DNA from: Escherichia phage vB_EcoS_W011D
Sequence record: NC_054893.1
DNA length: 49,847 nucleotides
Direction: 5' to 3' (one strand)
In this document: piece after piece, positions 1-49,847 of the stretch
How the letters are laid out: every line of letters starts with the position of its first letter
How positions within the stretch are numbered: position 1 is the stretch's first letter
The notes under the pieces: generated by a model
What the model saw: the letters and a program-made list of their open reading frames with translations, nothing else
Told to the model about the DNA's origin: nothing
Databases searched by the model: none
Position numbers and translations under genes: made by a program

Positions 1-81
1 CGACGGGAATATGAATCCACGCTCTCACCTTCCTGTTTCATAGCGCCGTCAAGCGTCATAAGGTGCAACGTATAGAGCGCA
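1..81. repeat. Terminal duplication: 1-81 is identical to 49767-49847 (closure overlap of a circular or circularly permuted genome)
   Basis: Direct comparison of the first and last 81 nt of the window; the unique sequence is 1-49766. Confidence 0.9.
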
Positions 82-290
82 ACTGCTTTGGGGTATGAGT
101 CTTTAAAGCGCTTCACGCAAACAAACTCTTTAGCCAGTTCAACCCATGCCGTTAATAAGTCTGGATCGATTTGCTTCATTGGTGGCGCTATCTTTTGGAT
201 CTGCTCCGCAATTTCAATATCGGTGTATAATTCATCGACCATTTTCACTTCCTCCAGATATGACAAAGGGCGCTAATAGCGCCCCAGGGT

Positions 291-563
291 TTAAAACTCG
301 CCGCCGTCCTCTAATTCTTTTCGGCTCTTGCCCTCTTTGGGGTCTTTCTTGCGCTGCTTCTCTACGCGATCTTTGATTTCATTGGTTGCAGTGGAATCGT
401 CTTTGATTACCAGGTCGCCGCGATGAATCAGAGATTCAATGCCTTTATTGGCAAGTTCTTTTTCTGCAATTTCCATTTCGTCACCTGGCAGATAGCGATC
501 ACCTTTGAAGTGAATAGAGCAAACGCCAACATTGGAAAGCACAACAATTTTTTCTTTAGCCAT
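291..563 (-). CDS. Hypothetical protein, 90 aa, immediately downstream of the major capsid gene
   Basis: Track ORF; position in the head module; followed by a perfect hairpin GGGCGCTA/TAGCGCCC at about 268-284. Confidence 0.45.
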   Translation of the reverse strand: MAKEKIVVLSNVGVCSIHFKGDRYLPGDEMEIAEKELANKGIESLIHRGDLVIKDDSTATNEIKDRVEKQRKKDPKEGKSRKELEDGGEF

Positions 564-614
564 TTTTTAATCTCCATAAGTAAAAGGGGAACCCCGAAGG
601 ATTCCCCAATATTA

Positions 615-1586
615 TTACACGCCAGTGATTAACACAATAGTTAATGGGCGATAAATTGTCAGGCCAGTGCATTTAGAGGTGCAAGGCACTTTGAAATGCA
701 GGTCTTTAGGCTGCGCCGGAAGCATGTTAAACGCTTCTGGAATTTCAATAGACATATTCATCGGGTCTTTTTCATAGACCAGTACGCCCTTGTTGCCGTT
801 ACCGTCGTAATCTTCCAGTTCCGCGATTGCTTCAATGGTAATGCCGCCGTTCTGCTTCATGAAATAATCAAGATAGCTTTCGGTGGTTTCCGGCATACGA
901 ACCATAAGAACTTTACGGACGGATGGAGGGATCAGAATGTGAGTTGCTCGGTGCTGCCCGTCAGTTTGGGTTTCCAGCACTTCCAGCGCATCAGTCAGAT
1001 CGTTATAAGCCTGTTCCGCGCGTTTGGTTTTGGTTCCTGCGTCATACCATTTTTCCGCCGCAACAACTTTAGTGATGTTCGGATGTTCGAACACGCTAAT
1101 GATTTTATGAGGCTTGGAGCCTTTAAACACCAGGTGATTGACGAGGTGATCGTGTGCGCTCTGTGCCGCATTCGCTTTACGGTTGCTCAGGCTCTTACCA
1201 GTGCGTTGACCTGCTTTGATCTCGTCAATGGAAATCAGGAACGCGTTACCCAGGCGGAACACTTTACCAAACTCAGTAGACATAAGCGCGTCAACAGTTG
1301 GCAGGTCGTCGGTATAATCAGCGATGATTTTCGCGTAACCAACTTTATCAAAAGTCTGATACTCAAACGTTTTGTCGGTGTCGCTCAGTTCATTGGTAAC
1401 AGGGAACACGCGAAGCGCGGAGCCTACTGGATACTCTTTATTGTAAGCGGTAGAGCGGATCTTGTGTAGCTCTTGCGCCGTCCAAATACCCATATCGGAC
1501 GCATCTGATTTTACGCCTCGCGCTTGAAGATGCGCGGAAACAACGGAAGCGTCGAATTCATCATATTTCTTAGTTTTGCCAGTCAT
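615..1586 (-). CDS. Major capsid protein (presumed HK97-fold)
   Basis: 323-aa ORF with AAGGAGA RBS, placed after the scaffold/decoration genes and before head-tail joining genes; size and position typical of siphovirus major capsid proteins. Confidence 0.7.
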   Translation of the reverse strand: MTGKTKKYDEFDASVVSAHLQARGVKSDASDMGIWTAQELHKIRSTAYNKEYPVGSALRVFPVTNELSDTDKTFEYQTFDKVGYAKIIADYTDDLPTVDALMSTEFGKVFRLGNAFLISIDEIKAGQRTGKSLSNRKANAAQSAHDHLVNHLVFKGSKPHKIISVFEHPNITKVVAAEKWYDAGTKTKRAEQAYNDLTDALEVLETQTDGQHRATHILIPPSVRKVLMVRMPETTESYLDYFMKQNGGITIEAIAELEDYDGNGNKGVLVYEKDPMNMSIEIPEAFNMLPAQPKDLHFKVPCTSKCTGLTIYRPLTIVLITGV

Positions 1587-1630
1587 TGCTAATTCTCCTT
1601 AAAAGGGCTGTTTTAATTGACAGCCCAATG

Positions 1631-1650
1631 ATAGCATTTTTTGTTAAACG
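1631..1650 (+). promoter_or_regulatory. Conserved 20-bp box copy (ATAGCATTTTTTGTTAAACG), plus orientation inside the leftward structural block
   Basis: Matches the genome-wide box; followed 18 nt later by TAGAGC; sits between a decoration-like gene and the major capsid gene next to hairpin 1605-1626. Confidence 0.5.
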
Positions 1651-1662
1651 TGCAACAGATTT

Positions 1663-2472
1663 TTATGGTAGAGCCGGATTTACAAAATCAAGAATGTATG
1701 TATCTGAAACGCCAGAACCATCGTTAGCGTCCCAATTTATAAACACGGTTCCCTCTGCTGTTCCTGTTGGGGTTACAAGTCCATTCTGATCTACATCAGC
1801 AATATTGTGAACCTCGGATGTTCTTGCTTCATCTTCCCAGCATGACCATGTGCCAGTTCTATCCGTTGCATTATCCGGCTTAACGGTTACACGTAATTGA
1901 ATTGGTTTATTGTTAGGTTGCGGGGAATTCTCTGTAATATCAGACTCAATCAACGCCGCTTTAACTGGTACTGGTGGCGGTCCGATTGGTCGCAACTTAA
2001 CAACGGAAAGATTTACGCCAACAAGGTTAAATTGCTTGTCGTATTTCATAAAGTCGCCTGTAAAAGTCCAGCCGTCAACGATTTGACCATTGCCAGCATT
2101 AACAAAACCATCATCAGCAACATAAACAGCTTGACCGTAGTTAGGCGCTGAATCAATTTGCTCTGTCAAAGCCCAAACTCGACCGCGACGAACAACGTTA
2201 ATTGGATCTCCTGAACGGTAAACCATGTAGCCGCTCGACTCGTCAGAATATAAACAAGAGTGAGTGCGCAACGCGATCCCACAAGGCCGGATTTGCTGGC
2301 TGTACTTCGATGTGATCATGCGGTAGCCGTTAACGATTTCATCAACCATCACAACTTTACCAATCAGAATGGTTTCATCTTTGCAAACGCCAGTACCATC
2401 AATAATATAGCGACTTGAATCCAACATGCACCCTGGCTCAGTTGCACCCCACAAAACGCCATAATCAGACAT
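1663..2472 (-). CDS. Capsid decoration-like protein with C-terminal Ig-like (Big_2-type) segment
   Basis: 269-aa ORF with GGAGAT RBS; N-terminal half is paralogous to the 2535-3023 product (shared GRVW and TGDF motifs); position between scaffold and capsid genes. Confidence 0.5.
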   Translation of the reverse strand: MSDYGVLWGATEPGCMLDSSRYIIDGTGVCKDETILIGKVVMVDEIVNGYRMITSKYSQQIRPCGIALRTHSCLYSDESSGYMVYRSGDPINVVRRGRVWALTEQIDSAPNYGQAVYVADDGFVNAGNGQIVDGWTFTGDFMKYDKQFNLVGVNLSVVKLRPIGPPPVPVKAALIESDITENSPQPNNKPIQLRVTVKPDNATDRTGTWSCWEDEARTSEVHNIADVDQNGLVTPTGTAEGTVFINWDANDGSGVSDTYILDFVNPALP

Positions 2473-2534
2473 AATTTTATCTCCTATGAAAATAAAAAAG
2501 GCACTCTAAAAAGAGTGCCTATTATATCGCGAGA

Positions 2535-3023
2535 TTATGCGCCGAACAACTTCACCTCAATGAGATTGAGATCCTGGAATTTGGTAAAGTCACCAGTTGC
2601 GATCCAATCCGTTTCGATATCTCCGCCAGCGGTATCAGCAAAACCAGTTGCGGATTCAATTTTAACAGGGGTATCGTACTGCGGCGCTACTGCGTCTTTT
2701 GAAATCATCCAAACGCGCCCCTCGGTAATTACGTTGATGCCGCCGCCGTCCTCGTAAACCATTCGGCCATTTTCGCCAGTAGTCTGGAAGTGTGAGCGAA
2801 TCGCAACCCCGTAAGCGTGATCGCCAGCGCTGGTGATCGGCTTGATGATTTTGTTACCCATTGCATCAACGCCGCCATGCTTAACAGCAACGCCAACAAA
2901 AATAGACTTGCCGCCCTCGGTATTCAGAACACAAGCGCCGTCGATGTTATATGCGGAAGTGTCAGCAACTTGACCAGGTAAAGCGCGTGCCATGTTCTTT
3001 TGATAATATGCCGGAATAGCCAT
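2535..3023 (-). CDS. Capsid decoration-like protein (paralogue of 1663-2472)
   Basis: 162-aa ORF with AAGGAGA RBS; shares MVYxxG..INV..GRVW and TGDF segments with the neighbouring gene. Confidence 0.5.
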   Translation of the reverse strand: MAIPAYYQKNMARALPGQVADTSAYNIDGACVLNTEGGKSIFVGVAVKHGGVDAMGNKIIKPITSAGDHAYGVAIRSHFQTTGENGRMVYEDGGGINVITEGRVWMISKDAVAPQYDTPVKIESATGFADTAGGDIETDWIATGDFTKFQDLNLIEVKLFGA

Positions 3024-3035
3024 CTTTATTTCTCC

Positions 3036-4148
3036 TTACTTGTTAAGTTTAGCCAGGCGCGCATTCGGATCTAAAACCGTTTCGCCGTCCTGTTTTTCTT
3101 GTGCCGCATCGCCTTTGGTTGCGATACGTTGAGCCGCCATTTTATCAGAATCTTTAGCCAGATCAAAGGCAACATCAATGTAAGCGTCTGCTTTCATGGA
3201 AATGTCAGCGCCTGTAACCTCTTTGACGTAAGCAACTTTGATTGCTTTTGCGTCCAGGCCATCAGTTTTCACGCCTACTTCCTCGGCAACTTTTACAAGC
3301 TCTGCATGTGCTTCCGCGTCTGCTTTAGCCTGTGCAACGGCTTTTTCGATCTCAGCCGGAATGCCGTCAACTTTGGTTTTCAGTGCATCGCGCTCTGCTT
3401 CCAGGCCATCGGCTTTTACTTTTGCCGCTTCTGCGTCTGCTTTCACGTTTTCAATGAAGGTTGCAACTTCTTTTGGCACATCGAATTCAACAGCGCCGTC
3501 CAGTTTAATTTTTACAGTCATTACATGATCCTCTTTGTTTGAAATTTCGGTGTTATCATACGGGAATTCTTGCTCGCTATCAAGATTCAATTTTGCGATA
3601 CCCGCGCGACCTTTAAACACCATAGCGATATGGTTTACGCTGATATTGGTTTGCACCGCATCAAATCTAACCCAATCCGCGCTGTCTGCTTTCCATCCTT
3701 CCGGCATATCTTCATCAAAGAAATATTCACCAGTTGCGTTGTTGCCCCAGCCTGGTTTGTCAATATCAACGGAAGTGTAACCGACTGACAATTCGGCGGT
3801 TTGCTTTTTCTTCGCGCTCTGAATGGCTCGCTTGTCGTAAATGCTTAACGGAACCTCTACGCCAACCCCATTTGGCACGCCAGCACCAGCGCACGCGCCC
3901 ACAACAACATCCTTTGCATTCTCCGGCGTTACTGTGACGTGTCCGATTGTGATCGGCTTGCCGGAAAACGTTTCCAGTGAATCAGCCTTGAAAACCTCGG
4001 ACGCGGGGCGGAATTCTCGCCGCTCTCCGAAAGGTGTTTTGTAAATCTGCAACCCGATACGGGCAACAATCGGACGGTCTACCAGAAAACCATGTTCATC
4101 AATCTTTGCTTTTACCTGTACGCTATCAAAGCGTTGCACTTTTTTCAT
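3036..4148 (-). CDS. Scaffolding protein candidate with Ala/Lys/Glu-rich coiled-coil C-terminus
   Basis: Track ORF 3036-4205; start moved to internal Met (MKKVQRF) preceded by AAAGGAGAAA RBS; lies between head morphogenesis and decoration/capsid genes. Confidence 0.5.
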   Translation of the reverse strand: MKKVQRFDSVQVKAKIDEHGFLVDRPIVARIGLQIYKTPFGERREFRPASEVFKADSLETFSGKPITIGHVTVTPENAKDVVVGACAGAGVPNGVGVEVPLSIYDKRAIQSAKKKQTAELSVGYTSVDIDKPGWGNNATGEYFFDEDMPEGWKADSADWVRFDAVQTNISVNHIAMVFKGRAGIAKLNLDSEQEFPYDNTEISNKEDHVMTVKIKLDGAVEFDVPKEVATFIENVKADAEAAKVKADGLEAERDALKTKVDGIPAEIEKAVAQAKADAEAHAELVKVAEEVGVKTDGLDAKAIKVAYVKEVTGADISMKADAYIDVAFDLAKDSDKMAAQRIATKGDAAQEKQDGETVLDPNARLAKLNK

Positions 4149-4161
4149 CTTGATTTCTCCT

Positions 4162-4911
4162 TTACCATTTAGGGATCGCCCAACAGCGGCAACCGTACTC
4201 CTCACCTGGGAACGGGTGAATGTCGTTTAAATCGATCTCTTTTCCTTCCCATCGTAAGTGTTTTAGTCGCTCGCGCTCGTCAAGCATACCATGCCAGAAA
4301 TAAGAATTCACCCCTGCATCATAAAGGCGTTGCCGCATCAGGCGACTATTCCACGATCCAATAATTCCGGTTGCGCGGTTGCCAGCCCAGGAAGAATAAA
4401 CAGCAAAACGTTTCTCCGCTATATCATCAACCTGATCGGCATTCTTTCCGGTGAAATTTGCTTGCCGAATGTTTGCCGCCCAATCCTGAATGATGTTTGT
4501 GAATAGCTTGTCGAATGAATCTGCACTCATTGTGTGCCATTCGCCGTATAACTTTTGATACCAGCTTTCTCCCTGATTGGCTCCGATTGCGATCAACAAT
4601 ATTACGGATGGATTAGCCGAGCCGCCTGTTGATTTTGCTACGTTAACAAACTGCTTTGAGTTGAATTTATAAACAGACTCCGCCAGCGACGGAAGCAAAC
4701 CAATCAGCGACAACGCCAGATTTTTTGCAAGCTCTCTGATTTCATCCTCAGCCGTGGTGATTTCCTGATCCGTTGCGTCAAACTTCATAGCTCGCGTCTT
4801 GCTACGCATAAACACAACCAGATCGCGCACCGCTCGTTTAATTGAGCGGGATAAATCCCGCTCGCTTGCTTCTGGAAATCGCCATTGCTTAACAATGCCG
4901 TTTACCTTCAT
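4162..4911 (-). CDS. Head morphogenesis protein (SPP1 gp7 / Mu F-like minor head protein)
   Basis: 249-aa ORF directly downstream of portal with ATGA start/stop overlap; GGAGAA RBS. Confidence 0.55.
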   Translation of the reverse strand: MKVNGIVKQWRFPEASERDLSRSIKRAVRDLVVFMRSKTRAMKFDATDQEITTAEDEIRELAKNLALSLIGLLPSLAESVYKFNSKQFVNVAKSTGGSANPSVILLIAIGANQGESWYQKLYGEWHTMSADSFDKLFTNIIQDWAANIRQANFTGKNADQVDDIAEKRFAVYSSWAGNRATGIIGSWNSRLMRQRLYDAGVNSYFWHGMLDERERLKHLRWEGKEIDLNDIHPFPGEEYGCRCWAIPKW

Positions 4912-6185
4912 TGATTATTCTCCGTTCCTGGCTCCGGCTCCGTTTCCGGTTTCGGTAGCTTGATGTTATCAGTGTCTTTGATTTTGATAATCGAACCCAT
5001 AGATCGCAATGTGTCGCGCGCTTCCTCGGTGTCGATTAGCTGATCCTGCACCAGCTTAGTGACTGAATCAACGTTTTTGTTTAAAACTTCCGCCTGATCT
5101 TTATCGCTCGGAACCGAAAGCGGCTCAAACACAATAGACCATTCTGATTCATTCACCAGGAAAGGGAGGATGAATTCTAAAACTGGCTTGTATTCCTCGC
5201 CACGCTTGCGATCAATCAGCTTGTGATAAGTCTCAAGTGCGGTGTTTTGGCTTGCGCTTACGCCGCCAGTGTTCTTGTTTTTAAGCACGATCTCATGAAT
5301 GCCAGTTAGGGCAACAATGCGATCAAACTTGCTTTGCAGGAATTCAGGCACGCCGGAAACGTCAGAATTCAACACCGCGTATTCTTCATCTTCCGCATCA
5401 ATACCAATTGCCTTACCCACTCCGCTTTCGTCGTCAACCTGTGCCAAACGCAAACGCGCCGCCGCAACCCCTTCGTCGTCGTCGCATAAATCCGCAAGGC
5501 CTCGCGCTTTCCATACTGCTTGTTGCTTGCGCCGCAAAAGCTGGCTTGCTAACTCCTCGCAGTAGTTATAATCGCGAATCGCTTCAATCAGCCGCTTGTT
5601 GAGGATTGAGCCGCCCCAGCCATCATTATTCTTGCGCTGCTCGTTTGGGAGTCGCTCGCCGTCAATGATGCAAATGCGCGTGTAATGAACATCATATTCT
5701 GGAATGTCATTCCCAGGCGTAATTGTGTACAAAACAGGCTCGCCATAACGAACGCTCCGCGCGTTTGTTTCTCGCTTGCTAACTCTGATTTGGTATCGAT
5801 CATAAACGCGAATATCTTCTAACACCGCACCTTCTCTTACTGGCGATTTCAACATGCGCCCATCTTGCACGATTGCAACAATCCCAGAACCGCCAAACAA
5901 GCGCGACCAGCAAAGCGCATCAATGATTTTTGCGTTGAGTCGCTTTTCATCCCATAGCGATCTGAATGCTGCCTCGTCTGCGATACCCTCAACCTTAAAC
6001 CCTGGCGTAACCATATCCTCTGGAATTACGTCGATGATTTTTTTTGCTAACCCGTCTTGCTCATAGAATGATGCAAGTGATGTTTTAGCAAGACCTTGCA
6101 TATAGAACGGCTGTTCAACTCGCTTTTCACCTTTGAAAATTTCGTTGTAGCCATCGGCCTTAACGATCTTATTTTTATCAGTCAT
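4908..6185 (-). CDS. Portal protein
   Basis: 425-aa ORF immediately after large terminase; acidic C-terminus; GGAGAT RBS. Confidence 0.75.
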   Translation of the reverse strand: MTDKNKIVKADGYNEIFKGEKRVEQPFYMQGLAKTSLASFYEQDGLAKKIIDVIPEDMVTPGFKVEGIADEAAFRSLWDEKRLNAKIIDALCWSRLFGGSGIVAIVQDGRMLKSPVREGAVLEDIRVYDRYQIRVSKRETNARSVRYGEPVLYTITPGNDIPEYDVHYTRICIIDGERLPNEQRKNNDGWGGSILNKRLIEAIRDYNYCEELASQLLRRKQQAVWKARGLADLCDDDEGVAAARLRLAQVDDESGVGKAIGIDAEDEEYAVLNSDVSGVPEFLQSKFDRIVALTGIHEIVLKNKNTGGVSASQNTALETYHKLIDRKRGEEYKPVLEFILPFLVNESEWSIVFEPLSVPSDKDQAEVLNKNVDSVTKLVQDQLIDTEEARDTLRSMGSIIKIKDTDNIKLPKPETEPEPGTENNQ

Positions 6186-6202
6186 GTCCTGATCTCCATA
6201 AT

Positions 6203-6227
6203 AAAAAAGGGCTGGAAAGTCCAGCCC
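6203..6227 (-). terminator. Hairpin GGGCTGGA/TCCAGCCC with T-run on the minus strand, between terL and portal (likely attenuator)
   Basis: Perfect 8-bp stem followed by TTTTTTATT on the transcribed strand. Confidence 0.5.
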
Positions 6228-6240
6228 TGATTATATCAGC

Positions 6241-6260
6241 TTTTTAGCAATTAGTGCTAT
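6241..6260 (-). promoter_or_regulatory. Conserved 20-bp box copy (ATAGCACTAATTGCTAAAAA, minus orientation)
   Basis: Box overlaps the terL TAG stop; TATAAT lies only about 4 nt downstream, then the attenuator hairpin. Confidence 0.5.
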
Positions 6261-7825
6261 TTCTTCAAACCTGCCAGCTTTTTCATGCGTGCAACTGGAT
6301 CGTCTGCAAGGTTCATTTCGACGTTAACCGCATCAACGATGTTATCAACTATGTCGTCGTGAGGGTGTGAATCGTCGAATGTGAACGCCGCCACCTCTGC
6401 AAGCAATTCCGCTAACATCGGGTGATTCTCCGGTAACGCAACGCGCCCCGCTCGCATTACTGGCGCTGCATCCATAGCGCGCGTTACTTTGTCCGTGTTA
6501 CGCTGAACGGGATTTATATCAATAGGCAATTTCTTTTTAGCGCCCTGAATCAAACCCGTACCGCTAGCCTTATCCTCAACGTGGATTCTGCGCAATGTTC
6601 CACATTCTTTGTTGCGTTTCCAGCACTGATTAACGAAAGCAACAAAGTTTGTGTCAAGATCCGGCGCTTCCCATTTGCCGCGCACGCCGTCGATAAAGTA
6701 AACACGGTTTTTGTACATTCCCCAATAACAAAACACGGTGTAGTCGTTTAACTCTCCTACTTTCTGCGCCGTATCCGCTGTGATGAATGTATATTCAAAG
6801 CGATCTGGTTTTGGTAGTGTGCATTTCTCGCCGCCGCCGTAATACTGGAACCATTCCACCTTGAACACGTTACCACCCAGCGCGATTGGCTGTTGTTGGT
6901 ACTGTGAAAGGAATGTGTATGGATCAGCAAGCCATAACTCACGCAGTGATTTTGCGCTTTCCTTTGCAGGCCAAAAAGAAAAATACTCTACGCCATCAAC
7001 AACAACAGGCTCGCTTGTCAGAACATCGCGATCAAATTCAGGCTTTAACCAGTCAGGAAGCGTTTCGCGGTATTCGCGAGTAACCAGCGCCGGAATGCTT
7101 ACAACCTCAAACTCAATACCACCCATCCCGCCATTTAACAGGAACCAGGTAGAATCATTGACGTGCAACCGCTGCTGAACAACAACACAAGGAGTGGTGT
7201 CTTTCATGCGACGTGATCGGACGGTGTTTTTTAGGCGCGTGTGAATCGACGCTCGTCGCACTGCGGAAAACATATCATCAGGCTTGTCGGGGTCGTCAAG
7301 CGTCAACATTCCCGTAAAACCATCATCCATGTAACCGCCACGCAAACCTGTTACCTGTCCACCAATGGCGCGGGAGTTTAGTTGCAACCAAACTTTGCCA
7401 TCACGATTTAACGCCGTGATATCCTTTGCGCTTGCCTTTGACAGCTTGCAAGGCCAAAGCTCTTGGAATTCTGGCGATCCGATAATCTCTTTCACGCGCA
7501 TTGAGTTTTGTTGCACCAGCCCATCACTAAATGAAAGGTTTAGGTTGCGCACTTTCTTTCGGCGCTGCATACAATGCACTGGCATGTGAATAGAAAAAAT
7601 TTCCGTCTTGCCGGAACCAGGCGTGATATTAAAGATCACGTTTTGCGCTTCACCTGCAATGATTTGCTCAACCTTCCAGCACAAATAGCTAAAATGCCAG
7701 TTACCCAAAAACTTTTGCCCCTGGAGGAGTTGAAACCAAATGCGGATCATTTTTTCAAATGAGATCTCGCTCATTTCTTTAATGGCGCGTTTCTGCGCCG
7801 CTGTCAAATCTTCCCAAATCAACAT
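6257..7825 (-). CDS. Terminase large subunit
   Basis: 522-aa ORF with Walker A-like PGSGKT near the N-terminus and acidic nuclease-type C-terminal half; follows terS by 2 nt. Confidence 0.85.
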   Translation of the reverse strand: MLIWEDLTAAQKRAIKEMSEISFEKMIRIWFQLLQGQKFLGNWHFSYLCWKVEQIIAGEAQNVIFNITPGSGKTEIFSIHMPVHCMQRRKKVRNLNLSFSDGLVQQNSMRVKEIIGSPEFQELWPCKLSKASAKDITALNRDGKVWLQLNSRAIGGQVTGLRGGYMDDGFTGMLTLDDPDKPDDMFSAVRRASIHTRLKNTVRSRRMKDTTPCVVVQQRLHVNDSTWFLLNGGMGGIEFEVVSIPALVTREYRETLPDWLKPEFDRDVLTSEPVVVDGVEYFSFWPAKESAKSLRELWLADPYTFLSQYQQQPIALGGNVFKVEWFQYYGGGEKCTLPKPDRFEYTFITADTAQKVGELNDYTVFCYWGMYKNRVYFIDGVRGKWEAPDLDTNFVAFVNQCWKRNKECGTLRRIHVEDKASGTGLIQGAKKKLPIDINPVQRNTDKVTRAMDAAPVMRAGRVALPENHPMLAELLAEVAAFTFDDSHPHDDIVDNIVDAVNVEMNLADDPVARMKKLAGLKK

Positions 7826-7827
7826 GA

Positions 7828-8343
7828 TTAGATTTCCTCTAAGATATCGCGCACCGCCTCTTTTACTTCATCAGCCGTTACAGTTTCAACGCTGGCGTTT
7901 GCTTCAACGTTAATGCTTGCTGGCTTATCAACGCCGATATCTTTTGCGATGAATGCAGCGTTAACAAGGTTGTTTGCGGCAAGCTGGAATTTCTGCTCGT
8001 TGATTACGGTGTCGATGAAATCCATCACCTCACTGAATCCAGGCTCTTTGCGCCACTTGAGAGTTACAGACTCTGAAAACCCGCAAAACAGCCGCAAGCC
8101 GTTAAGGGTAAAGATTCGCGGTTTATGGATCTTGGATTCGAACACATCACCCTGAAAGGATGCAGTTTCCGCCGCCTCAATGTGATTCTTTTCCGCCCAT
8201 TCGAAATAGCGGATCGCCAGATCAAAAACCTGCTCCGGCGTTATGGTGTGCGCGTTATTCAGTCGCGCAATGTCGCCATATCGTTTGTTGTATAGTTCTT
8301 TGAAGTTAAGCGCCTTAACAACAGGCTCAATGTTTTTAGCCAT
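7828..8343 (-). CDS. Terminase small subunit
   Basis: Track ORF 7828-8400 trimmed to MAKNIEP start preceded by AAAGGAGGG RBS; immediately upstream of terL. Confidence 0.55.
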   Translation of the reverse strand: MAKNIEPVVKALNFKELYNKRYGDIARLNNAHTITPEQVFDLAIRYFEWAEKNHIEAAETASFQGDVFESKIHKPRIFTLNGLRLFCGFSESVTLKWRKEPGFSEVMDFIDTVINEQKFQLAANNLVNAAFIAKDIGVDKPASINVEANASVETVTADEVKEAVRDILEEI

Positions 8344-8383
8344 AATAATTGCCCTCCTTTGTTGGAGTCCGATTATAACAGGC

Positions 8384-8407
8384 AATAAAAAACCCCGCAA
8401 ATGCGGG
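8384..8407 (-). terminator. Rho-independent terminator (CCCCGCAAATGCGGGG plus T-run) ending the early leftward operon, followed by TGTTATAAT extended -10 upstream of terS
   Basis: Perfect 6-bp GC stem followed by TTTTTTATT on the minus strand; TTGACA upstream and TATAAT downstream of the hairpin. Confidence 0.65.
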
Positions 8408-8415
8408 GTTTGTTG

Positions 8416-8646
8416 TCAATCCATATACTTGACCGATTTAACGCCTGTTAGCTTTTCGGTTTGAATACCTGTAAAAATCTTGCCGGAAATCGCCAGGTAT
8501 GAGCCGCGAACCTTCCAAACTTTTTCTTTATCGCTCCACATCGCGGAGGCGTACCAGCCTTTTTTAACTGCGTATTTTGTAGCCAGTGAGCCAGCAAACA
8601 TCATCAGGATAACGGCAACGAGAAAACCAATGGAAAACATTAACAT
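8416..8646 (-). CDS. Small membrane protein (76 aa, N-terminal transmembrane helix)
   Basis: Track ORF with AAGAGGT RBS; hydrophobic N-terminus MLMFSIGFLVAVILMMFAGSL. Confidence 0.5.
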   Translation of the reverse strand: MLMFSIGFLVAVILMMFAGSLATKYAVKKGWYASAMWSDKEKVWKVRGSYLAISGKIFTGIQTEKLTGVKSVKYMD

Positions 8647-8648
8647 AA

Positions 8649-8831
8649 TTAAATACCTCTTACATAGTTGATTGAAAATTGGTGCGTTTCTGGATCTGCA
8701 CCTGATAAGCGCTTTGCAAGGTTGACTGCGTGATGTTCGTCAAATGCTGCAACCTCGCATTCAAATTCCTGTTTGCATGATCTGCAATTTCGCCCCATGC
8801 GCCTGATAGTAAGTTTAACCTTGTACACCAT
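8649..8831 (-). CDS. Hypothetical small protein with CxxC pair
   Basis: 60-aa track ORF with AAGAGGA RBS. Confidence 0.45.
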   Translation of the reverse strand: MVYKVKLTIRRMGRNCRSCKQEFECEVAAFDEHHAVNLAKRLSGADPETHQFSINYVRGI

Positions 8832-8982
8832 CCGGCTTATCCTCTTGCAACTTCACCATGAAATCACCGATCCGGCCTAACATCGCCTCGCCTTTGTTGA
8901 ATCGTTTTTTGTAGCGAGTCTTTACGCCGTTACGCTCAACCGTGATTGTTACTTTGATTTCTTCTGTTTGGTGTCGATTCAT
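8815..8982 (-). CDS. Hypothetical small basic protein
   Basis: Track ORF 8815-9027 trimmed to internal Met with AGGAGA RBS. Confidence 0.4.
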   Translation of the reverse strand: MNRHQTEEIKVTITVERNGVKTRYKKRFNKGEAMLGRIGDFMVKLQEDKPDGVQG

Positions 8983-9152
8983 CGTTGATTCTCCTGAATG
9001 GTTGCGGGTTACGGTTCCCGCTGGCATCGGGGCGCGTTGCGCTCTCCCTGCCCGATTTGGGTTTTGCAGCTATCGCGCTGCGCGTTGCTCTATAGAGCCT
9101 CTTTTGTTTACGCCGTCAATGTTAACCAATCAGCGGCGGTGCGTCAATGCTG

Positions 9153-9383
9153 TTACTCGTAATCGGCTACTTTTGAACCAACACGCCCCGCCAAATATCC
9201 AGCCGTCCAAACGAATTTGTAACGGTCAATCAGTGGCGCAATTGGCGCATGATGTTTGGTGATTATATCGATCACAATCTTTTCATTCTTGCGGTCGCCT
9301 TTCGGTAGTTCACTGATTGCGTCATTAAGACCGCGAGCCGCGCGTTTTACTACGTTCCAGTGTCCCTCTGACAATCCAAACAT
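9153..9383 (-). CDS. Hypothetical protein
   Basis: Track ORF 9153-9422 trimmed to internal Met (MFGLSEGHW) with AGAGGG RBS. Confidence 0.4.
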   Translation of the reverse strand: MFGLSEGHWNVVKRAARGLNDAISELPKGDRKNEKIVIDIITKHHAPIAPLIDRYKFVWTAGYLAGRVGSKVADYE

Positions 9384-9572
9384 TTTAAAGCCCTCTTGAG
9401 ATCCAAAGCTGATACATTTCAAAGTAGTGCAATGCTGTGTCTGTGTCGCCGCGCTCTAGCGCTTCCTCTTGCTTCTGTGCGCACCACTGCGACGGTTTTA
9501 TGTAGTTAGGCATACAATCACCTTTCCAAAATTAGCGCCTCTTAGAATGCGATTTAGGCGATTTTAGGGCTA

Positions 9573-9887
9573 TCAAATTTCGTTTAAATATTCGCGGAAT
9601 TTATTCAACGTCGCAACCTTTGCGCAATCCCATTCTGTGGAACCTGGTTCCTCCCACGGCGAACCAGGGCCGTGATTTGTCATGTCGTCAATCAAGCATG
9701 AAATTTCATCAACAATCAGATCTTTCGTGTGCTCATTAACTGCAATGTTTTCTACTGATTCAAACGCCTGAATCACTCCACCCAAAACGCGCTGCTGCGC
9801 TAATGCTTCATCTAACGTGTCGCAAATTGCTCTGCGCTCAATCTTGTTGTCGTTGGTTCCGATCTTGTATGTGTGAACGTAAATCAT
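9573..9887 (-). CDS. Hypothetical acidic protein
   Basis: 104-aa track ORF with GAGGAGG RBS; 4-nt overlap with the upstream gene. Confidence 0.45.
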   Translation of the reverse strand: MIYVHTYKIGTNDNKIERRAICDTLDEALAQQRVLGGVIQAFESVENIAVNEHTKDLIVDEISCLIDDMTNHGPGSPWEEPGSTEWDCAKVATLNKFREYLNEI

Positions 9888-10120
9888 AAACCCGCCTCCT
9901 CTGCTGTTTCGTTTTTACGCTTCCACTCCTCAATGGCTCTTTCATTCAATCCGCTTTCGTGCATCCATACTGCCAACCCTGCCGCATCAGTGCTGCGCGG
10001 GTAAATCTGATTTTCAATCTGATTTGAGATTTCTGCGATAACCCCGTTTATTGGGGTAAAGTCTCCAACTGTATTCATGAAAACTTTCGCTTGCTCAACT
10101 GAAAGGTTAATCGTGATCAT
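9884..10120 (-). CDS. Hypothetical protein
   Basis: 78-aa track ORF with GGAGAA RBS; ATGA overlap with the neighbouring gene. Confidence 0.45.
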   Translation of the reverse strand: MITINLSVEQAKVFMNTVGDFTPINGVIAEISNQIENQIYPRSTDAAGLAVWMHESGLNERAIEEWKRKNETAEEAGL

Positions 10121-10338
10121 TCTTCGTTCTCCACTTTATCAAATTTCACTTTCGGATTGTCACGCAGAAAAACAACGTCGTTATCGTATGCGTCAACTCG
10201 AATTTCGAAAACATCACCAGTTTCGCTATCAATCAGATAATCAGAATCCTCGGCAAGTATTAGCTCGTAGTGATTACCCTCAACAACAGCGCCGTAATCC
10301 TTGCGAGCCTCAAACATAGTTCCGGTATAAACTGCCAT
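10117..10338 (-). CDS. Small strongly acidic protein (DNA-mimic / anti-restriction candidate)
   Basis: Track ORF trimmed to ATG with GAGGAGA RBS; about a quarter of residues are Asp/Glu with a C-terminal ENEE tail. Confidence 0.4.
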   Translation of the reverse strand: MAVYTGTMFEARKDYGAVVEGNHYELILAEDSDYLIDSETGDVFEIRVDAYDNDVVFLRDNPKVKFDKVENEE

Positions 10339-10395
10339 TTTCAAATCTCCTCGTTTCGCTTCAATGAGGACACTTTAACAAATGTCCTCGCGGAA

Positions 10396-10415
10396 GTTTT
10401 AGCAATTCGTGCTAT
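10396..10415 (-). promoter_or_regulatory. Conserved 20-bp box copy (ATAGCACGAATTGCTAAAAC)
   Basis: Overlaps the TAG stop of the upstream gene; followed by hairpin GAGGACA/TGTCCTC with TAAAGT in the loop region and the conserved leader GCGAAACGAGGAG. Confidence 0.6.
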
Positions 10416-11149
10416 TTGACTTTTTGCAGTTCAAGAAACGCATCAGAGAAGATTTTCGCACTCTTGACGGCTGCAATTAGTTGCTCTGCATTTCGCACCT
10501 GCGGGAACATGTCATAAAGCTGATCAATTACTGCCTCCGCCTTGATGCAATCAGCCTTGTGTTGTTCCGCTTCCTTTTCCAGTTTTGCGATCTGGCTTTC
10601 GGTGTACTGCTTACCATTCAGCGCAACGGTTAGCTCACTCGGTTTAAAGTTGCCGCTGGTGATTTGCATACCTGCATTGTGAACTCGCCAACCCTCACCT
10701 TTTACCGCCGTAGCATCAACGTTGCCGATTGTTACAACAAGCTCGCCATCTTTCCACTGCTCCAACTGGCCTTTGCTGTTGAGGAAATAACCGTTTTTCG
10801 GGTATGCAAATTGAGCCACCAGCTTTGCCGCGTTATCAGCGATTTGGCGAGCCGCCTTTAAGTGATCGCTTTCCCTTGCCGCGTTATAGATGGTTCCGCC
10901 AGGCTTGCACTCAGTTCTCAACACTGACGCCGTTACGTGCTTAACTGCTTCCTCAATGGTCGGGAATTCAACCAGGTTGAACTTTCCGCCGCGCAACCGC
11001 AACGAGCCTTTATCACCGATGTTAACGATCTGCTTTTTGCCTTTGTCGTTGCGCACTTCAACTTGATTTTCACCATAAGAGAAAAGCACTTCGTAAAGTT
11101 TGCCAGCCGTGAAGTTTTCGCCGTTAGTGGTAGGTTTTACATATTTCAT
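10412..11149 (-). CDS. Hypothetical protein (245 aa)
   Basis: Track ORF trimmed to MKYVKP start with GGGAGA RBS. Confidence 0.45.
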   Translation of the reverse strand: MKYVKPTTNGENFTAGKLYEVLFSYGENQVEVRNDKGKKQIVNIGDKGSLRLRGGKFNLVEFPTIEEAVKHVTASVLRTECKPGGTIYNAARESDHLKAARQIADNAAKLVAQFAYPKNGYFLNSKGQLEQWKDGELVVTIGNVDATAVKGEGWRVHNAGMQITSGNFKPSELTVALNGKQYTESQIAKLEKEAEQHKADCIKAEAVIDQLYDMFPQVRNAEQLIAAVKSAKIFSDAFLELQKVK

Positions 11150-11358
11150 TCTACAATCTCCCAATCTTTACCAATTAAGTGAACTGAACTTTTCAGTCTT
11201 GTGTAAAATGGGGAACCCAATTCCCCATCAGCTTTGTAACACCCTGCAAACTTGCCTGATTTCTCAAGCGTTGCGTCGTAAACCTTTCCGGCCTGAATCC
11301 ACGGCGAGCCGTCATAATCAGTGCGGATTTTAACCGCTTCCGGCTTGTCGCTTACCAT
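11146..11358 (-). CDS. Hypothetical protein
   Basis: 70-aa track ORF with GAGGAGGAAG RBS. Confidence 0.45.
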   Translation of the reverse strand: MVSDKPEAVKIRTDYDGSPWIQAGKVYDATLEKSGKFAGCYKADGELGSPFYTRLKSSVHLIGKDWEIVE

Positions 11359-11630
11359 GCGTTTACTTCCTCCTCTGCGTATGCGTCGAAATCGTGTTGT
11401 GTCAGCGGGATACCTGCGCGCTGTGCATCTTCGATCATTTCTAGCAGTGAATCCGGCATAAGAATATGATTTTCAGGCATATAGTTTGCAGCCATGCAAC
11501 GCGCCCATTCTCTCAAAGAGTTGAACCCCTGGCGGCGTGCCGTGTATGGCGTTTTCAATCCATCATCCCAGCCATACGCTTTGCCTACGTTTTCGAATGC
11601 GTTTACCAGGTGCTTGCGAATGGTTGCCAT
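11352..11630 (-). CDS. Hypothetical protein
   Basis: 92-aa track ORF with AGAGGAG RBS; first gene after a box copy. Confidence 0.45.
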   Translation of the reverse strand: MATIRKHLVNAFENVGKAYGWDDGLKTPYTARRQGFNSLREWARCMAANYMPENHILMPDSLLEMIEDAQRAGIPLTQHDFDAYAEEEVNAW

Positions 11631-11696
11631 CTTGTTTTCTCCTCTGATTGGTTGCTTAACTCAACGAGGAGCACTATAACAAATGCTCCTGATTTA

Positions 11697-11716
11697 GTTT
11701 TAGCAATTCGTGCTAT
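11697..11716 (-). promoter_or_regulatory. Conserved 20-bp box copy (ATAGCACGAATTGCTAAAAC)
   Basis: Followed by hairpin AGGAGCA/TGCTCCT with TATAGT 18 nt after the box. Confidence 0.6.
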
Positions 11717-11901
11717 TTTCGGCGCTTCATCAATTCGAACACTTCACGCCCTCCGGCCTTTTTGCCATCATAGTAAGCGGGTATTGAGTAGGCCAGGGCA
11801 AGCACCGCCGCGCCTAAGTGGTTTGTAAAACCTGGCTCCATGATCACGATACCAATCACCGCGATAGCCAACGTTAACAACAGCTTTTTCCAATTCCACA
11901 T
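11713..11901 (-). CDS. Small membrane protein (62 aa, two hydrophobic segments)
   Basis: Track ORF with GAGGAA RBS. Confidence 0.45.
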   Translation of the reverse strand: MWNWKKLLLTLAIAVIGIVIMEPGFTNHLGAAVLALAYSIPAYYDGKKAGGREVFELMKRRK

Positions 11902-12152
11902 TATTCGAATTCCTCGCCATCAAAACGAATCAACATGCTTACTTCATACTCGCGGTATTCGTGCATAACATCAATGAACATAAACGCGCTCATTACCGAT
12001 TCAAACTCAATAGCGCCTAATACGTCGCTAACATAGTGCCACTTGCGCCCAAAAATGTTTTTGCGTTGGATGTACACCGCGCCGTTTTCGCTCATTTCGA
12101 TGATTACGCGGTACTCCGGTTTAAACAGTCGTTTTAGTGCATTGCGAACCAT
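11901..12152 (-). CDS. Hypothetical protein
   Basis: 83-aa track ORF with AAGAGGTG RBS. Confidence 0.45.
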   Translation of the reverse strand: MVRNALKRLFKPEYRVIIEMSENGAVYIQRKNIFGRKWHYVSDVLGAIEFESVMSAFMFIDVMHEYREYEVSMLIRFDGEEFE

Positions 12153-12241
12153 AAAACACCTCTTATGCCATACATTACAGTTAGGATAGCAAGGCCAATA
12201 ATCATGGCCTTGTGAAAGTCAAATGGTGGTTGTGCGTGCAT
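12134..12241 (-). CDS. Candidate micro-ORF (about 35 aa, hydrophobic core)
   Basis: ATG one nt after the stop of gene 12243-12641; weak GGGAAA RBS; overlaps the next gene start; found by manual translation. Confidence 0.25.
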   Translation of the reverse strand: MHAQPPFDFHKAMIIGLAILTVMYGIRGVLWFAMH

Positions 12242-12242
12242 G

Positions 12243-12641
12243 TTATTTCCCTAAGCGGCGAGCCAGGCTATTCAGGATCTTAAACTCATAGCTCCCGCGC
12301 TCGCTTGTTTTTAACATCTGGCGGATATATCGACGCATACGGCGGAAATCCTGCTTTTCTTTCAGCTTGCGGCATGTGTCGCGCTTAGTGTAACGGCCTT
12401 TGTTGTCTTTTACCATAATGAATCTTGCGATCATGGTTGCACCCTCTACGCCGTAATACTTGCCTCGCTGGTAGTTGAGCGCAAAGCCTCCGTTAATATC
12501 GGGGCATCCCTGGTTATAATCGGTGATTGTGCAACGCTCAGTATGGTAATGCTTTCCGACAATGAAGTTGTTAGAGTTGGAAGAAATGCACTTCATCACA
12601 TAACCAGCGTCGTGAGTGTCGAGGCGTTTTGAGCTATTCAT
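12243..12641 (-). CDS. Hypothetical protein with Cys/His cluster and basic C-terminus
   Basis: 132-aa track ORF with AAGGAAACGAAACA leader. Confidence 0.45.
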   Translation of the reverse strand: MNSSKRLDTHDAGYVMKCISSNSNNFIVGKHYHTERCTITDYNQGCPDINGGFALNYQRGKYYGVEGATMIARFIMVKDNKGRYTKRDTCRKLKEKQDFRRMRRYIRQMLKTSERGSYEFKILNSLARRLGK

Positions 12642-12698
12642 TGTTTCGTTTCCTTGTTTGGTTGGTATGGGTGCATTATAGCGGGACTGATTGCCCCG

Positions 12699-12718
12699 CT
12701 TTTAACATTTCGTGCTAT
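12699..12718 (-). promoter_or_regulatory. Conserved 20-bp box copy (ATAGCACGAAATGTTAAAAG)
   Basis: Overlaps the TAG stop of the kinase gene. Confidence 0.55.
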
Positions 12719-13293
12719 TTCGCCAGGTGATCGCGTATAATTTCCTCAACCGTTACCATTGGGTTTTTATCCATTAGGTAATAGTCATATTCGCAATATC
12801 CGCTTACGTTGTCGCGCGCGCTACTGATTCGGATGTAGTCGCGGCTATCGCCCTGGAAAGTGAACCCCTCGCGATGGAGGCGGCAAACTTTTACCTCGTG
12901 ACCTCCTCTGATTAGTTCGATCACTTCATCGGGAAAACCGCCATCAGTGCAAATAACCGGAATGTCGCTGCGCTCCGCTTCCTCTGCAAACCGCTTGCCG
13001 AAATACCCATTGCCGAAACGCGGCTTGATTACTTCCTCGCTAATCCAGATCATGAACTGGCGGCAACTCATACCATTCAGGAAGTCATGCGGCTTTTCTT
13101 TCTGTTCGCGGTCATTATACGCCGCCAAGAATTCGCGGTACTTACCAGGTCCAAGCATGGCAAGTGCGATCTCAAACATCGGTTGTTTGAAGCTCAACAG
13201 TCGCAACGGTACTGGTGATTCATCCTTAACCAGCGATCCGATTGTGTCTTTTCCAGCGCCTGGCGGTGCATTCAGAATGATGATTTTAGCCAT
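12715..13293 (-). CDS. P-loop kinase (polynucleotide 5'-kinase-like)
   Basis: N-terminal Walker A LNAPPGAGKDT right after the start, as in the kinase domain of T4 Pnk; GGGGAGAA RBS. Confidence 0.55.
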   Translation of the reverse strand: MAKIIILNAPPGAGKDTIGSLVKDESPVPLRLLSFKQPMFEIALAMLGPGKYREFLAAYNDREQKEKPHDFLNGMSCRQFMIWISEEVIKPRFGNGYFGKRFAEEAERSDIPVICTDGGFPDEVIELIRGGHEVKVCRLHREGFTFQGDSRDYIRISSARDNVSGYCEYDYYLMDKNPMVTVEEIIRDHLAK

Positions 13294-13820
13294 TAGTGTT
13301 TCTCCCCAACTTTGATTGTGCTGATCTGGTGTTCGTATTTTTCAATTTTATACGCCGTCGCATCATAAACGGTTTGCTTTGAAATCTGCAAATTGTCAAC
13401 GCAAACAACACCCTTCTCAATGTCATCAGCCAGATTGCGAAGTATTTCGGCGTACTTTGCGCGAACTTCATCAACACTGCTTGGTTCAATAAATCTCATC
13501 TCATTTCTCCTTTGTTGATTGCTTTCAATAAGGCCGCTCGCAAACGGCCTTGCGAAAAGTCTTATGGGCAACTGCCAAACACATTCTTTCCAGTTTTCTG
13601 GATCGTCAAGTTTGCCGCAATAAATCACTGCGCGATTTTCCTCACCATCGCCGGATTGCCATTCTGGAAAATGCGCCATGTGCTCAGGCTCGCCCTTGTA
13701 TCCGAACACGGAACCATCTTCATCTTGCGCAAGGTGCGTTGCGCCGCTAATAAGGATCTTGTTTTTGGTGGTCACGCCGTACTTTTCAATTTCGGTGAAA
13801 ATCTGCTCTAAAGTTTTCAT
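13293..13820 (-). CDS. Hypothetical protein (175 aa) between kinase and phosphatase
   Basis: Track ORF trimmed to MKTLEQIF start with CGAGGAA RBS. Confidence 0.4.
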   Translation of the reverse strand: MKTLEQIFTEIEKYGVTTKNKILISGATHLAQDEDGSVFGYKGEPEHMAHFPEWQSGDGEENRAVIYCGKLDDPENWKECVWQLPIRLFARPFASGLIESNQQRRNEMRFIEPSSVDEVRAKYAEILRNLADDIEKGVVCVDNLQISKQTVYDATAYKIEKYEHQISTIKVGEKH

Positions 13821-13874
13821 GCTTAGTTCCTCGTTGTTTGGTGTGGGGCTACTATACCGCAACCCCAATTTCGT

Positions 13875-13894
13875 GTTTTAGCAATTCGTGCTAT
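13875..13894 (-). promoter_or_regulatory. Conserved 20-bp box copy (ATAGCACGAATTGCTAAAAC)
   Basis: Box follows the TAA-TAG end of a 27-aa micro-ORF. Confidence 0.55.
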
Positions 13895-13977
13895 TACGCG
13901 CCGCTTACAATGATAGCAATGACAATGCTATTAATGATCATGATTGCGGCAAAAACCATCATTTGATATGTGTTCAT
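13894..13977 (-). CDS. Micro-ORF, 27-aa hydrophobic peptide (MNTYQMMVFAAIMIINSIVIAIIVSGA)
   Basis: ATG overlaps the phosphatase TAA stop (TAATG); AGGAG RBS inside the 3' end of the phosphatase gene; manual translation. Confidence 0.4.
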   Translation of the reverse strand: MNTYQMMVFAAIMIINSIVIAIIVSGA

Positions 13978-14513
13978 TATTTCAACTCCTCCACGCCGTG
14001 AGATTTCAGGTGATTGTGTATATTCTCGCCGTAGTCAGTGACCGCGTAAGTTGTGATCCCCAGGCTGCGCATATGCTTAATAACCGTTGGCGAATCGTCA
14101 AAGGCGCACACAATGTTATCCAGGCCGATAGCGCGCAAAACCTCCTCTTTGATGATCGTGTCTTTGCGGTTGTCAAAACTCCGGCGCATGATGATGTGAT
14201 CGTAATGCACGCCGTTATCAGTGAGCCAATCGACTGATTCTTTCATTACCTCGTCGCTGCGCCCTGTTAGGATGATAACCGCAAAGCCTGACACCCAAAG
14301 GCCGTTGATAATGGCGATTGTGCTTCTGATTGGTAAATCATTAACGGCTGCGCGGTTAAATTCGCTCCATGATTCAGTTAGGTGCAAATCCTTTGTCGGT
14401 AGCAGGTGCAAGCGGTGTTTCCCGTCGCTCAACGTGCCATCGTAATCAACAATCACGATCCCTTTGTGGCGTGATGGCATAATGTAGGTTTGATCCCAAA
14501 TCTCAAATTGCAT
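13977..14513 (-). CDS. HAD-family phosphatase (polynucleotide 3'-phosphatase-like)
   Basis: HAD motif I DYDGTL near the N-terminus (T4 Pnk phosphatase domain has DVDGTL); AGGAG RBS. Confidence 0.6.
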   Translation of the reverse strand: MQFEIWDQTYIMPSRHKGIVIVDYDGTLSDGKHRLHLLPTKDLHLTESWSEFNRAAVNDLPIRSTIAIINGLWVSGFAVIILTGRSDEVMKESVDWLTDNGVHYDHIIMRRSFDNRKDTIIKEEVLRAIGLDNIVCAFDDSPTVIKHMRSLGITTYAVTDYGENIHNHLKSHGVEELK

Positions 14514-14778
14514 TGTGCAAAGCTCCTGATTTTAGTTTATTCCAGAATGCGAACGGGTTTTCATTGATAACCTCGATTTCATCATAAGTAAAGAAAAGCG
14601 TTGGCTGCGACTCTATAGGCCATGCCGCCTCGTCACGGTATAATTTATCTGGATCGTATTTCACAGATTCGCCAACCGGAATCATCCAGCCGCTATAGCC
14701 TTTCTCAGCCATCACTATTTTACCAACGGCGTGATTGAATGAAGAATAATCCGAATGTAAGATCCTAACCTTTTGCAT
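14503..14778 (-). CDS. Hypothetical protein
   Basis: 91-aa track ORF with AGAGGAAAGG RBS. Confidence 0.45.
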   Translation of the reverse strand: MQKVRILHSDYSSFNHAVGKIVMAEKGYSGWMIPVGESVKYDPDKLYRDEAAWPIESQPTLFFTYDEIEVINENPFAFWNKLKSGALHNAI

Positions 14779-14833
14779 TGCCTTTCCTCTCGTTGGTTGA
14801 TGCGGTCATGATACCAATCAGCACACATGACCG

Positions 14834-14851
14834 CTTAACATTTCGTGCTAT
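14834..14851 (-). promoter_or_regulatory. Conserved box copy, slightly truncated (ATAGCACGAAATGTTAAG)
   Basis: Immediately downstream of the 55-aa membrane ORF stop. Confidence 0.45.
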
Positions 14852-15018
14852 TACATGAACCAGCCCATGATTGCGCCAGCAGGAGCGATAACAGCGCCAA
14901 CCGCGCGAATGATTAGTTCGTTAGTAGAAATCTCGCCAAACATTGCAACGATATTCATGATCCAGCCGATAACACCAGCAATCCAAAGAGCGATAAAGCC
15001 AAAGCCTAAAGTTTTCAT
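14851..15018 (-). CDS. Small membrane protein, about 55 aa, missed by the 60-aa track cut-off
   Basis: ATG with GAGGAAATAACT RBS; two hydrophobic segments; the plus-strand ORF 14855-15103 here is judged spurious. Confidence 0.45.
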   Translation of the reverse strand: MKTLGFGFIALWIAGVIGWIMNIVAMFGEISTNELIIRAVGAVIAPAGAIMGWFM

Positions 15019-15073
15019 AGTTATTTCCTCGTTTGTTGTCGATGGGTGTATTATGCCGGATTGCTCCGGCGAT

Positions 15074-15093
15074 GTTTTAACAAAAAGTGCTAT
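15074..15093 (-). promoter_or_regulatory. Conserved 20-bp box copy (ATAGCACTTTTTGTTAAAAC)
   Basis: Box contains the TAG stop of the 28-aa micro-ORF. Confidence 0.55.
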
Positions 15094-15176
15094 TTATTCA
15101 TAGCCCATATAAACCATGCTATATGCGCCACATACACAACGCCAATTGATATGGCAAACACTGCATCAATGTTCAT
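15090..15176 (-). CDS. Micro-ORF, 28-aa hydrophobic peptide (MNIDAVFAISIGVVYVAHIAWFIWAMNK)
   Basis: ATGA overlap with the upstream 49-aa ORF; stop is the TAG of the box; manual translation. Confidence 0.35.
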   Translation of the reverse strand: MNIDAVFAISIGVVYVAHIAWFIWAMNK

Positions 15177-15322
15177 TTTAGTAAGCAAAACGCCCTTGCA
15201 TTGTATGCGTGTTTCATTACCACCTCGCGAGCCTCCAGGCAACGCGCTTTGCTGTGGAATTCCTGCGTTGTAACCGCCTCGCCTTGCATGGTGGAAATAA
15301 CCAGGATTAGAACGTGAATCAT
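15173..15322 (-). CDS. Small ORF, about 49 aa
   Basis: ATGA overlap with the stop of gene 15319-15606; GGAGA RBS; manual translation. Confidence 0.35.
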   Translation of the reverse strand: MIHVLILVISTMQGEAVTTQEFHSKARCLEAREVVMKHAYNARAFCLLK

Positions 15323-15606
15323 CCGAAAGTCTCCATTATGCCAAAAAGTGAAATCAGCGATTTATTGCGCTTCCTGCGATATTTGCGCATAACCATGCTA
15401 ACATCGCCTATCTGATGGCCTAACGTAATCGGCATTTCCGATCCGTCGCCATAGTCGTTTTCGCCTTTCTTGGGCTTGTTCTGCCAGGCCTGGATAAATC
15501 CGAACTTGTCGCGTGTAACATAGCGGTATATGTTCGGGAGGTGAATCTTGATGCCCTCAAAATCAACCTCCGCGCTATAGCTCCTGAAATTAAGCGTGGA
15601 ATTCAT
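15319..15606 (-). CDS. Hypothetical protein (start uncertain: 15606 or 15627)
   Basis: Track ORF 15319-15630 whose listed first codon is not ATG; internal ATG starts are possible. Confidence 0.35.
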   Translation of the reverse strand: MNSTLNFRSYSAEVDFEGIKIHLPNIYRYVTRDKFGFIQAWQNKPKKGENDYGDGSEMPITLGHQIGDVSMVMRKYRRKRNKSLISLFGIMETFG

Positions 15607-15748
15607 AAACAACAACCCCCATTTCATCAATCACTTGCGCCTTGTAGTAACCGCCGTTTGCCGCCAGCAAATACGCCTGGCTCAGTGTTTCAAACTCGCG
15701 GGTTACTGGCTGGCTTTGCTCGTGTTCCCAAGTAATCAAAGTGGTCAT
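15590..15748 (-). CDS. Small hypothetical protein (52 aa)
   Basis: Track ORF 15590-16057 trimmed to internal Met (MTTLITWEHE) preceded by CGAGGATTTAGCA leader; the upstream part of the track ORF overlaps the lipoprotein gene. Confidence 0.45.
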   Translation of the reverse strand: MTTLITWEHEQSQPVTREFETLSQAYLLAANGGYYKAQVIDEMGVVVYEFHA

Positions 15749-15803
15749 TGCTAAATCCTCGTTTCGTTTCGATGGGGTTACTATATCGCAACCCCTGAAT
15801 CGA

Positions 15804-15823
15804 GTTTTAACAAAAAGTGCTAT
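15804..15823 (-). promoter_or_regulatory. Conserved 20-bp box copy (ATAGCACTTTTTGTTAAAAC)
   Basis: Followed by hairpin GGGGTT/AACCCC with TATAGT between the arms, then leader CATCGAAACGAAACGAGGA. Confidence 0.6.
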
Positions 15824-15903
15824 CTTGCGATAATCCACGCGATCCAGAATATGACCGTAAGCCAGATAAAAATTCCTATTGCAAATTGTCCAGGCTCTTT
15901 CAT
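15820..15903 (-). CDS. Micro-ORF, 27-aa hydrophobic peptide (MKEPGQFAIGIFIWLTVIFWIAWIIAR)
   Basis: ATG overlaps the lipoprotein TAA stop (TAATG); stop is the TAG inside the box; manual translation. Confidence 0.4.
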   Translation of the reverse strand: MKEPGQFAIGIFIWLTVIFWIAWIIAR

Positions 15904-16223
15904 TATCGCTCGTCCTGGCGAGTGCAACCCTTGCCGCAAGCGTGCGATCCTGTTTCGGTGATACCAACACCAGAAACGCCGATGTACTCTTTGCCAGTCT
16001 GCTTGTCGGTGATGATGTAAATCCCGCGCTTGTCGTTGTACGCCAGGCCATCAGCAAATTCAGTTAACTTGCGCACACTCACGCGGTCGTGATCTGCTCC
16101 TGTTTCAACCTGCATTCTAATGCGTGCATGTTCCGGCGTGCGGGTGTCGCTATCGCAACCAGTCAGCATCACCACGCCAGCAACAACCAGGATTGCGCCT
16201 AACGCTACTTTGAATTTGTTCAT
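15903..16223 (-). CDS. Lipoprotein (signal peptide with lipobox MLTGC)
   Basis: 106-aa ORF; N-terminal MNKFKVALGAILVVAGVVMLTGC fits a signal peptidase II substrate; GGAGGG RBS. Confidence 0.6.
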   Translation of the reverse strand: MNKFKVALGAILVVAGVVMLTGCDSDTRTPEHARIRMQVETGADHDRVSVRKLTEFADGLAYNDKRGIYIITDKQTGKEYIGVSGVGITETGSHACGKGCTRQDER

Positions 16224-16471
16224 TTCTTGCCCTCCACTGGTTCAACTGTGAATTTCTCACCCTCACGCATAAGCGCATTCATTGCCGTTTCAAGCGCTGG
16301 CGATCCGACAATATATTCAATATTCAAATCGCCGGACACCAGGCGAACGCGTGGCTGTTGCAGGTGATGAACATCTTTGATAATCAGATCCCAGCATTTA
16401 GAGTTAGGGCGGTGTTCGCCCAGGATTTCAACGATCTGCTCTGCTACTTTGCGAATGTCTGCGTGGTTCAT
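16220..16471 (-). CDS. Hypothetical protein
   Basis: 83-aa track ORF with AAAGGAGAA RBS. Confidence 0.45.
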   Translation of the reverse strand: MNHADIRKVAEQIVEILGEHRPNSKCWDLIIKDVHHLQQPRVRLVSGDLNIEYIVGSPALETAMNALMREGEKFTVEPVEGKK

Positions 16472-16474
16472 GGT

Positions 16475-16933
16475 TTATTCTCCTTTGATCATATTTTCAA
16501 TAATTGCCTGGTAACGCTGCGCCATAATAAGCGCGCCCTCTGCTTTCTCGCCGCTCAAATCTGCAATGTTCGGCATGGTATGCAGCAAACCGCGCATCGC
16601 TTTTGCCACTGCCTTTTGTTCGATTGCGCTCACATCTTCGCTGGTCAGCACCTTACGCTTTGCATCGCGATTCAGGCGGAACACGTAAAACCGCTCGTCG
16701 TCCGTTTCCTCAACCTTAATGCTGATTGTGCCAGCCGCTTTCACTTCCGGCACGCGGTTGATAATTGTCCTGGAATACGAAACGCTTTTCGTGATCTTGT
16801 AGTAATCATCGCCGTTGTGGTTGCTGGCGAGAATATCAAGCGATAGGCGATACTCCTCAACCTCACCGTCTGCCAGCCGCTTTCCCAGCGCTCGCAACCA
16901 ATTGCAATAATCTTTCGTGGTTTTTTCTTCCAT
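16475..16933 (-). CDS. Hypothetical protein, first gene of the leftward early operon
   Basis: Track ORF trimmed to MEEKTTKD start with GAGGAGGAA RBS, just downstream of a consensus promoter. Confidence 0.45.
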   Translation of the reverse strand: MEEKTTKDYCNWLRALGKRLADGEVEEYRLSLDILASNHNGDDYYKITKSVSYSRTIINRVPEVKAAGTISIKVEETDDERFYVFRLNRDAKRKVLTSEDVSAIEQKAVAKAMRGLLHTMPNIADLSGEKAEGALIMAQRYQAIIENMIKGE

Positions 16934-16964
16934 CGTGATTCCTCCTCTGATTGGTTCGGGAGCC

Positions 16965-16992
16965 ATTATAATCAGGCCGCGCGACGTGTCAA
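16965..16992 (-). promoter_or_regulatory. Consensus sigma70-type early leftward promoter (TTGACA - 16 nt - TATAAT)
   Basis: On the minus strand: TTGACA at about 16987-16992 and TATAAT at about 16965-16970 with a 16-nt spacer; A-rich upstream tract. Confidence 0.6.
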
Positions 16993-17029
16993 TGTTTATT
17001 TTGTTTAACAGACGACTACAACCGCACAA

Positions 17030-17650
17030 AAAGACAAAACAGCGCCTAAGTCATTGAAAACAGGCTGTCTTTTTTTCTGTTAACGCTGTTAACGAGTTGC
17101 GGAGGATTAAATATATATAGATGCGCACACGCCACCCCACCCAGGCGAGCGCATACCCATATATCACTATACATCAATCCAGACACTACCCCATATCCAC
17201 CATAAACAGTGTGAACAATAAAAACAACAAATAGATATATATAAATAAATATACTTTAATTTCAATGTATTATAGAGGATTTATAGTGTTTATTTTGTTT
17301 ACTCAACACCGAAAAACGGCGCGGAAACAATGCGGAGAAATCTGTGAACACCCATGAACAAGAGGAGACAAAGCGCCATGGCGAGAGCGAAAACTTGACA
17401 CTTGCGAACCAGGTTTCACCATTCCCCACACAATCAGTAAAAATTCACACTAATTATTGTCTAAACTGCAACAATCACTATCTTGCATGATGTGCAACGA
17501 TATGCGGCTATCATTTCAGATTTTGCAATGGTGCTGCAAAGCGGTTGTTTTATACACAATCCATCAATAGCACTTTTTGTTAAAAGCGATCGGATCTGAT
17601 TTGCTATAGTTACTTCATCGAAACGGGATACCCAATCAGGAGCAAGCAAG
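17030..17650. other. 620-bp AT-rich non-coding region between the divergent early operons, carrying a ~150-bp element homologous to one in 36530-36990
   Basis: No ORF of 60 aa or more with an RBS; contains ACAAATAGATATATATAAATAAATA and GTGAACAC boxes shared with the second region. Confidence 0.6.
17567..17586 (+). promoter_or_regulatory. Conserved 20-bp box copy (ATAGCACTTTTTGTTAAAAG), first of the rightward early block
   Basis: Followed 18 nt later by TATAGT and the CATCGAAACGGGA leader before the 17652 start. Confidence 0.6.
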
Positions 17651-17651
17651 C

Positions 17652-17927
17652 ATGAACATCAGCAAAACTACTTTCAACTTTGCCAAGAAACGCGGTCTGG
17701 ATCTGACTGTTGAGGATTTCGGCGACGGTCTGCAACTGTGCATTTGGGAAGCTGATAACGATTGCGAATGGCTTTGCTCCTACCGCATCAACTATGACAA
17801 CTTAACCTGGCATGGCAACGTTTACCTCCCGCAAGAGATTAAAGAGGAATTACCAGCAACTATTAGCAACGAGGTTTTCTTGCGCCAGGTGCTGAAATTC
17901 ATCAGCGACGAAATGAAAAAGGCTTGA
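17652..17927 (+). CDS. Hypothetical protein
   Basis: 91-aa track ORF with AGGAG RBS. Confidence 0.45.
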   Translation: MNISKTTFNFAKKRGLDLTVEDFGDGLQLCIWEADNDCEWLCSYRINYDNLTWHGNVYLPQEIKEELPATISNEVFLRQVLKFISDEMKKA

Positions 17928-17946
17928 TAGCACTTTTTGTTAAAAC
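17927..17946 (+). promoter_or_regulatory. Conserved 20-bp box copy (ATAGCACTTTTTGTTAAAAC)
   Basis: Starts at the stop of the upstream gene; followed by hairpin GGGGTT/..CCCC with TGGCATAAT. Confidence 0.6.
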
Positions 17947-18001
17947 TGGATCGGGGTTAGTTGGCATAATAGCCCCATCAACCAATCAGGAGAATCGAAC
18001 G

Positions 18002-18223
18002 ATGAACTTTGAACAACAAACCCAATTCGAAACAGTAGTTACCGAACGTGACGCTACCCACGAGAAAGGATTATTCAAGAAGGGCGCACAAATCACCGTC
18101 GATATTGAGGATATGGTTGCATATCACGGCGGCATCACCTGGAATATCGCAGTGGTTGAGCCGGGCAAGAAATTTAAACTTCTGGCATTCAATACCGTGT
18201 TTGAAACTGTGGAAGGTGAATAA
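18002..18223 (+). CDS. Hypothetical protein
   Basis: Track ORF trimmed to MNFEQQ start with CAGGAGAA RBS. Confidence 0.45.
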   Translation: MNFEQQTQFETVVTERDATHEKGLFKKGAQITVDIEDMVAYHGGITWNIAVVEPGKKFKLLAFNTVFETVEGE

Positions 18224-18429
18224 TGAAACTACGCTGCATCAAAGCCGAAAACGATAATTTGAACGTGTGGCGATTCACTGAGGGCAAAGAGTACAGATTG
18301 CGCGGTCGCTGGGAAAATGATCCGCATATCATCGACGATAACGGGTTGGAATTGTGGCTTTTCCGGTACGATCATGTAATTCGTGGTGCTGGCATTGACA
18401 ATTATCACTTTGAGGAGATCGCAAAATGA
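18223..18429 (+). CDS. Hypothetical protein
   Basis: 68-aa track ORF; TAATG overlap with the upstream gene. Confidence 0.45.
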   Translation: MKLRCIKAENDNLNVWRFTEGKEYRLRGRWENDPHIIDDNGLELWLFRYDHVIRGAGIDNYHFEEIAK

Positions 18430-18620
18430 CATTTACAAAAGAGCAATTCAGCGAGTTTTTCCGACTTGTGCAAATGAGCGGAAGCTGTAACCAAATGGAT
18501 CGCATAAACAGCCGTCTTGATATGCCAAAATTTATTAAGGAGCATGGGCGCGATAAATGCAATGAAATGTGGAGGCTTATCGAGTCCGGCGTTACGCCAT
18601 CAACTCTGGAGATTGGTTAA
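18426..18620 (+). CDS. Hypothetical protein
   Basis: 64-aa track ORF; ATGA overlap; GAGGAG RBS. Confidence 0.45.
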   Translation: MTFTKEQFSEFFRLVQMSGSCNQMDRINSRLDMPKFIKEHGRDKCNEMWRLIESGVTPSTLEIG

Positions 18621-18853
18621 TGGCACGCCACCAGGTAACATGCACCTGCACCGCTTACGATTTCCCGCATAGGTTCGGCGGCGGTCGGTGCAATGGGTTG
18701 TCGATAGTTGATGAGCATTGCGGCGGCTGGCTGTGCCAACACTGCAACCTATTCAATCAGGGTTGCGAGGTGATGAAAGGCCAGGAGGAGCCGAAAGAGT
18801 GCCCTTACGTGATCGAGTTTTGCGAGTACAACGAAATAAGGCTCCCTAAATGA
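18620..18853 (+). CDS. Cysteine-rich small protein (putative zinc-binding)
   Basis: Track ORF trimmed to MARHQVT start; Cys clusters CTCTA, HCGGWLCQHC, GCEV, ECPYVIEFC. Confidence 0.45.
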   Translation: MARHQVTCTCTAYDFPHRFGGGRCNGLSIVDEHCGGWLCQHCNLFNQGCEVMKGQEEPKECPYVIEFCEYNEIRLPK

Positions 18854-19047
18854 TTAGATATGCTGCGTATCTTGTAAGCAGGATTGACAGGAACGACAAA
18901 ACGCTAATTGCAACCGCTAACAACCTGGTTAACGCAATCCAGGCGTTTGAGGACTACAACACGCATCACATCAACCGGAATTACAAAAAGGTTGTAGAGC
19001 GTCAGCGCTGCGAGTGGGTAACGGAAGATAAAATCACATATCTTTGA
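18850..19047 (+). CDS. Hypothetical protein
   Basis: 65-aa track ORF; ATGA overlap with the upstream gene. Confidence 0.4.
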   Translation: MIRYAAYLVSRIDRNDKTLIATANNLVNAIQAFEDYNTHHINRNYKKVVERQRCEWVTEDKITYL

Positions 19048-19048
19048 A

Positions 19049-19068
19049 ATAGCACTTTTTGTTAAAAC
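19049..19068 (+). promoter_or_regulatory. Conserved 20-bp box copy (ATAGCACTTTTTGTTAAAAC)
   Basis: Followed by hairpin GCGCCC/GGGCGC with TGGTATAAT between the arms. Confidence 0.6.
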
Positions 19069-19126
19069 GAAATCACGCGCCCTGGTATAATGGGCGCATC
19101 AACAAACGAAACAAGGAAATAAAGCA

Positions 19127-19348
19127 ATGAAAATCAAAACTGAATCAATCATGAAACTGGTCAAAGCAAACGGTAAAGCGGTGCTCAAAATGGATCGCGC
19201 TTCTGGTTTCCATCAGTTGACGATTACCAAAATCAAAACAGGCTACGCGGTAGGCGAGCACCCAGGCGGAAAGATTCGCCGCATGACGGAAAGCGATGCT
19301 TACGCGATGATTGATGATCTGTCTTTCTTGATTGAAAAATGGTTCTGA
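19127..19348 (+). CDS. Hypothetical protein
   Basis: 73-aa track ORF with AAGGAAATAAAGCA leader. Confidence 0.45.
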   Translation: MKIKTESIMKLVKANGKAVLKMDRASGFHQLTITKIKTGYAVGEHPGGKIRRMTESDAYAMIDDLSFLIEKWF

Positions 19349-19410
19349 TTCCTGATTGGTTCAAAGGGCGGATTTTGCGCCGCCCAACAATAATTGCGAG
19401 GTGAAATTAA

Positions 19411-19635
19411 ATGGCTCAAGATGGTTTCTTTGCGCGACTGCATGAAGCGGAGGCGGCTGGACTAAACAAAGAGGCTGCGTTAGAGGTTGCGTATAAATTA
19501 ATCAGCCTTGATGATGCGTTGGGTGCAATGGACATGGATCAAGAATGTGGCGCTATTCTTGCAGATCCGACAACAATCATTAACGATTGCGGCTGCAATT
19601 TCGATCCATCATGCAAGCGTTGTTTTCCATTCTGA
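19411..19635 (+). CDS. Small acidic protein with C-terminal Cys cluster
   Basis: 74-aa track ORF with GAGGTGAAATTAA RBS. Confidence 0.45.
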   Translation: MAQDGFFARLHEAEAAGLNKEAALEVAYKLISLDDALGAMDMDQECGAILADPTTIINDCGCNFDPSCKRCFPF

Positions 19636-19644
19636 GGGTGAATT

Positions 19645-20340
19645 ATGGTTATTTGGTCACTGTTTGACGGCTCCGGCATTATGGGCCTGGATTGGGCGAA
19701 AGCTGGTCACACTGTTTTCTGTTTCAATGCTGATACAGCGGATCACGGCGAATACGAAATCAAGATGCAGCATGAAAACCTGCATTATGTGAATGCCTGG
19801 ATTGATGAAACGTTTGATCCGGCTGGCTCGGTGGCTTACCTATCAGGGAACCAGCAAAAGGTAATCAGCAAGCCTGACATTATTTTTGCTTTCCCGTCAT
19901 GCACTGAGTTAGCGCATAGTGGGCGCAAGCATGAGCGCAACGAGGACGCTGTTGATCTGGCTGTCAGTAATGCAAAACTGGTTGAGGCGTTAGGCAATCG
20001 CTATGGTTGCCCCTGGATGGTGGAAAATCCCGTGGGGCTTCTGTCAACTAAATGGCGCAAACCAAACCATTACTTTCACCCGTTCGAATACGGCGGATAC
20101 ATGCGAGAGGATGAAAAGCCTTATCATCCAAAAATGCCAGCTTTCGACGGGTACACAAAGAAAACTTGCATTTGGTGCGGTAACGGTTTTGTTATGCCTG
20201 ATAAAGTACCAGGCCCGATCAATATAGGTTTCTTTTGGGCGTGGAAGTATTTAGGCGGAAAGTCTGCCAGGACAAAGCAATTGCGCTCACTCACCCCTCG
20301 CGGCTTTTCGCGTGCCGTCATGATCTTTAATTCAAAATAG
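19645..20340 (+). CDS. Short SAM-dependent methyltransferase-like protein, possibly cytosine-C5 type (atypical motifs)
   Basis: 231 aa; LFDGSGIMG resembles MTase motif I, FPSCTE resembles a catalytic Cys motif (not canonical PCQ), ENPVG resembles the ENV motif; too short for a classical target-recognition domain. Confidence 0.4.
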   Translation: MVIWSLFDGSGIMGLDWAKAGHTVFCFNADTADHGEYEIKMQHENLHYVNAWIDETFDPAGSVAYLSGNQQKVISKPDIIFAFPSCTELAHSGRKHERNEDAVDLAVSNAKLVEALGNRYGCPWMVENPVGLLSTKWRKPNHYFHPFEYGGYMREDEKPYHPKMPAFDGYTKKTCIWCGNGFVMPDKVPGPINIGFFWAWKYLGGKSARTKQLRSLTPRGFSRAVMIFNSK

Positions 20341-20356
20341 CACTTTTTGTTAAAAG
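20337..20356 (+). promoter_or_regulatory. Conserved 20-bp box copy (ATAGCACTTTTTGTTAAAAG)
   Basis: Box contains the TAG stop of the upstream gene; followed by hairpin GCCAGG/CCTGGC then CATAAT. Confidence 0.6.
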
Positions 20357-20412
20357 CCAGGTGTAAAAGCCTGGCATAATACAACCACACCAAACGAAAG
20401 GAGCAAATCAAA

Positions 20413-20832
20413 ATGGCTAAGACAATCAAACTCAAATGCACATCAACCATCACCGAATCTTTCATTGAAAACCGCCTGTATTCCGCTCGCGTTGATGATG
20501 AAGGCAATATTTCTATCGGAAAAGGCAAGGGTAAAATTTTCCTGGCTGTTGGTGTTTGCGGCGAGATTGCTTGCGTATCAAAAGGTTGCATTGCTGCAAG
20601 ATTCGTTGAGTTAAAAACCAAAACGATTAAATGCACTTGGGTAAATCACTCAATGCAGATCAAGAAAACTTTCAAAGCTGGCAAGCGCTACCAGATCGAA
20701 CAAGGGCGCGTGCTGGGTGGCGTTGCTGGTTATGTATTCGACGAGGACGGCGACCGCTTGACGCTTTATCGTGAGGAGGTCGGATTCTCTGCCGCTGGTG
20801 GTGCTTATCTGTTTGAGGCGAAATATTCATGA
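20413..20832 (+). CDS. Hypothetical protein
   Basis: 139-aa track ORF with AAAGGAG RBS. Confidence 0.45.
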   Translation: MAKTIKLKCTSTITESFIENRLYSARVDDEGNISIGKGKGKIFLAVGVCGEIACVSKGCIAARFVELKTKTIKCTWVNHSMQIKKTFKAGKRYQIEQGRVLGGVAGYVFDEDGDRLTLYREEVGFSAAGGAYLFEAKYS

Positions 20833-21077
20833 GTGAAAAGCGTTATTTAGGCGTTGGCGACGTGCAAAAGGAATGGCGCTATAAAGTCATAGATGGCGAA
20901 ACTTCCTGCATGAAAGTTGGCGATATTATCAAGCCAATTAAGGTTGTTGGCGGCAAATGGCAGATCGGACACAATTACCGCCAATCGTTACCTTTTGAGC
21001 GAATAGATAGCGTTACGGCTGAATGCGTTAGCTCACTGACCGGAAAACTAATGGCTCGCATAGAGCGGATCAAATAG
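20829..21077 (+). CDS. Hypothetical protein
   Basis: 82-aa track ORF; ATGA overlap with the upstream gene. Confidence 0.45.
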   Translation: MSEKRYLGVGDVQKEWRYKVIDGETSCMKVGDIIKPIKVVGGKWQIGHNYRQSLPFERIDSVTAECVSSLTGKLMARIERIK

Positions 21078-21093
21078 CACTTTTTGTTAAAAC
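21074..21093 (+). promoter_or_regulatory. Conserved 20-bp box copy (ATAGCACTTTTTGTTAAAAC)
   Basis: Contains the TAG stop of the upstream gene; followed by hairpin GTTGCCG/CGGCAAC with TATAAT in the loop. Confidence 0.6.
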
Positions 21094-21146
21094 AGGGTAG
21101 TATTGTTGCCGTTATAATTAGCGGCAACAAGAAAGGAGATTTTCAG

Positions 21147-22727
21147 ATGTACGATTTTGAACAAAAACGCTTATCACCAAAAGATATTATCGACACTGCC
21201 GAAAGCCTGGGCGTTTCGCCTCTGCGTGTTGCAATCAACGCAAACGGCTACCGCCAATCATCCAGCTTTTGGGGCGATGTTCAAGATGTTAATTCAGGCA
21301 ATGACCGCTACCCTGTAATTTCGTTGGGAAACGATATTGACGTTGTAGGAAAACTTTCAAGCAATATTGCAAAATCAGTTCAGTTTCCGGCCTCATCAGC
21401 CTATATGCACTTTGTAGGTTGCGTGTCTGCTGCAATGCTCGGTCGTTTTACTGTTGATTATCATGGAACCGATCAGCCAACGGCGCTGTATGTTGTGACA
21501 AGCCAGCCGCCGTCAACTGGTAAATCTGCGATCAACAGCCTGGCGATTGCTCCTATGGTTTGCGAGGTTGAGCGAATCAACGAACAACGCAAGAAAGAGC
21601 GCAAAAAGATTATGGCTAAACTCGCTGGCCTTGCTAAAGAAATGAAAAGCGAGAGATCAGGCGCTGATATGGCGGCACTGTATGAGGAAAAGGAAGAATT
21701 AGAGGAGAAATTGCAAAAACTGTGTGATGTTGTTTTTCCTGTTTCCGACACCACGCCAGAAGGTTTGGCGAAAATCAACAACCGCCAAGGAAATTTTGCG
21801 GTTATCTCGGATGAAGCAACCAGTATTAACAGCTTATTGGGATTGACCTACGCCAACAGCGAGCGCAAAACTAACAGCGAATTGGTGTTAAAAGCATGGG
21901 ATGCGGGACACGTTTCTATTGCTCGTGCCAACGCAGAAAATAACATGAGTTTTAAAGCGCTGGGTTGCATGAGCGTAATTGCTCAGGATGAAACGATAAG
22001 CGGCATTATGGAGGCTGGTTCACGCGGTATCGGTGTTAGTGAGCGTTTCTTGCTGGTTCGTGAAGAATCGTTTTTAGGTCGCCGCACGTTCATTGATGAT
22101 GATGGTGATTCAACCTTTGAGCCAGTAGATCCGACACTGAAAGCGCAATATTATCAACTTATTCATAACATCATGACGGAGGCGGAAGTTTCATTGAAGA
22201 TCAGCAAATCCGCAATGAAATGCTTAAACCGCGCTCGCCAGGAAATGGAGCCAGATCTTGCAGACGGCGGAAAATATTCACATACCATGTTGCGCGGTGC
22301 GCTGGGTAAAATGGATAAGCAAGTTATTCGCATTGCATCAGTTCTGCATGTAATCCGCAACTGGTTCAATGAAAGCGGATCGCCTCAGAAGTCGAGAGAA
22401 ATTGAACTGGAAACTATGCAAGAGGCTTTAATCATGTTCCAGGAGTTGAGCAAAACATACATCAGTGCGGCGAATGCTTCCGGTCACGCTGGCGATGATG
22501 CCGAAATGAGCAAGTTAATCGACATTATCACGCGCCACGGCAAAGCCAACAAAGGGATCTTAAGTGTTCGCGCAATTTACGAATCGGCACGCAAGGTTAA
22601 ACCATTCCTGGGGCAAGCTGGCATTATGAAGCGCATAGAGGAAAATTTACTGCCAATGCTTGAAGATCGAAACTATGTTTGCGTAATCAATGGGCGTGTC
22701 TTTGTGAATCCTGCTTTATTGGGGTGA
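21147..22727 (+). CDS. Large ATPase with Walker A-like PSTGKS (replication-associated, DUF3987-like guess)
   Basis: Track ORF 21084-22727 trimmed to MYDFEQ start with AAAGGAGA RBS; P-loop-like TSQPPSTGKSAIN about 130 aa from the start. Confidence 0.4.
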   Translation: MYDFEQKRLSPKDIIDTAESLGVSPLRVAINANGYRQSSSFWGDVQDVNSGNDRYPVISLGNDIDVVGKLSSNIAKSVQFPASSAYMHFVGCVSAAMLGRFTVDYHGTDQPTALYVVTSQPPSTGKSAINSLAIAPMVCEVERINEQRKKERKKIMAKLAGLAKEMKSERSGADMAALYEEKEELEEKLQKLCDVVFPVSDTTPEGLAKINNRQGNFAVISDEATSINSLLGLTYANSERKTNSELVLKAWDAGHVSIARANAENNMSFKALGCMSVIAQDETISGIMEAGSRGIGVSERFLLVREESFLGRRTFIDDDGDSTFEPVDPTLKAQYYQLIHNIMTEAEVSLKISKSAMKCLNRARQEMEPDLADGGKYSHTMLRGALGKMDKQVIRIASVLHVIRNWFNESGSPQKSREIELETMQEALIMFQELSKTYISAANASGHAGDDAEMSKLIDIITRHGKANKGILSVRAIYESARKVKPFLGQAGIMKRIEENLLPMLEDRNYVCVINGRVFVNPALLG

Positions 22728-22731
22728 CTTA

Positions 22732-23124
22732 ATGATGTTTCTCTTAGATCTGTATAAATTTTGTGAAAGTTACGATTGGTTTAACCGTCAACATTTGGCA
22801 AAGTTTGTTTTTCAGCACAAAGAGTGTGAGCGGCTCGCGAGAGCCGCAAACATGACACCGCGTAAATTCGCCTCAAGCGTTTCTCTTGAGTTTATCCCGC
22901 GAATGGCTACATTGGGATACCTTGATATAAAAAACGGCGTGGTGACGTGCTACGGCTCGAAAAAACGGCCTTTCCGGTTTGAGTTGTATAGTCTGGAAGG
23001 TGAGAGCAATAAATACATTTACGATCTATTTCACCTGAATGAGTTAAGCGATGAAGAATTATTCTGCTCAAAAACTAATCGACGAGATATTGAAGCATTG
23101 CGCCGTAAATTCAATCTCACATGA
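22732..23124 (+). CDS. Hypothetical protein
   Basis: 130-aa track ORF starting 4 nt after the upstream stop. Confidence 0.4.
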   Translation: MMFLLDLYKFCESYDWFNRQHLAKFVFQHKECERLARAANMTPRKFASSVSLEFIPRMATLGYLDIKNGVVTCYGSKKRPFRFELYSLEGESNKYIYDLFHLNELSDEELFCSKTNRRDIEALRRKFNLT

Positions 23125-23245
23125 TGATCTGATTTATGCGCTGTTAACCATAATGCGAGCCGACATGAAAGCGTTTGGCGACAAGGAGCATAATTTATGT
23201 GATGGTGATGGCGTGATATTGGTTAACGTCAGATTGCTTGAATAG
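23051..23245 (+). CDS. Possible overlapping small ORF (64 aa); may be spurious or a frameshift partner
   Basis: Overlaps 22732-23124 by 74 nt in another frame; weak RBS; its stop lies in the next box copy. Confidence 0.2.
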   Translation: MKNYSAQKLIDEILKHCAVNSISHDDLIYALLTIMRADMKAFGDKEHNLCDGDGVILVNVRLLE

Positions 23246-23261
23246 CACTTTTTGTTAAAAA
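23242..23261 (+). promoter_or_regulatory. Conserved 20-bp box copy (ATAGCACTTTTTGTTAAAAA)
   Basis: Followed by hairpin ACCCGAT/ATCGGGT then TATATT and the CATCGAAACGAAAC leader. Confidence 0.6.
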
Positions 23262-23322
23262 ACCCGATCTTGTATCGGGTATATTTGTTTCATCGAAACG
23301 AAACACACAAAAGGAAATCACC

Positions 23323-23550
23323 ATGAGCACCAAATTTGTTGCAGTTCGCGTAAACCACTTTGCAAACGGTCAATCAATCGAGGTTCAAACCGTTTACAAC
23401 AAGGCTAATGGATGGAGCCATTACGACGCGCTGAAAGTTGAGCACGATATTGCAAAGCGTTTTGGCTGGGAGGTTTACGAAGTCTACATTAAACCATACG
23501 ACGAAAACGACAAGCCGACAAATGAATCTCATGAGTGGCAAGACGCATAA
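23323..23550 (+). CDS. Hypothetical protein, last gene of the rightward early block
   Basis: 75-aa track ORF with AAAAGGAAATCACC RBS; followed by a bidirectional terminator. Confidence 0.45.
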   Translation: MSTKFVAVRVNHFANGQSIEVQTVYNKANGWSHYDALKVEHDIAKRFGWEVYEVYIKPYDENDKPTNESHEWQDA

Positions 23551-23556
23551 AAAAAA

Positions 23557-23572
23557 GGAGCCGTTAGGCTCC
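23557..23572. terminator. Bidirectional rho-independent terminator GGAGCCGTTAGGCTCC
   Basis: Perfect 6-bp stem with A8 upstream and T-rich tract downstream; the stop codon and last codons of the u-spanin gene lie inside the hairpin. Confidence 0.7.
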
Positions 23573-23956
23573 TTTCTTGTTTCTACCGTAACCGATAGCA
23601 ACCAGCATGATAGCGATTGCAGCGAAAAACAAAACGCTCGTTTGCCAATCCAGGCCGCTATCTGAATTACGGATCTCTATCTTATCCGCCGTTATGGTTT
23701 CAGCCTGAATGCTTGAGGCGCTCACCTTCTTTTTGTTTGAGGTGTCAACCTTGCCAACGGCTGAATCCTTAATCGTGCTTTCCTGCTTGCTGCTGGTGTC
23801 CTGCTTTGCCGTTACGCCTACCGTTTGTTTTACGTTTTCTGCTCCGGCTTGTGCTGTGATTTCCGGCTTACTGCCAATCAAACCAGTCAGCGCGCTTGAT
23901 GCCGAACAACCGGAAAGCATTACCGAAACTGCAATTGCTGTGATTACTCGTTTCAT
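23564..23956 (-). CDS. Unimolecular spanin (T1 gp11-type): lipoprotein signal plus C-terminal transmembrane helix
   Basis: 130 aa; N-terminal signal with lipobox LSGC; C-terminal hydrophobic helix [16 protein letters not shown] followed by basic tail; directly downstream of endolysin with ATGA overlap. Confidence 0.65.
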
Positions 23957-24447
23957 TTTTTCAGATCCTTAACGCAATATTTGAACTCAACAGCGCGGCG
24001 GTTGTGTAAGCCTTTCGACTTCTCTTTTTTTCCGGTGCGCGGGTTTGTGTAATACGTCCAACTCCATAGCTGATCGCACGCCTCATACAATCGCCCCTGG
24101 TTAATCAGTTTCAGCATGGTTGACTTGCGAAACGCTCCGATTCCGGCGTTGTATGTGAATGAGTATAGAGCCGCTCGCATGGTGTCTGGAATATCCACCT
24201 TAACGCGCTTATCAACTTCATCCTTTGCGATCTTGATATGCTTTGCCAATAGCGCATCGCATTCGCGCTGCGTGTACGTCTTGCCTAAAACCACATCCTT
24301 TCCTGTGATGCCAGCGCATACCGTCCAGATTCCAGCAATATCCTTGTAAGGCTTATACCTGATTCCCTCGATCTCCTCCAGTAGTGGAGAAGTTAAGGCG
24401 AGCGCCACGCCAAAAGCACCCGCCGTGATTCTCGTCTTAATCGTCAT
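23953..24447 (-). CDS. Endolysin, T4-lysozyme-like (GH24) muramidase with hydrophobic N-terminal SAR-like segment
   Basis: Catalytic spacing E-8aa-D-5aa-T present ([16 protein letters not shown]); N-terminal [17 protein letters not shown] segment; between holin and spanin. Confidence 0.8.
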
Positions 24448-24662
24448 TATTTACCCCTGATTTTGATTGCCTCTTGAATGTCTCCGCGATCTAGTGCTTC
24501 CTGAAACGCCTTGCTATCTTTCCAGCGAAGATAAGCGCCCCATAAACCAAAAGCCGCCATCAACACCAGGCTTGCAACAGCAATTGTGATCTGCCCCGTT
24601 GCCGCGCTGGTTAATGATGATCCGCCAGTACCCATTGTTGCGGCGTTGATAAATTCTTTCAT
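24447..24662 (-). CDS. Holin (single transmembrane helix, charged C-terminus)
   Basis: 71 aa with one hydrophobic helix [21 protein letters not shown] and a Lys/Glu/Asp-rich tail; immediately upstream of endolysin. Confidence 0.6.
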
Positions 24663-24735
24663 GATTAGATCCTCAAAGTTAAATTGTCAATAAATATGTG
24701 AATATATACTAACCAGCCTTGAACGAAAACGGAAC

Positions 24736-24765
24736 AATAAAAAAGGGGCTGGCAAATGCCAACCC
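24736..24765 (-). terminator. Rho-independent terminator upstream of the lysis cassette (minus strand)
   Basis: GC-rich inverted repeat GGGGTTGGC/GCCAGCCCC (one mismatch) followed by TTTTTTATT on the minus strand. Confidence 0.55.
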
Positions 24766-24959
24766 CTATCAAGTTGATGATTTAATTATGTTTTATAGTG
24801 GCGAAAAAGTCAGATAATGCCCGTTTAATGGTGCCTGGATTGCGCTTCCTTGACCGTCGCGGATCTCGTATAAATCACCACAAAGTTTCACGGCACGATA
24901 AACAGCGCCAACGATAAACGGTAAAGATTTTGATGTGTTACGGATGCAACGAACTTTCA

Positions 24960-26081
24960 TTATTTGATCTCCATCATTTCAGGGTAGAACATGAAGCGAC
25001 CAATCTCGCCATATTCCTTATCGTAAACAATCACCGCCGCACGACGACGAGAGCGCCAACCACCGCGCGCCGCGTAAGCGTCTTTTGCTGCCATAGTGGA
25101 ATGTACTTCCACAATCCCCAGGCTCGTTTCTGTTACGGTCTGGTGATGCCAATGGCCTACATGCGCATACATGCTCTTTGAGTTTCCGAAATCCTCCCGC
25201 CAATCTGCCGCGCACATCATCAACAGCGTTTCAGGCTTGCGGATCGTATGTCCATGATGGTAAGCCAGGAACGTTTTACCATATTGCGTGTGATGCACAA
25301 CGCGCGGAGACACATCAACGTTTACGCGAGGCTCGTTTTCGTATGCCGCCGCCATTGCAGCACGTAGCCAGATCATTCCTGATTGGTCGTGATTACCTTC
25401 AATGATTTGCACCTCAACCTCTTTATGCTTTGTCAGCATGAGGCTAATTGCGCGGCGCGTGGCTCGGATTGCAACGTAAACTAATTTTGCGTAACGGCTA
25501 TCTTGATCCAGAACGTGACCGCTTGCAGGTGTTACAGCCTCCAGGCCGTCACTGTGAAGCATATCGCCACCAATCAGGAGCACCGCCTTTTCACTGTTTG
25601 GCGATTTACTAACTGCATAATCGAAAAAGTTATTCATAACCCTTTCCGCCGTTGCGGTGTCGTAGTTCTCGCCGCACTCATGCTTGTGAGCCATTGCCCC
25701 CAGGTGCATATCAAAGATCGGATATAAAGCCAGGCTTTCAGAATAATCAGCGCGTGATTCCGGCTGAGGCTCCAAGCGTGGCACTTCCTCTGCGAAAGCA
25801 TCCATAGCGGCTTGCATGAGAGCCTCTAATTGCTCTTTGTCTTTATTGGTGATAGTCCATCTCATGACTTCCTCACCATTTGCGCGAGTTAAAACAGACT
25901 CGCGCACAACTGCATAACCTGGAGCGCCTTTAATTTCAGTCTCACCAGAACGCGCAAGGCGTGACGCTCGACGCTCGACACTGCGAACATTAAGGCCGAA
26001 CTCCTCTGCGATCTGCTTGTAGGTTTTCCCCTCTTTGCGTGCTTTAATAAACTGCTCGTCGGTGATTTTTCGTACAGCCAT
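24960..26081 (-). CDS. Calcineurin-like metallophosphoesterase with N-terminal helix-turn-helix domain
   Basis: 373 aa; N-terminal HTH-like KTYKQIAEEFGLNVRSVERR; phosphoesterase motifs FDMH, GGDMLHSD and GNHD in order; AAGAGGAA RBS. Confidence 0.6.
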   Translation of the reverse strand: MAVRKITDEQFIKARKEGKTYKQIAEEFGLNVRSVERRASRLARSGETEIKGAPGYAVVRESVLTRANGEEVMRWTITNKDKEQLEALMQAAMDAFAEEVPRLEPQPESRADYSESLALYPIFDMHLGAMAHKHECGENYDTATAERVMNNFFDYAVSKSPNSEKAVLLIGGDMLHSDGLEAVTPASGHVLDQDSRYAKLVYVAIRATRRAISLMLTKHKEVEVQIIEGNHDQSGMIWLRAAMAAAYENEPRVNVDVSPRVVHHTQYGKTFLAYHHGHTIRKPETLLMMCAADWREDFGNSKSMYAHVGHWHHQTVTETSLGIVEVHSTMAAKDAYAARGGWRSRRRAAVIVYDKEYGEIGRFMFYPEMMEIK

Positions 26082-26178
26082 TTCAAAATTCCTCTTACAT
26101 CATTACCAAATAATACATTGCCAGCCATCCAGCAATCGGCGCAAATACTACAGCAAAATAACCACGCATACAATCAAC

Positions 26179-26427
26179 CTACCTTCTTTTTTGTGCTTTC
26201 TTTGCCGCGTCCTCTTTTGCCTTTTCCTCTCGGAAAAATTGCAGGGAAGGAATCGCCGGAACCCTGTGAACCTTTCGCGGCCTTTCGTCAATATATGACA
26301 GCTTTCCGTTGCCAATAATACTAACGTCTTTAATATCGAAATATTTAGCAATTAGTGCGATCCCTTCATCTAAACCGCACTCTTTTGCATGTTGCCAAAC
26401 TGCCTGGCGTCCGGTTTCAATCTTCAT
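26179..26427 (-). CDS. Hypothetical basic protein (82 aa)
   Basis: Track ORF 26179-26505 trimmed to MKIETGRQ start. Confidence 0.4.
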   Translation of the reverse strand: MKIETGRQAVWQHAKECGLDEGIALIAKYFDIKDVSIIGNGKLSYIDERPRKVHRVPAIPSLQFFREEKAKEDAAKKAQKRR

Positions 26428-26572
26428 AACCGTAAGCCTTTTTAAGTAATTCCATTGCATCATTCCAAAGGATTTGCGCAATAACTTTAGGGGTTTTGCG
26501 CTCAAGCATAAACAATGATTCCCTTGCTAACCATTGAGCATCTTTGAAATATTCAACATTAACAATTTTCAT
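26417..26572 (-). CDS. Small ORF, about 51 aa
   Basis: ATG preceded by the CGAAACGAAACGAGGA leader downstream of a box copy; overlaps the next gene start; manual translation. Confidence 0.4.
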   Translation of the reverse strand: MKIVNVEYFKDAQWLARESLFMLERKTPKVIAQILWNDAMELLKKAYGYED

Positions 26573-26628
26573 TTTGCAAATCCTCGTTTCGTTTCGTTGA
26601 AATGATTATGCCCCACTTTCGCGGGGCT

Positions 26629-26648
26629 GTTTTAACATTTCGTGCTAT
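26629..26648 (-). promoter_or_regulatory. Conserved 20-bp box copy (ATAGCACGAAATGTTAAAAC)
   Basis: Contains the TAG stop of 26645-26878; followed by hairpin CCCCGC/GTGGGG then ATAATC and the conserved leader. Confidence 0.6.
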
Positions 26649-26878
26649 TTGTGCATATCGATCATTTCTTGCAGGTCTTTTGCGATCTGTTCTTGCCACC
26701 TCTCAAGAGGTAACGACCTTGTTTCTTCAAAGCTCATATCGAGCGCGCTTGAATACTCCCACGGGTCGCAATCAATAATCTCCTTTGCGTGCGGGTTTTT
26801 ATCTAGCGCCTCGCATACCATTGCGCGGAATAACAACCACTCGCCAGTTTCATTAAGCAACAAGGCTCTTTCTTTCAT
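26645..26878 (-). CDS. Small acidic protein
   Basis: 77-aa track ORF; ATGA overlap with the upstream micro-ORF. Confidence 0.45.
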   Translation of the reverse strand: MKERALLLNETGEWLLFRAMVCEALDKNPHAKEIIDCDPWEYSSALDMSFEETRSLPLERWQEQIAKDLQEMIDMHK

Positions 26879-26988
26879 GATAACGCCTCAACGATTGAAT
26901 AAACAAATTTTACAAACATAGCCGAACAAAACACGCCAGCCGCCATCACTGCAACAGTAACAAATAAAACTTTTGCATTAAATTTCAT
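26875..26988 (-). CDS. Micro-ORF, 37-aa membrane peptide
   Basis: Track ORF 26875-27099 trimmed to internal Met (MKFNAKVLFVTVAVMAAGVF) with AAGGAG RBS; starts 1 nt after the Dam stop. Confidence 0.4.
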   Translation of the reverse strand: MKFNAKVLFVTVAVMAAGVFCSAMFVKFVYSIVEALS

Positions 26989-26989
26989 A

Positions 26990-27736
26990 TTAAAAACTCC
27001 TTGCCTTTGCTCTGCGATTCTTAACAGAAGGGCAAATTTCAGTAATTGTAACGTAGTGAGTTTGCTGTTGCTCACCCTCTTTAAGTTGGCGCATAACAAA
27101 AATCACACTTCCTTTGTTATTTCCTTGCACTGGTTCGCCAGTAAGACCAGAAATAAAGGCAAGGCGTCCAGTTCTTGAATATTCGCGCCCATCCTCTCCT
27201 TTCCAGGTGTCGCCAGTAATCCAGATAATTTCCGCCGCGTTTTTCTGTGCATCCTTAAACCATGCTGTTGAGTTATCAGCGGGTAATAAAATATCAATCT
27301 GGTTATCGTGCTCCATTTGCTCAATTGCTTTTAACACAAAAGGATCTGGATTGCTGTATGGTGGATTAAGCCAAACATGTTTTTTGGAACCCCACCAGCG
27401 CTTTAAACAGTTAGTTTCCTTACTGTAAAACTTATCGCAAACTTTATTATCATCACTTGCCGCCGCGTCAAGATCATATTTACCGTAACGCTCTTGCATA
27501 TATTCTACAACCTCGCGAGGAGTAGCCCACAAGTCGCGCACAACGTCCGGCGTATTACTTCCGGCGTAACGGTTGCCGCTAACTTTGAAATAAGTGTTTT
27601 CCCTCACTGGCTGATAATGACCACCAGAACGCAACGCAATATCTGAATATCTGCCGTGTTGTAATTCGTGAAAATCCATTTCGTCAACCTGCGCCACGCC
27701 GTCAATGGTTGCATTGTCTAAAATATCTTTTGCCAT
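26990..27736 (-). CDS. DNA N6-adenine methyltransferase (phage Dam-like)
   Basis: Track ORF trimmed to MAKDILDN start with GAGGACA RBS; motifs DLDAAAS and WLNPPYS (NPPY catalytic motif). Confidence 0.65.
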   Translation of the reverse strand: MAKDILDNATIDGVAQVDEMDFHELQHGRYSDIALRSGGHYQPVRENTYFKVSGNRYAGSNTPDVVRDLWATPREVVEYMQERYGKYDLDAAASDDNKVCDKFYSKETNCLKRWWGSKKHVWLNPPYSNPDPFVLKAIEQMEHDNQIDILLPADNSTAWFKDAQKNAAEIIWITGDTWKGEDGREYSRTGRLAFISGLTGEPVQGNNKGSVIFVMRQLKEGEQQQTHYVTITEICPSVKNRRAKARSF

Positions 27737-27791
27737 TTTAAATGTCCTCGCTTGTCTTGATGTGTGCATTATGGCGCATTCCGTTGCGCCT

Positions 27792-27811
27792 GTTTTAACA
27801 AAAAATGCTAT
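27792..27811 (-). promoter_or_regulatory. Conserved 20-bp box copy (ATAGCATTTTTTGTTAAAAC)
   Basis: Contains the TAG stop of the VRR-NUC gene; upstream of Dam. Confidence 0.55.
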
Positions 27812-28239
27812 TTATAGAAAAGATCCGCAATAGCCAGTTTGAATTGTTCGAACCCATAAGCCACAGCCGCAAATCCTCCGCGCTGGCGAACATCACGCAA
27901 AAAAGCCTTTTGTTCGTCGCTGACAGGTGATGCCTTTCCCTTTCCAGATTTGTTCACGCGCTTTAATTCAATAGCTGCAAACGGGTATGGCATATCGCTA
28001 TAAGACGGATCACCAATCAAGATAACGAAATCAGAAACACCCTTTCGCAATCCGGCTTGTTCATCCCTCAATGCGCTGGTAATCGTCTTTTGCCCCTCAT
28101 TTACCGTGTGCCAAAATAAAAGTTGCGGGTAATGGTGGCGCAACCACGCCACGCAATCAACCTGGTGCGAATCCTCTTTCCTGGTATCACTCGGATCGCG
28201 TTCGTAATACTCCAGGTAATCTCCCTTATCAGTAATCAT
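27808..28239 (-). CDS. VRR-NUC-type PD-(D/E)xK nuclease
   Basis: 143 aa with SDFVIL ... AAIELK arrangement typical of VRR-NUC; directly downstream of the helicase. Confidence 0.5.
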   Translation of the reverse strand: MITDKGDYLEYYERDPSDTRKEDSHQVDCVAWLRHHYPQLLFWHTVNEGQKTITSALRDEQAGLRKGVSDFVILIGDPSYSDMPYPFAAIELKRVNKSGKGKASPVSDEQKAFLRDVRQRGGFAAVAYGFEQFKLAIADLFYK

Positions 28240-28241
28240 AA

Positions 28242-30242
28242 TTAAAACTCCCGATGATAAATAATATCCTCGCCTTTCGCATTTTTGCGATGCGTAACCT
28301 TAACTGGCGGTAAAATATGATGTGCATAACTCATGATTTTACGCGCATTGCGATAGCTGGCAACCATTCCGGCAATTCTGCGATCTGGAATATGTTTAAG
28401 CGCCGTTTGTCGCCATTTCGTTTTGCAGATCTGGCTATCTGACTCAGGGAAAAACTTTTCGTAAGCCTTAAATGTTTCTCCGTGTGCCTCCAATTCATAG
28501 CAGAACACGATCCCTTTTTGGTTTTTCGTCATATCGACACGGAACGATTTCACATTGCACCAATCGTTTTTGGTGTAGTGCTTGCCGGATAACTTTTCGT
28601 TAGGGTCTATTAGTGACACATCACAATGACGGCAAATTCTCGCTACAACATCATTTTTTGTTCCGCAACCATGCACAATAACTTTTTTCGTGCGCGGGTC
28701 AATCTGATCTGTGCATTCTCTAAATTTCCAGAAGTGTTCACACCGATTACCATTTTCATCAACCTTTATGCAGCGGCGAGCGTAGAATGAATTTTCAGTG
28801 CCGCAAATCGGGCAATGTTTCGGATCTTTTCCGTTGTCGTGTCGGCGCTGAAACTGCGCTTGCTCCAGGATAGGATCAAAATAAAGTTGCCCTAATTCAT
28901 CCATGCATCCGGCAAAGTCTAAAACAAGATGATCGCTTTTCTTGAATCCCTGCTCAACATGCCATTTTTTAAGCAGTCGCATTCCGCGCCCTAAAAGCTG
29001 AATCAGCAACGTGAGCGATCCGATTTTTCGAAGAATAACGGATGTATCCCAAAACGGAACGTTAACGCCAGTTGTTAAGGCCATGACCTGGAAAATATAT
29101 TTCACTTTTCCCTCGTATGCCTCGCGTAACCATTCCTTACGCTGTTTTTCTCCTGTCTTGCCAGTGATAATGCGGTATGTTGTGCCAGGCGGTAAAGCCG
29201 CCGCCGCCTCTTTGCAATGTCGCTCACCAGCGCAAGTTACCAACACGCCGTTTCTGTCTTTGCAGATCTCATGCACGCGAGCCATAATTTTTTGTGTCAT
29301 GGTTGCGTCATTGTGGATCTTCTCCTCCATCTTGCGGAGTGTTTTCTGATCGAAGTCGGCAACGCCATCCTCGCTTGATGCCGTGAACTCTGAAAGGTCA
29401 TACCCCAGGCCATCAACATTGCCAAAATTCGTTGGCACAACAGAACCGAACTCGATCAAATAATTTGTGTCGATGTTCGTTACCTGCTCACGCCAGAAAC
29501 CTTTCTGCTTTTTATCCTCAACCAGAATTGGTACAACACCGCGAAATTCCGATCCAGTCATTCCAAAAATTCGCAACTCATGCCCGTAAGCCTCTTTACA
29601 ACGTCGCTGCATTTCACGAATGATTATTGTGTATTGGCTGCGTCCTGTTCCCTCCATTGGTTCACCGTCTTTTGTGAAAACTTGCGAGCCATCACCATTC
29701 AGGACGCGAACGCCTTTTTTAGTGGTCATTTGCTCGAATGTTTCCTCGCTTTCGATTGAATCCGCTAAATCTTCCCAATCGACCTGGTGACATTCGTCAA
29801 TACCGATAACATGCGGCACATAATCGCCAAGAGCCTTAAACAGACCATTTGCAACAGTTCCCTCGGAACCAACTACAATTGGAAAGTATGCGCTTTTGGT
29901 GTTGAGTCCTGCGCAATAGATAGAGTTTGGCACACCGAAGTTTGTGATCTCCTCTGAATCCTGATCCACAATTTCGGCCTGGCGAGCCAGCACCATCATT
30001 TTTAGCCCCATCTTTTTACACTGCGCGGCAACCATAGCAAAGATGATTGTTTTACCAGCGGAAACGGAAGCCTTTACGAAAAACGGATCGTTGTATTTAC
30101 TCAGGCGCTTTGCGATCTCAGCGTATGCAACGCACTGATAAGGATATGGCTTAATGTCGCCAACGGTAAAGCGATCCTGAATCGCCTTTATCACCGCATC
30201 GCCTAATGTAGATAATTGCTTTTTAATGTTTGGAATTGCCAT
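28242..30242 (-). CDS. SF2 (DEAD/DEAH-type) DNA helicase with C-terminal zinc-finger region
   Basis: 666 aa; Walker A SVSAGKT, DExH box IGIDECHQV, and C-terminal CPICG/CRHC cysteine pairs. Confidence 0.75.
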   Translation of the reverse strand: MAIPNIKKQLSTLGDAVIKAIQDRFTVGDIKPYPYQCVAYAEIAKRLSKYNDPFFVKASVSAGKTIIFAMVAAQCKKMGLKMMVLARQAEIVDQDSEEITNFGVPNSIYCAGLNTKSAYFPIVVGSEGTVANGLFKALGDYVPHVIGIDECHQVDWEDLADSIESEETFEQMTTKKGVRVLNGDGSQVFTKDGEPMEGTGRSQYTIIIREMQRRCKEAYGHELRIFGMTGSEFRGVVPILVEDKKQKGFWREQVTNIDTNYLIEFGSVVPTNFGNVDGLGYDLSEFTASSEDGVADFDQKTLRKMEEKIHNDATMTQKIMARVHEICKDRNGVLVTCAGERHCKEAAAALPPGTTYRIITGKTGEKQRKEWLREAYEGKVKYIFQVMALTTGVNVPFWDTSVILRKIGSLTLLIQLLGRGMRLLKKWHVEQGFKKSDHLVLDFAGCMDELGQLYFDPILEQAQFQRRHDNGKDPKHCPICGTENSFYARRCIKVDENGNRCEHFWKFRECTDQIDPRTKKVIVHGCGTKNDVVARICRHCDVSLIDPNEKLSGKHYTKNDWCNVKSFRVDMTKNQKGIVFCYELEAHGETFKAYEKFFPESDSQICKTKWRQTALKHIPDRRIAGMVASYRNARKIMSYAHHILPPVKVTHRKNAKGEDIIYHREF

Positions 30243-30297
30243 TTTAAACCTTTAACGTTGGTTCGTTTGACGCTATACTACACGCCTAAACATATGG

Positions 30298-30318
30298 GTT
30301 TTTAACAAAAAGTGCTAT
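30298..30318 (-). promoter_or_regulatory. Conserved box copy (ATAGCACTTTTTGTTAAAAAC) in the divergent helicase / regulator intergenic region
   Basis: Only copy that does not follow an upstream gene; followed by TAGTATAGC about 14 nt later, upstream of the helicase start. Confidence 0.55.
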
Positions 30319-30331
30319 TGAGGAATTTACT

Positions 30332-30775
30332 ATGAATCGAATCGCTGTTTCAACTGGTGAAGTGGATAAACGCACAATCAATGGTAATAACGGGACACGT
30401 CGCGGAAAAGACAAAAAGCCGCGCAAGCGCAAAACAGGTTACTACGTGCTGAAAGATGAAGTAAAGGCCGGATTGCGTGCGCGCCTTGATATCTTACTGG
30501 AGTATTACGGAACGCAAGCCGAAATGTCGCGCCGTTTGAAGGTGTCGTGTCAGACCATTAACCAATGGAAGAAACGAGGCATGATTTCCGCCAGCGGAGC
30601 GCACAAGGTTCATCAGGACTATAAGCGCCAGGGGTGCAAGGGCTATCGCGCTTCATTCTGCCGCCCCGATCTGAAATTCGATTCAAACGGCAAGCCGTTA
30701 ACACTCAAGTGTGAAAAGCGCGAAATGCTCCGCGTTGTTCGCGCCTCAGATTTCGAAAACAGCACAAATAGCTAA
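30332..30775 (+). CDS. Helix-turn-helix DNA-binding regulator candidate
   Basis: 147 aa; basic N-terminus; HTH-like AEMSRRLKVSCQTINQWKKRGMIS; first gene of the rightward primase operon. Confidence 0.45.
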   Translation: MNRIAVSTGEVDKRTINGNNGTRRGKDKKPRKRKTGYYVLKDEVKAGLRARLDILLEYYGTQAEMSRRLKVSCQTINQWKKRGMISASGAHKVHQDYKRQGCKGYRASFCRPDLKFDSNGKPLTLKCEKREMLRVVRASDFENSTNS

Positions 30776-30782
30776 AACACTG

Positions 30783-30818
30783 ATCGCGTATCTGGTATCA
30801 TCCGGCTACGCGATTTTT
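30783..30818 (+). terminator. Hairpin ATCGCGTA/TACGCGAT plus T-run between the regulator and primase genes (attenuator candidate)
   Basis: Inverted repeat followed by TTTTTTATT on the plus strand. Confidence 0.4.
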
Positions 30819-30831
30819 TATTGGTGATGTT

Positions 30832-31779
30832 ATGAGCGAAATGCACGAAAACATGATGTTTCAGAAAGAGGATGTTTTACCTTACATGAAAGGAATGTGG
30901 CGTGATGCGCTACAAAGCATTTGCGGACTACATTCTGACGTGTTCAATAAAAAACATCAGCCTTGCCCTAACTGCGGCGGCAAAGACCGTTTTAGATGGA
31001 CTGATAAACTTGATAGTGATGGCGACGGCGGCGCGATCTGCAACGGATGCGGTAATGATTCCGGCGTTGGCTGGATGATGAAACTTACTGGCGAGCCTTA
31101 CAGTGAAGTGATTAACATCCTGGGGCGCTTTCTTGGTAAGGTTCCGCAAGAGTACCGGATAAAGGCAAATAAACGCGCATCGCGTGCATCAGGTTACAGT
31201 TTCGGATCTCAGGCTCCGCACGAGAATTGCGTTGCTGTAATGGAGCGAACCGAACTGCGCCACAAAACGCCGTTAAGCGTTTTTGAGGGTATAGCGCCGC
31301 CAGATGATGAAATGTATTCCGTAGGTGTGAAAACTCTGGAGGATGGCGAAGAATCGTTAATTCACGCCATACCGTGTTACCTGGTGCATGATGATGAATT
31401 GGATGATGAAATGTGCAACATTCTTTTCATTGACGACAACGGAAATCAAAGTTTTTACGCAAAGGATTACACGCGCGGCTCGGTTGCGGTGACGGGTAAA
31501 ACTGACAAGACGATCTATCTTTGCGTTGATTGGGTTGATGCTCAACACATCCACTTATCGACGGGGCAAGAGGTTTGGGCGTGCTTCTCACAATACAATC
31601 TTGAAATGGTTGCATATCGCTATAAAGGAGATCGCAAAATGCGTGTCGTGTGCAAGCCTACCGATCAGGATGTGATAATCTCAGCGGAGGAAAGGGGACT
31701 TGACGTGATGATCCCGATTAACGATAATTTCAAACAAGGGATAGAGCGGAAGTTATACAAACCCGAATCTTTCCTTTAG
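30832..31779 (+). CDS. DNA primase candidate with N-terminal zinc-binding motif
   Basis: 315 aa; CPNCGGKDRFRW ... ICNGCGN zinc-ribbon arrangement near the N-terminus; adjacent to the helicase region. Confidence 0.5.
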   Translation: MSEMHENMMFQKEDVLPYMKGMWRDALQSICGLHSDVFNKKHQPCPNCGGKDRFRWTDKLDSDGDGGAICNGCGNDSGVGWMMKLTGEPYSEVINILGRFLGKVPQEYRIKANKRASRASGYSFGSQAPHENCVAVMERTELRHKTPLSVFEGIAPPDDEMYSVGVKTLEDGEESLIHAIPCYLVHDDELDDEMCNILFIDDNGNQSFYAKDYTRGSVAVTGKTDKTIYLCVDWVDAQHIHLSTGQEVWACFSQYNLEMVAYRYKGDRKMRVVCKPTDQDVIISAEERGLDVMIPINDNFKQGIERKLYKPESFL

Positions 31780-31792
31780 TTGCCACTGTTTA

Positions 31793-31816
31793 CCCCGCTA
31801 CGGCGGGGTTTTTTTA
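31793..31816 (+). terminator. Rho-independent terminator after primase
   Basis: CCCCGCTACGGCGGGG followed by TTTTTTTAT. Confidence 0.65.
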
Positions 31817-31865
31817 TGCATTAACAAATGCTATTATCAGGCTTTAACCAACAGGAGAAACAAAG

Positions 31866-33941
31866 ATGGCTATTTATCGCACTGGACAAGCGTCTATGGA
31901 CGCTCAAGGATACATCACCGGATATGATACAAAATGGCGTGAGCAACTTTCATTAATCCGCCCTGGTGCAACAATCTTTTTTATTGATGCTCCTTTTCAA
32001 GCGGCTGTGATTAGTGAGGTTATCAGCGATACACAAATCCGCGCCATCACAACTGGCGGCGCTGAAATTGGGCGAAGCAATTACATCATTTTGCTGCATG
32101 ACTCAATCACGGTTGACGGCCTGGCGCAAGATGTTGCGGAAACTCTGCGCTACTATCAAAGCAAAGAAACTCAGATCGAGGAAGCTATTGAATTTTTCAA
32201 AAACCTTGACCTGAAAACTTTGCAGGATTTGGTTAATCAGATTAAAGGTGATGCAGAAAAAACAGCCGCTGATCGCGCTGCAACTGAACAACTGAAAAAC
32301 GACACTCAACAGATAAAGGATTCTGCTGTCGCTGAAACAAACCAGATCAAGTCCGACACTGACGCAATCAAAAGCCAAACTCAACAGATCAAGGATTCCG
32401 CTGTAAATGAAACGGAAGCCATTAAGCAAGGGGCTTTTGGCGCTCGCGATCAGGCTGAATTGGCGCGTGATGCGGCTGGAAATCATGCCGTTGATGCTAA
32501 TAATGCAAAGGCTGGCGCTGAGACTGCGCGTGATGAAGCGCGTCAATGGGCGCAACAGGTACAGCCTGAAAATCTGTTACATAAAGATCAGAACCTTAAT
32601 GATCTTGCAAACAAAGACCTTGCAAGGGAGGCGTTGAAAGTTGAGGCGGTTAATTCTGTAAAAGGTCAGGCTGCTGGAGATTATAACTCTTTCCGCAACC
32701 CTGCATGGACTTATGAATTGCGGATCGCTAACAATGGCGAATGGCGCGTTGCAAGAAATAGCGATGGATCAACGTCTGCTCTTTCTGTTGGCGCTGGCGG
32801 TACTGGTGCGGAAAACGTAGAAGGCGCAAGGATAAACTTTAGGCTTCAAGGATTTGACACATTGTCAAGTGAGTCAAGGGTATTAAATCCTCAAAATGTA
32901 AGCCAATACATATTTATGAATTCGATTGGTGGTTGGGGTGCTTACGACTCTGAAAATGTAAGAGCAATTCCGCTATCGCTTGGCAATGGTGGAACTGGAG
33001 GTACAGATCAGAATAGCGCTCGCCATAACTTAGGATTATCCATTAATCACTCCCCTGTTTTTGCTGGTATTGATTTGCAAGGTCTTAACGGCACAACGTC
33101 AGGGATCATGGTTTTAAGAAATAGAGATGCTGGAGGCGCTCAAGTTTCATACTCAAGAATTTACCATGAAATTCAGGCTGGAGTTGCCAGAACAACAATA
33201 CAAACAACAAGAGAGGGTGGTGGTACTAACTATTTTCAGATTGATGAAACTGGACTTGTTAATAATGTTAGGGCGATAAGATGTTCTCCGTCAAATGTTG
33301 GTGGCGAGGGATTTACCGTTGGCGTTGTTCCTGGTGGAGGATTTGCAGCCTGGAGAGATCGACCTGCTGGAATGATTGTTGAGCACCCAAGCGATGATGT
33401 TGCGGTTAACGTATTGAAATCTGTCCGTTGGGGCGGAGATTGGGTTATGGGGATTGACGCTGCAAGGTATGGCGCTGGAGGTTGCGAGGTTCATCTAAAT
33501 GTAAGAGGTACTACATATACATTTAATGATGCTGGTTATGCGTCTGCTGTTCAGTGGGTTAACACATCCGATATTCGCCTGAAAGCAAATCTAAAAGAGA
33601 TTGAAAGCGCTAAAGAAAAAGTGAAATCAATAAAAGGTTACACTTATTTCAAGAGGAATAATCTTGATGAAGATGAGCACTCTTTCTACTCTGAGGAAGC
33701 TGGTGTAATAGCTCAAGACGTGCAAAGTGTTTTGCCGGAAGCGGTTTACAAGATTTCAGATTCTGAATATTTAGGTGTTAGCTATGGCGGGGTTACTGCT
33801 CTTTTAGTTAACGCATTCAACGAAATGAGCGATCAGATTGACAAGCAACAAGAGGAGATCGAAACACTGAAATCTGAAATTGCAGATCTTAAAGCGGCGT
33901 TTGAGGCGTTACTCAACAAGCCAACAACGCTGGAAAGTTAA
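31866..33941 (+). CDS. Side tail fibre / receptor-binding protein with C-terminal intramolecular chaperone (peptidase S74-type) domain
   Basis: 691 aa; repeat-rich coiled-coil shaft; C-terminal SDIRLKANLKEI (Ser-Lys dyad motif) followed by a heptad-like coiled coil; AT-rich distal half with AGA/AGG codons. Confidence 0.75.
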   Translation: MAIYRTGQASMDAQGYITGYDTKWREQLSLIRPGATIFFIDAPFQAAVISEVISDTQIRAITTGGAEIGRSNYIILLHDSITVDGLAQDVAETLRYYQSKETQIEEAIEFFKNLDLKTLQDLVNQIKGDAEKTAADRAATEQLKNDTQQIKDSAVAETNQIKSDTDAIKSQTQQIKDSAVNETEAIKQGAFGARDQAELARDAAGNHAVDANNAKAGAETARDEARQWAQQVQPENLLHKDQNLNDLANKDLAREALKVEAVNSVKGQAAGDYNSFRNPAWTYELRIANNGEWRVARNSDGSTSALSVGAGGTGAENVEGARINFRLQGFDTLSSESRVLNPQNVSQYIFMNSIGGWGAYDSENVRAIPLSLGNGGTGGTDQNSARHNLGLSINHSPVFAGIDLQGLNGTTSGIMVLRNRDAGGAQVSYSRIYHEIQAGVARTTIQTTREGGGTNYFQIDETGLVNNVRAIRCSPSNVGGEGFTVGVVPGGGFAAWRDRPAGMIVEHPSDDVAVNVLKSVRWGGDWVMGIDAARYGAGGCEVHLNVRGTTYTFNDAGYASAVQWVNTSDIRLKANLKEIESAKEKVKSIKGYTYFKRNNLDEDEHSFYSEEAGVIAQDVQSVLPEAVYKISDSEYLGVSYGGVTALLVNAFNEMSDQIDKQQEEIETLKSEIADLKAAFEALLNKPTTLES

Positions 33942-33959
33942 CAAAAAAATAATAACAAG

Positions 33960-33985
33960 GCGCGGCTCCGGCTGCGCTTTTTTTC
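33960..33985 (+). terminator. Rho-independent terminator after the tail fibre gene
   Basis: GC-rich imperfect hairpin GCGCGGC/GCTGCGC followed by T7. Confidence 0.55.
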
Positions 33986-34106
33986 GTCTTTATGCCAGTT
34001 GCTTACATTCAACTTACAAATGATTTATATCTTATTTTCAAAATCAGCGTAGAGTTAGCCGTGTGGCAAGTGGATACAAAATAAACTAACTTAATGAGGT
34101 GTTACT

Positions 34107-34205
34107 ATGTCTGATATAACTCTGTTACCAACTGGCGGAGATTTTGGTGGTGAAGCTGGGCGGCTGGCCTTGGCGGTGCTGGGAATGGCAGAAAGCGAAA
34201 AATAA
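34107..34205 (+). CDS. Candidate micro-ORF, 32 aa (MSDITLLPTGGDFGGEAGRLALAVLGMAESEK)
   Basis: ATG with GAGGTG RBS; ends at a terminator hairpin; in the 290-bp gap between the fibre gene and SSB. Confidence 0.25.
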   Translation: MSDITLLPTGGDFGGEAGRLALAVLGMAESEK

Positions 34206-34209
34206 AAAA

Positions 34210-34225
34210 GGAGCCGAAAGGCTCC
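34210..34225. terminator. Terminator GGAGCCGAAAGGCTCC (same hairpin as 37226-37241)
   Basis: Perfect stem with GAAA tetraloop; T-run on the minus strand after the SSB gene, weaker T-tract on the plus strand. Confidence 0.65.
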
Positions 34226-34234
34226 TTTAGTCGT

Positions 34235-34654
34235 TTAAAACGGAATGTCATCATCAAAGGTTTGTTGCGGTGCTGGCTGTCGCTGCGGCTGGCTTTGTTG
34301 CTGCCCTGATTGCTGCGGCGCTGCGGCTCCTCGCTGACTGAACACTAAGCGCGGTTGCTCCATTTGCAATGTTGAGTACATTTGCCCGTTATGCTCGCGA
34401 TTGTTGATTTTTAGCGCCTCACAAGACACGCTAATAACTTTCCCTTGCTGCAATGCTTCATCGTACCATCCGCGCATTGCATCGCTTGAAGCAAAGAACG
34501 TTGCGCTGTAATTGGTATAAATTCGCTCTTGTGTTTGCCGATCCTTAATGCTTTCCGATAGCTCTACAATGTACATCTTGTAAGCGCCGGAATTGTTTTG
34601 CCCCTCTTTAACGTAAGGCTCTTTGCGTAACTCGCCAGTGATAATGTGCGGCAT
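34235..34654 (-). CDS. ssb: Single-stranded DNA-binding protein (SSB)
   Basis: 139 aa; Gln/Pro-rich linker and canonical acidic C-terminal tail DDDIPF. Confidence 0.8.
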   Translation of the reverse strand: MPHIITGELRKEPYVKEGQNNSGAYKMYIVELSESIKDRQTQERIYTNYSATFFASSDAMRGWYDEALQQGKVISVSCEALKINNREHNGQMYSTLQMEQPRLVFSQRGAAAPQQSGQQQSQPQRQPAPQQTFDDDIPF

Positions 34655-34692
34655 TTCTTGATCCTTATCGGGGCGTTGCCGCCCCTGGTTGA

Positions 34693-35355
34693 CTATTCAA
34701 AGTTGGTGATTGATTGCGATTCTACCGCTTTTTTTGGTTCCGGTTCAACCCTTTCAGATTTCGCAACGTTTTGCTGTGGCGCTGCGGGGCTAAATCCGCG
34801 AGCGGTTCCGATTTCAAGATCTGCCTTGCGTTTATCGTAATGCCCTTTGATTACGTTCCGGCTTGCTGCGTCACTTGCCTTGTAAGCTGATTTAAACACC
34901 TCTTGCAAGTCTGTTACGTTGTCGCACTTATCAAGATCGCGCTTCCAATCCTCAGCGGATTTAACGGCAATTTGTGCGTCGTCGTCTGCCTGGCTTAAAC
35001 CAAACGCGGCTGCGAGTGCATAACGCCGCGCATAAGTGAATGCAGATCCTACGCCTTGCGGGTCGTTTTTGACAATCGGGATTTCTGAATAAAATTTCGC
35101 CCATTGGCCTGATATATGAATCACCGTTGTTTCAACCTTGAGTTTTGCGCCGCCCTCGTGATTCTCGATCATGTCCTGCATAACCATCAATTTACTATCG
35201 GTTAGCGCTGGCGTAATCGCATCCAGAACACTATCAAGAGTCGCATATTTGTTTTTAAGGTGCGTATTCTGGCGATCCTTTTTAACCTTTACAAACTGGC
35301 TGCGCGCCTTGTGAAGTGCTGGCAAAATCTCGTCAAACTTCTCTGATAATTTCAT
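34693..35355 (-). CDS. Erf-like single-strand annealing protein
   Basis: 220 aa; [12 protein letters not shown] segment typical of the ERF family; located between exonuclease and SSB. Confidence 0.65.
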
Positions 35356-35410
35356 TTCTCATTCCTCTGGTTAACTTGCGAGATTAATTATAACATCCCG
35401 CTTTTCATTT

Positions 35411-35429
35411 GTTTAGCTATTTGTGCTGT
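35411..35429 (-). promoter_or_regulatory. Degenerate box copy (ACAGCACAAATAGCTAAAC) between exonuclease and Erf genes
   Basis: Conserved flanks AGCAC and GCTAAA(A)C retained; TATAAT lies 18 nt downstream. Confidence 0.45.
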
Positions 35430-36488
35430 TTATAAAAAGCCTTTGAATTGCTTGCGAACCCAATCAGGAGTGTCTAACTCGACTTCCGGCGCGCCGTTTG
35501 CGTAAGAAGGCCAAACATCATGCGCGTTGCACACTGCAAACGTGTTTATCACTCCCATGTATTGTAAGCGTCCGATCTTCAATTGCTCGCTACTCATGCG
35601 GAAAGCCAGCGGTAAAAATGGCTCTTTCTTTTCCTGCGCCAACAGTCTGACAACTACGGGGCGCGTTTCTTCTGGATAGGCTTTCTTAAACAGATCGTGT
35701 TGCAAAGCCATTTTCAAATAATAACCGTGATTGAATGCCAGGCGCGGAAACTCAAGCGGGTTTGCGCTCATTGTCGTTTTGTAGTCAGTGATAACAATCG
35801 CCTCTGGATAAATAATATCCTCGCAAATCGGCTGGCCTTTCTCGTCGTAACCAGTGATAAGCGTTGCGGTTACGTGCTGGCACACATCAACGTGATCCAA
35901 TCGCACCTTAACTTTTACGCCGTTGATAGTGCCGAAAATTGATAGCTCGCGTTGTGCCGTTGGGCTATTCATGCACGCGTTGTGCTCCGGTATGCTTTCC
36001 AGTACACGGCGCATCGTAACGCAAGCGTCGTAATCTTTCGCCGGAACCAATTCAACACCATCAGCCCTGGCCTCAGCCTCTGCGATCATTTCAATCAGCC
36101 ATAACACGTTAAGGCTTTCACCACAATCAACCATCATCTTGATCAGGTCTGGATAGGTTTTCCCTGTTGTACCTTTCAGGCCAAAAGATTTCAATTTAGC
36201 CGCCAATGCCGTTTGGCTTGTGATCAGGTTTTCGTAATCCTCCGGCGCTGGTGCTCTGCGGTATGTCTTGGCGAATAGCTCCGCGCTTTCAAAGTTTGTA
36301 TGTGACTGCGTACCAAAAACCAGCGGCTTTGCGTTTTCCTCGCGTTGACGGAACCGCCATGCAGCCGGACAACTGGAATGGATTTCTGCCAGGCTTGAGC
36401 CGCTTACATACTCAGCCGCCCAGCCTTTCGGATCGTGATACTCGTCGTTGCTTAACTGCGCGCTTGTGAAAACTTTAAAATCACTCAT
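35430..36488 (-). CDS. Recombination exonuclease candidate (RecE/YqaJ-like PD-(D/E)xK guess)
   Basis: Track ORF 35430-36527 trimmed to Met14 (MSDFKV) because the upstream codons overlap the -10 element; GGAG RBS; first gene of the exo-Erf-SSB module. Confidence 0.5.
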   Translation of the reverse strand: MSDFKVFTSAQLSNDEYHDPKGWAAEYVSGSSLAEIHSSCPAAWRFRQREENAKPLVFGTQSHTNFESAELFAKTYRRAPAPEDYENLITSQTALAAKLKSFGLKGTTGKTYPDLIKMMVDCGESLNVLWLIEMIAEAEARADGVELVPAKDYDACVTMRRVLESIPEHNACMNSPTAQRELSIFGTINGVKVKVRLDHVDVCQHVTATLITGYDEKGQPICEDIIYPEAIVITDYKTTMSANPLEFPRLAFNHGYYLKMALQHDLFKKAYPEETRPVVVRLLAQEKKEPFLPLAFRMSSEQLKIGRLQYMGVINTFAVCNAHDVWPSYANGAPEVELDTPDWVRKQFKGFL

Positions 36489-36515
36489 TTCATCATCTCC
36501 GTGTTGGTTTAACAG

Positions 36516-36543
36516 CATTCTAGCCATTTTTCGCGTTTAGTCA
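36516..36543 (-). promoter_or_regulatory. sigma70-type early promoter for the recombination operon (TTGACT - 16 nt - TAGAAT)
   Basis: On the minus strand, TTGACT and TAGAAT separated by 16 nt directly upstream of the exonuclease start. Confidence 0.5.
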
Positions 36544-36990
36544 ATAGGTGTAATGTTATTTTTTGTTTTCTGTTGTTTGTTTTCTATAGTGATAACAAAA
36601 TTGCATCGTAAGTTATTGATTTTGTCTTTGTTGTTTTTGTGTTTACCGTGTTCACAGATTTACGCCGGATATATAGGAATAGATACACATAAACAAAATG
36701 ACCATTACACAAAGTGAAATCACCACAACCAACCAAAAACCAATGAAACATAGAGAACAAAAAGAAACAAATAGATATATATAAATAAATAAACTCTTAT
36801 TTTTCATGTATATAGTAATATTTACTGTATGCTTATTGCTCAATAGCTGATTAAAAAATAAGCTAAATTTACGCCTACGCAAATTCGTGAACACTCTGGA
36901 ACAAAAGAAAACAAACGATAGCACTTTTTGCTAAAACTTCCGGTCGAGATCGTGTATAGTGAGCGCATCTAAACCAAAAGAGGAAAACAA
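36530..36990. other. 460-bp AT-rich non-coding region carrying the second copy of the ~150-bp element shared with 17030-17650
   Basis: No credible ORF; shares ACAAATAGATATATATAAATAAATA and GTGAACAC boxes with the first region, same orientation and spacing. Confidence 0.6.
36917..36936 (+). promoter_or_regulatory. Conserved 20-bp box copy (ATAGCACTTTTTGCTAAAAC) upstream of the Cor-like gene
   Basis: Followed 17 nt later by TGTGTATAGT (extended -10-like). Confidence 0.55.
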
Positions 36991-36991
36991 A

Positions 36992-37219
36992 ATGAAAAAG
37001 ATGATTGCCGTTTTAATTGCAGCCGTTGCCCTGACTGGTTGCGCAAATATGCCGAAACGCGAATGCACCGCAATTTATGAGAATAGCGGAATGGATTATG
37101 AAGTTGCGATCTTTGGCGTTAAGCGAATTAACGATCACACATTCGTGAAGCCTGGCTATCCTTTCAGTTATCATTGGGTTAGCATTGAAAACTTTAAAAA
37201 CGCAGATTGCAGCATTTAA
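36992..37219 (+). CDS. Small lipoprotein, Cor/Llp-like superinfection-exclusion candidate
   Basis: Track ORF trimmed to MKKMIAVL start with AAGAGGAAAA RBS; lipobox LTGC; 75 aa; encoded opposite to and just beyond the tail-fibre genes. Confidence 0.5.
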   Translation: MKKMIAVLIAAVALTGCANMPKRECTAIYENSGMDYEVAIFGVKRINDHTFVKPGYPFSYHWVSIENFKNADCSI

Positions 37220-37225
37220 AACAAA

Positions 37226-37250
37226 GGAGCCGAAAGGCTCCTTTTTTATT
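37226..37250. terminator. Bidirectional terminator GGAGCCGAAAGGCTCC plus T6
   Basis: Identical hairpin to 34210-34225, between convergent genes. Confidence 0.7.
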
Positions 37251-37920
37251 AGTCGTATGCCGCCGTGTTAATTGCTGTAACCGCAACGCCTGTATTTAAA
37301 TAACCCGCTGGCGATCCTCCTGCGGATTGGTTTGAAGCCGCATGAATCCTTGTTGTCGAGCCATTAAAATTTGCTGCCGTATATGCCGAAACGTTAACTA
37401 TTACTGGCTGCTGACCAGGAATGTAAACCTGCACTAAAGTTGCCCCCATTAATCTAGGCATTACAGCGTAAGATCCTGATAATGTTTGATCTATGTAAAT
37501 CCCTCCTCCGCTTCCTGGTGTTCCTATAGTAACGAGATCCGATAATGGCTTGCTCTCATTTGTTAATATACATGTCCCGCTTGCGTCCCATATAGCCATA
37601 CCCCATTTTGGGATTGGTTGAGGAAATCTTGCAAATAAATAACAAGTTATGGTGAATAGCGGAACGTTCCTACCCTGCGCGGAGCCGCTAAAAACAATAT
37701 AATCACCCTGCCTACTACACCCTAAAGCAGCGCCCCAACTACATTTTATAAATCCTATTGCTGAATAGGATGCAGGACAATAAACCCTTGATACAGCACT
37801 AACATATTGAGCCGAATCTCTTGTTGCTACCGCCTCAGTTCTTGAATATAAAACAAAAGGCGTTGATTCAGGAGTAACAAAAGTTTGCCCGTTATAATCT
37901 ATCATTGCACCGTAGGCCAT
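37249..37920 (-). CDS. Hypothetical tail-associated protein (223 aa, AT-rich gene, N-terminus MAYG)
   Basis: Track ORF; last gene after J; AT-rich codon usage unlike the rest of the tail module. Confidence 0.45.
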   Translation of the reverse strand: MAYGAMIDYNGQTFVTPESTPFVLYSRTEAVATRDSAQYVSAVSRVYCPASYSAIGFIKCSWGAALGCSRQGDYIVFSGSAQGRNVPLFTITCYLFARFPQPIPKWGMAIWDASGTCILTNESKPLSDLVTIGTPGSGGGIYIDQTLSGSYAVMPRLMGATLVQVYIPGQQPVIVNVSAYTAANFNGSTTRIHAASNQSAGGSPAGYLNTGVAVTAINTAAYD

Positions 37921-38229
37921 TTAAGCATTCTCCAGATAAACAATTAATTCGCATTGTGACGCTGGGTAATAATTATATCCAAGCTCGGATGTAGTAGCCG
38001 GATGAATAATTATAGAATTGCCTGAAATTTCTATTCTTCTCCCTACTTGCTGGCCTCCAGCGTCAAGACCTACAACATATCCAAGTTTTTTACCTGCCGG
38101 AACATTAAAAGACCATTGACCAGAAGTCTGACCAGATGCAAGAGGGATATTTGATATAACCGAAACAGGCTTGATCCCGTAGTTGTTATAAACCCCGTTT
38201 GCATCCCATGTTGATATACCATAAGCCAT
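37921..38229 (-). CDS. Hypothetical tail-associated protein (102 aa, N-terminus MAYG)
   Basis: Track ORF 37921-38268 trimmed to MAYGISTW start with CAGGAGA RBS; shares the MAYG N-terminus with the next gene. Confidence 0.45.
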   Translation of the reverse strand: MAYGISTWDANGVYNNYGIKPVSVISNIPLASGQTSGQWSFNVPAGKKLGYVVGLDAGGQQVGRRIEISGNSIIIHPATTSELGYNYYPASQCELIVYLENA

Positions 38230-38273
38230 AATAAAATCTCCTGTAAAGGTGGGGTGTCTCCACCCCACATATA

Positions 38274-41200
38274 TTACCAGTATCCGGTTAAACGTCCAAT
38301 CTGAACACGTAAAACGCCGTTTGCATCCCTAACACTGATCGTTTCGTTTGTCATTTTCATGGAACCATCGCCAGGAGTGGAGCCATAGTTTTCAAACGTG
38401 CCGTTTTTATCCAGCCTCCATCCTGATTGGTTCCAAACATAGTTGTTTGATTGGATGAAGTTACCGATCATGGCGTTTGTGATTGAACCGTCTTTCACTA
38501 ACAGGCTGTTAATGAAAACCTGGTTATTCTCTACCACAAAAGGCAACGTATACGTCCCGCCTGTCGAACTTGTCATGATCGCAAATCTTCCGGCATCAAA
38601 CAGGATTTGTGAAATCAACCCTTGCGGGCTGTTTGATAACTGCATGACCATTCCTGCGCTGTACTTCTGCCCGTTGTATGTCAAGCCCAATTTCATTGCG
38701 TATTGAGCGCCAACGCCGCCAACGCCAGCCCATGAATCAAGTTTTTCAGTCAGTGCGGATTCAACATCGCCAAACTTCGCCGTTAACGCTGTATCAGCCG
38801 AAACACGCGCCTCTGTTTCGTTTGCAATAGCTTCCTCAACTCGCGTTAACTGCCCCTGGATATCATCACCAATCTGTGATTTCAATTCCTCAATGGCTGT
38901 TGCTCGCGTTTCTGATTCTGTTGCAATTGCCTGATCAAGTCTCGTTACTTCGCTAGTTATCTCCTCGTCAAATTCAGCCTTGAGTTGCGTCATTGCGGTA
39001 ACGCGCGCCTCCGTTTCATCTGCGATCAATTGGATTGATTGCCTAAACTCTGCTTTGCGCTTGCCGTTTTCCTTCCTCATTATTCTAACGTCCGTATCAT
39101 TCGCCAATGCGTTTTGAATGATGCTTTGCGCCTGATCTTTAATCTTGTTTGCGCTGTCAATGGCGTTTTCCTTGATTTCCTTTCCGCCCTCAGTATTCCA
39201 GATATCGTCTAAAATGTCTCCAATAATATCTGATACATCATCGGAAGCCATGCCGCGCACAAAATCAGACCAGCCGGAAACGTTTCCGATCCTGTCAACA
39301 CTGCGCACGCGATACCACACAACTTTCCCCGCTGGTAGCGTGCTGTGCCAGTATTCAAACTGCGGATATGGGACAAGCGTTAAAAGGCTTGAGTTTTCCG
39401 CCGTTCCATCTGGTGATTGATGCAACTCAATATAGGCCGTGTCTCCGGTTCCCTCTGGCATACCCCATTTTACGCGAATACCGAAAACCTCATTTGTTGA
39501 TGCAGTAAGGTTTATAGGCTTCCCAGGCTCACCAACTTTACCAGTCAGCGATGCGGTAACTATTCCAGACCAGGGCGACGTAGAGCCGGAAGCGGAAACG
39601 GATCGCACGCGAACGTAATAAACTCCAGCGTAAATCCCCTCCACCTCAATCTCTTTGTTTGCCGTCTGTGGGACGTTTAACCAGTTGCTGTTGTCTTTCC
39701 TCCATTGAACCTCGTATAAGCTCGCGTAAGGCACTTTGTCCCAGCTAACAACCATCGTTTCAACGCTAACACCCTGAACAATGCGAGAGTAAGAGGAAAC
39801 GGCAACATTCTCTGGCGGCTGCATTACGTCAGGTTGCACAATGCTTGTTGGCCTGTCGTCGATGTTAACGCCATAATCAATCTCGTCGTATTTGTTCGGA
39901 TCGTATTCAACGGCTGTGATTGAGTAAGTAAACTCGTCCTCGTTGTCTCCCTTGGTGATTGTCGTCACAACGTATTGCTGCAATGCAATGTCTGTGCGGT
40001 CAATCGCAAACACCGTATCTGGCTGAACGTCAAAGCCAAAACCTATGTTTAGCTCAATGGTTTTTCCGTCTGCGCTCACGTTGGCAATGGTGCGTTTTAC
40101 TGGCTTCCCATCTGGCTTATTTACCATGATGAAATCGCCTGGCCGCGCATCTACTTTAAACGGTAGGAAAACTTGCAGACCGGATACCTCCATAACTCGC
40201 CCCGAAAGGTTGAGCGTTAATGCGCTGCTCCAGAAGTTATCCGCAATCGCCACCACATCACCTATTGACGGGATCATGCCCTCAAGACCTGTTGCAAAGT
40301 TTACCGTTGTGCTGCGCAAGTTGGTTTTCAGAACCCATCGCCCACGGCGGTTTGCTTCGCTGCGTCGTGTGCATCCAATCGCTGTAATGCTCGTTGGATT
40401 GTAGCCAAACCGTAACGCCGCCTCCGTTTCAAAAACCCCCTCAACGTCCTGTTGATACATGTTTTGCTCGTCGTCGAAAGTCACATTGCACTGTGTGTAC
40501 ATGCTCTTTTCGCTGGCGAATGTGTAGCTAAAATCTCCATTAACAACGTTATCATTTGTGAAGATGTAAGACGGCTCTCGCGGTCTATCAACGACAATTG
40601 AAAGGCTCTCACCGTTCCAGAAACTCATTCCACGGAAGATTGAACAAATATCCCTTACAAGCTGATACGCTTCAATCTGGCTTTGGATCACAACGTCGCA
40701 AAGGTAACGCGGCTCTGTTCCGCCCTTTCCATCTGGAACCATCTGATCGCAATATTGCCCCGCCTCGTAAATGCTCCACTTATCAAGTGGAATTCCCAAC
40801 TCACGTTGATCGAGTCCGTAACGCTGATTGGTTATCAAGTCATATAGGATGTAAGCCGGATTGTTAGACCATGCTTTTTTCCAGGTTCCATCCCACGCGC
40901 CGTGGTATTCACGCAAAACAGGATCGTAATTGCTCGGAACGTTTATGATCTTCCATTTCTTTTTTACCGCTATCCGTGGGATCTGGTTCGGGAATAGCTC
41001 GGAATCAAATTCCACATAAACAAGACCTGTCAGCGGATAACGAAATTTAGCGTCTACAACTTCCGCGTAGCTCTGCAACTTAATCAGATCTGTAACCTTT
41101 GACGATGTGCTATCAGGAGTAACACGGCGAACGCGAAACAATACTTGCTCGTTAAAAGCTGGCAAATCAATTCTGCGGCTTCTGTCGTAACCGCTGCGAG

Positions 41201-41699
41201 TTTTACCGCTTATCGTGTCGCTCAAAATCTCATTGTATGAGCCGCCATCAACAGCCATATCAACGGCATATGTTACGCTTACACCAACGAGATCGCCGTT
41301 GTCCTCTTGCTTTATACCAGTAGGCATAAGGATTTTTATTCTGATCGCAGATAGGTTTTTGTTGGTTACTGCAATCACATATGGAGTGTCTGTTTCAAGA
41401 TTTCGCGATACTGTTATTTCGCTTGAGGTGTCAGTAAATCCCTGGATGTAATCTTGATCTTGAGTGCCTGGCCTGAACTCAGCCGAAACGCCGCTATAGT
41501 TATAAGTGCCATCGTCATTCATAACCGGAACATCATCAAGATACAGGTCACGCAATGAAAACGTTTCGTCGCACTCACCATCGGAAACAGCAAGTAAGAT
41601 CTTGATTTTGTTTATCGAAATCAGGTTATCTTCCATTTCCTTTGGCACATACGGTTTTGATGAACCGCCTTTACTGCCGCTTATCACATTTTTAGCCAT
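38274..41699 (-). CDS. Central tail fibre / host specificity protein (lambda J-like)
   Basis: 1141-aa ORF directly after the tail assembly I-like gene in the conserved M-L-K-I-J order. Confidence 0.75.
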   Translation of the reverse strand: MAKNVISGSKGGSSKPYVPKEMEDNLISINKIKILLAVSDGECDETFSLRDLYLDDVPVMNDDGTYNYSGVSAEFRPGTQDQDYIQGFTDTSSEITVSRNLETDTPYVIAVTNKNLSAIRIKILMPTGIKQEDNGDLVGVSVTYAVDMAVDGGSYNEILSDTISGKTRSGYDRSRRIDLPAFNEQVLFRVRRVTPDSTSSKVTDLIKLQSYAEVVDAKFRYPLTGLVYVEFDSELFPNQIPRIAVKKKWKIINVPSNYDPVLREYHGAWDGTWKKAWSNNPAYILYDLITNQRYGLDQRELGIPLDKWSIYEAGQYCDQMVPDGKGGTEPRYLCDVVIQSQIEAYQLVRDICSIFRGMSFWNGESLSIVVDRPREPSYIFTNDNVVNGDFSYTFASEKSMYTQCNVTFDDEQNMYQQDVEGVFETEAALRFGYNPTSITAIGCTRRSEANRRGRWVLKTNLRSTTVNFATGLEGMIPSIGDVVAIADNFWSSALTLNLSGRVMEVSGLQVFLPFKVDARPGDFIMVNKPDGKPVKRTIANVSADGKTIELNIGFGFDVQPDTVFAIDRTDIALQQYVVTTITKGDNEDEFTYSITAVEYDPNKYDEIDYGVNIDDRPTSIVQPDVMQPPENVAVSSYSRIVQGVSVETMVVSWDKVPYASLYEVQWRKDNSNWLNVPQTANKEIEVEGIYAGVYYVRVRSVSASGSTSPWSGIVTASLTGKVGEPGKPINLTASTNEVFGIRVKWGMPEGTGDTAYIELHQSPDGTAENSSLLTLVPYPQFEYWHSTLPAGKVVWYRVRSVDRIGNVSGWSDFVRGMASDDVSDIIGDILDDIWNTEGGKEIKENAIDSANKIKDQAQSIIQNALANDTDVRIMRKENGKRKAEFRQSIQLIADETEARVTAMTQLKAEFDEEITSEVTRLDQAIATESETRATAIEELKSQIGDDIQGQLTRVEEAIANETEARVSADTALTAKFGDVESALTEKLDSWAGVGGVGAQYAMKLGLTYNGQKYSAGMVMQLSNSPQGLISQILFDAGRFAIMTSSTGGTYTLPFVVENNQVFINSLLVKDGSITNAMIGNFIQSNNYVWNQSGWRLDKNGTFENYGSTPGDGSMKMTNETISVRDANGVLRVQIGRLTGYW

Positions 41700-41755
41700 A
41701 GCTTTTAACCTTTTGTGCTGTTTATCGGTTTACACATTATACGGGCGCAAAAAAC

Positions 41756-41778
41756 CCCGCGCAAGGCGGGGTGTGCTT
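41756..41778 (-). terminator. Terminator between tail assembly I and J genes, followed by TATAAT and a degenerate box copy (41702-41721) next to the J start
   Basis: CCCCGCCTTGCGCGGGG then TTTTTTG on the minus strand; ACAGCACAAAAGGTTAAAAG lies between TATAAT and the J start codon. Confidence 0.55.
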
Positions 41779-42377
41779 TAAACTTTGTCCTCTGCGTAAC
41801 TACCTGCCGACCAGATAGCGCCGCCCACGGTTCTTTCTCCATACGGTAACGGGATCGGATATCCAGCCGCCGTTGTGTTTACCGCTCCGCCGAACGCATA
41901 AGAAGGTTTGTTTTCTGCGCTCTGCATTTCCATCATAGAGCCGCCTTGCTGCGGTGAAATCATCTGCATTACTCCACCCAGCACCATTGCGCCGCCCATC
42001 ATGAAAGCGGAGGATGCGAGCGCCCCCATAGCCGCCAGCGATGCACCACCAGTAAAAAACGCAGTAGCCATAATAACAGCGCCCAAAACCACCTGAAACA
42101 AACCGCCAGATTTTGAACCTGTTGGAATAGGCAAAATCCTGATCTCTTTGCCGCATTGCCATGCTTTATCGTTATGCTCTCCAACGTTAACGCCGTCAAC
42201 AAAGATTGCGTATTTCATGCGCGATCCGATTTCGCTTTGCATGTAGTCTTTGAATCCTTCAACCTGGCTTGATAGTGCTCGGATTGCCTCTGGAAAGCTA
42301 TCGACGGCGAAACGATGAAAGACACCAAAACGACGCCCCAGGGAGCCGGAAAGTTTGATTGTTTTAACTGTTTCCAT
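41778..42377 (-). CDS. Tail assembly protein (lambda I-like)
   Basis: 199 aa with Gly/Ala/Met-rich hydrophobic C-terminal half; position between K-like and J-like genes. Confidence 0.6.
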   Translation of the reverse strand: METVKTIKLSGSLGRRFGVFHRFAVDSFPEAIRALSSQVEGFKDYMQSEIGSRMKYAIFVDGVNVGEHNDKAWQCGKEIRILPIPTGSKSGGLFQVVLGAVIMATAFFTGGASLAAMGALASSAFMMGGAMVLGGVMQMISPQQGGSMMEMQSAENKPSYAFGGAVNTTAAGYPIPLPYGERTVGGAIWSAGSYAEDKV

Positions 42378-43089
42378 AAATCAGATCCTTATGTCTGCAA
42401 ATCATTTTCGTGTGTTCTTGATACCAGCCGGAATACAAATCAACGCGGGACAACTTGCCGTAAGCGTGGTGCAATAGATGATTGTTCCCCAGGTAAATCC
42501 CTGCGTGGTTCCATACCTGTGATTGCAATTGCATGATGATCATGTCTCCAGGCTGTGGCGGTTGTCCTGTTGGTTCGAATCCCTCTTTCAAGTAATTATC
42601 TTGATAAAGGTTTTCACCATGTTCCGGCTTCCACCATTCGTAAGGCTTGCGGAAATCATTCAAGATCACGCCTTGCTCTTTGTGCCATGCCATCACCAGC
42701 CCCCAGCAATCATAAGAGCCTAAAGCCCAGGGGCGACCAGTCAGCGGCCTTGATTCTGGCTCTATCATTCTCATGTCACCCTCTGGCAATGAAACTATAA
42801 CCCACGTCACACCAATTTCATCACACATACAAGTGTCGTGCGCGCTCGGTAGCGTTGTTGCACCGTCGCCAGTGTGCGAATGCACCACAGCAATTAACTC
42901 GCCGCTATCAAGCGCATGTGCGTATTCTGCCGCATCCATTTCGAAATGATTTTCAGGGTCTGCGTGAACGTTATCGATCCGATGATATTTTTGCACCCTG
43001 CTTTTTTGCGTTACCACCCCGCAACATTCATTGGGGTAAACGTCTTGCGCGTGCTGCATGATTTCAAGTTTGATTTTTGCGTTAATCAT
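42364..43089 (-). CDS. Tail assembly protein (lambda K-like) with JAMM/MPN and NlpC/P60-type motifs
   Basis: Track ORF trimmed to MINAKIK start; HSHTGDG...SAHD metalloprotease-like motif plus a Cys/His-containing C-terminal half; ATGA overlap with the L-like gene. Confidence 0.65.
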   Translation of the reverse strand: MINAKIKLEIMQHAQDVYPNECCGVVTQKSRVQKYHRIDNVHADPENHFEMDAAEYAHALDSGELIAVVHSHTGDGATTLPSAHDTCMCDEIGVTWVIVSLPEGDMRMIEPESRPLTGRPWALGSYDCWGLVMAWHKEQGVILNDFRKPYEWWKPEHGENLYQDNYLKEGFEPTGQPPQPGDMIIMQLQSQVWNHAGIYLGNNHLLHHAYGKLSRVDLYSGWYQEHTKMICRHKDLIYGNS

Positions 43090-43841
43090 TGGTTTTTCCT
43101 CAACAGTGAAGCTACGGCGCAACCGCCAAAATCTAATGGCTGATCAAATCCGAAACGAATTTTGCAAGCCGTTGCGGTTCCTGCGCAATAGTCCTGCGCC
43201 GGATCTGTTACGGGGTTATTGTCTTTGTCGAACATAGCCGCGCCATTATACCCGCAACCCTTACCGCTCCTGTACCAGCCGCGTTGCGCCCAATAACAAA
43301 CGCTTTGGCTAATGCGTGGCGGTATCATGATCCCATCCATATCATAAGGCGATGTGAGATCGAATCGTGCAACGGATTGATTACAGAAGTTTGGGCGCTC
43401 AATGTAATAAACAAGTTTTCTGTAAGCTCCATCTGCAACGCTTCCGTCTGGTTGCAGGAAGTCAGCCGCCGTAATCCAGATCGTAACCTTAGCTTGCATC
43501 ATGCCGTTGTAGGAGCGAATCATTGCGCTAACCTGGCTATCAAGATTAGATAGCGTTAATTGCGGCTTATCCGCCTTTCCGTTACTGGTAAAGCTGATCC
43601 CGCTAATACCGAAAGGCCGCGCGCCGTAAACCTCACCCTGGAAAACAATGTCTTTTGGCGGTAGCACTCCGGTTTCTCTCGCGATCATTAATTCCTCTGC
43701 GGTGTACTGCAAATTCTCAGCGTGGAACCGATAAACGTTAGCGCCAAACTTTGTGCCGTCAACCTCAACAAGCGTGATAATTTCGCCAGGGTAAAGGCTT
43801 TGTAAGCAGTTGGCAAAGTCTTTGTTTAAGTCTGTAGCCAT
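43086..43841 (-). CDS. Minor tail protein (lambda L-like)
   Basis: Track ORF trimmed to MATDLNKD start with AAGAGGAGAA RBS; C-terminal cysteine cluster; position after the M-like gene. Confidence 0.65.
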   Translation of the reverse strand: MATDLNKDFANCLQSLYPGEIITLVEVDGTKFGANVYRFHAENLQYTAEELMIARETGVLPPKDIVFQGEVYGARPFGISGISFTSNGKADKPQLTLSNLDSQVSAMIRSYNGMMQAKVTIWITAADFLQPDGSVADGAYRKLVYYIERPNFCNQSVARFDLTSPYDMDGIMIPPRISQSVCYWAQRGWYRSGKGCGYNGAAMFDKDNNPVTDPAQDYCAGTATACKIRFGFDQPLDFGGCAVASLLRKNQ

Positions 43842-43909
43842 TTGAATTTCTCCTCTTTTAGTGTGCGCATTATAGCACCAATAAAAAAGCCGCACAAAGG
43901 CGGCTTGTC

Positions 43910-44263
43910 TTACTTCATGCTCGTAAACTGCTCTGTGAAAGTTGCTTTCACTTCCTGAACGGTTGGCGAAATCGGCGTTGCTGCAACGCTGCCGCTTTTC
44001 ACTCTAAACAACCCTGGAGATCCGTCCGGCGTAATCCACAAAAACGGCTTTAGCCTGTGATCGTTCATGAACTTGAGCACGTCTTTGTAATCAAGTCCAA
44101 CGTAGGCAATGGAAAACTCACGCCGTACCGTGTTAAATCCAGACGATGCAACTTGCGTGTAACCATTGCCGAAAACAACTTCCCTGTCGTTATTCGTCGT
44201 GGTCATTGCTCCGCCGCTGCTCTGAATTTGCGTACACCATGTAAATTCATCAAGCGCCGCCAT
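43910..44263 (-). CDS. Minor tail protein (lambda M-like)
   Basis: 117-aa ORF immediately after the tape measure gene, overlapping its stop. Confidence 0.6.
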   Translation of the reverse strand: MAALDEFTWCTQIQSSGGAMTTTNNDREVVFGNGYTQVASSGFNTVRREFSIAYVGLDYKDVLKFMNDHRLKPFLWITPDGSPGLFRVKSGSVAATPISPTVQEVKATFTEQFTSMK

Positions 44264-44265
44264 TA

Positions 44266-46956
44266 TTACCCCCTCTTACTATTAACAAAGTTATAAACCT
44301 CGCCGCCTTGCGAGCAAGACCGCTGAATCATTTCCGTGAAAATCATCTTGATTCCTGTTTCCATCCCTTTTGGATCGTTGCCGTTGTTCACGTCAACCAT
44401 GATATCACCGAAATTGAATTGAGATCCAACACCGCCAGCCGCCGCGCCGCGAGAGTATGACGAACCGCCAACACTGCCGCCGTTTGCATATCCACGCATT
44501 AAGCGGTAAAGGTTTTTGGCTCCGATTCGTTGCGTTGCCTCTTTGGTGAAAACAAACTCACCTTTATGAACCACGCCAGCCGGATCATATTTGCCACCAT
44601 CGCCAGTGTAACCGCCTCCCGCAAATCCTTTGGCTAACCCAGCAAACGAGAACGTTGCGCCGCCCATAGCGCCGGATATGGCGTTAAAAATTGCCATCTT
44701 AGCGATCATCTGCACGATCATTTTAATGATGCTCGTTGCAAAGTCTTTAAAGCTTGCTTTTCCGGTAGTCAGGAAATCAGTCATCATGCTTGATAGACCA
44801 TTCAGACCAGCGGTTGCAATTTCGTTGATGTTCGCATAAACGTTTGTTGCCTCAGCGCCATAATCGGCAAACGCCTTTTTAGCACCTGCAACCCAATTGT
44901 TTTGCAACTCGTCTTGCTTGTCGTAAAACGCTTGCTGTTTGGCTAACATATCTTGCAACGTCTGATCATCTTCCTCGCCGCCTTTTGCAACGTAATCGTC
45001 CCTTATCTTCTGCAATTCAAGCTCTCGCTGAATTTGTTGATCTGTCATGCCTTTTTGCTTGAGGTTCAATTCTTCAATCGCTGCGGTTGTCTGCCGGATG
45101 AATTCGACTGAATTTTGCTCAAGTTTGTTTTTGCGCTCCTGAATCAAAATCTGATCGCCTAACTCGGCTTTTTGCCTGGACAACTCAAGCACGCTTTGCT
45201 GTTCGGCAAGTAACTTTTTCTCCGCTGCTGTTAGTCCTCGTTTGCTCTGCGCCTCCTGCAAAATCTCGATCTGTTTTTCAACGCTCCATAGCGATTGGCG
45301 CTGGCGTGAAATTACATCGTTTACAGTTCGGTGCTCTTGCAACGTTTTCAACTGCGCTTGCAAAACGTATAGCTCTTTATCAAGCTGTTCAACAGGACTT
45401 TTGACAATTCCGCCTTTTGTCTTTGTCTTTCCTTTTTTCTCCTCCAGCTTTTTGAGATCCTCAAGCTCTTTACGGCGTAAAGCAACGTTTTCAGCCGCCT
45501 TGCGTTTTAGCTCCTTGTCGGAAGATTGAGCAACATATTTTTCATCTTCAATCGCCTTGTTTAGCGCCTCTTGCGCCGCACGCAAGCGGTTTAATGAAAG
45601 GTTTGTTTTGTCAATCTCTCCAGCACGCTTTGCAAAATCAATGTTGCTTTCTTTCACGATCTTTGCAATATCTGCGTGCGTCTGCTTCGCAATCTCAAGC
45701 CCTCTGTTAATGTGTCCCAATTCCGCATCAGCCAGGGAGCCGCCACCGCCGCCAGTTTGTGAAATGTACTGCTTTTTCTTTTTCAGCACTTCCAACCATG
45801 AATCGCCAAGCTGTAGCACTTTGTTCATGTGATCCGCGATCTCATTGTTGAGGCTCACGAAACTGGATGCGTTTTTGTACTCGTCAACTTTCGCCTTTGC
45901 TTCATCATAGCTATAACCAACGTTAACAAGTTTTTCAATGGCCTGTTGAGCGCTGTCTTTTGTGGTGATGTATGCTTTCGCGATCTCCTCTGCGCTCTTG
46001 CCGGAAGCGTCAGCCAGCGCCTGGATACCTAAAGAAATCTTTTCCGCGAATTCACCGGAAAGCCCAGTTGCATCCTGAACGGTTTTTGATACTTCGTCGA
46101 GCGCCTTTTTAGAACTGTACGCGTTGTAAGTCAGATAACCTAACGTACCAACCAGCGCCGCAAGGCTAACGTTAAACGGCGTGATGAACGTCGCCAGCGC
46201 CTTAAACATCGGAACCAGACCGCCGAAAGAATCTTTGATCTGTCCACCCTGCTGGATAGCGATTAACCAGATAGGCATACCGCCAGCAAGCGACGTTGCA
46301 ACGTCTGTGATCTGCGCCGGAAGCATTCGCATTGCCTGGCGATATTGCCCCATTGAAACGCCCAGCTTTTCAACTTCCTTTTCCTGCGCTCTCAACTGCG
46401 CGATAAATGGCGCTGCTTGCGCGCTTACGCCAAGTTGCGCCGCTTTCATTTCCGTTAGCTCGGCTTGTGTCTTTCCTGCCGCTGCCGCTTGAGCCTCAAG
46501 AGCCGCAATGAATTTCTGCGCCTCAGCCGCCGCCTTTGCTTTCTGCTTTGACTCCTCAAGCGCTGCGCGTCCCTCCTCGGTTAACGCCTTGCGGTTTGCA
46601 GCCAGCTTGTTTGTTTGAGCCTCCAGCATTTCACCCAACTGAAAAAACGTTTCATCAGGGACAATGCCTTTTTTCCATAAGGTATCAAGTTGCTTTGATG
46701 CCTGGCGCAATTTATCCATTTTTGCCGCTGTCGGATCAATTGCATTTTGGATGCTCTGAAACTCTCGGCGCTGTTTTGCTAATTCCTGCGCAAGCTCTTT
46801 GGCTCGTTGCTTTGCAACTTGCTCCTGATCAACAAAGTCCTCAACGCTTTTTGCTGCTTCATTGTTGGCCTGTTTGAATTGCTGCAAGGATTTTACGGCG
46901 TTGTTTACCTGTGAAACGTCAACGCCTAACGATAGCCCAGCGTATTGTTCCGCCAT
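44266..46956 (-). CDS. Tail tape measure protein
   Basis: 896 aa, long Ala/Lys/Glu/Gln-rich coiled-coil regions and a hydrophobic central segment; follows the frameshifted chaperone pair. Confidence 0.85.
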
Positions 46957-46998
46957 GTTTATTCCTCCGATATGAAAAAAGCGCCCGTAGGCGCTTTG

Positions 46999-47439
46999 TT
47001 ATTTGCTTGCGTGCATCATTTCAAGCGCTTTGCTTTCCATTATTCGCAAGTCATTCAATGCCATTTCTTCATCGTCTATTTTATAGATTTTGAACAACAT
47101 AGGCAAAACATTGTAATCAAAGCCGTAAGCACCAGCGCCAGCGGATCGCCATTGAGTTTGCATAGCGCAAAACATATCCCATGATTGCATCATGCTTTCA
47201 TCAAATATGATCTCTGGCGGCTCCTCACCCTCATAATCTGCGCGGGTTAATCCTACGGCCTCCAATTCTGCATCAGTGGGCGGCTTCTGGTAAAACAGGT
47301 TAACCGCCCTTTTTAGTTTTTTACGCGTTGCCCTGCCAGCGCGGAAAGATAGGAACCAGTCAGCGCCAATGCTGCGCCTGGGTAAAACTCCACAAGGGTT
47401 TTTGCGTTTTCCTCGTTGAATTCCTCCTCCAGATCCCAT
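46999..47439 (-). CDS. Tail assembly chaperone, -1 frameshift extension (lambda T-like part of a G-T fusion)
   Basis: ORF in the -1 frame overlapping the 3' end of 47313-47636; slippery heptamer A-AAA-AAC just before the G-frame stop. Confidence 0.6.
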   Translation of the reverse strand: MGSGGGIQRGKRKNPCGVLPRRSIGADWFLSFRAGRATRKKLKRAVNLFYQKPPTDAELEAVGLTRADYEGEEPPEIIFDESMMQSWDMFCAMQTQWRSAGAGAYGFDYNVLPMLFKIYKIDDEEMALNDLRIMESKALEMMHASK

Positions 47440-47636
47440 CCGGTAGCCAGTTTCATGATGAATTCCGAATCGGTCACAATGTTTTCAGATTCATACATCG
47501 CTTGCACTTCTTTTGCCTTGAGGTGTCGAACGGTAAACAGGATCGAACCCTCATTACCATCAGGCATGGTGAATTTAACTGGAAGTTTGAAATCTGGAAG
47601 CGGGGCGAGTGTGAGTTTGAATTTAGCCATTGTCAT
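47313..47636 (-). CDS. Tail assembly chaperone (lambda G-like)
   Basis: 107-aa ORF between the major tail gene and tape measure gene; ends VKN-stop right at the slippery site. Confidence 0.65.
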   Translation of the reverse strand: MTMAKFKLTLAPLPDFKLPVKFTMPDGNEGSILFTVRHLKAKEVQAMYESENIVTDSEFIMKLATGWDLEEEFNEENAKTLVEFYPGAALALTGSYLSALAGQRVKN

Positions 47637-47645
47637 TTCTCCTGA

Positions 47646-47665
47646 ATAGCATTTTTTGTTAAAAT
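47646..47665 (+). promoter_or_regulatory. Conserved 20-bp box copy (ATAGCATTTTTTGTTAAAAT), plus orientation inside the leftward tail module
   Basis: Followed 18 nt later by TAGAGT; sits between the major tail gene terminator and the chaperone gene, opposite to the gene direction. Confidence 0.5.
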
Positions 47666-47699
47666 CCAGTTTGATTATTTTGGTAGAGTGATTCTACAG

Positions 47700-47725
47700 C
47701 AATAAAAAAAGGGGCGCAATGCCCC
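47700..47725 (-). terminator. Rho-independent terminator after the major tail protein gene
   Basis: GGGGCGCAATGCCCC followed by TTTTTTTATT on the minus strand. Confidence 0.65.
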
Positions 47726-47731
47726 TTGTGA

Positions 47732-48391
47732 TTAACCTTGCGCCGATGGCAAGAAAGTAAAGCGACCTTTCAGCGAGCAAGAAAGGGAAACGGTTTCCAT
47801 TTCGTTGACTGCGGTCTGTGGGATCTCGTTAAACGAGAGTACGCCAGCCCATGCGCGGATCTCTTTTGCTTTCGGAACGTACATGCGCAATGCTTTAACT
47901 TCGCCGGATTCATCAGCCTTACGCAACAGCGGATAGATCGGGTTGCCGTATTCGTGCGCGAAAGTATACGTTAGAGAAACAGCGCTCTTGTAGGTCGGTA
48001 ACTGCTGCTCCTGGTCGTCGGACAAGCACTGATAAGTGTAATACTGTTGCTCGCCTCCGTCCTGCGCCAGATCCTGGACGCATGGGATCTCAGTCCACGC
48101 GCTGATTTTAGCGATTGACGCGGTAGCGCCAGCTGGAAACACGTTTTGATCTGTGGTGTCGATTCCCTCAGCGGTAATGCTTGCGTTGTCGCTAACCTCT
48201 TTCACTCGCAGAACGCGATCAAGCAATTTACCCCAGGAGGAAACAGTTACAATGAAAATATCACCTTTAGCAAGGCCGGAAGTATCCGCAATGCTCATTA
48301 CTGGATTTTCAGCATTGGTGATCGCTGTTACTTGCTTTTCCGCCTCGCGGGTGCTTTCAATAAAAATCTGTGAACCGTTTGGAAGGTGCAT
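47732..48391 (-). CDS. Major tail protein
   Basis: 219-aa ORF followed by a terminator and then the frameshifted chaperone genes; AAGAGGA RBS. Confidence 0.65.
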   Translation of the reverse strand: MHLPNGSQIFIESTREAEKQVTAITNAENPVMSIADTSGLAKGDIFIVTVSSWGKLLDRVLRVKEVSDNASITAEGIDTTDQNVFPAGATASIAKISAWTEIPCVQDLAQDGGEQQYYTYQCLSDDQEQQLPTYKSAVSLTYTFAHEYGNPIYPLLRKADESGEVKALRMYVPKAKEIRAWAGVLSFNEIPQTAVNEMETVSLSCSLKGRFTFLPSAQG

Positions 48392-48393
48392 TT

Positions 48394-48795
48394 TTAGATC
48401 CTCTTTTCTTCAACTCTAACACTGAAACGAACCGGAACAAGCCAGCCTGTTTCACTTTTCTGAACGGGTCGAACTTCTCCGCCCTCATATATATAACCAT
48501 GCTCAAGCATTTTACCATCTTCAAAGAAATCAGCAATATTTTTTGCCAGCCTCCGCGCCTTGTCGGTTCCAGCGCCAGGGGCAAAAATGATGTTTACTTG
48601 AACAAGGCCGATGTAGGATCGGCACTTTCGATCAAGAGATAAATAATCGCTGCTCACTTCTTTATAGTGAAAAGCCAACCACGGCGAGCCGTCATTAGGT
48701 GGCACAAACTCAACGTTTTCATATGCGATCTTGAATGTGTTTTCGTATTCCTCAGCAAGCGCCTTACGCGCCGCGAGCATTAATTCATAGTGCAT
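48394..48795 (-). CDS. Tail terminator / tail completion-like protein
   Basis: 133-aa ORF immediately upstream of the major tail gene; GAGGG RBS. Confidence 0.45.
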   Translation of the reverse strand: MHYELMLAARKALAEEYENTFKIAYENVEFVPPNDGSPWLAFHYKEVSSDYLSLDRKCRSYIGLVQVNIIFAPGAGTDKARRLAKNIADFFEDGKMLEHGYIYEGGEVRPVQKSETGWLVPVRFSVRVEEKRI

Positions 48796-49225
48796 TTTTA
48801 GCCCTCGACTCTTTTATTGCTTCCGCCATGAATGATCGCAACCTTATTGCAACGATACCGACAACACCAGCGGGAGCCTGTTTAGAATGACCATACTCAA
48901 GCGCATTAGCGTAAATGAGCATGTTTGAAAAGTGGATTGACCTAACCGCGCCGCCGCCGCGCATGATTGCATAAATGGCTCGCTTGCCCTCTGCAATAGT
49001 CTGTTGCCCGTCTTTGTCGTACTGGTTGAGCGCGTACAATGGCGGCTTGTTGGCTGTTACTTGCCAGTTGCCTTTAAATCGTCCTGTATCAACTGGCGAG
49101 CCGTTTACTAGTGCCTCTTGTACCTTTCCTGCGAATATCTCAATGCAATCAGTCAGGCCGCTATCAACCGCATTAATCCACTTATCTATGTTGCCATGAA
49201 ATTGACGGATCGAATAGTTAGCCAT
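48785..49225 (-). CDS. Head-tail joining (neck) protein candidate
   Basis: Track ORF 48785-49297 trimmed to MANYSIRQ start with GGAGGA RBS; position between head and tail genes. Confidence 0.4.
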   Translation of the reverse strand: MANYSIRQFHGNIDKWINAVDSGLTDCIEIFAGKVQEALVNGSPVDTGRFKGNWQVTANKPPLYALNQYDKDGQQTIAEGKRAIYAIMRGGGAVRSIHFSNMLIYANALEYGHSKQAPAGVVGIVAIRLRSFMAEAIKESRAKNAL

Positions 49226-49589
49226 GAACCGAAATCCTCCGCATAATCGGACGGTAGGCAACTGTCGTGCTGGTTTGCCTGATTGGTCGTGCTTCAACTA
49301 TCACGTAGCGCTCGCCGTCAATATCGATCTGGTATCCGTTTTTTATTTCAACAGCATTGTTGAATACCCCCAATTTATCAGTAACGCGGATTGTTTCGCC
49401 GTCAACCTCTCGCGTGCGAGGCGAACGCACAAGACCTTTAATCTCAGTTGAAACTTCCGGCTTTTCCACCTCAACGCCGCCAACGATATCAACGCCGCCC
49501 TGTTGAATAATCAGCTTAAACACGCCATCTTTATCACTGAAAAATGCGATCCCAGCCGTAGCCATTCGCGCAATACTTGAGTAATCCAT
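49218..49589 (-). CDS. Head closure / head-tail joining protein candidate
   Basis: Track ORF trimmed to ATG start with CCGGAGGG RBS; TAATG overlap with the upstream gene. Confidence 0.4.
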   Translation of the reverse strand: MDYSSIARMATAGIAFFSDKDGVFKLIIQQGGVDIVGGVEVEKPEVSTEIKGLVRSPRTREVDGETIRVTDKLGVFNNAVEIKNGYQIDIDGERYVIVEARPIRQTSTTVAYRPIMRRISVHG

Positions 49590-49847
49590 TAACAAACCCT
49601 CCGGCGACGTAAACCAGACACAAGGCCAAAGCCGCCGCCTTTCTTCCGGTTTAATGTTTCATACATTTTGCCCCACGGTGTTTGTCGGATTTCTTTGCCG
49701 GATGAATCAGCGGAAACGCGATCAAACGTCTGTGAAAATTCACCACTCAGGGAAAATGACGCAACTCGACGGGAATATGAATCCACGCTCTCACCTTCCT
49801 GTTTCATAGCGCCGTCAAGCGTCATAAGGTGCAACGTATAGAGCGCA
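49589..49847 (-). CDS. Head-tail adaptor-like protein spanning the window ends (true gene is about 139 aa; N-terminal part at 82-242)
   Basis: Track ORF 49589-49834 starts at the window edge; in the circular genome the same frame extends upstream to an ATG near 242 with GGAGGAAG RBS. Confidence 0.45.

Follow-up and report, generated by a model that had tools for sequence, protein, structure and literature searches.

The minus strand of the 49,847-nucleotide stretch of Escherichia phage vB_EcoS_W011D DNA analysed here (NC_054893.1; the whole stretch is called the window) encodes a 373-aa protein in which a putative DNA-binding helix-turn-helix (HTH) domain is fused to a metallophosphoesterase (MPE) core. 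With moderate confidence, we propose that this gene product is a stand-alone, DNA-anchored two-metal nuclease of the Mre11/PolD-DP1 mechanistic type, which would act on intermediates of phage replication or recombination. This reading was favoured because of the complete set of invariant metal ligands, the GDxLH-type motif II, the confident structural model, the fused HTH, the DNA-metabolism contexts of the gene in other phages and the terminator that separates it from the holin gene. Counted against it were the RecE-type exonuclease, the Erf annealing protein and the SSB that an ORF scan revealed elsewhere in the window, as well as the lack of a significant sequence-profile link to any solved nuclease. 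The original prediction, which was made from the DNA letters, had described a 373-aa protein with the motifs FDMH, GGDMLHSD and GNHD at positions 24960-26081, and all of these were present; the strand had been left unstated.

The gene is a member of the T1 gp16 family

Over bases 24700-26400 of the window, identity reaches 99.5% with Escherichia phage PaulSarasin and 85.5% with vB_EcoS_PHB17 (Tempevirinae), and the MPE protein itself is 99.7% identical to a PaulSarasin 'hypothetical protein'. Judged by these identities, the source phage belongs to the T1-like siphoviruses of the Drexlerviridae and is non-lambdoid, and the lambdoid framework in which the gene had originally been placed was therefore abandoned. 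The window ORFs of more than 500 aa encode the large terminase, two helicases, a tail fibre, the tape measure and tail protein J. No DNA polymerase gene was found among the window ORFs scanned, and we know of no T1-like phage that encodes one.

By homology, the gene is an orthologue of T1 gp16 and Rtp gp61 and belongs to phrog_704 ('DNA repair exonuclease'). The match to this profile had an E-value of 1.5e-148 and extended from aa 4 to 370 of the protein and over profile positions 2-389 of 390; no difference set the protein apart from the T1 gp16 family. The record of Rtp gp61 carries the text 'highly similar to gp16 of phage T1', and the gene is named 'DNA repair exonuclease' in the KanT1 paper. 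This family label is a homology-based guess. Our literature search for a biochemical or genetic study of the T1 gp16 family returned genome-annotation mentions only.

Homologues were detected by tblastn in 2052 of 50,697 phage records (about 4%), and an exhaustive phmmer search gave 4614 clusters (50% identity) at E-values up to 1e-3, 1008 of them at E-values up to 1e-30. Their usual length is 370-420 aa. Beyond the T1-like phages, the family is found in Jersey-like phages, Dhillonvirus, some T7-like phages, T4-like Campylobacter phages, Vibrio phages and temperate enterobacterial phages. In GenBank, homologues are labelled 'putative phosphoesterase', 'metallophosphoesterase' or 'DNA polymerase II small subunit', the homologue of Dinoroseobacter phage R4C is called 'transcriptional regulator' and that of Pantoea phage Nifs112 'HTH and metallophosphatase domains containing protein'. 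The fusion of HTH and MPE is thus neither novel nor unusual, since the architecture is old, already stands in public annotation and recurs across some 2,000 phages with sequenced genomes.

The interest of the gene lies in the breadth of its family and the absence of any assay, and there is nothing special in the W011D copy, the architecture of which is real and already catalogued. The T1 gp16 family is among the most widespread phage DNA-metabolism proteins without an experimental function. In the Drexlerviridae it is a persistent core gene; these T1-like phages, frequent in phage-therapy collections, are notorious as laboratory contaminants. Settling whether its role is in phage DNA processing, in attack on host DNA or in counter-defence would improve the annotation of thousands of genomes, and the function could explain the T1-specific breakdown of host DNA and transduction.

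An HTH and a hairpin module precede the catalytic core

An AlphaFold2 (AF2) model of the 373-aa protein was built on an alignment of 137 sequences and had a mean pLDDT of 92.3 and a pTM of 0.81. Structure prediction of both domains, which had been suggested as a check, resulted in a confident three-helix HTH and a confident MPE core, connected by two linkers and a hairpin-helix element (Table 1). The N-terminal segment had been described as HTH-like and about 60 aa long; its HTH nature was borne out by three modelled helices, whereas its length was overestimated, as the domain spans aa 8-45. The protein ends about 60 aa past motif V in the model.

Table 1. Positions in the window of the MPE gene, the domains of its product and the neighbouring genes and signals
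Feature	Position	Strand	Basis and remarks
Strong intrinsic terminator, AGGGGTTGGCATTTGCCAGCCCCT + T-run	24734..24767	-	Between DUF7244 ORF and holin gene
55-aa DUF7244 (SH3-clan) ORF	24793..24960	-	PF23896 match, E 1.6e-28; last gene of unit
HTH-MPE gene	24960..26081	-	ORF and translation; 373 codons plus stop (24960-24962), ATG start
MPE catalytic core, aa 113-373	24963..25745	-	Motifs and AF2, pLDDT 95-98
Second low-confidence linker, aa 98-112	25746..25790	-	pLDDT 62-68
Family-specific beta-hairpin (aa 58-65, 71-78) and helix (aa 81-97)	25791..25910	-	AF2 model and alignment
Flexible linker, aa 46-57	25911..25946	-	pLDDT falls to 60-75
N-terminal three-helix HTH, aa 8-45	25947..26060	-	AF2 helices 8-16, 21-28 and 32-45, pLDDT 85-96; putative DNA-binding
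Shine-Dalgarno AAGAGGA	26090..26096	-	Direct sequence reading; 8 nt 5' of the MPE gene ATG
Nearest upstream promoter motif copy, ATAGCAC-N5-GTTAAAA / 19 nt / CATAAT	26605..26648	-	Motif family of 25 copies

In Pfam searches, the region of aa 10-47 gave HTH matches just below threshold, the best of which was Sigma70_r4_2 (25.2 bits, 0.5 bit short of the cut-off at 25.7), together with HTH_23 and HTH_28. Thresholds were exceeded in homologues, by GerE in that of Pantoea phage Nifs112 (26.9 vs 23.5) and by HTH_30 in that of Dinoroseobacter phage R4C (31.3 vs 27), and several different HTH families were matched across 114 family members, with a best E-value of 1.5e-9. From the model and these matches, we assign the N-terminal domain to the sigma-70 region 4/LuxR-GerE/HTH_23 clan. 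The AF2 model, the Pfam HTH matches in homologues and the complete MPE motifs all indicate that the fusion recognised in the original prediction is genuine.

The HTH is a separable, independent module, because natural homologues exist without it and because, in the model, a low-confidence linker sets its confident three-helix bundle apart from the rest. Among Met-initiated homologues, P0209 and P0214 start at the hairpin and P0241 starts at the core; gp151 of Campylobacter phage F375 (317 aa) also has no HTH, and some homologues, such as P0220, have two HTH-like segments. The hairpin-helix element, with its near-invariant G69 and W75, accompanies the MPE core and is kept in homologues without an HTH. 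Within the HTH, the scaffold positions are kept, and few parts of the family vary as much as the recognition helix (aa 32-45).

The metallophosphoesterase active site is complete

Conservation was determined in the same 137-sequence alignment, composed of the 373-aa protein and 136 representatives of 50%-identity clusters, which are 31-57% identical. D124, H126, D173, T184, N230, H231, H276 and H312 are invariant, while G69, W75, G172, H176, D178, L191, D192, R196, G229, D232, G277 and H310 are kept in at least 90% of the sequences. These residues make up motif I (D124-x-H126, in FDMH), motif II (G172-D173-x-x-H176-x-D178, in GGDMLHSD), motif III (G229-N230-H231-D232), motif IV (H276, in HHGH 275-278) and motif V (G309-H310-x-H312, GHWH 309-312). 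The invariant T184 lies in a segment specific to the family, VTPxSGHxLDxDxR (aa 183-196). A complete five-motif signature (DxH, GDxxH, GNHD, H, GHxH) argues that the MPE match did not arise by chance, and the active site is intact.

The Metallophos models PF00149 and PF12850 of Pfam were unmatched by the 373-aa protein at E-values up to 10, and the only trace in Pfam/NCBIfam was one sub-threshold PdeM match at the GNHD motif. The PF00149 search that had been recommended as a check therefore failed, for reasons of sensitivity: at E-values up to 1e-3, only 15 of 114 family members are recognised by this model. We regard the miss as a limit of the models, for which the family is too divergent, and not as counter-evidence. 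Since the Pfam models are silent, the MPE assignment is based on the motifs together with the predicted fold, and on both counts the protein is placed in the calcineurin-like MPE superfamily, with the beta-sandwich MPE fold present in the model.

Under the nuclease proposal, D124, H126, D173, N230, H276, H310 and H312 would hold a binuclear metal centre, in which Mn2+ is probable by analogy. H231, which H176 would orient as in the GDLFH...GNHD arrangement of Mre11, would stabilise the transition state of DNA phosphodiester hydrolysis. The HTH on its flexible linkers would tether the enzyme to duplex DNA and so bring nearby ends, flaps or single-stranded stretches within reach of the core; nuclease polarity, like the biological role, is something we infer.

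Relation to Mre11, PolD DP1 and protein phosphatases

PDB searches by sequence and by profile gave nothing significant; the best Mre11/SbcD matches in the profile search had E-values of 0.3-1.3. With Foldseek, the top match of the model was the MjMre11-DNA complex (E 6.8e-8). In the structure comparison, generic small MPEs and cyclic-nucleotide or lipid phosphodiesterases scored 12-14, and PPP protein phosphatases about 9. Because the margin over non-nuclease MPEs is modest, we infer a DNA substrate by leaning heavily on the fused HTH and the gene context.

The motif II consensus of Mre11 is GDLFH and that of protein phosphatases GDxVDRG. Like Mre11/SbcD, the phage protein has a histidine in motif II (GDMLH, 172-176, with H176 kept in at least 90% of the family) and GNHD as motif III. 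In contrast to Mre11/SbcD, the AF2 model has no C-terminal capping domain, no Rad50/SbcC-like partner was found among the window ORFs of more than 500 aa, and identity amounts to 10-16%, with no significant profile match. Against E. coli SbcD, hhalign gave a probability of 2.6% (P = 0.017) over the GNHD motif. In place of the capping domain and partner, the phage protein has the N-terminal HTH and hairpin module, and the HTH tether may stand in for the Rad50/SbcC-type ATPase clamp that is missing from the phage. It had been anticipated that the N-terminal segment might turn out not to be an independent domain and the protein to be a standard SbcD/Mre11-like nuclease. With a separable HTH, no capping domain and no Rad50/SbcC, this identity was ruled out.

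Archaeal PolD DP1, the small subunit and a 3'-5' proofreading exonuclease, and the inactive B-subunits of eukaryotic Pol alpha, delta and epsilon were compared as well. Here identity is 14%, the phage protein has no OB-fold domain, and the phage lacks both a DP2 partner and a polymerase.

The original prediction had drawn an analogy with the free-standing Ser/Thr phosphatase of lambdoid phages. A protein phosphatase (Ser/Thr or Tyr) of the lambda NinI type fused to an HTH would share the calcineurin-like superfamily fold with our protein, and NinI likewise has Q and the lysis genes downstream of it. However, the PPP signatures GDxVDRG and GNHE are absent and replaced by GDMLHSD and GNHD, the profile comparison with NinI yielded nothing meaningful (P = 0.063, over a motif-sized stretch) and the phage is non-lambdoid. 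The relation to NinI goes no further than the common fold, and this reading, against which the motif and fold tests both speak, is largely refuted and in our view highly improbable.

Gene neighbourhoods in other phages

Gene contexts of homologues were sampled by hand and overwhelmingly belong to DNA metabolism. In T1-like phages, the order is helicase, VRR-NUC, Dam, small ORFs and MPE gene. In temperate mEpimmI phages and prophages, orthologues that are 62-66% identical lie in the early rightward operon, in the order repressor, cro-like gene, replication initiator (of the HTH_36 or Lin1244_N type), variable insert, MPE gene and DnaB-type helicase; the helicase gene is within about 18 nt of the MPE gene in mEpimmI prophages, and in mEp021 an HNH gene intervenes. 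The T7-like Pantoea phage Nifs112 has the MPE gene after genes for a 5'-3' exonuclease, an HNH protein and endonuclease VII, and before those for a phosphatase, a dNMP kinase and a ligase. The gene follows a DNA ligase gene in Campylobacter phage F375, with a Holliday-junction resolvase near by, primase and polynucleotide kinase genes in Klebsiella phage Geezett and a PIF1/Dda-type helicase gene in a T4-like contig. A temperate roseophage with an integrase has a homologue as well. In Jersey-like phages, the MPE gene is part of a small opposite-strand island within the tail cluster, and in Dhillonvirus it is one of two genes in a unit that is flanked by terminators and has the lysis genes on one side and the terminase genes on the other. 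These self-contained units away from replication genes give the look of an accessory function, which counts against the proposed role in phage replication and recombination.

Such units would fit an accessory role in host takeover, in which the nuclease would attack the host chromosome at an early stage of infection, by degradation or nicking, so that host expression, including that of defence genes, is switched off and nucleotides are supplied. T1 degrades host DNA, and to our knowledge the gene responsible (genetic locus 2.5) has so far been tied to no sequence. The strongest argument against this reading comes from the temperate phages, as constitutive destruction of the host genome from the early operon of the mEpimmI type is hard to square with lysogeny, and the integrase-bearing roseophage points the same way. 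A precedent is Gp48 of mycobacteriophage A10ZJ24, a cluster A MPE for which phosphodiesterase activity was shown and which disrupts host genomic DNA (PMC12287305). Gp48 resembles our protein as a phage-encoded MPE and differs in that no HTH was reported for it (PMC12287305); the temperate-phage contexts of the T1 gp16 family do not sit easily with a role of this kind in host-genome disruption.

A second possible parallel is T5 A1, a pre-early protein of second-step transfer that is annotated as taking part in the degradation of host DNA. In the A1 family the MPE ligand pattern is complete, with D304, H306 / D340 / N396, H397 / H476 / H501, H503 invariant in 43 sequences, and some A1 relatives have Pfam HTH domains, which suggests that the A1 family has the same combination of HTH and MPE. 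In contrast to our protein, A1 is 556 aa long, contains a conserved middle region of about 200 aa and has HDxxD...NHH as motif II. Profile-against-sequence comparison with A1 gave P = 0.0015 over a motif-sized stretch, and the HMM scored 3.2 bits against the A1 sequence, compared with 2.2 for the best of 500 shuffles. Profile-profile comparison with the A1 family revealed weak, colinear similarity in an extended motif III, E(G/S)NHDxxxSxWL (P = 9e-4), and in the N-terminal region (P = 1.7e-3). Since these comparisons are weak and not statistically secure, homology with T5 A1 is not claimed, and A1 was absent from the named top matches in the viral structure library. Both points weaken the case for host takeover, to which the A1 similarity otherwise lends itself, and we consider that role unlikely.

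A broader scheme, tentative and unlikely, would make the T1 gp16 and T5 A1 families two branches of one very large class of HTH-tethered MPE nucleases that work without a Rad50-type clamp. The gene would then be the host-DNA-degradation or shut-off function of T1 in virulent T1-like phages or, alternatively, a new component of the replication module together with the DnaB-type helicase in temperate phages. If the former were true, T1-like phages that lost the gene would become efficient generalized transducers.

The spread of the gene over unrelated phage lineages, at times in moron-like islands, would also suit an anti-defence protein, the MPE of which would act not on DNA but on the cyclic second messengers (mono-, di- or oligonucleotides) of CBASS, Pycsar, type III CRISPR or Thoeris-like systems, or on some other small phosphodiester. 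For a soluble small-molecule substrate, however, a fused putative DNA-binding HTH has no obvious use. The Mre11-type GDxLH motif II and the DNA-metabolism neighbours argue against this function too, and the PADLOC-DB defence and anti-defence profiles matched 0 families at E-values up to 1. We consider it quite unlikely.

The gene adjoins the lysis cassette and lies outside it

The genome contains a promoter family of 25 copies of ATAGCAC-N5-G(T/C)TAAAA, each with a TATAAT-like hexamer 18-20 nt further on; for the exact promoter 19-mer, 14 sites match with no more than 3 mismatches, where 0.01 are expected. The copy nearest upstream of the MPE gene (26630-26648 on the minus strand, without the hexamer; Table 1) probably drives a unit that consists, in this order, of a 51-aa ORF, a phrog_2817 ORF, the MPE gene and the 55-aa DUF7244 ORF, and that ends at the terminator (24744-24767 in a narrower delimitation than that of Table 1).

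It has been considered that the protein could be a transcription factor with an enzymatic appendage. Its HTH would bind phage promoters, for instance the 25 ATAGCAC-N5-GYTAAAA copies, and the MPE would be accessory or have a protein or nucleotide at the promoter as its target. Sigma70_r4_2 as the best Pfam HTH match, the annotation of the R4C homologue as a 'transcriptional regulator' and a striking conserved promoter element 5' of the -10 hexamer, for which a factor of its own might be required, are consistent with this idea. Conversely, it is the catalytic residues that are invariant and the recognition helix that is poorly conserved, HTH-less homologues exist and the family extends far beyond the T1-like phages. 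The phage also has a separate dedicated regulator (phrog_2856, 30332-30775), and the same type of promoter precedes the apparent first-expressed genes, where it would be read by unmodified host RNA polymerase. We therefore regard a transcription factor as very unlikely. Of the two readings offered in the original prediction, a DNA-targeted nuclease or phosphoesterase fits best and a regulator with enzymatic activity is less likely.

The gene had been located upstream of the lysis genes. This holds in the minus-strand sense, but the DUF7244 ORF and the strong terminator precede the holin gene. The position of the terminator is kept in PHB17 and also in Rtp, where the stem sequence is unrelated, and thus in three T1-like lineages. 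Membership of the MPE gene in the lysis cassette was rejected because of this positionally conserved terminator; the gene adjoins the cassette and yet lies outside it. For the proposed nuclease, this layout would mean transcription with the replication and recombination genes and not with the lysis cassette.

The ATG of the DUF7244 ORF overlaps the stop codon of the MPE gene (TAATG). A conserved partner encoded by a small 3'-overlapping ORF was considered and rejected, as such ORFs are non-homologous across lineages and DUF7244 is confined to T1-like phages. The DUF7244 protein corresponds to the standalone SH3 protein of PMC13164509, in which the Tunavirus gene order is given as exonuclease-SH3-holin-endolysin-spanin, and the same synteny was found in the window.

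Genes associated with the phosphoesterase gene

When the gene neighbourhood of the phosphoesterase was inspected in the window, the gene was found to be translationally coupled to the DUF7244 ORF by a TAATG overlap, and a strong intrinsic terminator was present between this ORF and the holin gene. The position of the terminator is conserved in the T1-like phages PHB17 and Rtp (loci L001 and L006). The DUF7244 ORF is grouped transcriptionally with the phosphoesterase gene, and therefore its product could be a partner of the enzyme instead of a lysis factor.

Orthologues with 62-66% identity were found in temperate phages of the mEpimmI group and in E. coli prophages (loci L009, L010, L011, L019 and L020). 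The mEpimmI-group orthologues are encoded a short distance upstream of a gene for a DnaB-type replicative helicase; in the prophages the two genes are directly adjacent, and in mEp021 an HNH gene intervenes. Since the helicase gene stays close while the type of initiator gene (HTH_36 or Lin1244_N) and the homing-endonuclease-like inserts at the flanks differ between genomes, the phosphoesterase and the helicase seem to form a conserved pair in the replication module of this group. In a roseophage and a T4-like contig, the phosphoesterase gene is overlapped at its 3′ end by a gene for a MazG-like dATP/dGTP diphosphohydrolase, which may indicate a connection to nucleotide-pool manipulation in certain lineages.

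Proteins with 82% identity to the phosphoesterase of the window, which is an enterobacterial T1-like protein, were also found in the records of Campylobacter phage A112a (MG065685.1) and Streptococcus phage MBBL140 (P0041), for which Campylobacter and Streptococcus are given as hosts. These records probably represent contaminating T1-like phages or are mislabelled.

The T5 A1 family

In the alignment of the T5 A1 family (A4), residues D304, H306, D340, N396, H397, H476, H501 and H503 are invariant, corresponding to the canonical ligand pattern of metallophosphoesterases. A Pfam search of T5 A1 itself gave no match; HTH domains (HTH_23, HTH_38, HTH_7 and CENP-B_N) were detected by Pfam in some relatives at 43-49% identity. 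The T5 A1 family is linked to host DNA degradation and second-step transfer.

Repeated elements and genome ends

A very regular promoter-like element, ATAGCAC-N5-G(T/C)TAAAA, was found at 25 sites across the window. It is followed by 18-20 nt, a TATAAT-like hexamer, a 'catcgaaacgaaacgAGGA' leader and the start codon. With the exact 19-mer, 14 matches were obtained in the window at ≤3 mismatches, against an expectation of 0.01. In most copies a GC-rich dyad is present in the spacer and -10 region; its pairing is kept and its sequence varies (for instance GCGCCC..tggtataat..GGGCGC after 19067). The majority of the copies are directed at the downstream gene, and those at 1631, 36918 and 47646 lie among genes of the opposite strand. 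The spacing between -35 and -10 is unusual for sigma-70, and this points to a dedicated recognition factor or to an UP-like element.

The window starts and ends with identical copies of an 81-nt direct repeat, which looks like an assembly overlap or terminal redundancy, and the phage genome, of about 49.77 kb, appears to be complete in the window. Three module boundaries carry near-identical hairpins (AAAAAAGGAGCCGnnAGGCTCCTTT) with A-runs and T-runs on their flanks; these look like bidirectional terminators that were reused or copied inside the genome.

Coordinates of the features in the window and in comparison loci
Feature	Sequence	Position	Strand	Remark
DUF7244 ORF and terminator	window	24734-24960	-	
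Terminator	PHB17, L001	6044-6069		
Terminator	Rtp, L006	7411-7430		
MazG-like gene	roseophage / T4-like contig	L004 5131-5511; L008 7446-7919		PF18909 / PRA-PH
A1	phage T5, L018	1709-3376		
Promoter-like element	window	1631, 7676, 17567, 17927, 19049, 20337, 21074, 23242, 30759, 36918, 47646	+	
Promoter-like element	window	6242, 10397, 11698, 12700, 13876, 14833, 15075, 15805, 26343, 26630, 27793, 30300, 35411, 41703	-	
Hairpin	window	23551-23575, 34204-34228, 37220-37244		
Direct repeat	window	1-81, 49767-49847

Follow-up and report, generated by a model that had tools for sequence, protein, structure and literature searches.

The window analysed here, the whole 49,847-nucleotide stretch of DNA of Escherichia phage vB_EcoS_W011D (NC_054893.1), harbours on its + strand an open reading frame (ORF) at 31866–33941 that encodes the lateral tail fibre (LTF) of a T1-like Drexlerviridae phage. 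The assignment follows from the ORF and from homology: the gene is genuine, specifies a precursor of 691 amino acids and 74.9 kDa, and is already annotated, as the "tail fiber protein" of the W011D record is its exact product. A literature search found no dedicated paper on this phage. In a PHROG search, phrog_5481 (tail fibre) matches residues 1–484 (E 1e-211), and the middle and distal parts match families that bear the names tail fibre or long tail fibre distal subunit. The 5′ end of the gene has matches in 255 phage records. An antisense ORF (32103–32555, − strand, 150 residues) was treated as spurious, as it is nested within the well-supported fibre ORF. The initial annotation had proposed a receptor-binding fibre equipped with a chaperone: the core of this proposal is supported by the phrog_5481 match, by homology of the anchor and by the S74 match described below; cleavage and the receptor are inferred.

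The gene is preceded by a regulator and a primase and followed by genes for ssb, an Erf-like annealing protein and exonuclease VIII (opposite strand). This order, from the regulator and primase through the fibre to the three genes on the opposite strand, is common to PaulSarasin, 011D2 (Tlsvirus), BubbaBully (Henuseptimavirus) and T1. Maffei et al. (2021) identified exactly this locus as the one for lateral tail fibres in Drexlerviridae: conserved recombination and primase/helicase genes lie on either side, and within the fibre gene conservation is confined to the extreme 5′ end (S1C Fig, PMC8594841). The W011D gene displays this arrangement, together with the N-terminal anchor that is conserved across the family. 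As the gene order recurs in relatives and agrees with the published locus, the position beside the primase is ancestral family synteny, T1 included, rather than the mark of a displaced gene. The fibre had initially been placed far from the tail module, which does not hold: the J-like tail tip gene (38274–41699, − strand) lies merely 4.3 kb away, and the interval contains the ssb, Erf and exonuclease genes and a receptor-binding-protein locus.

A Shine–Dalgarno sequence, AGGAG, is located at 31853–31857 (+), 8 nt before the fibre ATG. The terminators said to bracket the gene were recovered as two intrinsic-terminator-like hairpins. The upstream one (31792–31816, +) lies between the primase stop (31779) and the fibre and consists of a 7-bp G+C stem, a 4-nt loop and seven T residues; its hairpin at 31792–31809 with the T-run has a folding energy of −15.1 kcal/mol (z −4.2). 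The downstream one (33957–33990, +), 16 nt past the fibre stop codon, comprises a 10-bp stem and a T-run, and its hairpin at 33957–33980 with the T-run reaches −17.1 kcal/mol (z −3.8). For each of the two, none of 200 shuffled sequences was equally stable. Co-transcription of the fibre with the regulator and primase, as first suggested, sits awkwardly with a strong hairpin between primase and fibre. A sigma-70 promoter scan yielded no candidate from the upstream terminator to the ATG, and performed at chance level, with 8 candidates found against 6.9 expected.

Beyond the fibre, a deletion of 1.72 kb with respect to PaulSarasin and BubbaBully has left behind a 32-residue remnant ORF (34107–34205, +). 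The deletion removed four genes of unknown function and its junction, at approximately 34173–34181, falls in the microhomology GCGGTKCTG. The four corresponding PaulSarasin genes, absent from the window, have no Pfam match, and their PHROGs entry reads unknown function.

Domain organization of the fibre

The first 120 residues (31866–32225, +) form a conserved virion-anchor domain that is 97–99% identical in PaulSarasin and other relatives. Similarity at this end is far-reaching: T1 gp26 (YP_003919.1) is 37% identical over residues 2–331, and residues 1–183 are homologous to the N-terminus of the depolymerases 7VYV/7VZ3 (Depo32) and 7LZJ (E 7e-51). As Depo32 and 7LZJ are capsule depolymerases of Klebsiella phages, this homology lends some weight to a reading of the protein as a tailspike with enzymatic activity, depolymerizing or deacetylating a polysaccharide, instead of a purely binding fibre. 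However, the homology stops at about residue 183, neither Pfam nor PDB sequence or fold searches returned a beta-helix, lyase, hydrolase or esterase family, so that the catalytic beta-helix or hydrolase body of a capsule or O-antigen depolymerase tailspike was not found, and the middle and distal parts belong to the tail fibre PHROG families mentioned above. An enzymatic tailspike is accordingly regarded as very unlikely.

The anchor is followed by a helical shaft (residues 121–235; 32226–32570, +), rich in Ala, Gln and Lys and built from 11- and 7-residue units of the type xxQIKxx. A tandem duplication had been noticed here, and a direct-repeat search recovered it as two 56-nt copies, 32283–32338 and 32358–32413, that are 77% identical and spaced by a 75-nt (25-residue) period. 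The repeat corresponds to one 25-residue unit (11+7+7) of the shaft, and the number of units varies among relatives. Tandem Repeats Finder left it unreported and gave just an 8-nt micro-repeat.

Next comes a conserved module (residues 236–315; 32571–32810, +) with the sequence NLLHKDQNLNDL...YELRIANNGEWRV...GAGGTGA; fibres of the Stevie/Punny type are 95% identical to residues 254–320. The subsequent variable unit (residues 316–400; 32811–33065, +) contains a second LSxGxGGTG...ARxNxxL motif. This segment of approximately 85 residues has no close relative, the best of the matches in a search of 5.8 billion proteins reaching 41% protein identity; it is missing in some relatives and doubled in others. 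The distal tip (residues 401–567; 33066–33566, +) is the candidate receptor-binding part. Its residues 401–470 share 90% identity with a Salmonella fibre encoded on a 107-kb contig, and residues 471–567 share 94–96% with phage 011D2. An AlphaFold monomer model is of moderate quality only (pLDDT 72.5, pTM 0.30). A Foldseek comparison of residues 254–691 of this model with the PDB returned nothing at E ≤ 0.001 but WD40/nucleoporin noise, the extended monomer of an intertwined trimer being a poor query, and the same fold search gave no PDB match for the distal domain.

The C-terminal end (residues 568–691 and the stop codon; 33567–33941, +) is a 13.9-kDa intramolecular chaperone of the Peptidase_S74 type. 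Pfam PF13884 aligns with residues 568–628 over profile positions 1–58 of 58 (E 7.3e-14; 52.2 bits against a cut-off of 22). The initial annotation had taken SDIRLK and a coiled coil as typical of S74 domains and had staked its reading on S74 similarity at this end; both the profile match and a long helix, predicted at about residues 640–683, bear it out. SDIRLK occurs once in all six frames of the window, at residues 568–573 (33567–33584). The hallmarks of the family are present: a nucleophile Ser at the start of the domain, a general-base Lys five residues on (S-D-x-R-x-K), and a mixed alpha/beta unit with a long helix of the kind that forms a trimeric coiled coil. The C-terminus of S16 gp37 (6F45) matches residues 519–671 (E about 5e-14 to 6e-14), its SDRRIK aligning with SDIRLK, and residues 568–640 are 97–100% identical to many fibres.

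The predicted scissile bond joins Thr567 to Ser568 (33567–33569, +), with Lys573 encoded at 33582–33584 (+). The arrangement is that of T5 pb1, where T1263-S1264/K1269 corresponds to T567-S568/K573 (PMC4690869). For pb1, the experiments of Garcia-Doval et al. demonstrated cleavage of the Thr1263-Ser1264 bonds and activation of Ser1264 by Lys1269, and the S1264A change was found to block cleavage (PMC4690869). By analogy, the W011D fibre probably cleaves itself at T567-S568, which would give a 61.0-kDa mature fibre and the 13.9-kDa chaperone. The domain could instead be an uncleaved structural C-terminus, an inactive relic or a cap kept on the mature fibre: we infer cleavage from the comparison with pb1, and no counterpart of the upstream Arg/Asp 'folding sensor' residues of pb1 could be assigned in the W011D protein. 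Nevertheless, Ser568, the adjacent Asp569 and Lys573 are invariant across 57 aligned homologues and the Pfam score is far over the threshold. Moreover, the uncleaved chaperone of pb1 masks the binding site and stops the tip from competing with phage adsorption, so that retention would be functionally costly (PMC4690869). A retained chaperone is thus very unlikely indeed, and self-cleavage is the preferred reading.

Patchwork ancestry of the middle of the gene

PaulSarasin is the nearest genome overall, and the pattern of identity to it is uneven. The flanks of the fibre region are 96.8–98.9% identical, and within the gene identity is 97–99% up to about 32370 and 89–96% from about 33570, but across 32370–33570 it drops to 40–80%. 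The left-hand boundary of this interval lies within the conserved shaft and the right-hand one, at approximately 33570, coincides with the first codons of the S74 domain.

Sliding-window comparison with three T1-like relatives resolves the interval into blocks. From 30832 to 32360 PaulSarasin is 97–99% identical, as opposed to 44–82% for 011D2. Between 32360 and 32630 PaulSarasin falls to about 80% and BubbaBully stands at 86–92%, and 32630–32810 shows 82–91% identity to 011D2. Over 32812–33170 none of the three relatives exceeds 67% identity. A stretch of 580 nt (33226–33805) then differs from 011D2 by 23 mismatches (96% identity), and PaulSarasin is 53–72% identical from 33226 to about 33530. 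From 33802 to 34100 PaulSarasin returns to 92–97% and 011D2 is at about 50%. Outside the T1-like group, the T5-like phage SpoonbillGilly (113.6 kb) is 81% identical over 766 nt, 32987–33752.

The exchange seen here is a mosaic of five or more blocks and extends more widely than the 32700–33600 interval first highlighted. The anchor and shaft on one side and the S74 domain on the other are conserved, and the blocks they enclose differ in ancestry; recombination with other T1-like phages has hence replaced the middle part of the gene piece by piece, and the pool involved is also common to T5-like phages. The location of the boundaries, in the shaft and at the start of the S74 domain, would fit homologous recombination in which the conserved ends of the gene act as arms. 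The comparison with relatives that the initial annotation called for has yielded a crossing pattern of identity at this locus; the position of the locus is no oddity, being shared by T1.

Base composition had been the first hint of a foreign origin, and the claim of a visibly more AT-rich region stands for third codon positions only. At 0.446, the total GC content of 32700–33600 sits at the 19th percentile of 901-nt windows, the genome mean being 0.462 ± 0.023, and the lowest raw GC is found in the S74 tail (0.39 at 33571–33941). Raw GC was consequently rejected as a marker of foreign origin in favour of GC3 and Arg-codon choice, which are informative. GC3 of the same interval is 0.297 as compared to 0.474 ± 0.061, at about the 1st percentile. 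The AGA and AGG codons, described as rare elsewhere, are indeed so: they account for 15 of the 21 Arg codons in 32700–33600 and for 137 of 724 (19%) in the remaining genes (Fisher p = 4e-7). Within the fibre, AGR codons number 0 of 11 in codons 1–253 and 16 of 22 in codons 254–567 (p = 9e-5). In a genome-wide scan the fibre stretch ties for the maximum, with 16 AGR per 21 Arg codons in succession, which none of 20,000 permutations attained. The distal tip is the most AGR-rich and lowest-GC3 part of the gene.

The rise in AGR and the fall in GC3 also characterize the distal halves of the PaulSarasin, 011D2 and BubbaBully fibres, and the fibre genes of SpoonbillGilly are alike (GC3 0.22–0.25; AGR 13/28 and 21/33). 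As the signature is common to the distal halves of all relatives examined, it marks a lower-GC pool of modules shared by the family and not a recent event in W011D. The initial annotation had taken codon usage to suggest a recently exchanged receptor-binding domain: the exchange is upheld by the 96% block shared with 011D2 against a backbone of 44–82%, but codon usage does not show recency, which is shown by that block and not by composition.

The shared signature has some bearing on a different account, according to which the distal half diverged in place under diversifying selection, without exchange, and the codon bias stems from a Gly-rich beta make-up or is a family-wide property. The ordinary total GC and the presence of the signature in three relatives agree with this account, and the signature alone dates no event. 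The identity profile argues strongly against it: 33226–33805 is 96% identical to 011D2 although the primase and 5′ fibre regions are at 44–82%, PaulSarasin, 97–99% identical in the flanks, falls to 40–80% in exactly this place, and the best relative changes block by block. Such crossing patterns are impossible without exchange, and divergence in place is the most improbable of the explanations weighed here. Piecewise exchange is hence retained.

A model for maturation and receptor binding

Taken together, the evidence favours a lateral T1-like fibre that is cleaved by its S74 domain, by analogy with T5 pb1 and K1F endosialidase, that binds a primary glycan with its tip and whose middle has been exchanged; the probability of this reading is put at roughly 0.85. 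In the proposed sequence of events, three 74.9-kDa chains would trimerise, nucleated by the C-terminal chaperone. Once the distal domain has folded, Ser568, activated by Lys573, would cut the T567-S568 bond, and departure of the chaperone would leave the mature fibre of 61 kDa with an exposed tip. The N-terminal ~120 residues would anchor the fibre to the tail and the helical shaft would act as a spacer from it. The primary receptor, bound reversibly by the tip (about residues 400–567), would be a surface glycan, probably a sugar associated with LPS such as O-antigen, and irreversible adsorption would be set by the separate receptor-binding-protein locus adjacent to gpJ.

By analogy with its family, the target of the fibre is most likely the primary, reversible receptor. 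Maffei et al. propose that Drexlerviridae lateral fibres bind O-antigen as primary receptor and themselves add that such binding was never demonstrated directly; the terminal choice of receptor is made by the locus that follows gpJ (PMC8594841).

Much of this is established biology: S74 chaperones, the primase-adjacent position and the hypervariable lateral fibre locus of Drexlerviridae are all known, the variability of the locus having been published by Maffei et al. in 2021 (PMC8594841). The gene is of a known kind in an annotated genome, and the new details are confined to the block map and the unique 85-residue unit. The outcome is a precise map of domains and breakpoints in the W011D fibre, comprising anchor, shaft, variable cassette, tip and chaperone with a predicted cut at T567/S568. 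The fibre also illustrates clearly how co-circulating T1-like phages exchange blocks of sequence, the pool they draw on being represented in T5-like phages too. Maps of this type help to choose junctions for fibre-tip swaps that alter host range, and the significance beyond annotation is small. A bolder and rather doubtful extension is that residues 316–400 and the shortened tip might define a new glycan specificity and that the invariant anchor and S74 ends might be universal recombination arms, so that T1-like and T5-like phages would share cassettes in a natural plug-in system. If true, such a system would be usable for host-range engineering.

Comparison with known fibres and chaperoned tail proteins

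The closest counterpart is the LTF of PaulSarasin (Bas09, QXV83678.1; Drexlerviridae, Tempevirinae, Changchunvirus). It occupies the same locus between primase and ssb, its nucleotide identity is 97–99% up to ~32370 and 89–96% from ~33570, and it has the same S74 C-terminus (Pfam E 1e-12). It differs in length (757 residues versus 691), the overall protein identity being 64% and the middle 1.2 kb being replaced; its tip is about 70–80 residues longer, and downstream it is accompanied by the four extra genes deleted in W011D. The fibre of vB_EcoS_011D2 (QMP82720.1; Tlsvirus, a Changchun isolate) presents the converse picture, sharing the distal tip and most of the S74 domain at 96% DNA identity. 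That phage belongs to another genus, however: the 5′ half of the gene and the flanking genes are 44–82% identical, the shaft has an extra 11-residue unit and the last ~45 residues are unlike. T1 gp26 exhibits the same gene order and the N-terminal similarity described earlier, but its C-terminus is PF25670 (Phage_tail_C_2), without an S74 domain, so that two or more types of distal end are in use within the family.

Among enzymes, Depo32 of Klebsiella phage GH-K3 (7VYV) and the 7LZJ depolymerase share the anchor (residues 1–183), which is typical of KP36-like Drexlerviridae, and differ in their capsule-depolymerase body, absent from the W011D fibre. The endosialidase K1F chaperone (PDB 3GW6), MyRF ICA (7DC3) and S16 gp37 (6F45) carry upstream passenger domains that are unrelated to that of the W011D fibre. 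The L-shaped tail fibre of T5, pb1, similarly ends in an S74 chaperone with a chaperone helix (PMC4690869), but the W011D fibre is much shorter and has a different N-terminal attachment. PDB sequence matches at E ≤ 10 contained no similarity to the pb1 tip or chaperone, and neither the bullet-shaped receptor-binding domain nor the sequence homology that would define a pb1-type fibre was found. By analogy, the W011D fibre would thus work like pb1 and is no pb1 orthologue.

A second AGA/AGG hot-spot at the gpJ locus

The AGA/AGG arginine codons that mark the distal half of the lateral fibre gene (31866-33941, plus strand) are concentrated in a second hot-spot at 36873-39300, where they account for 16 of 21 consecutive arginine codons, a density that makes this interval the joint genome maximum together with the fibre gene. 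The hot-spot lies on the minus strand and comprises two genes located after gpJ (37249-37920 and 37921-38268), together with the 3'-terminal third of the J-like gene itself (38274-41699). In the two genes all 11 arginine codons are AGA or AGG; their products match phrog_425 and phrog_557, and the same families are annotated on T1 ST31/ST32. As the gpJ-locus hot-spot ties with the fibre gene, the same foreign codon style is present in both host-range loci.

The two genes are adjoined by the gene for the Cor superinfection-exclusion lipoprotein (36959-37219). Between this gene and that for exonuclease VIII the GC content dips steeply, falling to 0.29-0.36 at 36400-37000 against a genome mean of 0.46. 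Only weak ORFs are found in this trough, such as that at 36652-36924, which has no family match.

A deletion downstream of the fibre gene

Compared with the T1-like relatives PaulSarasin (Bas09) and BubbaBully, the interval 33942-34235 is missing a 1.72-kb segment that contains four genes of unknown function (phrog_9288, 9157, 8329 and 7239), the first of which is annotated in Bas09 as a 'putative sugar-binding protein'. Through the deletion the first gene's start is fused to the last gene's end, with a junction at about 34173-34181 that displays the microhomology GCGGTKCTG, and leaves a remnant ORF of 32 aa (34107-34205; MSDITLLPTGG...AVLGMAESEK). At the corresponding position the relative 011D2 harbours a single small ORF.

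Transcription signals flanking the fibre gene

The top sigma-70-like site of the region (31700-31728, plus strand; TTGACG and GATAAT 17 nt apart, 10 of 12 matches) comes from a scan that overall performs at chance level, and falls within the primase gene at its 3' end, ahead of the terminator-like hairpin at 31792-31816. Directly after the ssb gene, a 9-bp hairpin preceded by A-runs and followed by T-runs (34207-34228, minus strand, -14.2 kcal/mol) looks like the terminator of the leftward recombination operon, facing that of the fibre gene; face-to-face terminators are annotated at the equivalent junction in T1. Antisense terminator-like matches at 32307-32328 and 32382-32403 (minus strand) each coincide with one of the two shaft-repeat copies and were dismissed as a side-effect of it rather than independent signals.

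Fibre relatives and distal architectures

A search of the phage collection returned approximately 12 unannotated 'Campylobacter phage' records (47-50 kb) that are about 89-90% identical to the fibre gene over its 5' 600-740 nt; they seem to be genomes of T1-like coliphages that were filed with Campylobacter named as the host. The fibre of phage T1 itself, gp26 (32695-34881 in the T1 genome), shares with the fibre described here the anchor, the shaft and the first GGTG motif (aa 2-331, 37% identity), whereas in place of an S74 chaperone it has PF25670 (Phage_tail_C_2) at the C-terminus. PF25670 is also present in several other matches retrieved by the protein search, and at least two alternative distal architectures therefore exist among Drexlerviridae fibres.

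Follow-up and report, generated by a model that had tools for sequence, protein, structure and literature searches.

What is the AT-rich DNA that separates the recombination operon of Escherichia phage vB_EcoS_W011D from its Cor-like lipoprotein gene, and what is the meaning of its presence at a second place in the genome? The phage is a T1-like siphovirus of the Drexlerviridae, closest to PaulSarasin, and the window analysed here is the whole stretch of 49,847 nucleotides deposited under NC_054893.1. The initial annotation had described positions 36740-36900 as the second copy of an element found at 17.2 kb, and had suggested that the pair is a functional unit. T1-like phages have so far no identified replication origin (PMC11447400; PMC7718038), and no description of the two elements was found in the searchable literature.

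Two AT-rich elements and their anatomy

The 49.8-kb genome has a GC content of 46%, which falls below 24% (80-nt windows) only at 17183-17320 (copy 1; minimum of 13.8%) and at 36722-36877 (copy 2; minimum of 16.3%, rounded to 16% for 36742-36821). A third low-GC stretch, which is borderline, is found at 36543-36638 in the same intergenic region as copy 2. The two copies are 19.5 kb apart and have in common an exact 26-mer, AACAAATAGATATATATAAATAAATA, at 17226-17251 and 36766-36791. These are its only two matches in the window when up to three mismatches are allowed, none being expected from 100 shuffles. Beyond the exact 26-mer the core common to the copies amounts to 38 of 43 positions. The box GTGAACAC is found at 17344-17351 and 36887-36894, starting 118 bp (copy 1) and 121 bp (copy 2) past the start of the 26-mer. 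It occurs four times in the genome (1.26 expected), three of them in the two intergenic regions, where one is inverted (36648-36655). Exact matches to GTGAACACnnnnGAACAA are confined to the right blocks of the two copies. The element at 36740-36900 is thus confirmed, far beyond chance, as the second copy of the 17.2-kb element by the shared exact 26-mer and by a GTGAACAC box 117-120 bp downstream of the core in each copy. Its placement between the exonuclease operon promoter (36544 to 36517) and the box promoter of the Cor-like gene (36917-36937) was also correct, both flanks being present. The conserved unit of copy 2 is longer than 160 bp and extends from ~36620 to 36916.

The AT-rich island of copy 2 is a candidate DNA-unwinding element. 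Its core is abutted by a left repeat block (36746-36769, plus strand) with AACA at 36747, 36756 and 36766, a spacing of 9-10 bp, and across 30 unique related sequences the columns aAACA....aAACA of this block show conservation of 80% or more. A GC-containing box, AGCTAAATTTACGCCTACGCAAATTC (36861-36886, plus strand), stands between the AT core and the right repeat block (36887-36916, plus strand). The latter is composed of GTGAACAC, GGAACAA and GAAAACAAAC, with AACA at 36890, 36900 and 36910, spaced by exactly 10 bp, and is kept among relatives as AACA...ggaAACA. The right-hand blocks of copy 2 are degenerate when compared to the family consensus. The ATTTACGCC segment of the GC box occurs again at 36660-36668, and a relative of this box, GCGCTAAATTTACG, adjoins the repeats of copy 2 in Klebsiella phage GH-K3. 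An inverted copy of the right repeat block is found at 36620-36668 (its minus strand reads GCGTAAATCTGTGAACACGGTAAACACAAAAACAACAAAGAC) and includes the inverted GTGAACAC. The sigma70-type promoter of the recE-erf-ssb operon (TTGACT-16-TAGAAT; 36517-36544, minus strand), whose T1 counterpart is TTGACT-16-TATAAT, is located 224 bp left of the core and points away from it. On the opposite side, the Cor-like lipoprotein gene (36992-37219) has its box-type promoter region at 36917-36960 of the plus strand, with the 21-nt box GATAGCACTTTTTGCTAAAAC at 36917-36937 and TATAGT at 36955-36960; this region is flanking context, outside the element.

In copy 1 the island (17183-17320), which contains the 26-mer, carries a left repeat block, AAACAGTGTGAACAATAAAAACAACA (17205-17229, plus strand), the sequence TATTATAG at 17268-17275 (its minus strand reads TATAAT) and, at 17287-17300, TGTTT in inverted orientation. 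Relatives conserve both TATTATAG and the block TGTTTtTT.TGTT. The right repeat block (17344-17371, plus strand) is made of GTGAACAC, ATGAACAA and GGAGACAA with a spacing of 10 bp. A sigma70 promoter of perfect consensus (TTGACA-16-TATAAT; 16965-16992, minus strand) is found 236 bp to the left of the core of copy 1, from which it also points away. It is the best sigma70 match genome-wide (16992 to 16965; 12/12), the second-best (10/12) being the one at 36544 to 36517.

Several other identities were considered for the element. No conserved −35/−10 pair came out of a PWM scan of 32 aligned sequences. The plus strand has none, and the minus strand has no more than a TATAAT, in 12 of the 32, whose −35 (CAGAAA) is poor. 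Rfam has no match at E≤1, and folding of the DNA is no better than that of shuffled sequences (z of +0.05 and +0.28 for this phage, and of −1.7 and −0.4 for relatives). A coding function finds no support in the 29 of 55 related loci where all six frames are stopped within the 80-nt core; in copy 1 of this phage no open frame crosses the core, and the alignment of the relatives has 1-2-nt indels. No plasmid or satellite of PLSDB carries the element. No DnaA box is present near either core, nor a consistent one among the sequences compared. A perfect match (AATCAATAACTTA) to the IHF core consensus WATCAANNNNTTR is found at 36609-36621 of the minus strand (one found, 0.06 expected), and the consensus is present inside the AT core of many relatives (TAACTAATTGATT), but not of this phage. 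As a possible support for an origin the IHF match is weak evidence because its position is not conserved. The AT core has no match to the TLS/T1 21-nt consensus ATAGCACnnnTTGnTAAAA, the true box being the adjoining one at 36917-36937.

Conservation of the pair and lineage-specific repeats

Copy 2 is located upstream of recE in 55/55 related contigs, at a distance of 300-380 bp, and the AT island is the lowest-GC point in each of these 55 recE loci. Loci of copy 1 in relatives were anchored on the helicase gene because the neighbouring DUF7174 gene gave no relatives in IMG/VR. Copy 1 lies upstream of the early and helicase genes in all loci that reach far enough, 1.6-5.7 kb from the helicase gene where the locus is not ended early by a contig end. 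The possibility that only one copy is conserved, considered in the initial annotation, does not agree with these results. Both copies are also carried at syntenic positions by T1, Rtp and GH-K3, in which they correspond to the two lowest-GC points (168-335 and 29983-30118 in T1; 49176 and 15430 in GH-K3; 216 and 28090 in the ~22.7 kb of the Rtp genome that were sampled). The same architecture is found in both copies and in 16 genomes: three phased AACA, the AT core, TATTATAG, two inverted TGTTT, the GC box, and three further phased AACA, the phase of the AACA-type repeats being ~10 bp.

The copies are more similar within a genome than between genomes (local alignment score of 34.5 versus 24.2, reached by 0 of 20000 permutations). 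Identity in a multiple sequence alignment (0.577 versus 0.560) was rejected as a test of concerted evolution and replaced by the local alignment scores; it was weak because the alignment split the shared 26-mer. In GH-K3 the copies share a core of about 52 nt. The segment 17205-17329 has 83-84% identity in dozens of phages with flanking DNA that cannot be aligned and, as judged from sequence comparison, the core is more conserved than its flanks. Copy 2 of GH-K3 is found between co-directional genes (primase and recE) and is inverted along with the recE module; the element is therefore independent of a divergent-promoter setting. The earlier suggestion of a maintained functional unit is borne out by the conservation of both copies in relatives that include T1, Rtp and GH-K3 and by the higher likeness of copies within a genome.

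An unbiased search for the most enriched k-mer common to both intergenic regions was carried out for each genome. GTGAACA is the most enriched GC-containing 7-mer of both regions in this phage, with 4 of its 7 genome copies found there (p=1.9e-6). The corresponding repeat is TGTTACA in T1 (6/6 copies in the two regions; p=5.5e-11), ATCTTAC in GH-K3 (13/17 copies; p=1.7e-20), where ATCTTACC is also confined to the two regions (8/8 copies), and GTATAC in Rtp-like phages. The repeat varies by lineage yet is common to both copies of each genome, which points to a sequence-specific binding protein encoded by the phage. By their distribution the repeats behave like iterons that co-evolve with such a protein.

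Two candidate binding proteins were considered. The DUF3987 (SF6) replicative helicase (21084-22727) has a winged-helix C-terminus, a feature described for DUF3987 proteins, which are replicative SF6 helicases (PMC4889955) of shown helicase activity (PMC11724360). A domain-wise analysis of its divergence found the C-terminus to be the most divergent part, but only moderately so and with no tracking of the repeat type; in L119, where the repeats are similar, the helicase C-terminus is no closer. The second candidate is a Cro-like HTH protein (30332-30775) encoded just upstream of the P4-alpha-like primase. It resembles Cro weakly (E=1.2) and, in the comparison of the window, T1 and GH-K3, is no more divergent than other replication proteins, none of which stands out. 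Searches of PDB sequences with the helicase, its C-terminus and the HTH protein gave nothing significant. A single-sequence AlphaFold model of the helicase C-terminus was unusable (pLDDT of 59) and its Foldseek matches, all with E>0.4, were meaningless. Further ST23-like HTH genes were sought for covariation, a search that returned close relatives alone. The phage primase (30832-31779) shares homology with P4 alpha over the primase domain of the latter (tblastn, 2e-10); this is the only P4 alpha match among the window proteins, in which no homologue of the alpha origin-binding domain was detectable by sequence. A PHROG scan of 20 small early proteins found no annotated initiator.

Replication origins and competing explanations

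The elements combine a conserved anatomy, two syntenic sites and lineage-specific repeats, and contain neither a gene nor an RNA structure nor a conserved canonical promoter. Each has a replicon-specific cluster of short repeats and an adjacent AT-rich region, as iteron origins do. Origin function is a hypothesis added by the present analysis: the sequences suggest, and we hold with even confidence, that the elements could be two iteron-type replication origins, comparable to SPP1 oriL/oriR or P4 ori/crr, or one origin accompanied by a second cis-acting replication site. The replication genes of the phage, with a P4-type primase and an SF6 helicase, agree with this reading. We infer protein binding, melting and initiation, and both copies may fire. 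The 60-110-bp core of 13-16% GC would melt first and act as the DNA-unwinding element, bracketed by arrays of GTGAACAC / RAACA one helical turn apart in both orientations. A sequence-specific phage protein, possibly the helicase through its C-terminus or the Cro-like HTH protein, would bind the repeats, bend the AT core and open it, and the phage helicase and primase would then load onto the opened DNA.

The main rival to this reading is a regulatory hub of the two strongest sigma70 promoters, which we consider somewhat unlikely. The elements would be control regions of early gene transcription, composed of curved upstream DNA bound by nucleoid proteins and of operators for a phage regulator. 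Such a regulator, e.g., the Cro-like HTH protein, would turn on or off the two strongest early promoters together with the box promoters nearby, as lambda controls pL and pR from two sites, OL and OR. Both elements lie in intergenic regions with promoters, and the two best sigma70 matches are placed alike, 236 and 224 bp away on one and the same side of their cores and facing the same way; at this distance of ~230 bp a transcriptional role fits equally well. The right repeats of copy 2 abut the 21-nt box promoter of cor, a conserved minus-strand TATAAT borders the core, and some T1 GTWACAC motifs adjoin, in operator-like manner, the TTGACA of the first gene of the leftward early operon. Lambdoid operators are likewise found at two sites and have lineage-specific repeats. 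In this subfamily AAACA at a 10-bp phase is A-tract-like and could simply curve DNA upstream of promoters, an observation that speaks against an origin, as do the degenerate right-hand blocks of copy 2 and the lack of a consistent DnaA box. However, the repeats do not overlap the −35/−10 regions of the strong promoters, the nearest being ~105 bp upstream, the right block of copy 1 is ~190 bp from any promoter-like box, and the 32 aligned sequences have no conserved −35/−10 pair inside the element. The repeats are short, asymmetric and present in 6-13 copies per element over 300-400 bp around a core of 13-16% GC, an arrangement characteristic of iterons rather than of dimer operators. The structure of the GH-K3 element is also intact despite its co-directional upstream gene.

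It is improbable that the elements are accessory packaging or recombination sites, namely a bending aid for terminase at pac or entry sites for RecE/Erf. The T1 record begins with an annotated 2.8-kb terminal repeat, and position 1 of that record aligns to window position 17472, ~245 bp right of the copy-1 core, in a stretch of TGCAAC/TTGCA repeats; many contigs and records were opened within the copy-1 intergenic region, and copy 2 travels with the recE-erf-ssb module. That terminus is nevertheless outside the shared sequence, and the pac-like stretch lies apart from what the copies have in common, the core and the repeats of GTGAACAC type. Nothing comparable to a pac site or terminus is present near copy 2, which lacks the region of TGCAAC repeats and has no terminase genes nearby, while headful phages need one pac site only. 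Least probable of all, and already contradicted by the conservation data, is that the elements are functionless AT-rich intergenic leftovers or junctions of mosaic modules alike by chance in their low complexity: such DNA does align easily and the core is mostly (TA)n-/(ATA)n-like, but an exact 26-mer is found where none is expected, both sites are kept in four lineages, GC-containing lineage-specific motifs are confined to the two sites, and the core is more conserved than the flanks.

Within the origin reading, a division of roles between the copies, of the kind proposed for SPP1, may be envisaged, although we regard it as doubtful. Copy 1 would be the firing origin, while copy 2 would act either as a second origin or as a fork barrier bound by protein, and would set off the change to recombination-dependent concatemer synthesis. 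Copy 2 is always attached to the recE-erf-ssb operon. Copy 1 of T1 is inside the 2.8-kb terminal redundancy, 170-335 bp from the pac end, and therefore virion DNA of the first headful would have copy 1 at both ends. If the copies are so differentiated, initiation, recombination and packaging would be physically coupled in T1-like phages.

T1 belongs to the seven classic T phages, and members of the Drexlerviridae rank among the coliphages and Klebsiella phages most often met in collections and therapy panels. Recent genome papers nonetheless report explicitly that a replication origin was not found. A sharply defined, family-wide pair of elements with the anatomy of iteron origins makes the open question of the origin directly testable, and would provide annotation targets in several hundred genomes. 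The elements would also be candidate cis sites for engineering, for phage-dependent plasmid amplification or the choice of safe deletion sites. If they are origins, they would add to SPP1 and P4 a further natural case of a phage that maintains two origin-type copies.

Comparison with known systems

The 21-nt direct repeat of TLS/T1, aaATAGCACnnnTTGnTAAAA, is a known repeat whose function was left unassigned in its source, a study of TLS that also sought lambda-type iterons and found none (PMC11447400). It resembles the present elements in being a conserved non-coding repeat of T1-like phages, one copy lying directly right of copy 2, but it has another sequence and ~20 copies dispersed upstream of genes, whereas the AT-rich element is found exactly twice. 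Lambda OL/OR are also two sites with the same lineage-specific repeats beside the main early promoters; the repeats described here differ in being off the promoters, asymmetric, numerous and arranged around an AT core. In T4, oriF and ori(uvsY) are composed of a promoter and a downstream unwinding element that forms a primer R-loop. The conserved minus-strand TATAAT that borders the AT core and points into it (17275-17270 in copy 1) recalls oriF, but no −35 or MotA-type box is recognisable and the copy-2 version of the TATAAT is degenerate.

Lambda ori and the iteron plasmid origins (P1, F, R6K, pSC101) are characterised by clustered direct repeats specific for the initiator, an adjacent AT-rich region and, frequently, IHF sites. 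The repeat sequence of iteron origins differs between related replicons. Lambda ori, with iterons of 18-19 bp, is situated within the gene of its initiator, whereas the repeats of this phage are of 7-8 bp, flank the core on both sides, and the whole unit is present twice. Satellite P4 has separate cis sites, ori and crr, with the same short repeat at a 10-11-bp phase in both orientations around AT-rich DNA. Its 8-mer type-1 repeat TGTTCACC (GGTGAACA) contains GTGAACA, the 7-mer of the repeat of this phage. This identity is probably coincidental because the relatives use the unrelated TGTTACA, GTATAC and ATCTTACC. The distance between ori and crr is 4.8 kb, compared to 19.5 kb here, and P4 alpha unites primase, helicase and origin binding in one protein, while primase and helicase are encoded by separate genes in this phage.

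There is no sequence or protein homology with phage SPP1, which relies on gp38, on gp39 as the loader and on gp40 as a DnaB-type helicase, in contrast to the DUF3987 helicase and P4-type primase of this phage. Origin function is demonstrated in SPP1 and is read here from sequence alone; SPP1 oriL is located within gene 38, whereas both elements of this phage are intergenic. The likeness lies in the organisation. SPP1 is likewise virulent, a siphovirus of the pac type, and its two origin sequences are separated by several kb (PMC6316719). Its oriL and oriR have direct repeats in common and an AT-rich unwinding element, one phage protein binds both of them, and AT-rich islands are the strongest compositional bias of the genome (PMC6316719). 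As in the phage studied here, a 5′-3′ exonuclease, an annealing recombinase and an SSB are encoded, which in SPP1 serve the switch to concatemer synthesis (PMC6316719).

Two AT-rich elements of the phage genome

The genome of vB_EcoS_W011D, a T1-like siphovirus, is complete and circularly assembled (~49.77 kb). Its ends (1-81 and 49767-49847) are identical over 81 bp, which reflects overlap in the assembly, the genome being circularly permuted or circularised, and not a biological terminal repeat. The gene set is usual for the T1-like family and the nearest record, Escherichia phage PaulSarasin (Drexlerviridae, Tempevirinae), is 95-99% identical across both intergenic regions studied here. GC content below 24% in 80-nt windows was found genome-wide only at 17183-17320 (copy 1), at 36722-36877 (copy 2) and, as a borderline case, at 36543-36638, a piece that belongs to the copy-2 intergenic region. 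The two elements have in common an exact 26-mer (starting at 17226 and 36766), for which there was no further match with up to three mismatches in the window and none in 100 shuffles, as well as GTGAACAC, located at +118 bp in copy 1 and +121 bp in copy 2, with a third, inverted copy at 36648. Exact matches to GTGAACACnnnnGAACAA are confined to the two elements. The low GC and these common sequences establish as real the element that the initial annotation had placed at 36.8 kb as a homologue of the 17.2-kb site. Its flanks are also as claimed, with the sigma70-type promoter of the exonuclease operon (36544->36517) on one side and, on the other, the 21-nt box promoter region ahead of the Cor-like lipoprotein gene (cor, 36992-37219).

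From left to right, the copy-2 region comprises the recE promoter, T-rich TGTTT runs that are A-tracts on the promoter strand, a perfect IHF core (36609-36621), an inverted repeat block including GTGTTCAC (36620-36668), an A+C-rich spacer, three AACA motifs spaced by 9-10 bp (36747, 36756 and 36766), the AT core, a GC-containing box (36861-36886), and three AACA spaced by exactly 10 bp within GTGAACAC, GGAACAA and GAAAACAAAC (36887-36916). A 21-nt box starts at 36917, directly after this right block. The order of parts is the same in copy 1, where a clear TATTATAG (17268-17275) reads TATAAT on the minus strand and inverted TGTTT repeats are found at 17287-17300. In the record of phage haarsle an unexplained "repeat_region" (2685-2718) is annotated over A+C-rich AAAATCAC repeats just left of its own copy-2 core. 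The recE-like exonuclease (35430-36527) is encoded on the minus strand together with the Erf annealase and SSB. Nearly identical bidirectional terminator hairpins (AAAGGAGCCGAAAGGCTCCTTT) are present at three convergent gene junctions (23551-23575, 34204-34228 and 37220-37244) and mark both ends of the block holding copy 2, the recE operon and cor. Elsewhere, two 56-nt direct repeats (77% identical, 75 nt apart; 32283-32413) in the gene of the 691-aa tail fibre code for a repeated peptide segment (…QQIKDSAV…).

Conservation and lineage-specific repeats

The recE-like protein was used as anchor to survey a 6-kb locus in each of 55 related viral contigs: the lowest-GC point, with like sequence, lies 300-380 bp upstream of recE in all 55. 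With the DUF3987 helicase (21084-22727) as anchor, a copy-1 equivalent was identified 1.6-5.7 kb upstream of the helicase in every locus not ended earlier by the contig end, one locus falling narrowly short of the GC threshold. The two lowest-GC points are at 168-335 and 29983-30118 in T1, at 216 and 28090 in Rtp (within the 22.7 kb fetched) and at 49176 and 15430 in Klebsiella phage GH-K3. Dozens of coliphages with non-alignable intergenic flanks match the copy-1 core (17205-17329) at 83-84% identity. Compared with the coliphages, GH-K3/Webervirus have the recE-erf-ssb module in inverted orientation, behind the primase gene and on its strand; the AT-rich element of GH-K3 copy 2 (15271-15765) was moved and inverted together with it. 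The elements are a real pair of cis-acting sites, apparently new to the literature, and their retention across the whole family supports the earlier interpretation of a functional unit kept at two places.

With both copies of 16 genomes aligned, the joint consensus was aAACA....aAACA, ATATATATAA.TAA, ATTgaTTT, TAT, TGTTTtTT.TGTT, CG, GCGG, AACA...ggaAACA. In an unbiased search, GC-containing 7-mers were required to occur in both regions and to be enriched relative to the rest of the same genome; the top 7-mer was GTGAACA in the window (4 of 7 genome copies in the two regions, p=1.9e-6), TGTTACA in T1 (6/6, p=5.5e-11) and ATCTTAC in GH-K3 (13 of 17, p=1.7e-20). In GH-K3 copy 2, ATCTTAC occurs at least 10 times in ~400 bp; all eight copies of ATCTTACC in the GH-K3 genome are inside the two regions, and the two GH-K3 cores have ~52 nt in common. 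Rtp-like phages carry GTATAC-type repeats and a long core common to both copies. In the 16 genomes, local alignment scored 34.5 between copies 1 and 2 of one genome and 24.2 for cross-genome pairs, a result reached by 0/20000 permutations in a set that includes near-duplicate genomes and is not fully independent. As judged from these sequences, the most informative result is that the repeats differ by lineage yet match between both copies of one genome. T1 copy 1 (~400-500) has further tandem motifs, GTGTTAATC (three times), GATTAACA (three times) and GGCGTAAT (twice), none of them seen in copy 2.

Alternative roles

Promoter proximity, A-tract-like repeats and an operator-like placement in T1 make a regulatory hub, composed of curved upstream DNA and operators for a phage regulator, a serious alternative, albeit a rather unlikely one. 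The two best sigma70 matches genome-wide, 16992..16965 (TTGACA-16-TATAAT) and 36544..36517 (TTGACT-16-TAGAAT), both on the minus strand, each lie to the left of a core, at a distance of 224-236 bp, and are directed away from it; against a purely regulatory role, the repeats do not overlap promoters, and the right block of copy 1 is far from any. The repeats are A-tract-like and at helical phase in the window-phage subfamily, and in T1 some adjoin the leftward early operon at its TTGACA, but the repeats are numerous, short and asymmetric, and ring an AT core. A regulatory hub and an origin are compatible roles: initiators commonly regulate promoters close by, and transcription is a frequent activator of origins.

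A pac site was rejected: the T1 record begins with an annotated 2.8-kb terminal repeat, and its position 1 corresponds in alignment to window 17472, which is 245 bp to the right of the copy-1 core; nothing alike is found at copy 2. Position 17472 is within a run of TGCAAC/TTGCA repeats (17440-17545) with copy 1 on one side and the first early gene on the other, probably the pac region; Rtp-like phages and Webervirus have similar repeats at this place, and many public records and contigs were opened within it. The known 21-nt repeat of TLS/T1-like phages (ATAGCACnnnTTGnTAAAA) was rejected; it is dispersed, with about 20 sites in the window (e.g., 17565-17585, 17925-17945, 19047-19067, 23240-23260, 36917-36937 and 47644-47664; in inverted orientation 10397, 11698, 15075, 27793 and 30300). 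The TTG of this repeat precedes a TATAGT-like hexamer by 21-22 nt (at 17565 and 36917). This exceeds the spacing of a normal -35/-10 pair and suggests an activator site or a promoter of an unusual class; in the TLS paper the function of the repeat is still among the open questions (PMC11447400). In a sigma70 matrix scan of 32 aligned sequences the plus strand had no conserved promoter; on the minus strand a -10-like TATAAT was all that was found, and its -35 was poor. A hidden gene was dismissed because in most relatives each of the six frames is closed by a stop within the core, the element had no family match in Rfam, its single-strand folding was no better than that of shuffles, and no plasmids carrying it were found in PLSDB.

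A putative replication role and its two-site precedents

The likeliest role of the pair, to which sequence comparison lends evenly balanced confidence, would be initiating or controlling phage DNA replication. Both elements may be iteron-type origins, or one may be an origin and the other a second cis-acting replication site. Repeats that vary by lineage, match at two distant sites and ring the most meltable DNA would behave as iterons with their initiator. The replication genes fit such a reading: the primase (30832-31779), which has the zinc ribbon of primase-helicases, is homologous to the N-terminal primase domain of the alpha protein of satellite phage P4 (4636-6969; 23% identical across 235 residues, E=2e-10), and the DUF3987 family comprises replicative helicases that are related to MCM and carry a winged helix at the C-terminus (PMC4889955), helicase activity being demonstrated for one member (PMC11724360). 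Primase and DUF3987 helicase are separate genes 8 kb apart on the same strand; an SF2 helicase is also encoded.

Candidate repeat binders are a Cro-like HTH protein (30332-30775; phrog "transcriptional regulator"), encoded just upstream of the primase gene, and the C-terminus of the DUF3987 helicase. The latter is the most divergent part of the helicase, without tracking repeat type, and its structure model is of low confidence (pLDDT 59). No replication protein of the window phage, T1 and GH-K3 stands out by divergence, PDB sequence searches with the helicase, its C-terminus and the HTH protein gave nothing significant, and no annotated initiator emerged when 20 small early proteins were scanned against PHROG. 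An origin was reported not to be found in T1-like phages (PMC11447400; PMC7718038) and none is annotated in GenBank records of the relatives examined. The pair of elements makes this long-open question for T1 directly testable.

If the proposed role is right, the pair joins an already known kind of element. P4 requires both ori and crr, a two-site layout as in T1-like phages, and according to its annotation and sequence the two sites carry the same 8-mer GGTGAACA (type-1 origin repeat) at a 10-11-bp phase. This 8-mer includes GTGAACA, the repeat 7-mer of the window phage, an identity treated as coincidence because relatives use unrelated repeats. In SPP1, oriL and oriR are both bound by gp38, and each combines direct repeats with an AT-rich unwinding element; oriR was proposed to stall forks, leading to recombination-dependent concatemer synthesis by exonuclease, annealase and SSB (PMC6316719). 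Copy 2 of T1-like phages is always attached to an exonuclease-annealase-SSB operon, such as the SPP1 switch uses.

Follow-up and report, generated by a model that had tools for sequence, protein, structure and literature searches.

Introduction

MarA, SoxS and Rob of E. coli, monomeric regulators of the AraC family, act at the marbox, for which the published consensus is 5'-GCAHWWWWTGYYAAA-3', with an A site, GCAC, and a B site, YAAA, set 7 nt apart (PMC6900184); a looser form of the consensus has also been published (PMC12052159). Class II sites are in the forward orientation and centred near -41, and the promoters concerned have no recognisable -35 element (PMC10268841). The micF promoter of E. 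coli, with the arrangement GCACTGAATGTCAAA, 20 nt, TAGAAT, is a class II promoter for which structures of the RNA polymerase complex, with Rob and with SoxS, are available. At the rob promoter, repression comes from a marbox within the core promoter. Likewise, a marbox lying over the promoter spacer represses pbpG, for which purified SoxS, but not purified MarA, was repressive in vitro (PMC12052159).

In T1-like phages, the closest described counterpart of the elements analysed here is a set of 21-nt direct repeats in phage TLS, aaATAGCACnnnTTGnTAAAA, present in 21 copies ~76 nt upstream of start codons, sorted on their central bases into A, T and G subgroups, and found also in T1, Rtp and Rogue1 (PMC11447400). 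According to the text of that study the repeats follow the direction of transcription; its Table S1 places repeat DR7, which immediately precedes the capsid gene, on the negative strand (PMC11447400). What the repeats do was posed there, in 2024, as an unanswered question, with a stoperator, an enhancer site or an UP element as candidates, and neither MarA nor marboxes are mentioned (PMC11447400).

Here we analysed a 49.8-kb stretch of coliphage DNA (the window), in which an original prediction had noted repeated boxes running with the early genes and two further copies pointing against the late structural genes, either as antisense promoters or as elements that work in both orientations. Our analysis suggests that the repeat is a marbox, and that its two reversed copies are parts of two different devices, both of which would act against late-direction transcription.

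Results

Two reversed copies of a repeated box in a T1-like genome

The window (46% G+C) is essentially the whole genome of a T1-like coliphage (Drexlerviridae), closest to Escherichia phage PaulSarasin (97.8% identity in the tail region). Its structural genes are on the minus strand, with the capsid module at the left end and the tail module at the right end (Table 1). The box is the 18-mer ATAGCATTTTTTGTTAAA, of which the window has 13 copies with three mismatches or fewer, against 0.2 expected. Eleven are co-directional with the genes that they precede, in line with what had been predicted for the early regions, and two exact copies lie on the plus strand among the minus-strand structural genes. 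Both have TGGTAGAG 17 nt downstream (1666-1673 and 47681-47688), again as predicted, and with it a TAGAG- hexamer 20 nt from the box; the terminator of the major tail gene and the hairpin next to the capsid gene were also found where the original prediction had placed them. The positions and orientations of both copies recur in relatives, T1 included. Being T variants of the box, as had been noted, does not set the two apart: a third T-variant copy is at 27794 on the minus strand, both T and C variants occur at the capsid site of relatives, and the tail-site box is of the C variant in 24 of 25 distinct sequences (window included). Gene 1663-2472, which the original prediction took for the decoration gene, is a misassignment, as the annotation of the closest phage gives the decoration protein to the next gene upstream.

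Table 1. Coordinates of features at and around the two reversed box copies (positions in the window; promoter elements and start sites are predictions).
Feature	Position	Strand	Details
Major capsid gene	615-1586	-	
Hairpin followed by TTTT	1605-1626	-	Just upstream of the capsid gene RBS
-10 of predicted capsid promoter, TATCAT	1628-1633	-	TG ahead (extended -10 TGCTATCAT); predicted start near 1621
Capsid-site box	1631-1648	+	Exact match; marbox 15-mer at 1634-1648, which with base 1649 makes up the 16-nt spacer, backward
-35 of predicted capsid promoter, TTGCAC	1650-1655	-	Comparative evidence
Stop codon (1663-1665) and last codons of gene 1663-2472	1663-1674	-	Plus strand reads TGGTAGAGC
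Gene 1663-2472	1663-2472	-	Homologue in the closest annotated phage is a hypothetical protein
Tape-measure chaperone gene	47313-47636	-	
Chaperone gene RBS (AGGAG, 47639-47643) and start codons (47636 or 47630)	47628-47644	-	Directly behind the tail-site box
Tail-site box	47646-47663	+	Exact match; marbox 15-mer GCATTTTTTGTTAAA at 47649-47663; abuts the chaperone RBS
Predicted antisense extended -10, TGGTAGAGT	47681-47689	+	Hexamer TAGAGT at 47684-47689, 20 nt past the marbox
Predicted late-direction -10, TAGAAT	47691-47696	-	After the major tail terminator; predicted start near 47684
Predicted antisense transcript start	47696	+	From promoter geometry, 7 nt past the hexamer
Intrinsic terminator of the major tail gene	47704-47727	-	Stem 47709-47727, T-run 47704-47710; -12.2 kcal/mol, z = -3.2
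Predicted late-direction -35, TTGCGC	47714-47719	-	In the terminator hairpin loop and 3' arm; 17 nt from TAGAAT
Major tail gene	47732-48391	-	

The box family matches the marbox consensus

All 13 boxes, both reversed copies included, match the marbox consensus at 15 of 15 positions. A search with the consensus itself retrieved 24 sites with at most one mismatch in the window, compared to 2.6 expected, and the 13 copies are the core of this larger family, whose pattern is GCAC-N6-YTAAA; the additional sites differ in their central bases (GCACGAATTGCTAAA, GCACGAAATGTTAAA, GCACAAATAGCTAAA and others). T1 carries the same family of sites. Count matrices for the window and for T1 show no variation in GCA, G10 or YTAAA; the copies vary mostly at positions 4-9, which correspond to the least-specified centre of the marbox consensus; the site is asymmetric. 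GCAC and YTAAA are the elements that the two helix-turn-helix motifs of the regulator contact. We consider it probable that the box is a marbox-type site; its ligand would then be the host's monomeric MarA, SoxS or Rob. One position counts against this assignment: position 19 of the older, 20-nt marbox consensus is Y, but most phage copies carry A there.

The window encodes no recognisable homologue of MarA, SoxS or Rob (tblastn with these proteins as queries gave a best match of 20 residues at E = 0.4), and a factor of this kind would have to be the host's. Its one annotated regulator, at 30332-30775, is a small helix-turn-helix protein with weak Cro/NinH-like matches below Pfam thresholds. 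The direct repeats of TLS belong to the same family as the box, and DR7 is the counterpart of the copy at 1631.

Early copies have the geometry of class II promoters

A -10-like hexamer lies 19-21 nt downstream of 20 of the 24 marboxes, compared to a background of 9%, and there is no -35 element. All 19 marboxes outside the structural block have this class II geometry and point in the direction of their genes. At the 11 early box copies the hexamer is TATAAT, CATAAT or TATAGT, often with TG ahead of it; an RBS and start codon follow ~30 nt past the hexamer, and the true -35 position holds AAAAnn. Two other readings of the box were discarded. TTGTTA within it, taken as a -35 element, is 22 nt from the -10 in every copy, which is too far; and an UP element, a T4 MotA-type box or a CRP/FNR site, judged by the respective consensus sequences, would be wrongly positioned or would not fit a non-palindromic box.

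The forward marbox in place of a -35 element and the 20-nt gap of E. coli micF are common to the 19 early copies and to the copy at 47646. Rob contacts -47G and -45A at micF (PMC9178005), and a G and an A of the phage sites are in the same -47/-45 register, assuming that transcription starts 7 nt past the hexamer. As for the gaps at nfo and inaA, these natural marboxes are too degenerate to be placed without curated coordinates. Compared to most chromosomal marboxes, the phage sites are closer to consensus and are repeated ~20 times in 50 kb. In the early regions, the marbox would hence stand in for the -35 of ~19 promoters, at a micF-like, activating position. The early promoters have strong -10 elements, some of them TG-extended, and may do without an activator.

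The capsid-site copy fills the spacer of a predicted late-direction promoter

An alignment of the sequences ahead of the capsid gene covered 79 related loci, 76 of which contain a late-direction sigma-70 promoter of the form TTGNNN, 16 nt, TANNNT, with TTGCAC, TTGAAC, TTGACG or TTGACC as the -35 and TATCAT, TATTAT, TATATT or TATTCT, TG-extended, as the -10, and with an A-rich tract upstream. In the window, the reversed marbox lies between TTGCAC and TATCAT and so overlaps the core of this predicted promoter, as does the marbox at pbpG; the -10 takes its first three bases from the end of the box, and the TG, too, is supplied by the marbox. A reversed marbox is present in the spacer in perfect form at 44 of the 79 loci and with one mismatch at 7 more. 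One distant clade has GCACGAATTGCTAAA as the spacer, a marbox variant that is also found at early promoters of the window; in another the spacer marbox has decayed. A spacer normally has no sequence requirement, and yet 15 of its bases are conserved here, which points to a bound protein. The shared capsid-site marbox spans phages whose capsid proteins are only about 75% identical.

The resemblance to pbpG is in the overlap of the marbox with the -35/-10 spacer, which the capsid-site copy, set backward, fills exactly. The difference is in the target, here the late gene that a virulent phage expresses most strongly, at which repression would be expected by analogy.

In the direction of the box, the hexamer at the 20-nt gap is TAGAGC, without T-7; of 38 distinct relatives, only 1 has a T-7 at this position. 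The stop codon of the upstream gene provides the TA of TAGAGC, and TGGTAGAGC represents the last codons of that gene, so that the likeness to the tail site is no independent signal. The copy at 1631 thus lacks the -10 of a class II promoter and, judged by its sequence, is not an antisense promoter.

The predicted late-direction start, at ~1621, is within the 5' arm of the neighbouring hairpin, and RNA from the capsid promoter therefore cannot form that hairpin: read-through RNA folds it at -12.3 kcal/mol, compared to -0.3 kcal/mol for RNA beginning at 1621.

The tail-site copy has a conserved -10 element in its own direction

A reversed marbox is present between the major tail terminator and the chaperone gene at 31 of 80 related loci, T1 included, and is absent from many relatives, TLS among them, indicating that it is dispensable. 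Among the 25 distinct sequences of the site (the window's included), the marbox is invariant and the 16 nt that follow it are free to vary. T-12, A-11 and T-7 are present at exactly 20 nt in 25 of 25, with three middle bases that vary to give 10 different hexamers, and the TG of the extended -10 is found in 22. Fixed T-12, A-11 and T-7 around varying middle bases are the signature of selection for a working -10 in the direction of the box. One relative has a GAATTGC marbox variant here, and what is conserved is hence the marbox and not the 18-mer as such. From this pattern of conservation, the copy at 47646 is predicted to be a complete class II-type promoter that fires against the late genes. 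The proposal that both reversed copies are antisense promoters thus holds up for this copy, through its conserved TGGTAGAGT, and fails for the one at 1631.

A promoter in the late direction appears to be built on the terminator. A strict pattern of TTGCGY, a 17-nt spacer and TAnnAT is found in 42 of 52 T1-like loci, and the remaining 10 show the promoter by eye. It is present in T1-like relatives with and without the tail-site box, its spacer holds the T-run, and the same terminator-promoter module recurs at about 41736-41764, upstream of a tail gene of 1141 residues. The two opposing -10 hexamers at the tail site are one base apart, and the predicted starts on the plus and minus strands overlap by 13 nt.

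Downstream of the predicted antisense start, the terminator and the opposing -10 are the only conserved parts; the flank past the hairpin varies. No plus-strand terminator was called after 47696, and the flank behind the hairpin is not conserved as a T-run, so that an antisense transcript, if made, would continue into the tail gene from its 3' end. Two further candidates at this site were rejected: a late-direction promoter formed by the reverse complement of the box, TGCTATTCA, would have no T-7 and a start that hits the RBS, and as to a small protein made from the antisense RNA, the only ATG opens 13 codons and has no RBS.

In comparison with class II promoters, the tail-site copy has no gene to drive and faces a terminator and an operon that is transcribed towards it; its activation is predicted by analogy. 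The promoters pR and pL of coliphage 186 stand face to face and act by transcriptional interference. The tail site would be like them in that its predicted promoters, on opposite strands, could not accommodate both polymerases and one would lower the other; it differs in that the predicted starts are 13 nt apart, so that the footprints would overlap completely, that the pair sits on an intrinsic terminator, and that a host activator is predicted to be needed at one of the two.

Marboxes across the late structural block

Five marboxes lie in the structural block, at 1634 (+), 6243 (-), 7679 (+), 41704 (-) and 47649 (+), and they comprise the tail-site marbox and the four sites of the family without -10-like geometry. 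None of the five is suitably placed to activate a late-direction promoter. The marbox at 6243 is 7 nt from the -10 of the portal promoter; that at 41704 covers about +12 to +26 of the tail-gene promoter, with the RBS of the same gene included; and that at 7679 is within the terminase gene. A simple sigma-70 consensus scan of the window called neither the capsid nor the tail late-direction promoter, since their -35 hexamers match at only 3 of 6 positions, and both promoters rest on comparative evidence.

Discussion

The match to the marbox consensus, the geometry and the conservation are read from the sequence, and from them we infer protein binding, start sites and the sign of the effects. We propose that the box is a protein-binding site with an effect that would be set by its placement relative to each promoter. 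The second option of the original prediction, a role independent of orientation, thus comes closer to the mark than the first. On balance we favour, with some reserve, the reading that, in the presence of the regulator, the placement of both reversed marboxes would work against transcription in the late direction, by two different means. A regulator bound at the capsid site would mask both spacer and TG motif, and the capsid promoter would thereby be shut. At the tail site, the marbox and TGGTAGAGT would fire rightward from ~47696 into the terminator and the 3' end of the tail gene, on ground where the late-direction promoter would otherwise restart transcription into the chaperone and tape-measure genes. 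With facing starts that overlap by 13 nt, only one polymerase could occupy the region, and a regulator-bound polymerase on the antisense promoter would block both re-initiation and read-through. Two points temper this reading. A marbox within a spacer could be neutral or even stimulatory. In unstressed E. coli, moreover, MarA and SoxS are scarce and Rob is reportedly largely sequestered (PMC12052159), and T1-like phages grow well despite this scarcity.

The conserved promoter at the tail site, with no plus-strand terminator called behind it and hence a plausible source of antisense RNA to the tail gene's 3' end, would also suit a scheme in which both copies are antisense promoters and what matters is their product, a regulatory antisense RNA against the messages of the major tail gene and gene 1663-2472. 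We think this improbable, given that the capsid site has no usable -10 (TAGAGC, with its TA taken from a stop codon and its T-7 all but missing among relatives) and that nothing marks a conserved RNA product. Alternatively, the box could be bound by a phage protein such as the Cro/NinH-like one encoded at 30332-30775, with the same positional logic of activating early and hindering late and a likeness to the marbox that is coincidental. Phages commonly have regulators of their own; this phage encodes a small helix-turn-helix protein, annotated 'transcriptional regulator' in T1 (ST23), and its gene starts directly behind a box. Such a protein is nonetheless an unlikely owner of the site, because Cro-like proteins usually bind palindromes and the box is asymmetric, because a factor for ~19 early promoters must be there at the moment of infection, and because the full match to the consensus, the micF gap, the lack of a -35 and the way in which the copies vary are all as expected of a marbox.

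That the box might need no factor, and be an UP-like element or unusual -35 read by RNA polymerase itself, with reversed copies that are incidental (a good spacer in one case, a relic in the other), is suggested by its A/T-richness and its place upstream of strong -10 elements, and UP-like enhancers were among the suggestions made for TLS (PMC11447400). We regard this as very unlikely. TTGTTA is too distant for a -35, a spacer has no reason to keep 15 bases across capsids as divergent as those above, and every distinct sequence of the tail site has a matching -10 at precisely the 20-nt distance. UP subsites, moreover, would lie about 8 nt farther from the -10 than do the T and A tracts of the box. 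A role in RNA, with the reversed copies giving late messages an A-rich leader next to the RBS that tunes translation or stability, would make sense of the reverse complement of the box directly upstream of the Shine-Dalgarno sequence, in the predicted leader, at both 47646 and 30301; it is extremely unlikely in our view, since the capsid-site box is upstream of the predicted start and thus absent from the capsid promoter's own transcript, and since the opposite orientation of the box heads ~19 promoters, which speaks for a role at the level of DNA.

Returning to the marbox as a site for the host regulators, a wider version ties the whole T1-like transcription programme to MarA, SoxS and Rob, with ~20 early promoters turned on and the structural promoters held down. 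On the late side, the capsid spacer would be occupied, the opposing tail promoter driven, and the core or leader of other late promoters occupied. We offer this version tentatively, as a possibility that we do not hold to be the probable one; were it true, host stress (bile salts, antibiotics, oxidants) would set the balance of early and late phage expression.

The repeat family has been published and the promoter architectures have precedents in E. coli; the identification as marboxes, the analysis of the reversed copies and the early/late rule are apparently new. In our literature search, we came across no report on T1-like phages that brings in marboxes or Rob, no transcriptome for any of these phages, no analysis of the two reversed copies, and no rule by which one site activates early and obstructs late. 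No other non-coding feature is as prominent in T1-like genomes as this repeat, and reading it as a marbox gives a testable function to what the 2024 study of TLS leaves as an open question. If this reading is correct, a stress regulator of the host would serve a virulent phage in two ways, as an activator and, through the reversed copies, as a restraint on genes for the capsid and for tail assembly. Antibiotics, oxidants and bile salts are signals to which MarA, SoxS and Rob respond, and the drug-stress response of the host would in this way become linked to phage development, which would be relevant to phage-antibiotic combinations and to phage behaviour in the gut. In other enterobacteria, RamA is the corresponding marbox regulator.

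Additional marbox-type sites

Besides the 13 boxes originally noticed, the window holds 11 additional marbox-type sites (predicted MarA/SoxS/Rob sites), which differ in their central bases (GAATTGC, GAAATGT, AAATAGC, TAATTGC and AAAAGGT) and have counterparts in the A, T and G repeat subgroups of the T1-like phage TLS (PMC11447400). At eight of the 11, the marbox stands at the head of a promoter and is separated from the -10 hexamer by 19-21 nt, as in the boxes. The terminase site shares its exact 15-mer with the sites at 30762 and 35412, and no -10 was found at this standard gap from it. The 1141-residue tail gene has its ribosome-binding site within the marbox at 41704-41718, whose counterpart in TLS is direct repeat DR8.

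Coordinates of marbox-type sites, promoter elements and hairpins in the window
Feature	Position	Strand	Remark
Marbox 15-mer	7679-7693	+	Within large terminase gene, opposite to gene orientation
Forward marbox, one mismatch	41704-41718	-	~12-26 nt downstream of predicted late-direction start
Additional marbox-type sites	10398, 11699, 12701, 13877, 26344, 26631, 30762, 35412; plus 6243, 7679, 41704		
Helicase-operon marbox promoter, -10 TAGTAT	30275-30280	-	
Opposite-strand promoter, TTTAAC, 17 nt, TATACT	30274-30279 (TATACT)		Serves Cro-like regulator and primase genes
Early-promoter inverted repeats	15076-15040, 15806-15770, 19067-19100, 21092-21130, 30777-30815		Also at most other early promoters
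-10 TATCAT and terminator-like hairpin	1605-1633	-	Capsid case
-10 TGATATAAT and terminator-like hairpin	6195-6236	-	
-10 TATAAT and terminator-like hairpin	2499-2530	-	

Hairpins at early and late promoters

In 16 of the 19 early promoters the stretch from the marbox to the start site contains a G+C-rich inverted repeat, which differs from promoter to promoter, reaches -11 to -18.5 kcal/mol as RNA and often brackets the -10 hexamer, the hexamer then being in the loop. The one at 30777-30815 is followed by a T-run. These repeats look like the terminator or 3' hairpin of the upstream gene, overlapping the next promoter. Both plus-strand copies within the late block, at 1631 (capsid site) and 47646 (tail site), are without such a repeat.

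Many early promoters also share the motif CATCGAAACGA / CATCAAC, ~7-20 nt after the -10 and beginning near the predicted start, a conserved, putative initial transcribed sequence of these transcripts.

Three late-direction promoters on the minus strand have a good -10 directly upstream of a terminator-like hairpin, so that the predicted start falls within the hairpin's 5' arm. Read-through RNA from upstream would form the hairpin and stop, and the promoter's own RNA would be unable to form it; the folding check of this arrangement covered the capsid case among the three.

Two other late-direction promoters, at 41736-41764 and 47691-47719 (minus strand), are built on the preceding terminator hairpin. 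In both, the -35 TTGCGC is in the hairpin loop and the 17-nt spacer holds the T-run, right after which comes the -10 (TATAAT or TAGAAT); both are predicted to be compact terminator-then-restart modules.

Predicted divergent promoters at the helicase operon

At 30251-30332 the marbox promoter of the helicase operon and a promoter on the opposite strand share one -10 region, and their predicted starts are divergent and 18 nt apart. The marbox sits in the leader of the Cro-like regulator, adjoining its ribosome-binding site. This arrangement also occurs in phage T1, in the version TTGAAT, 17 nt, TATAAT.
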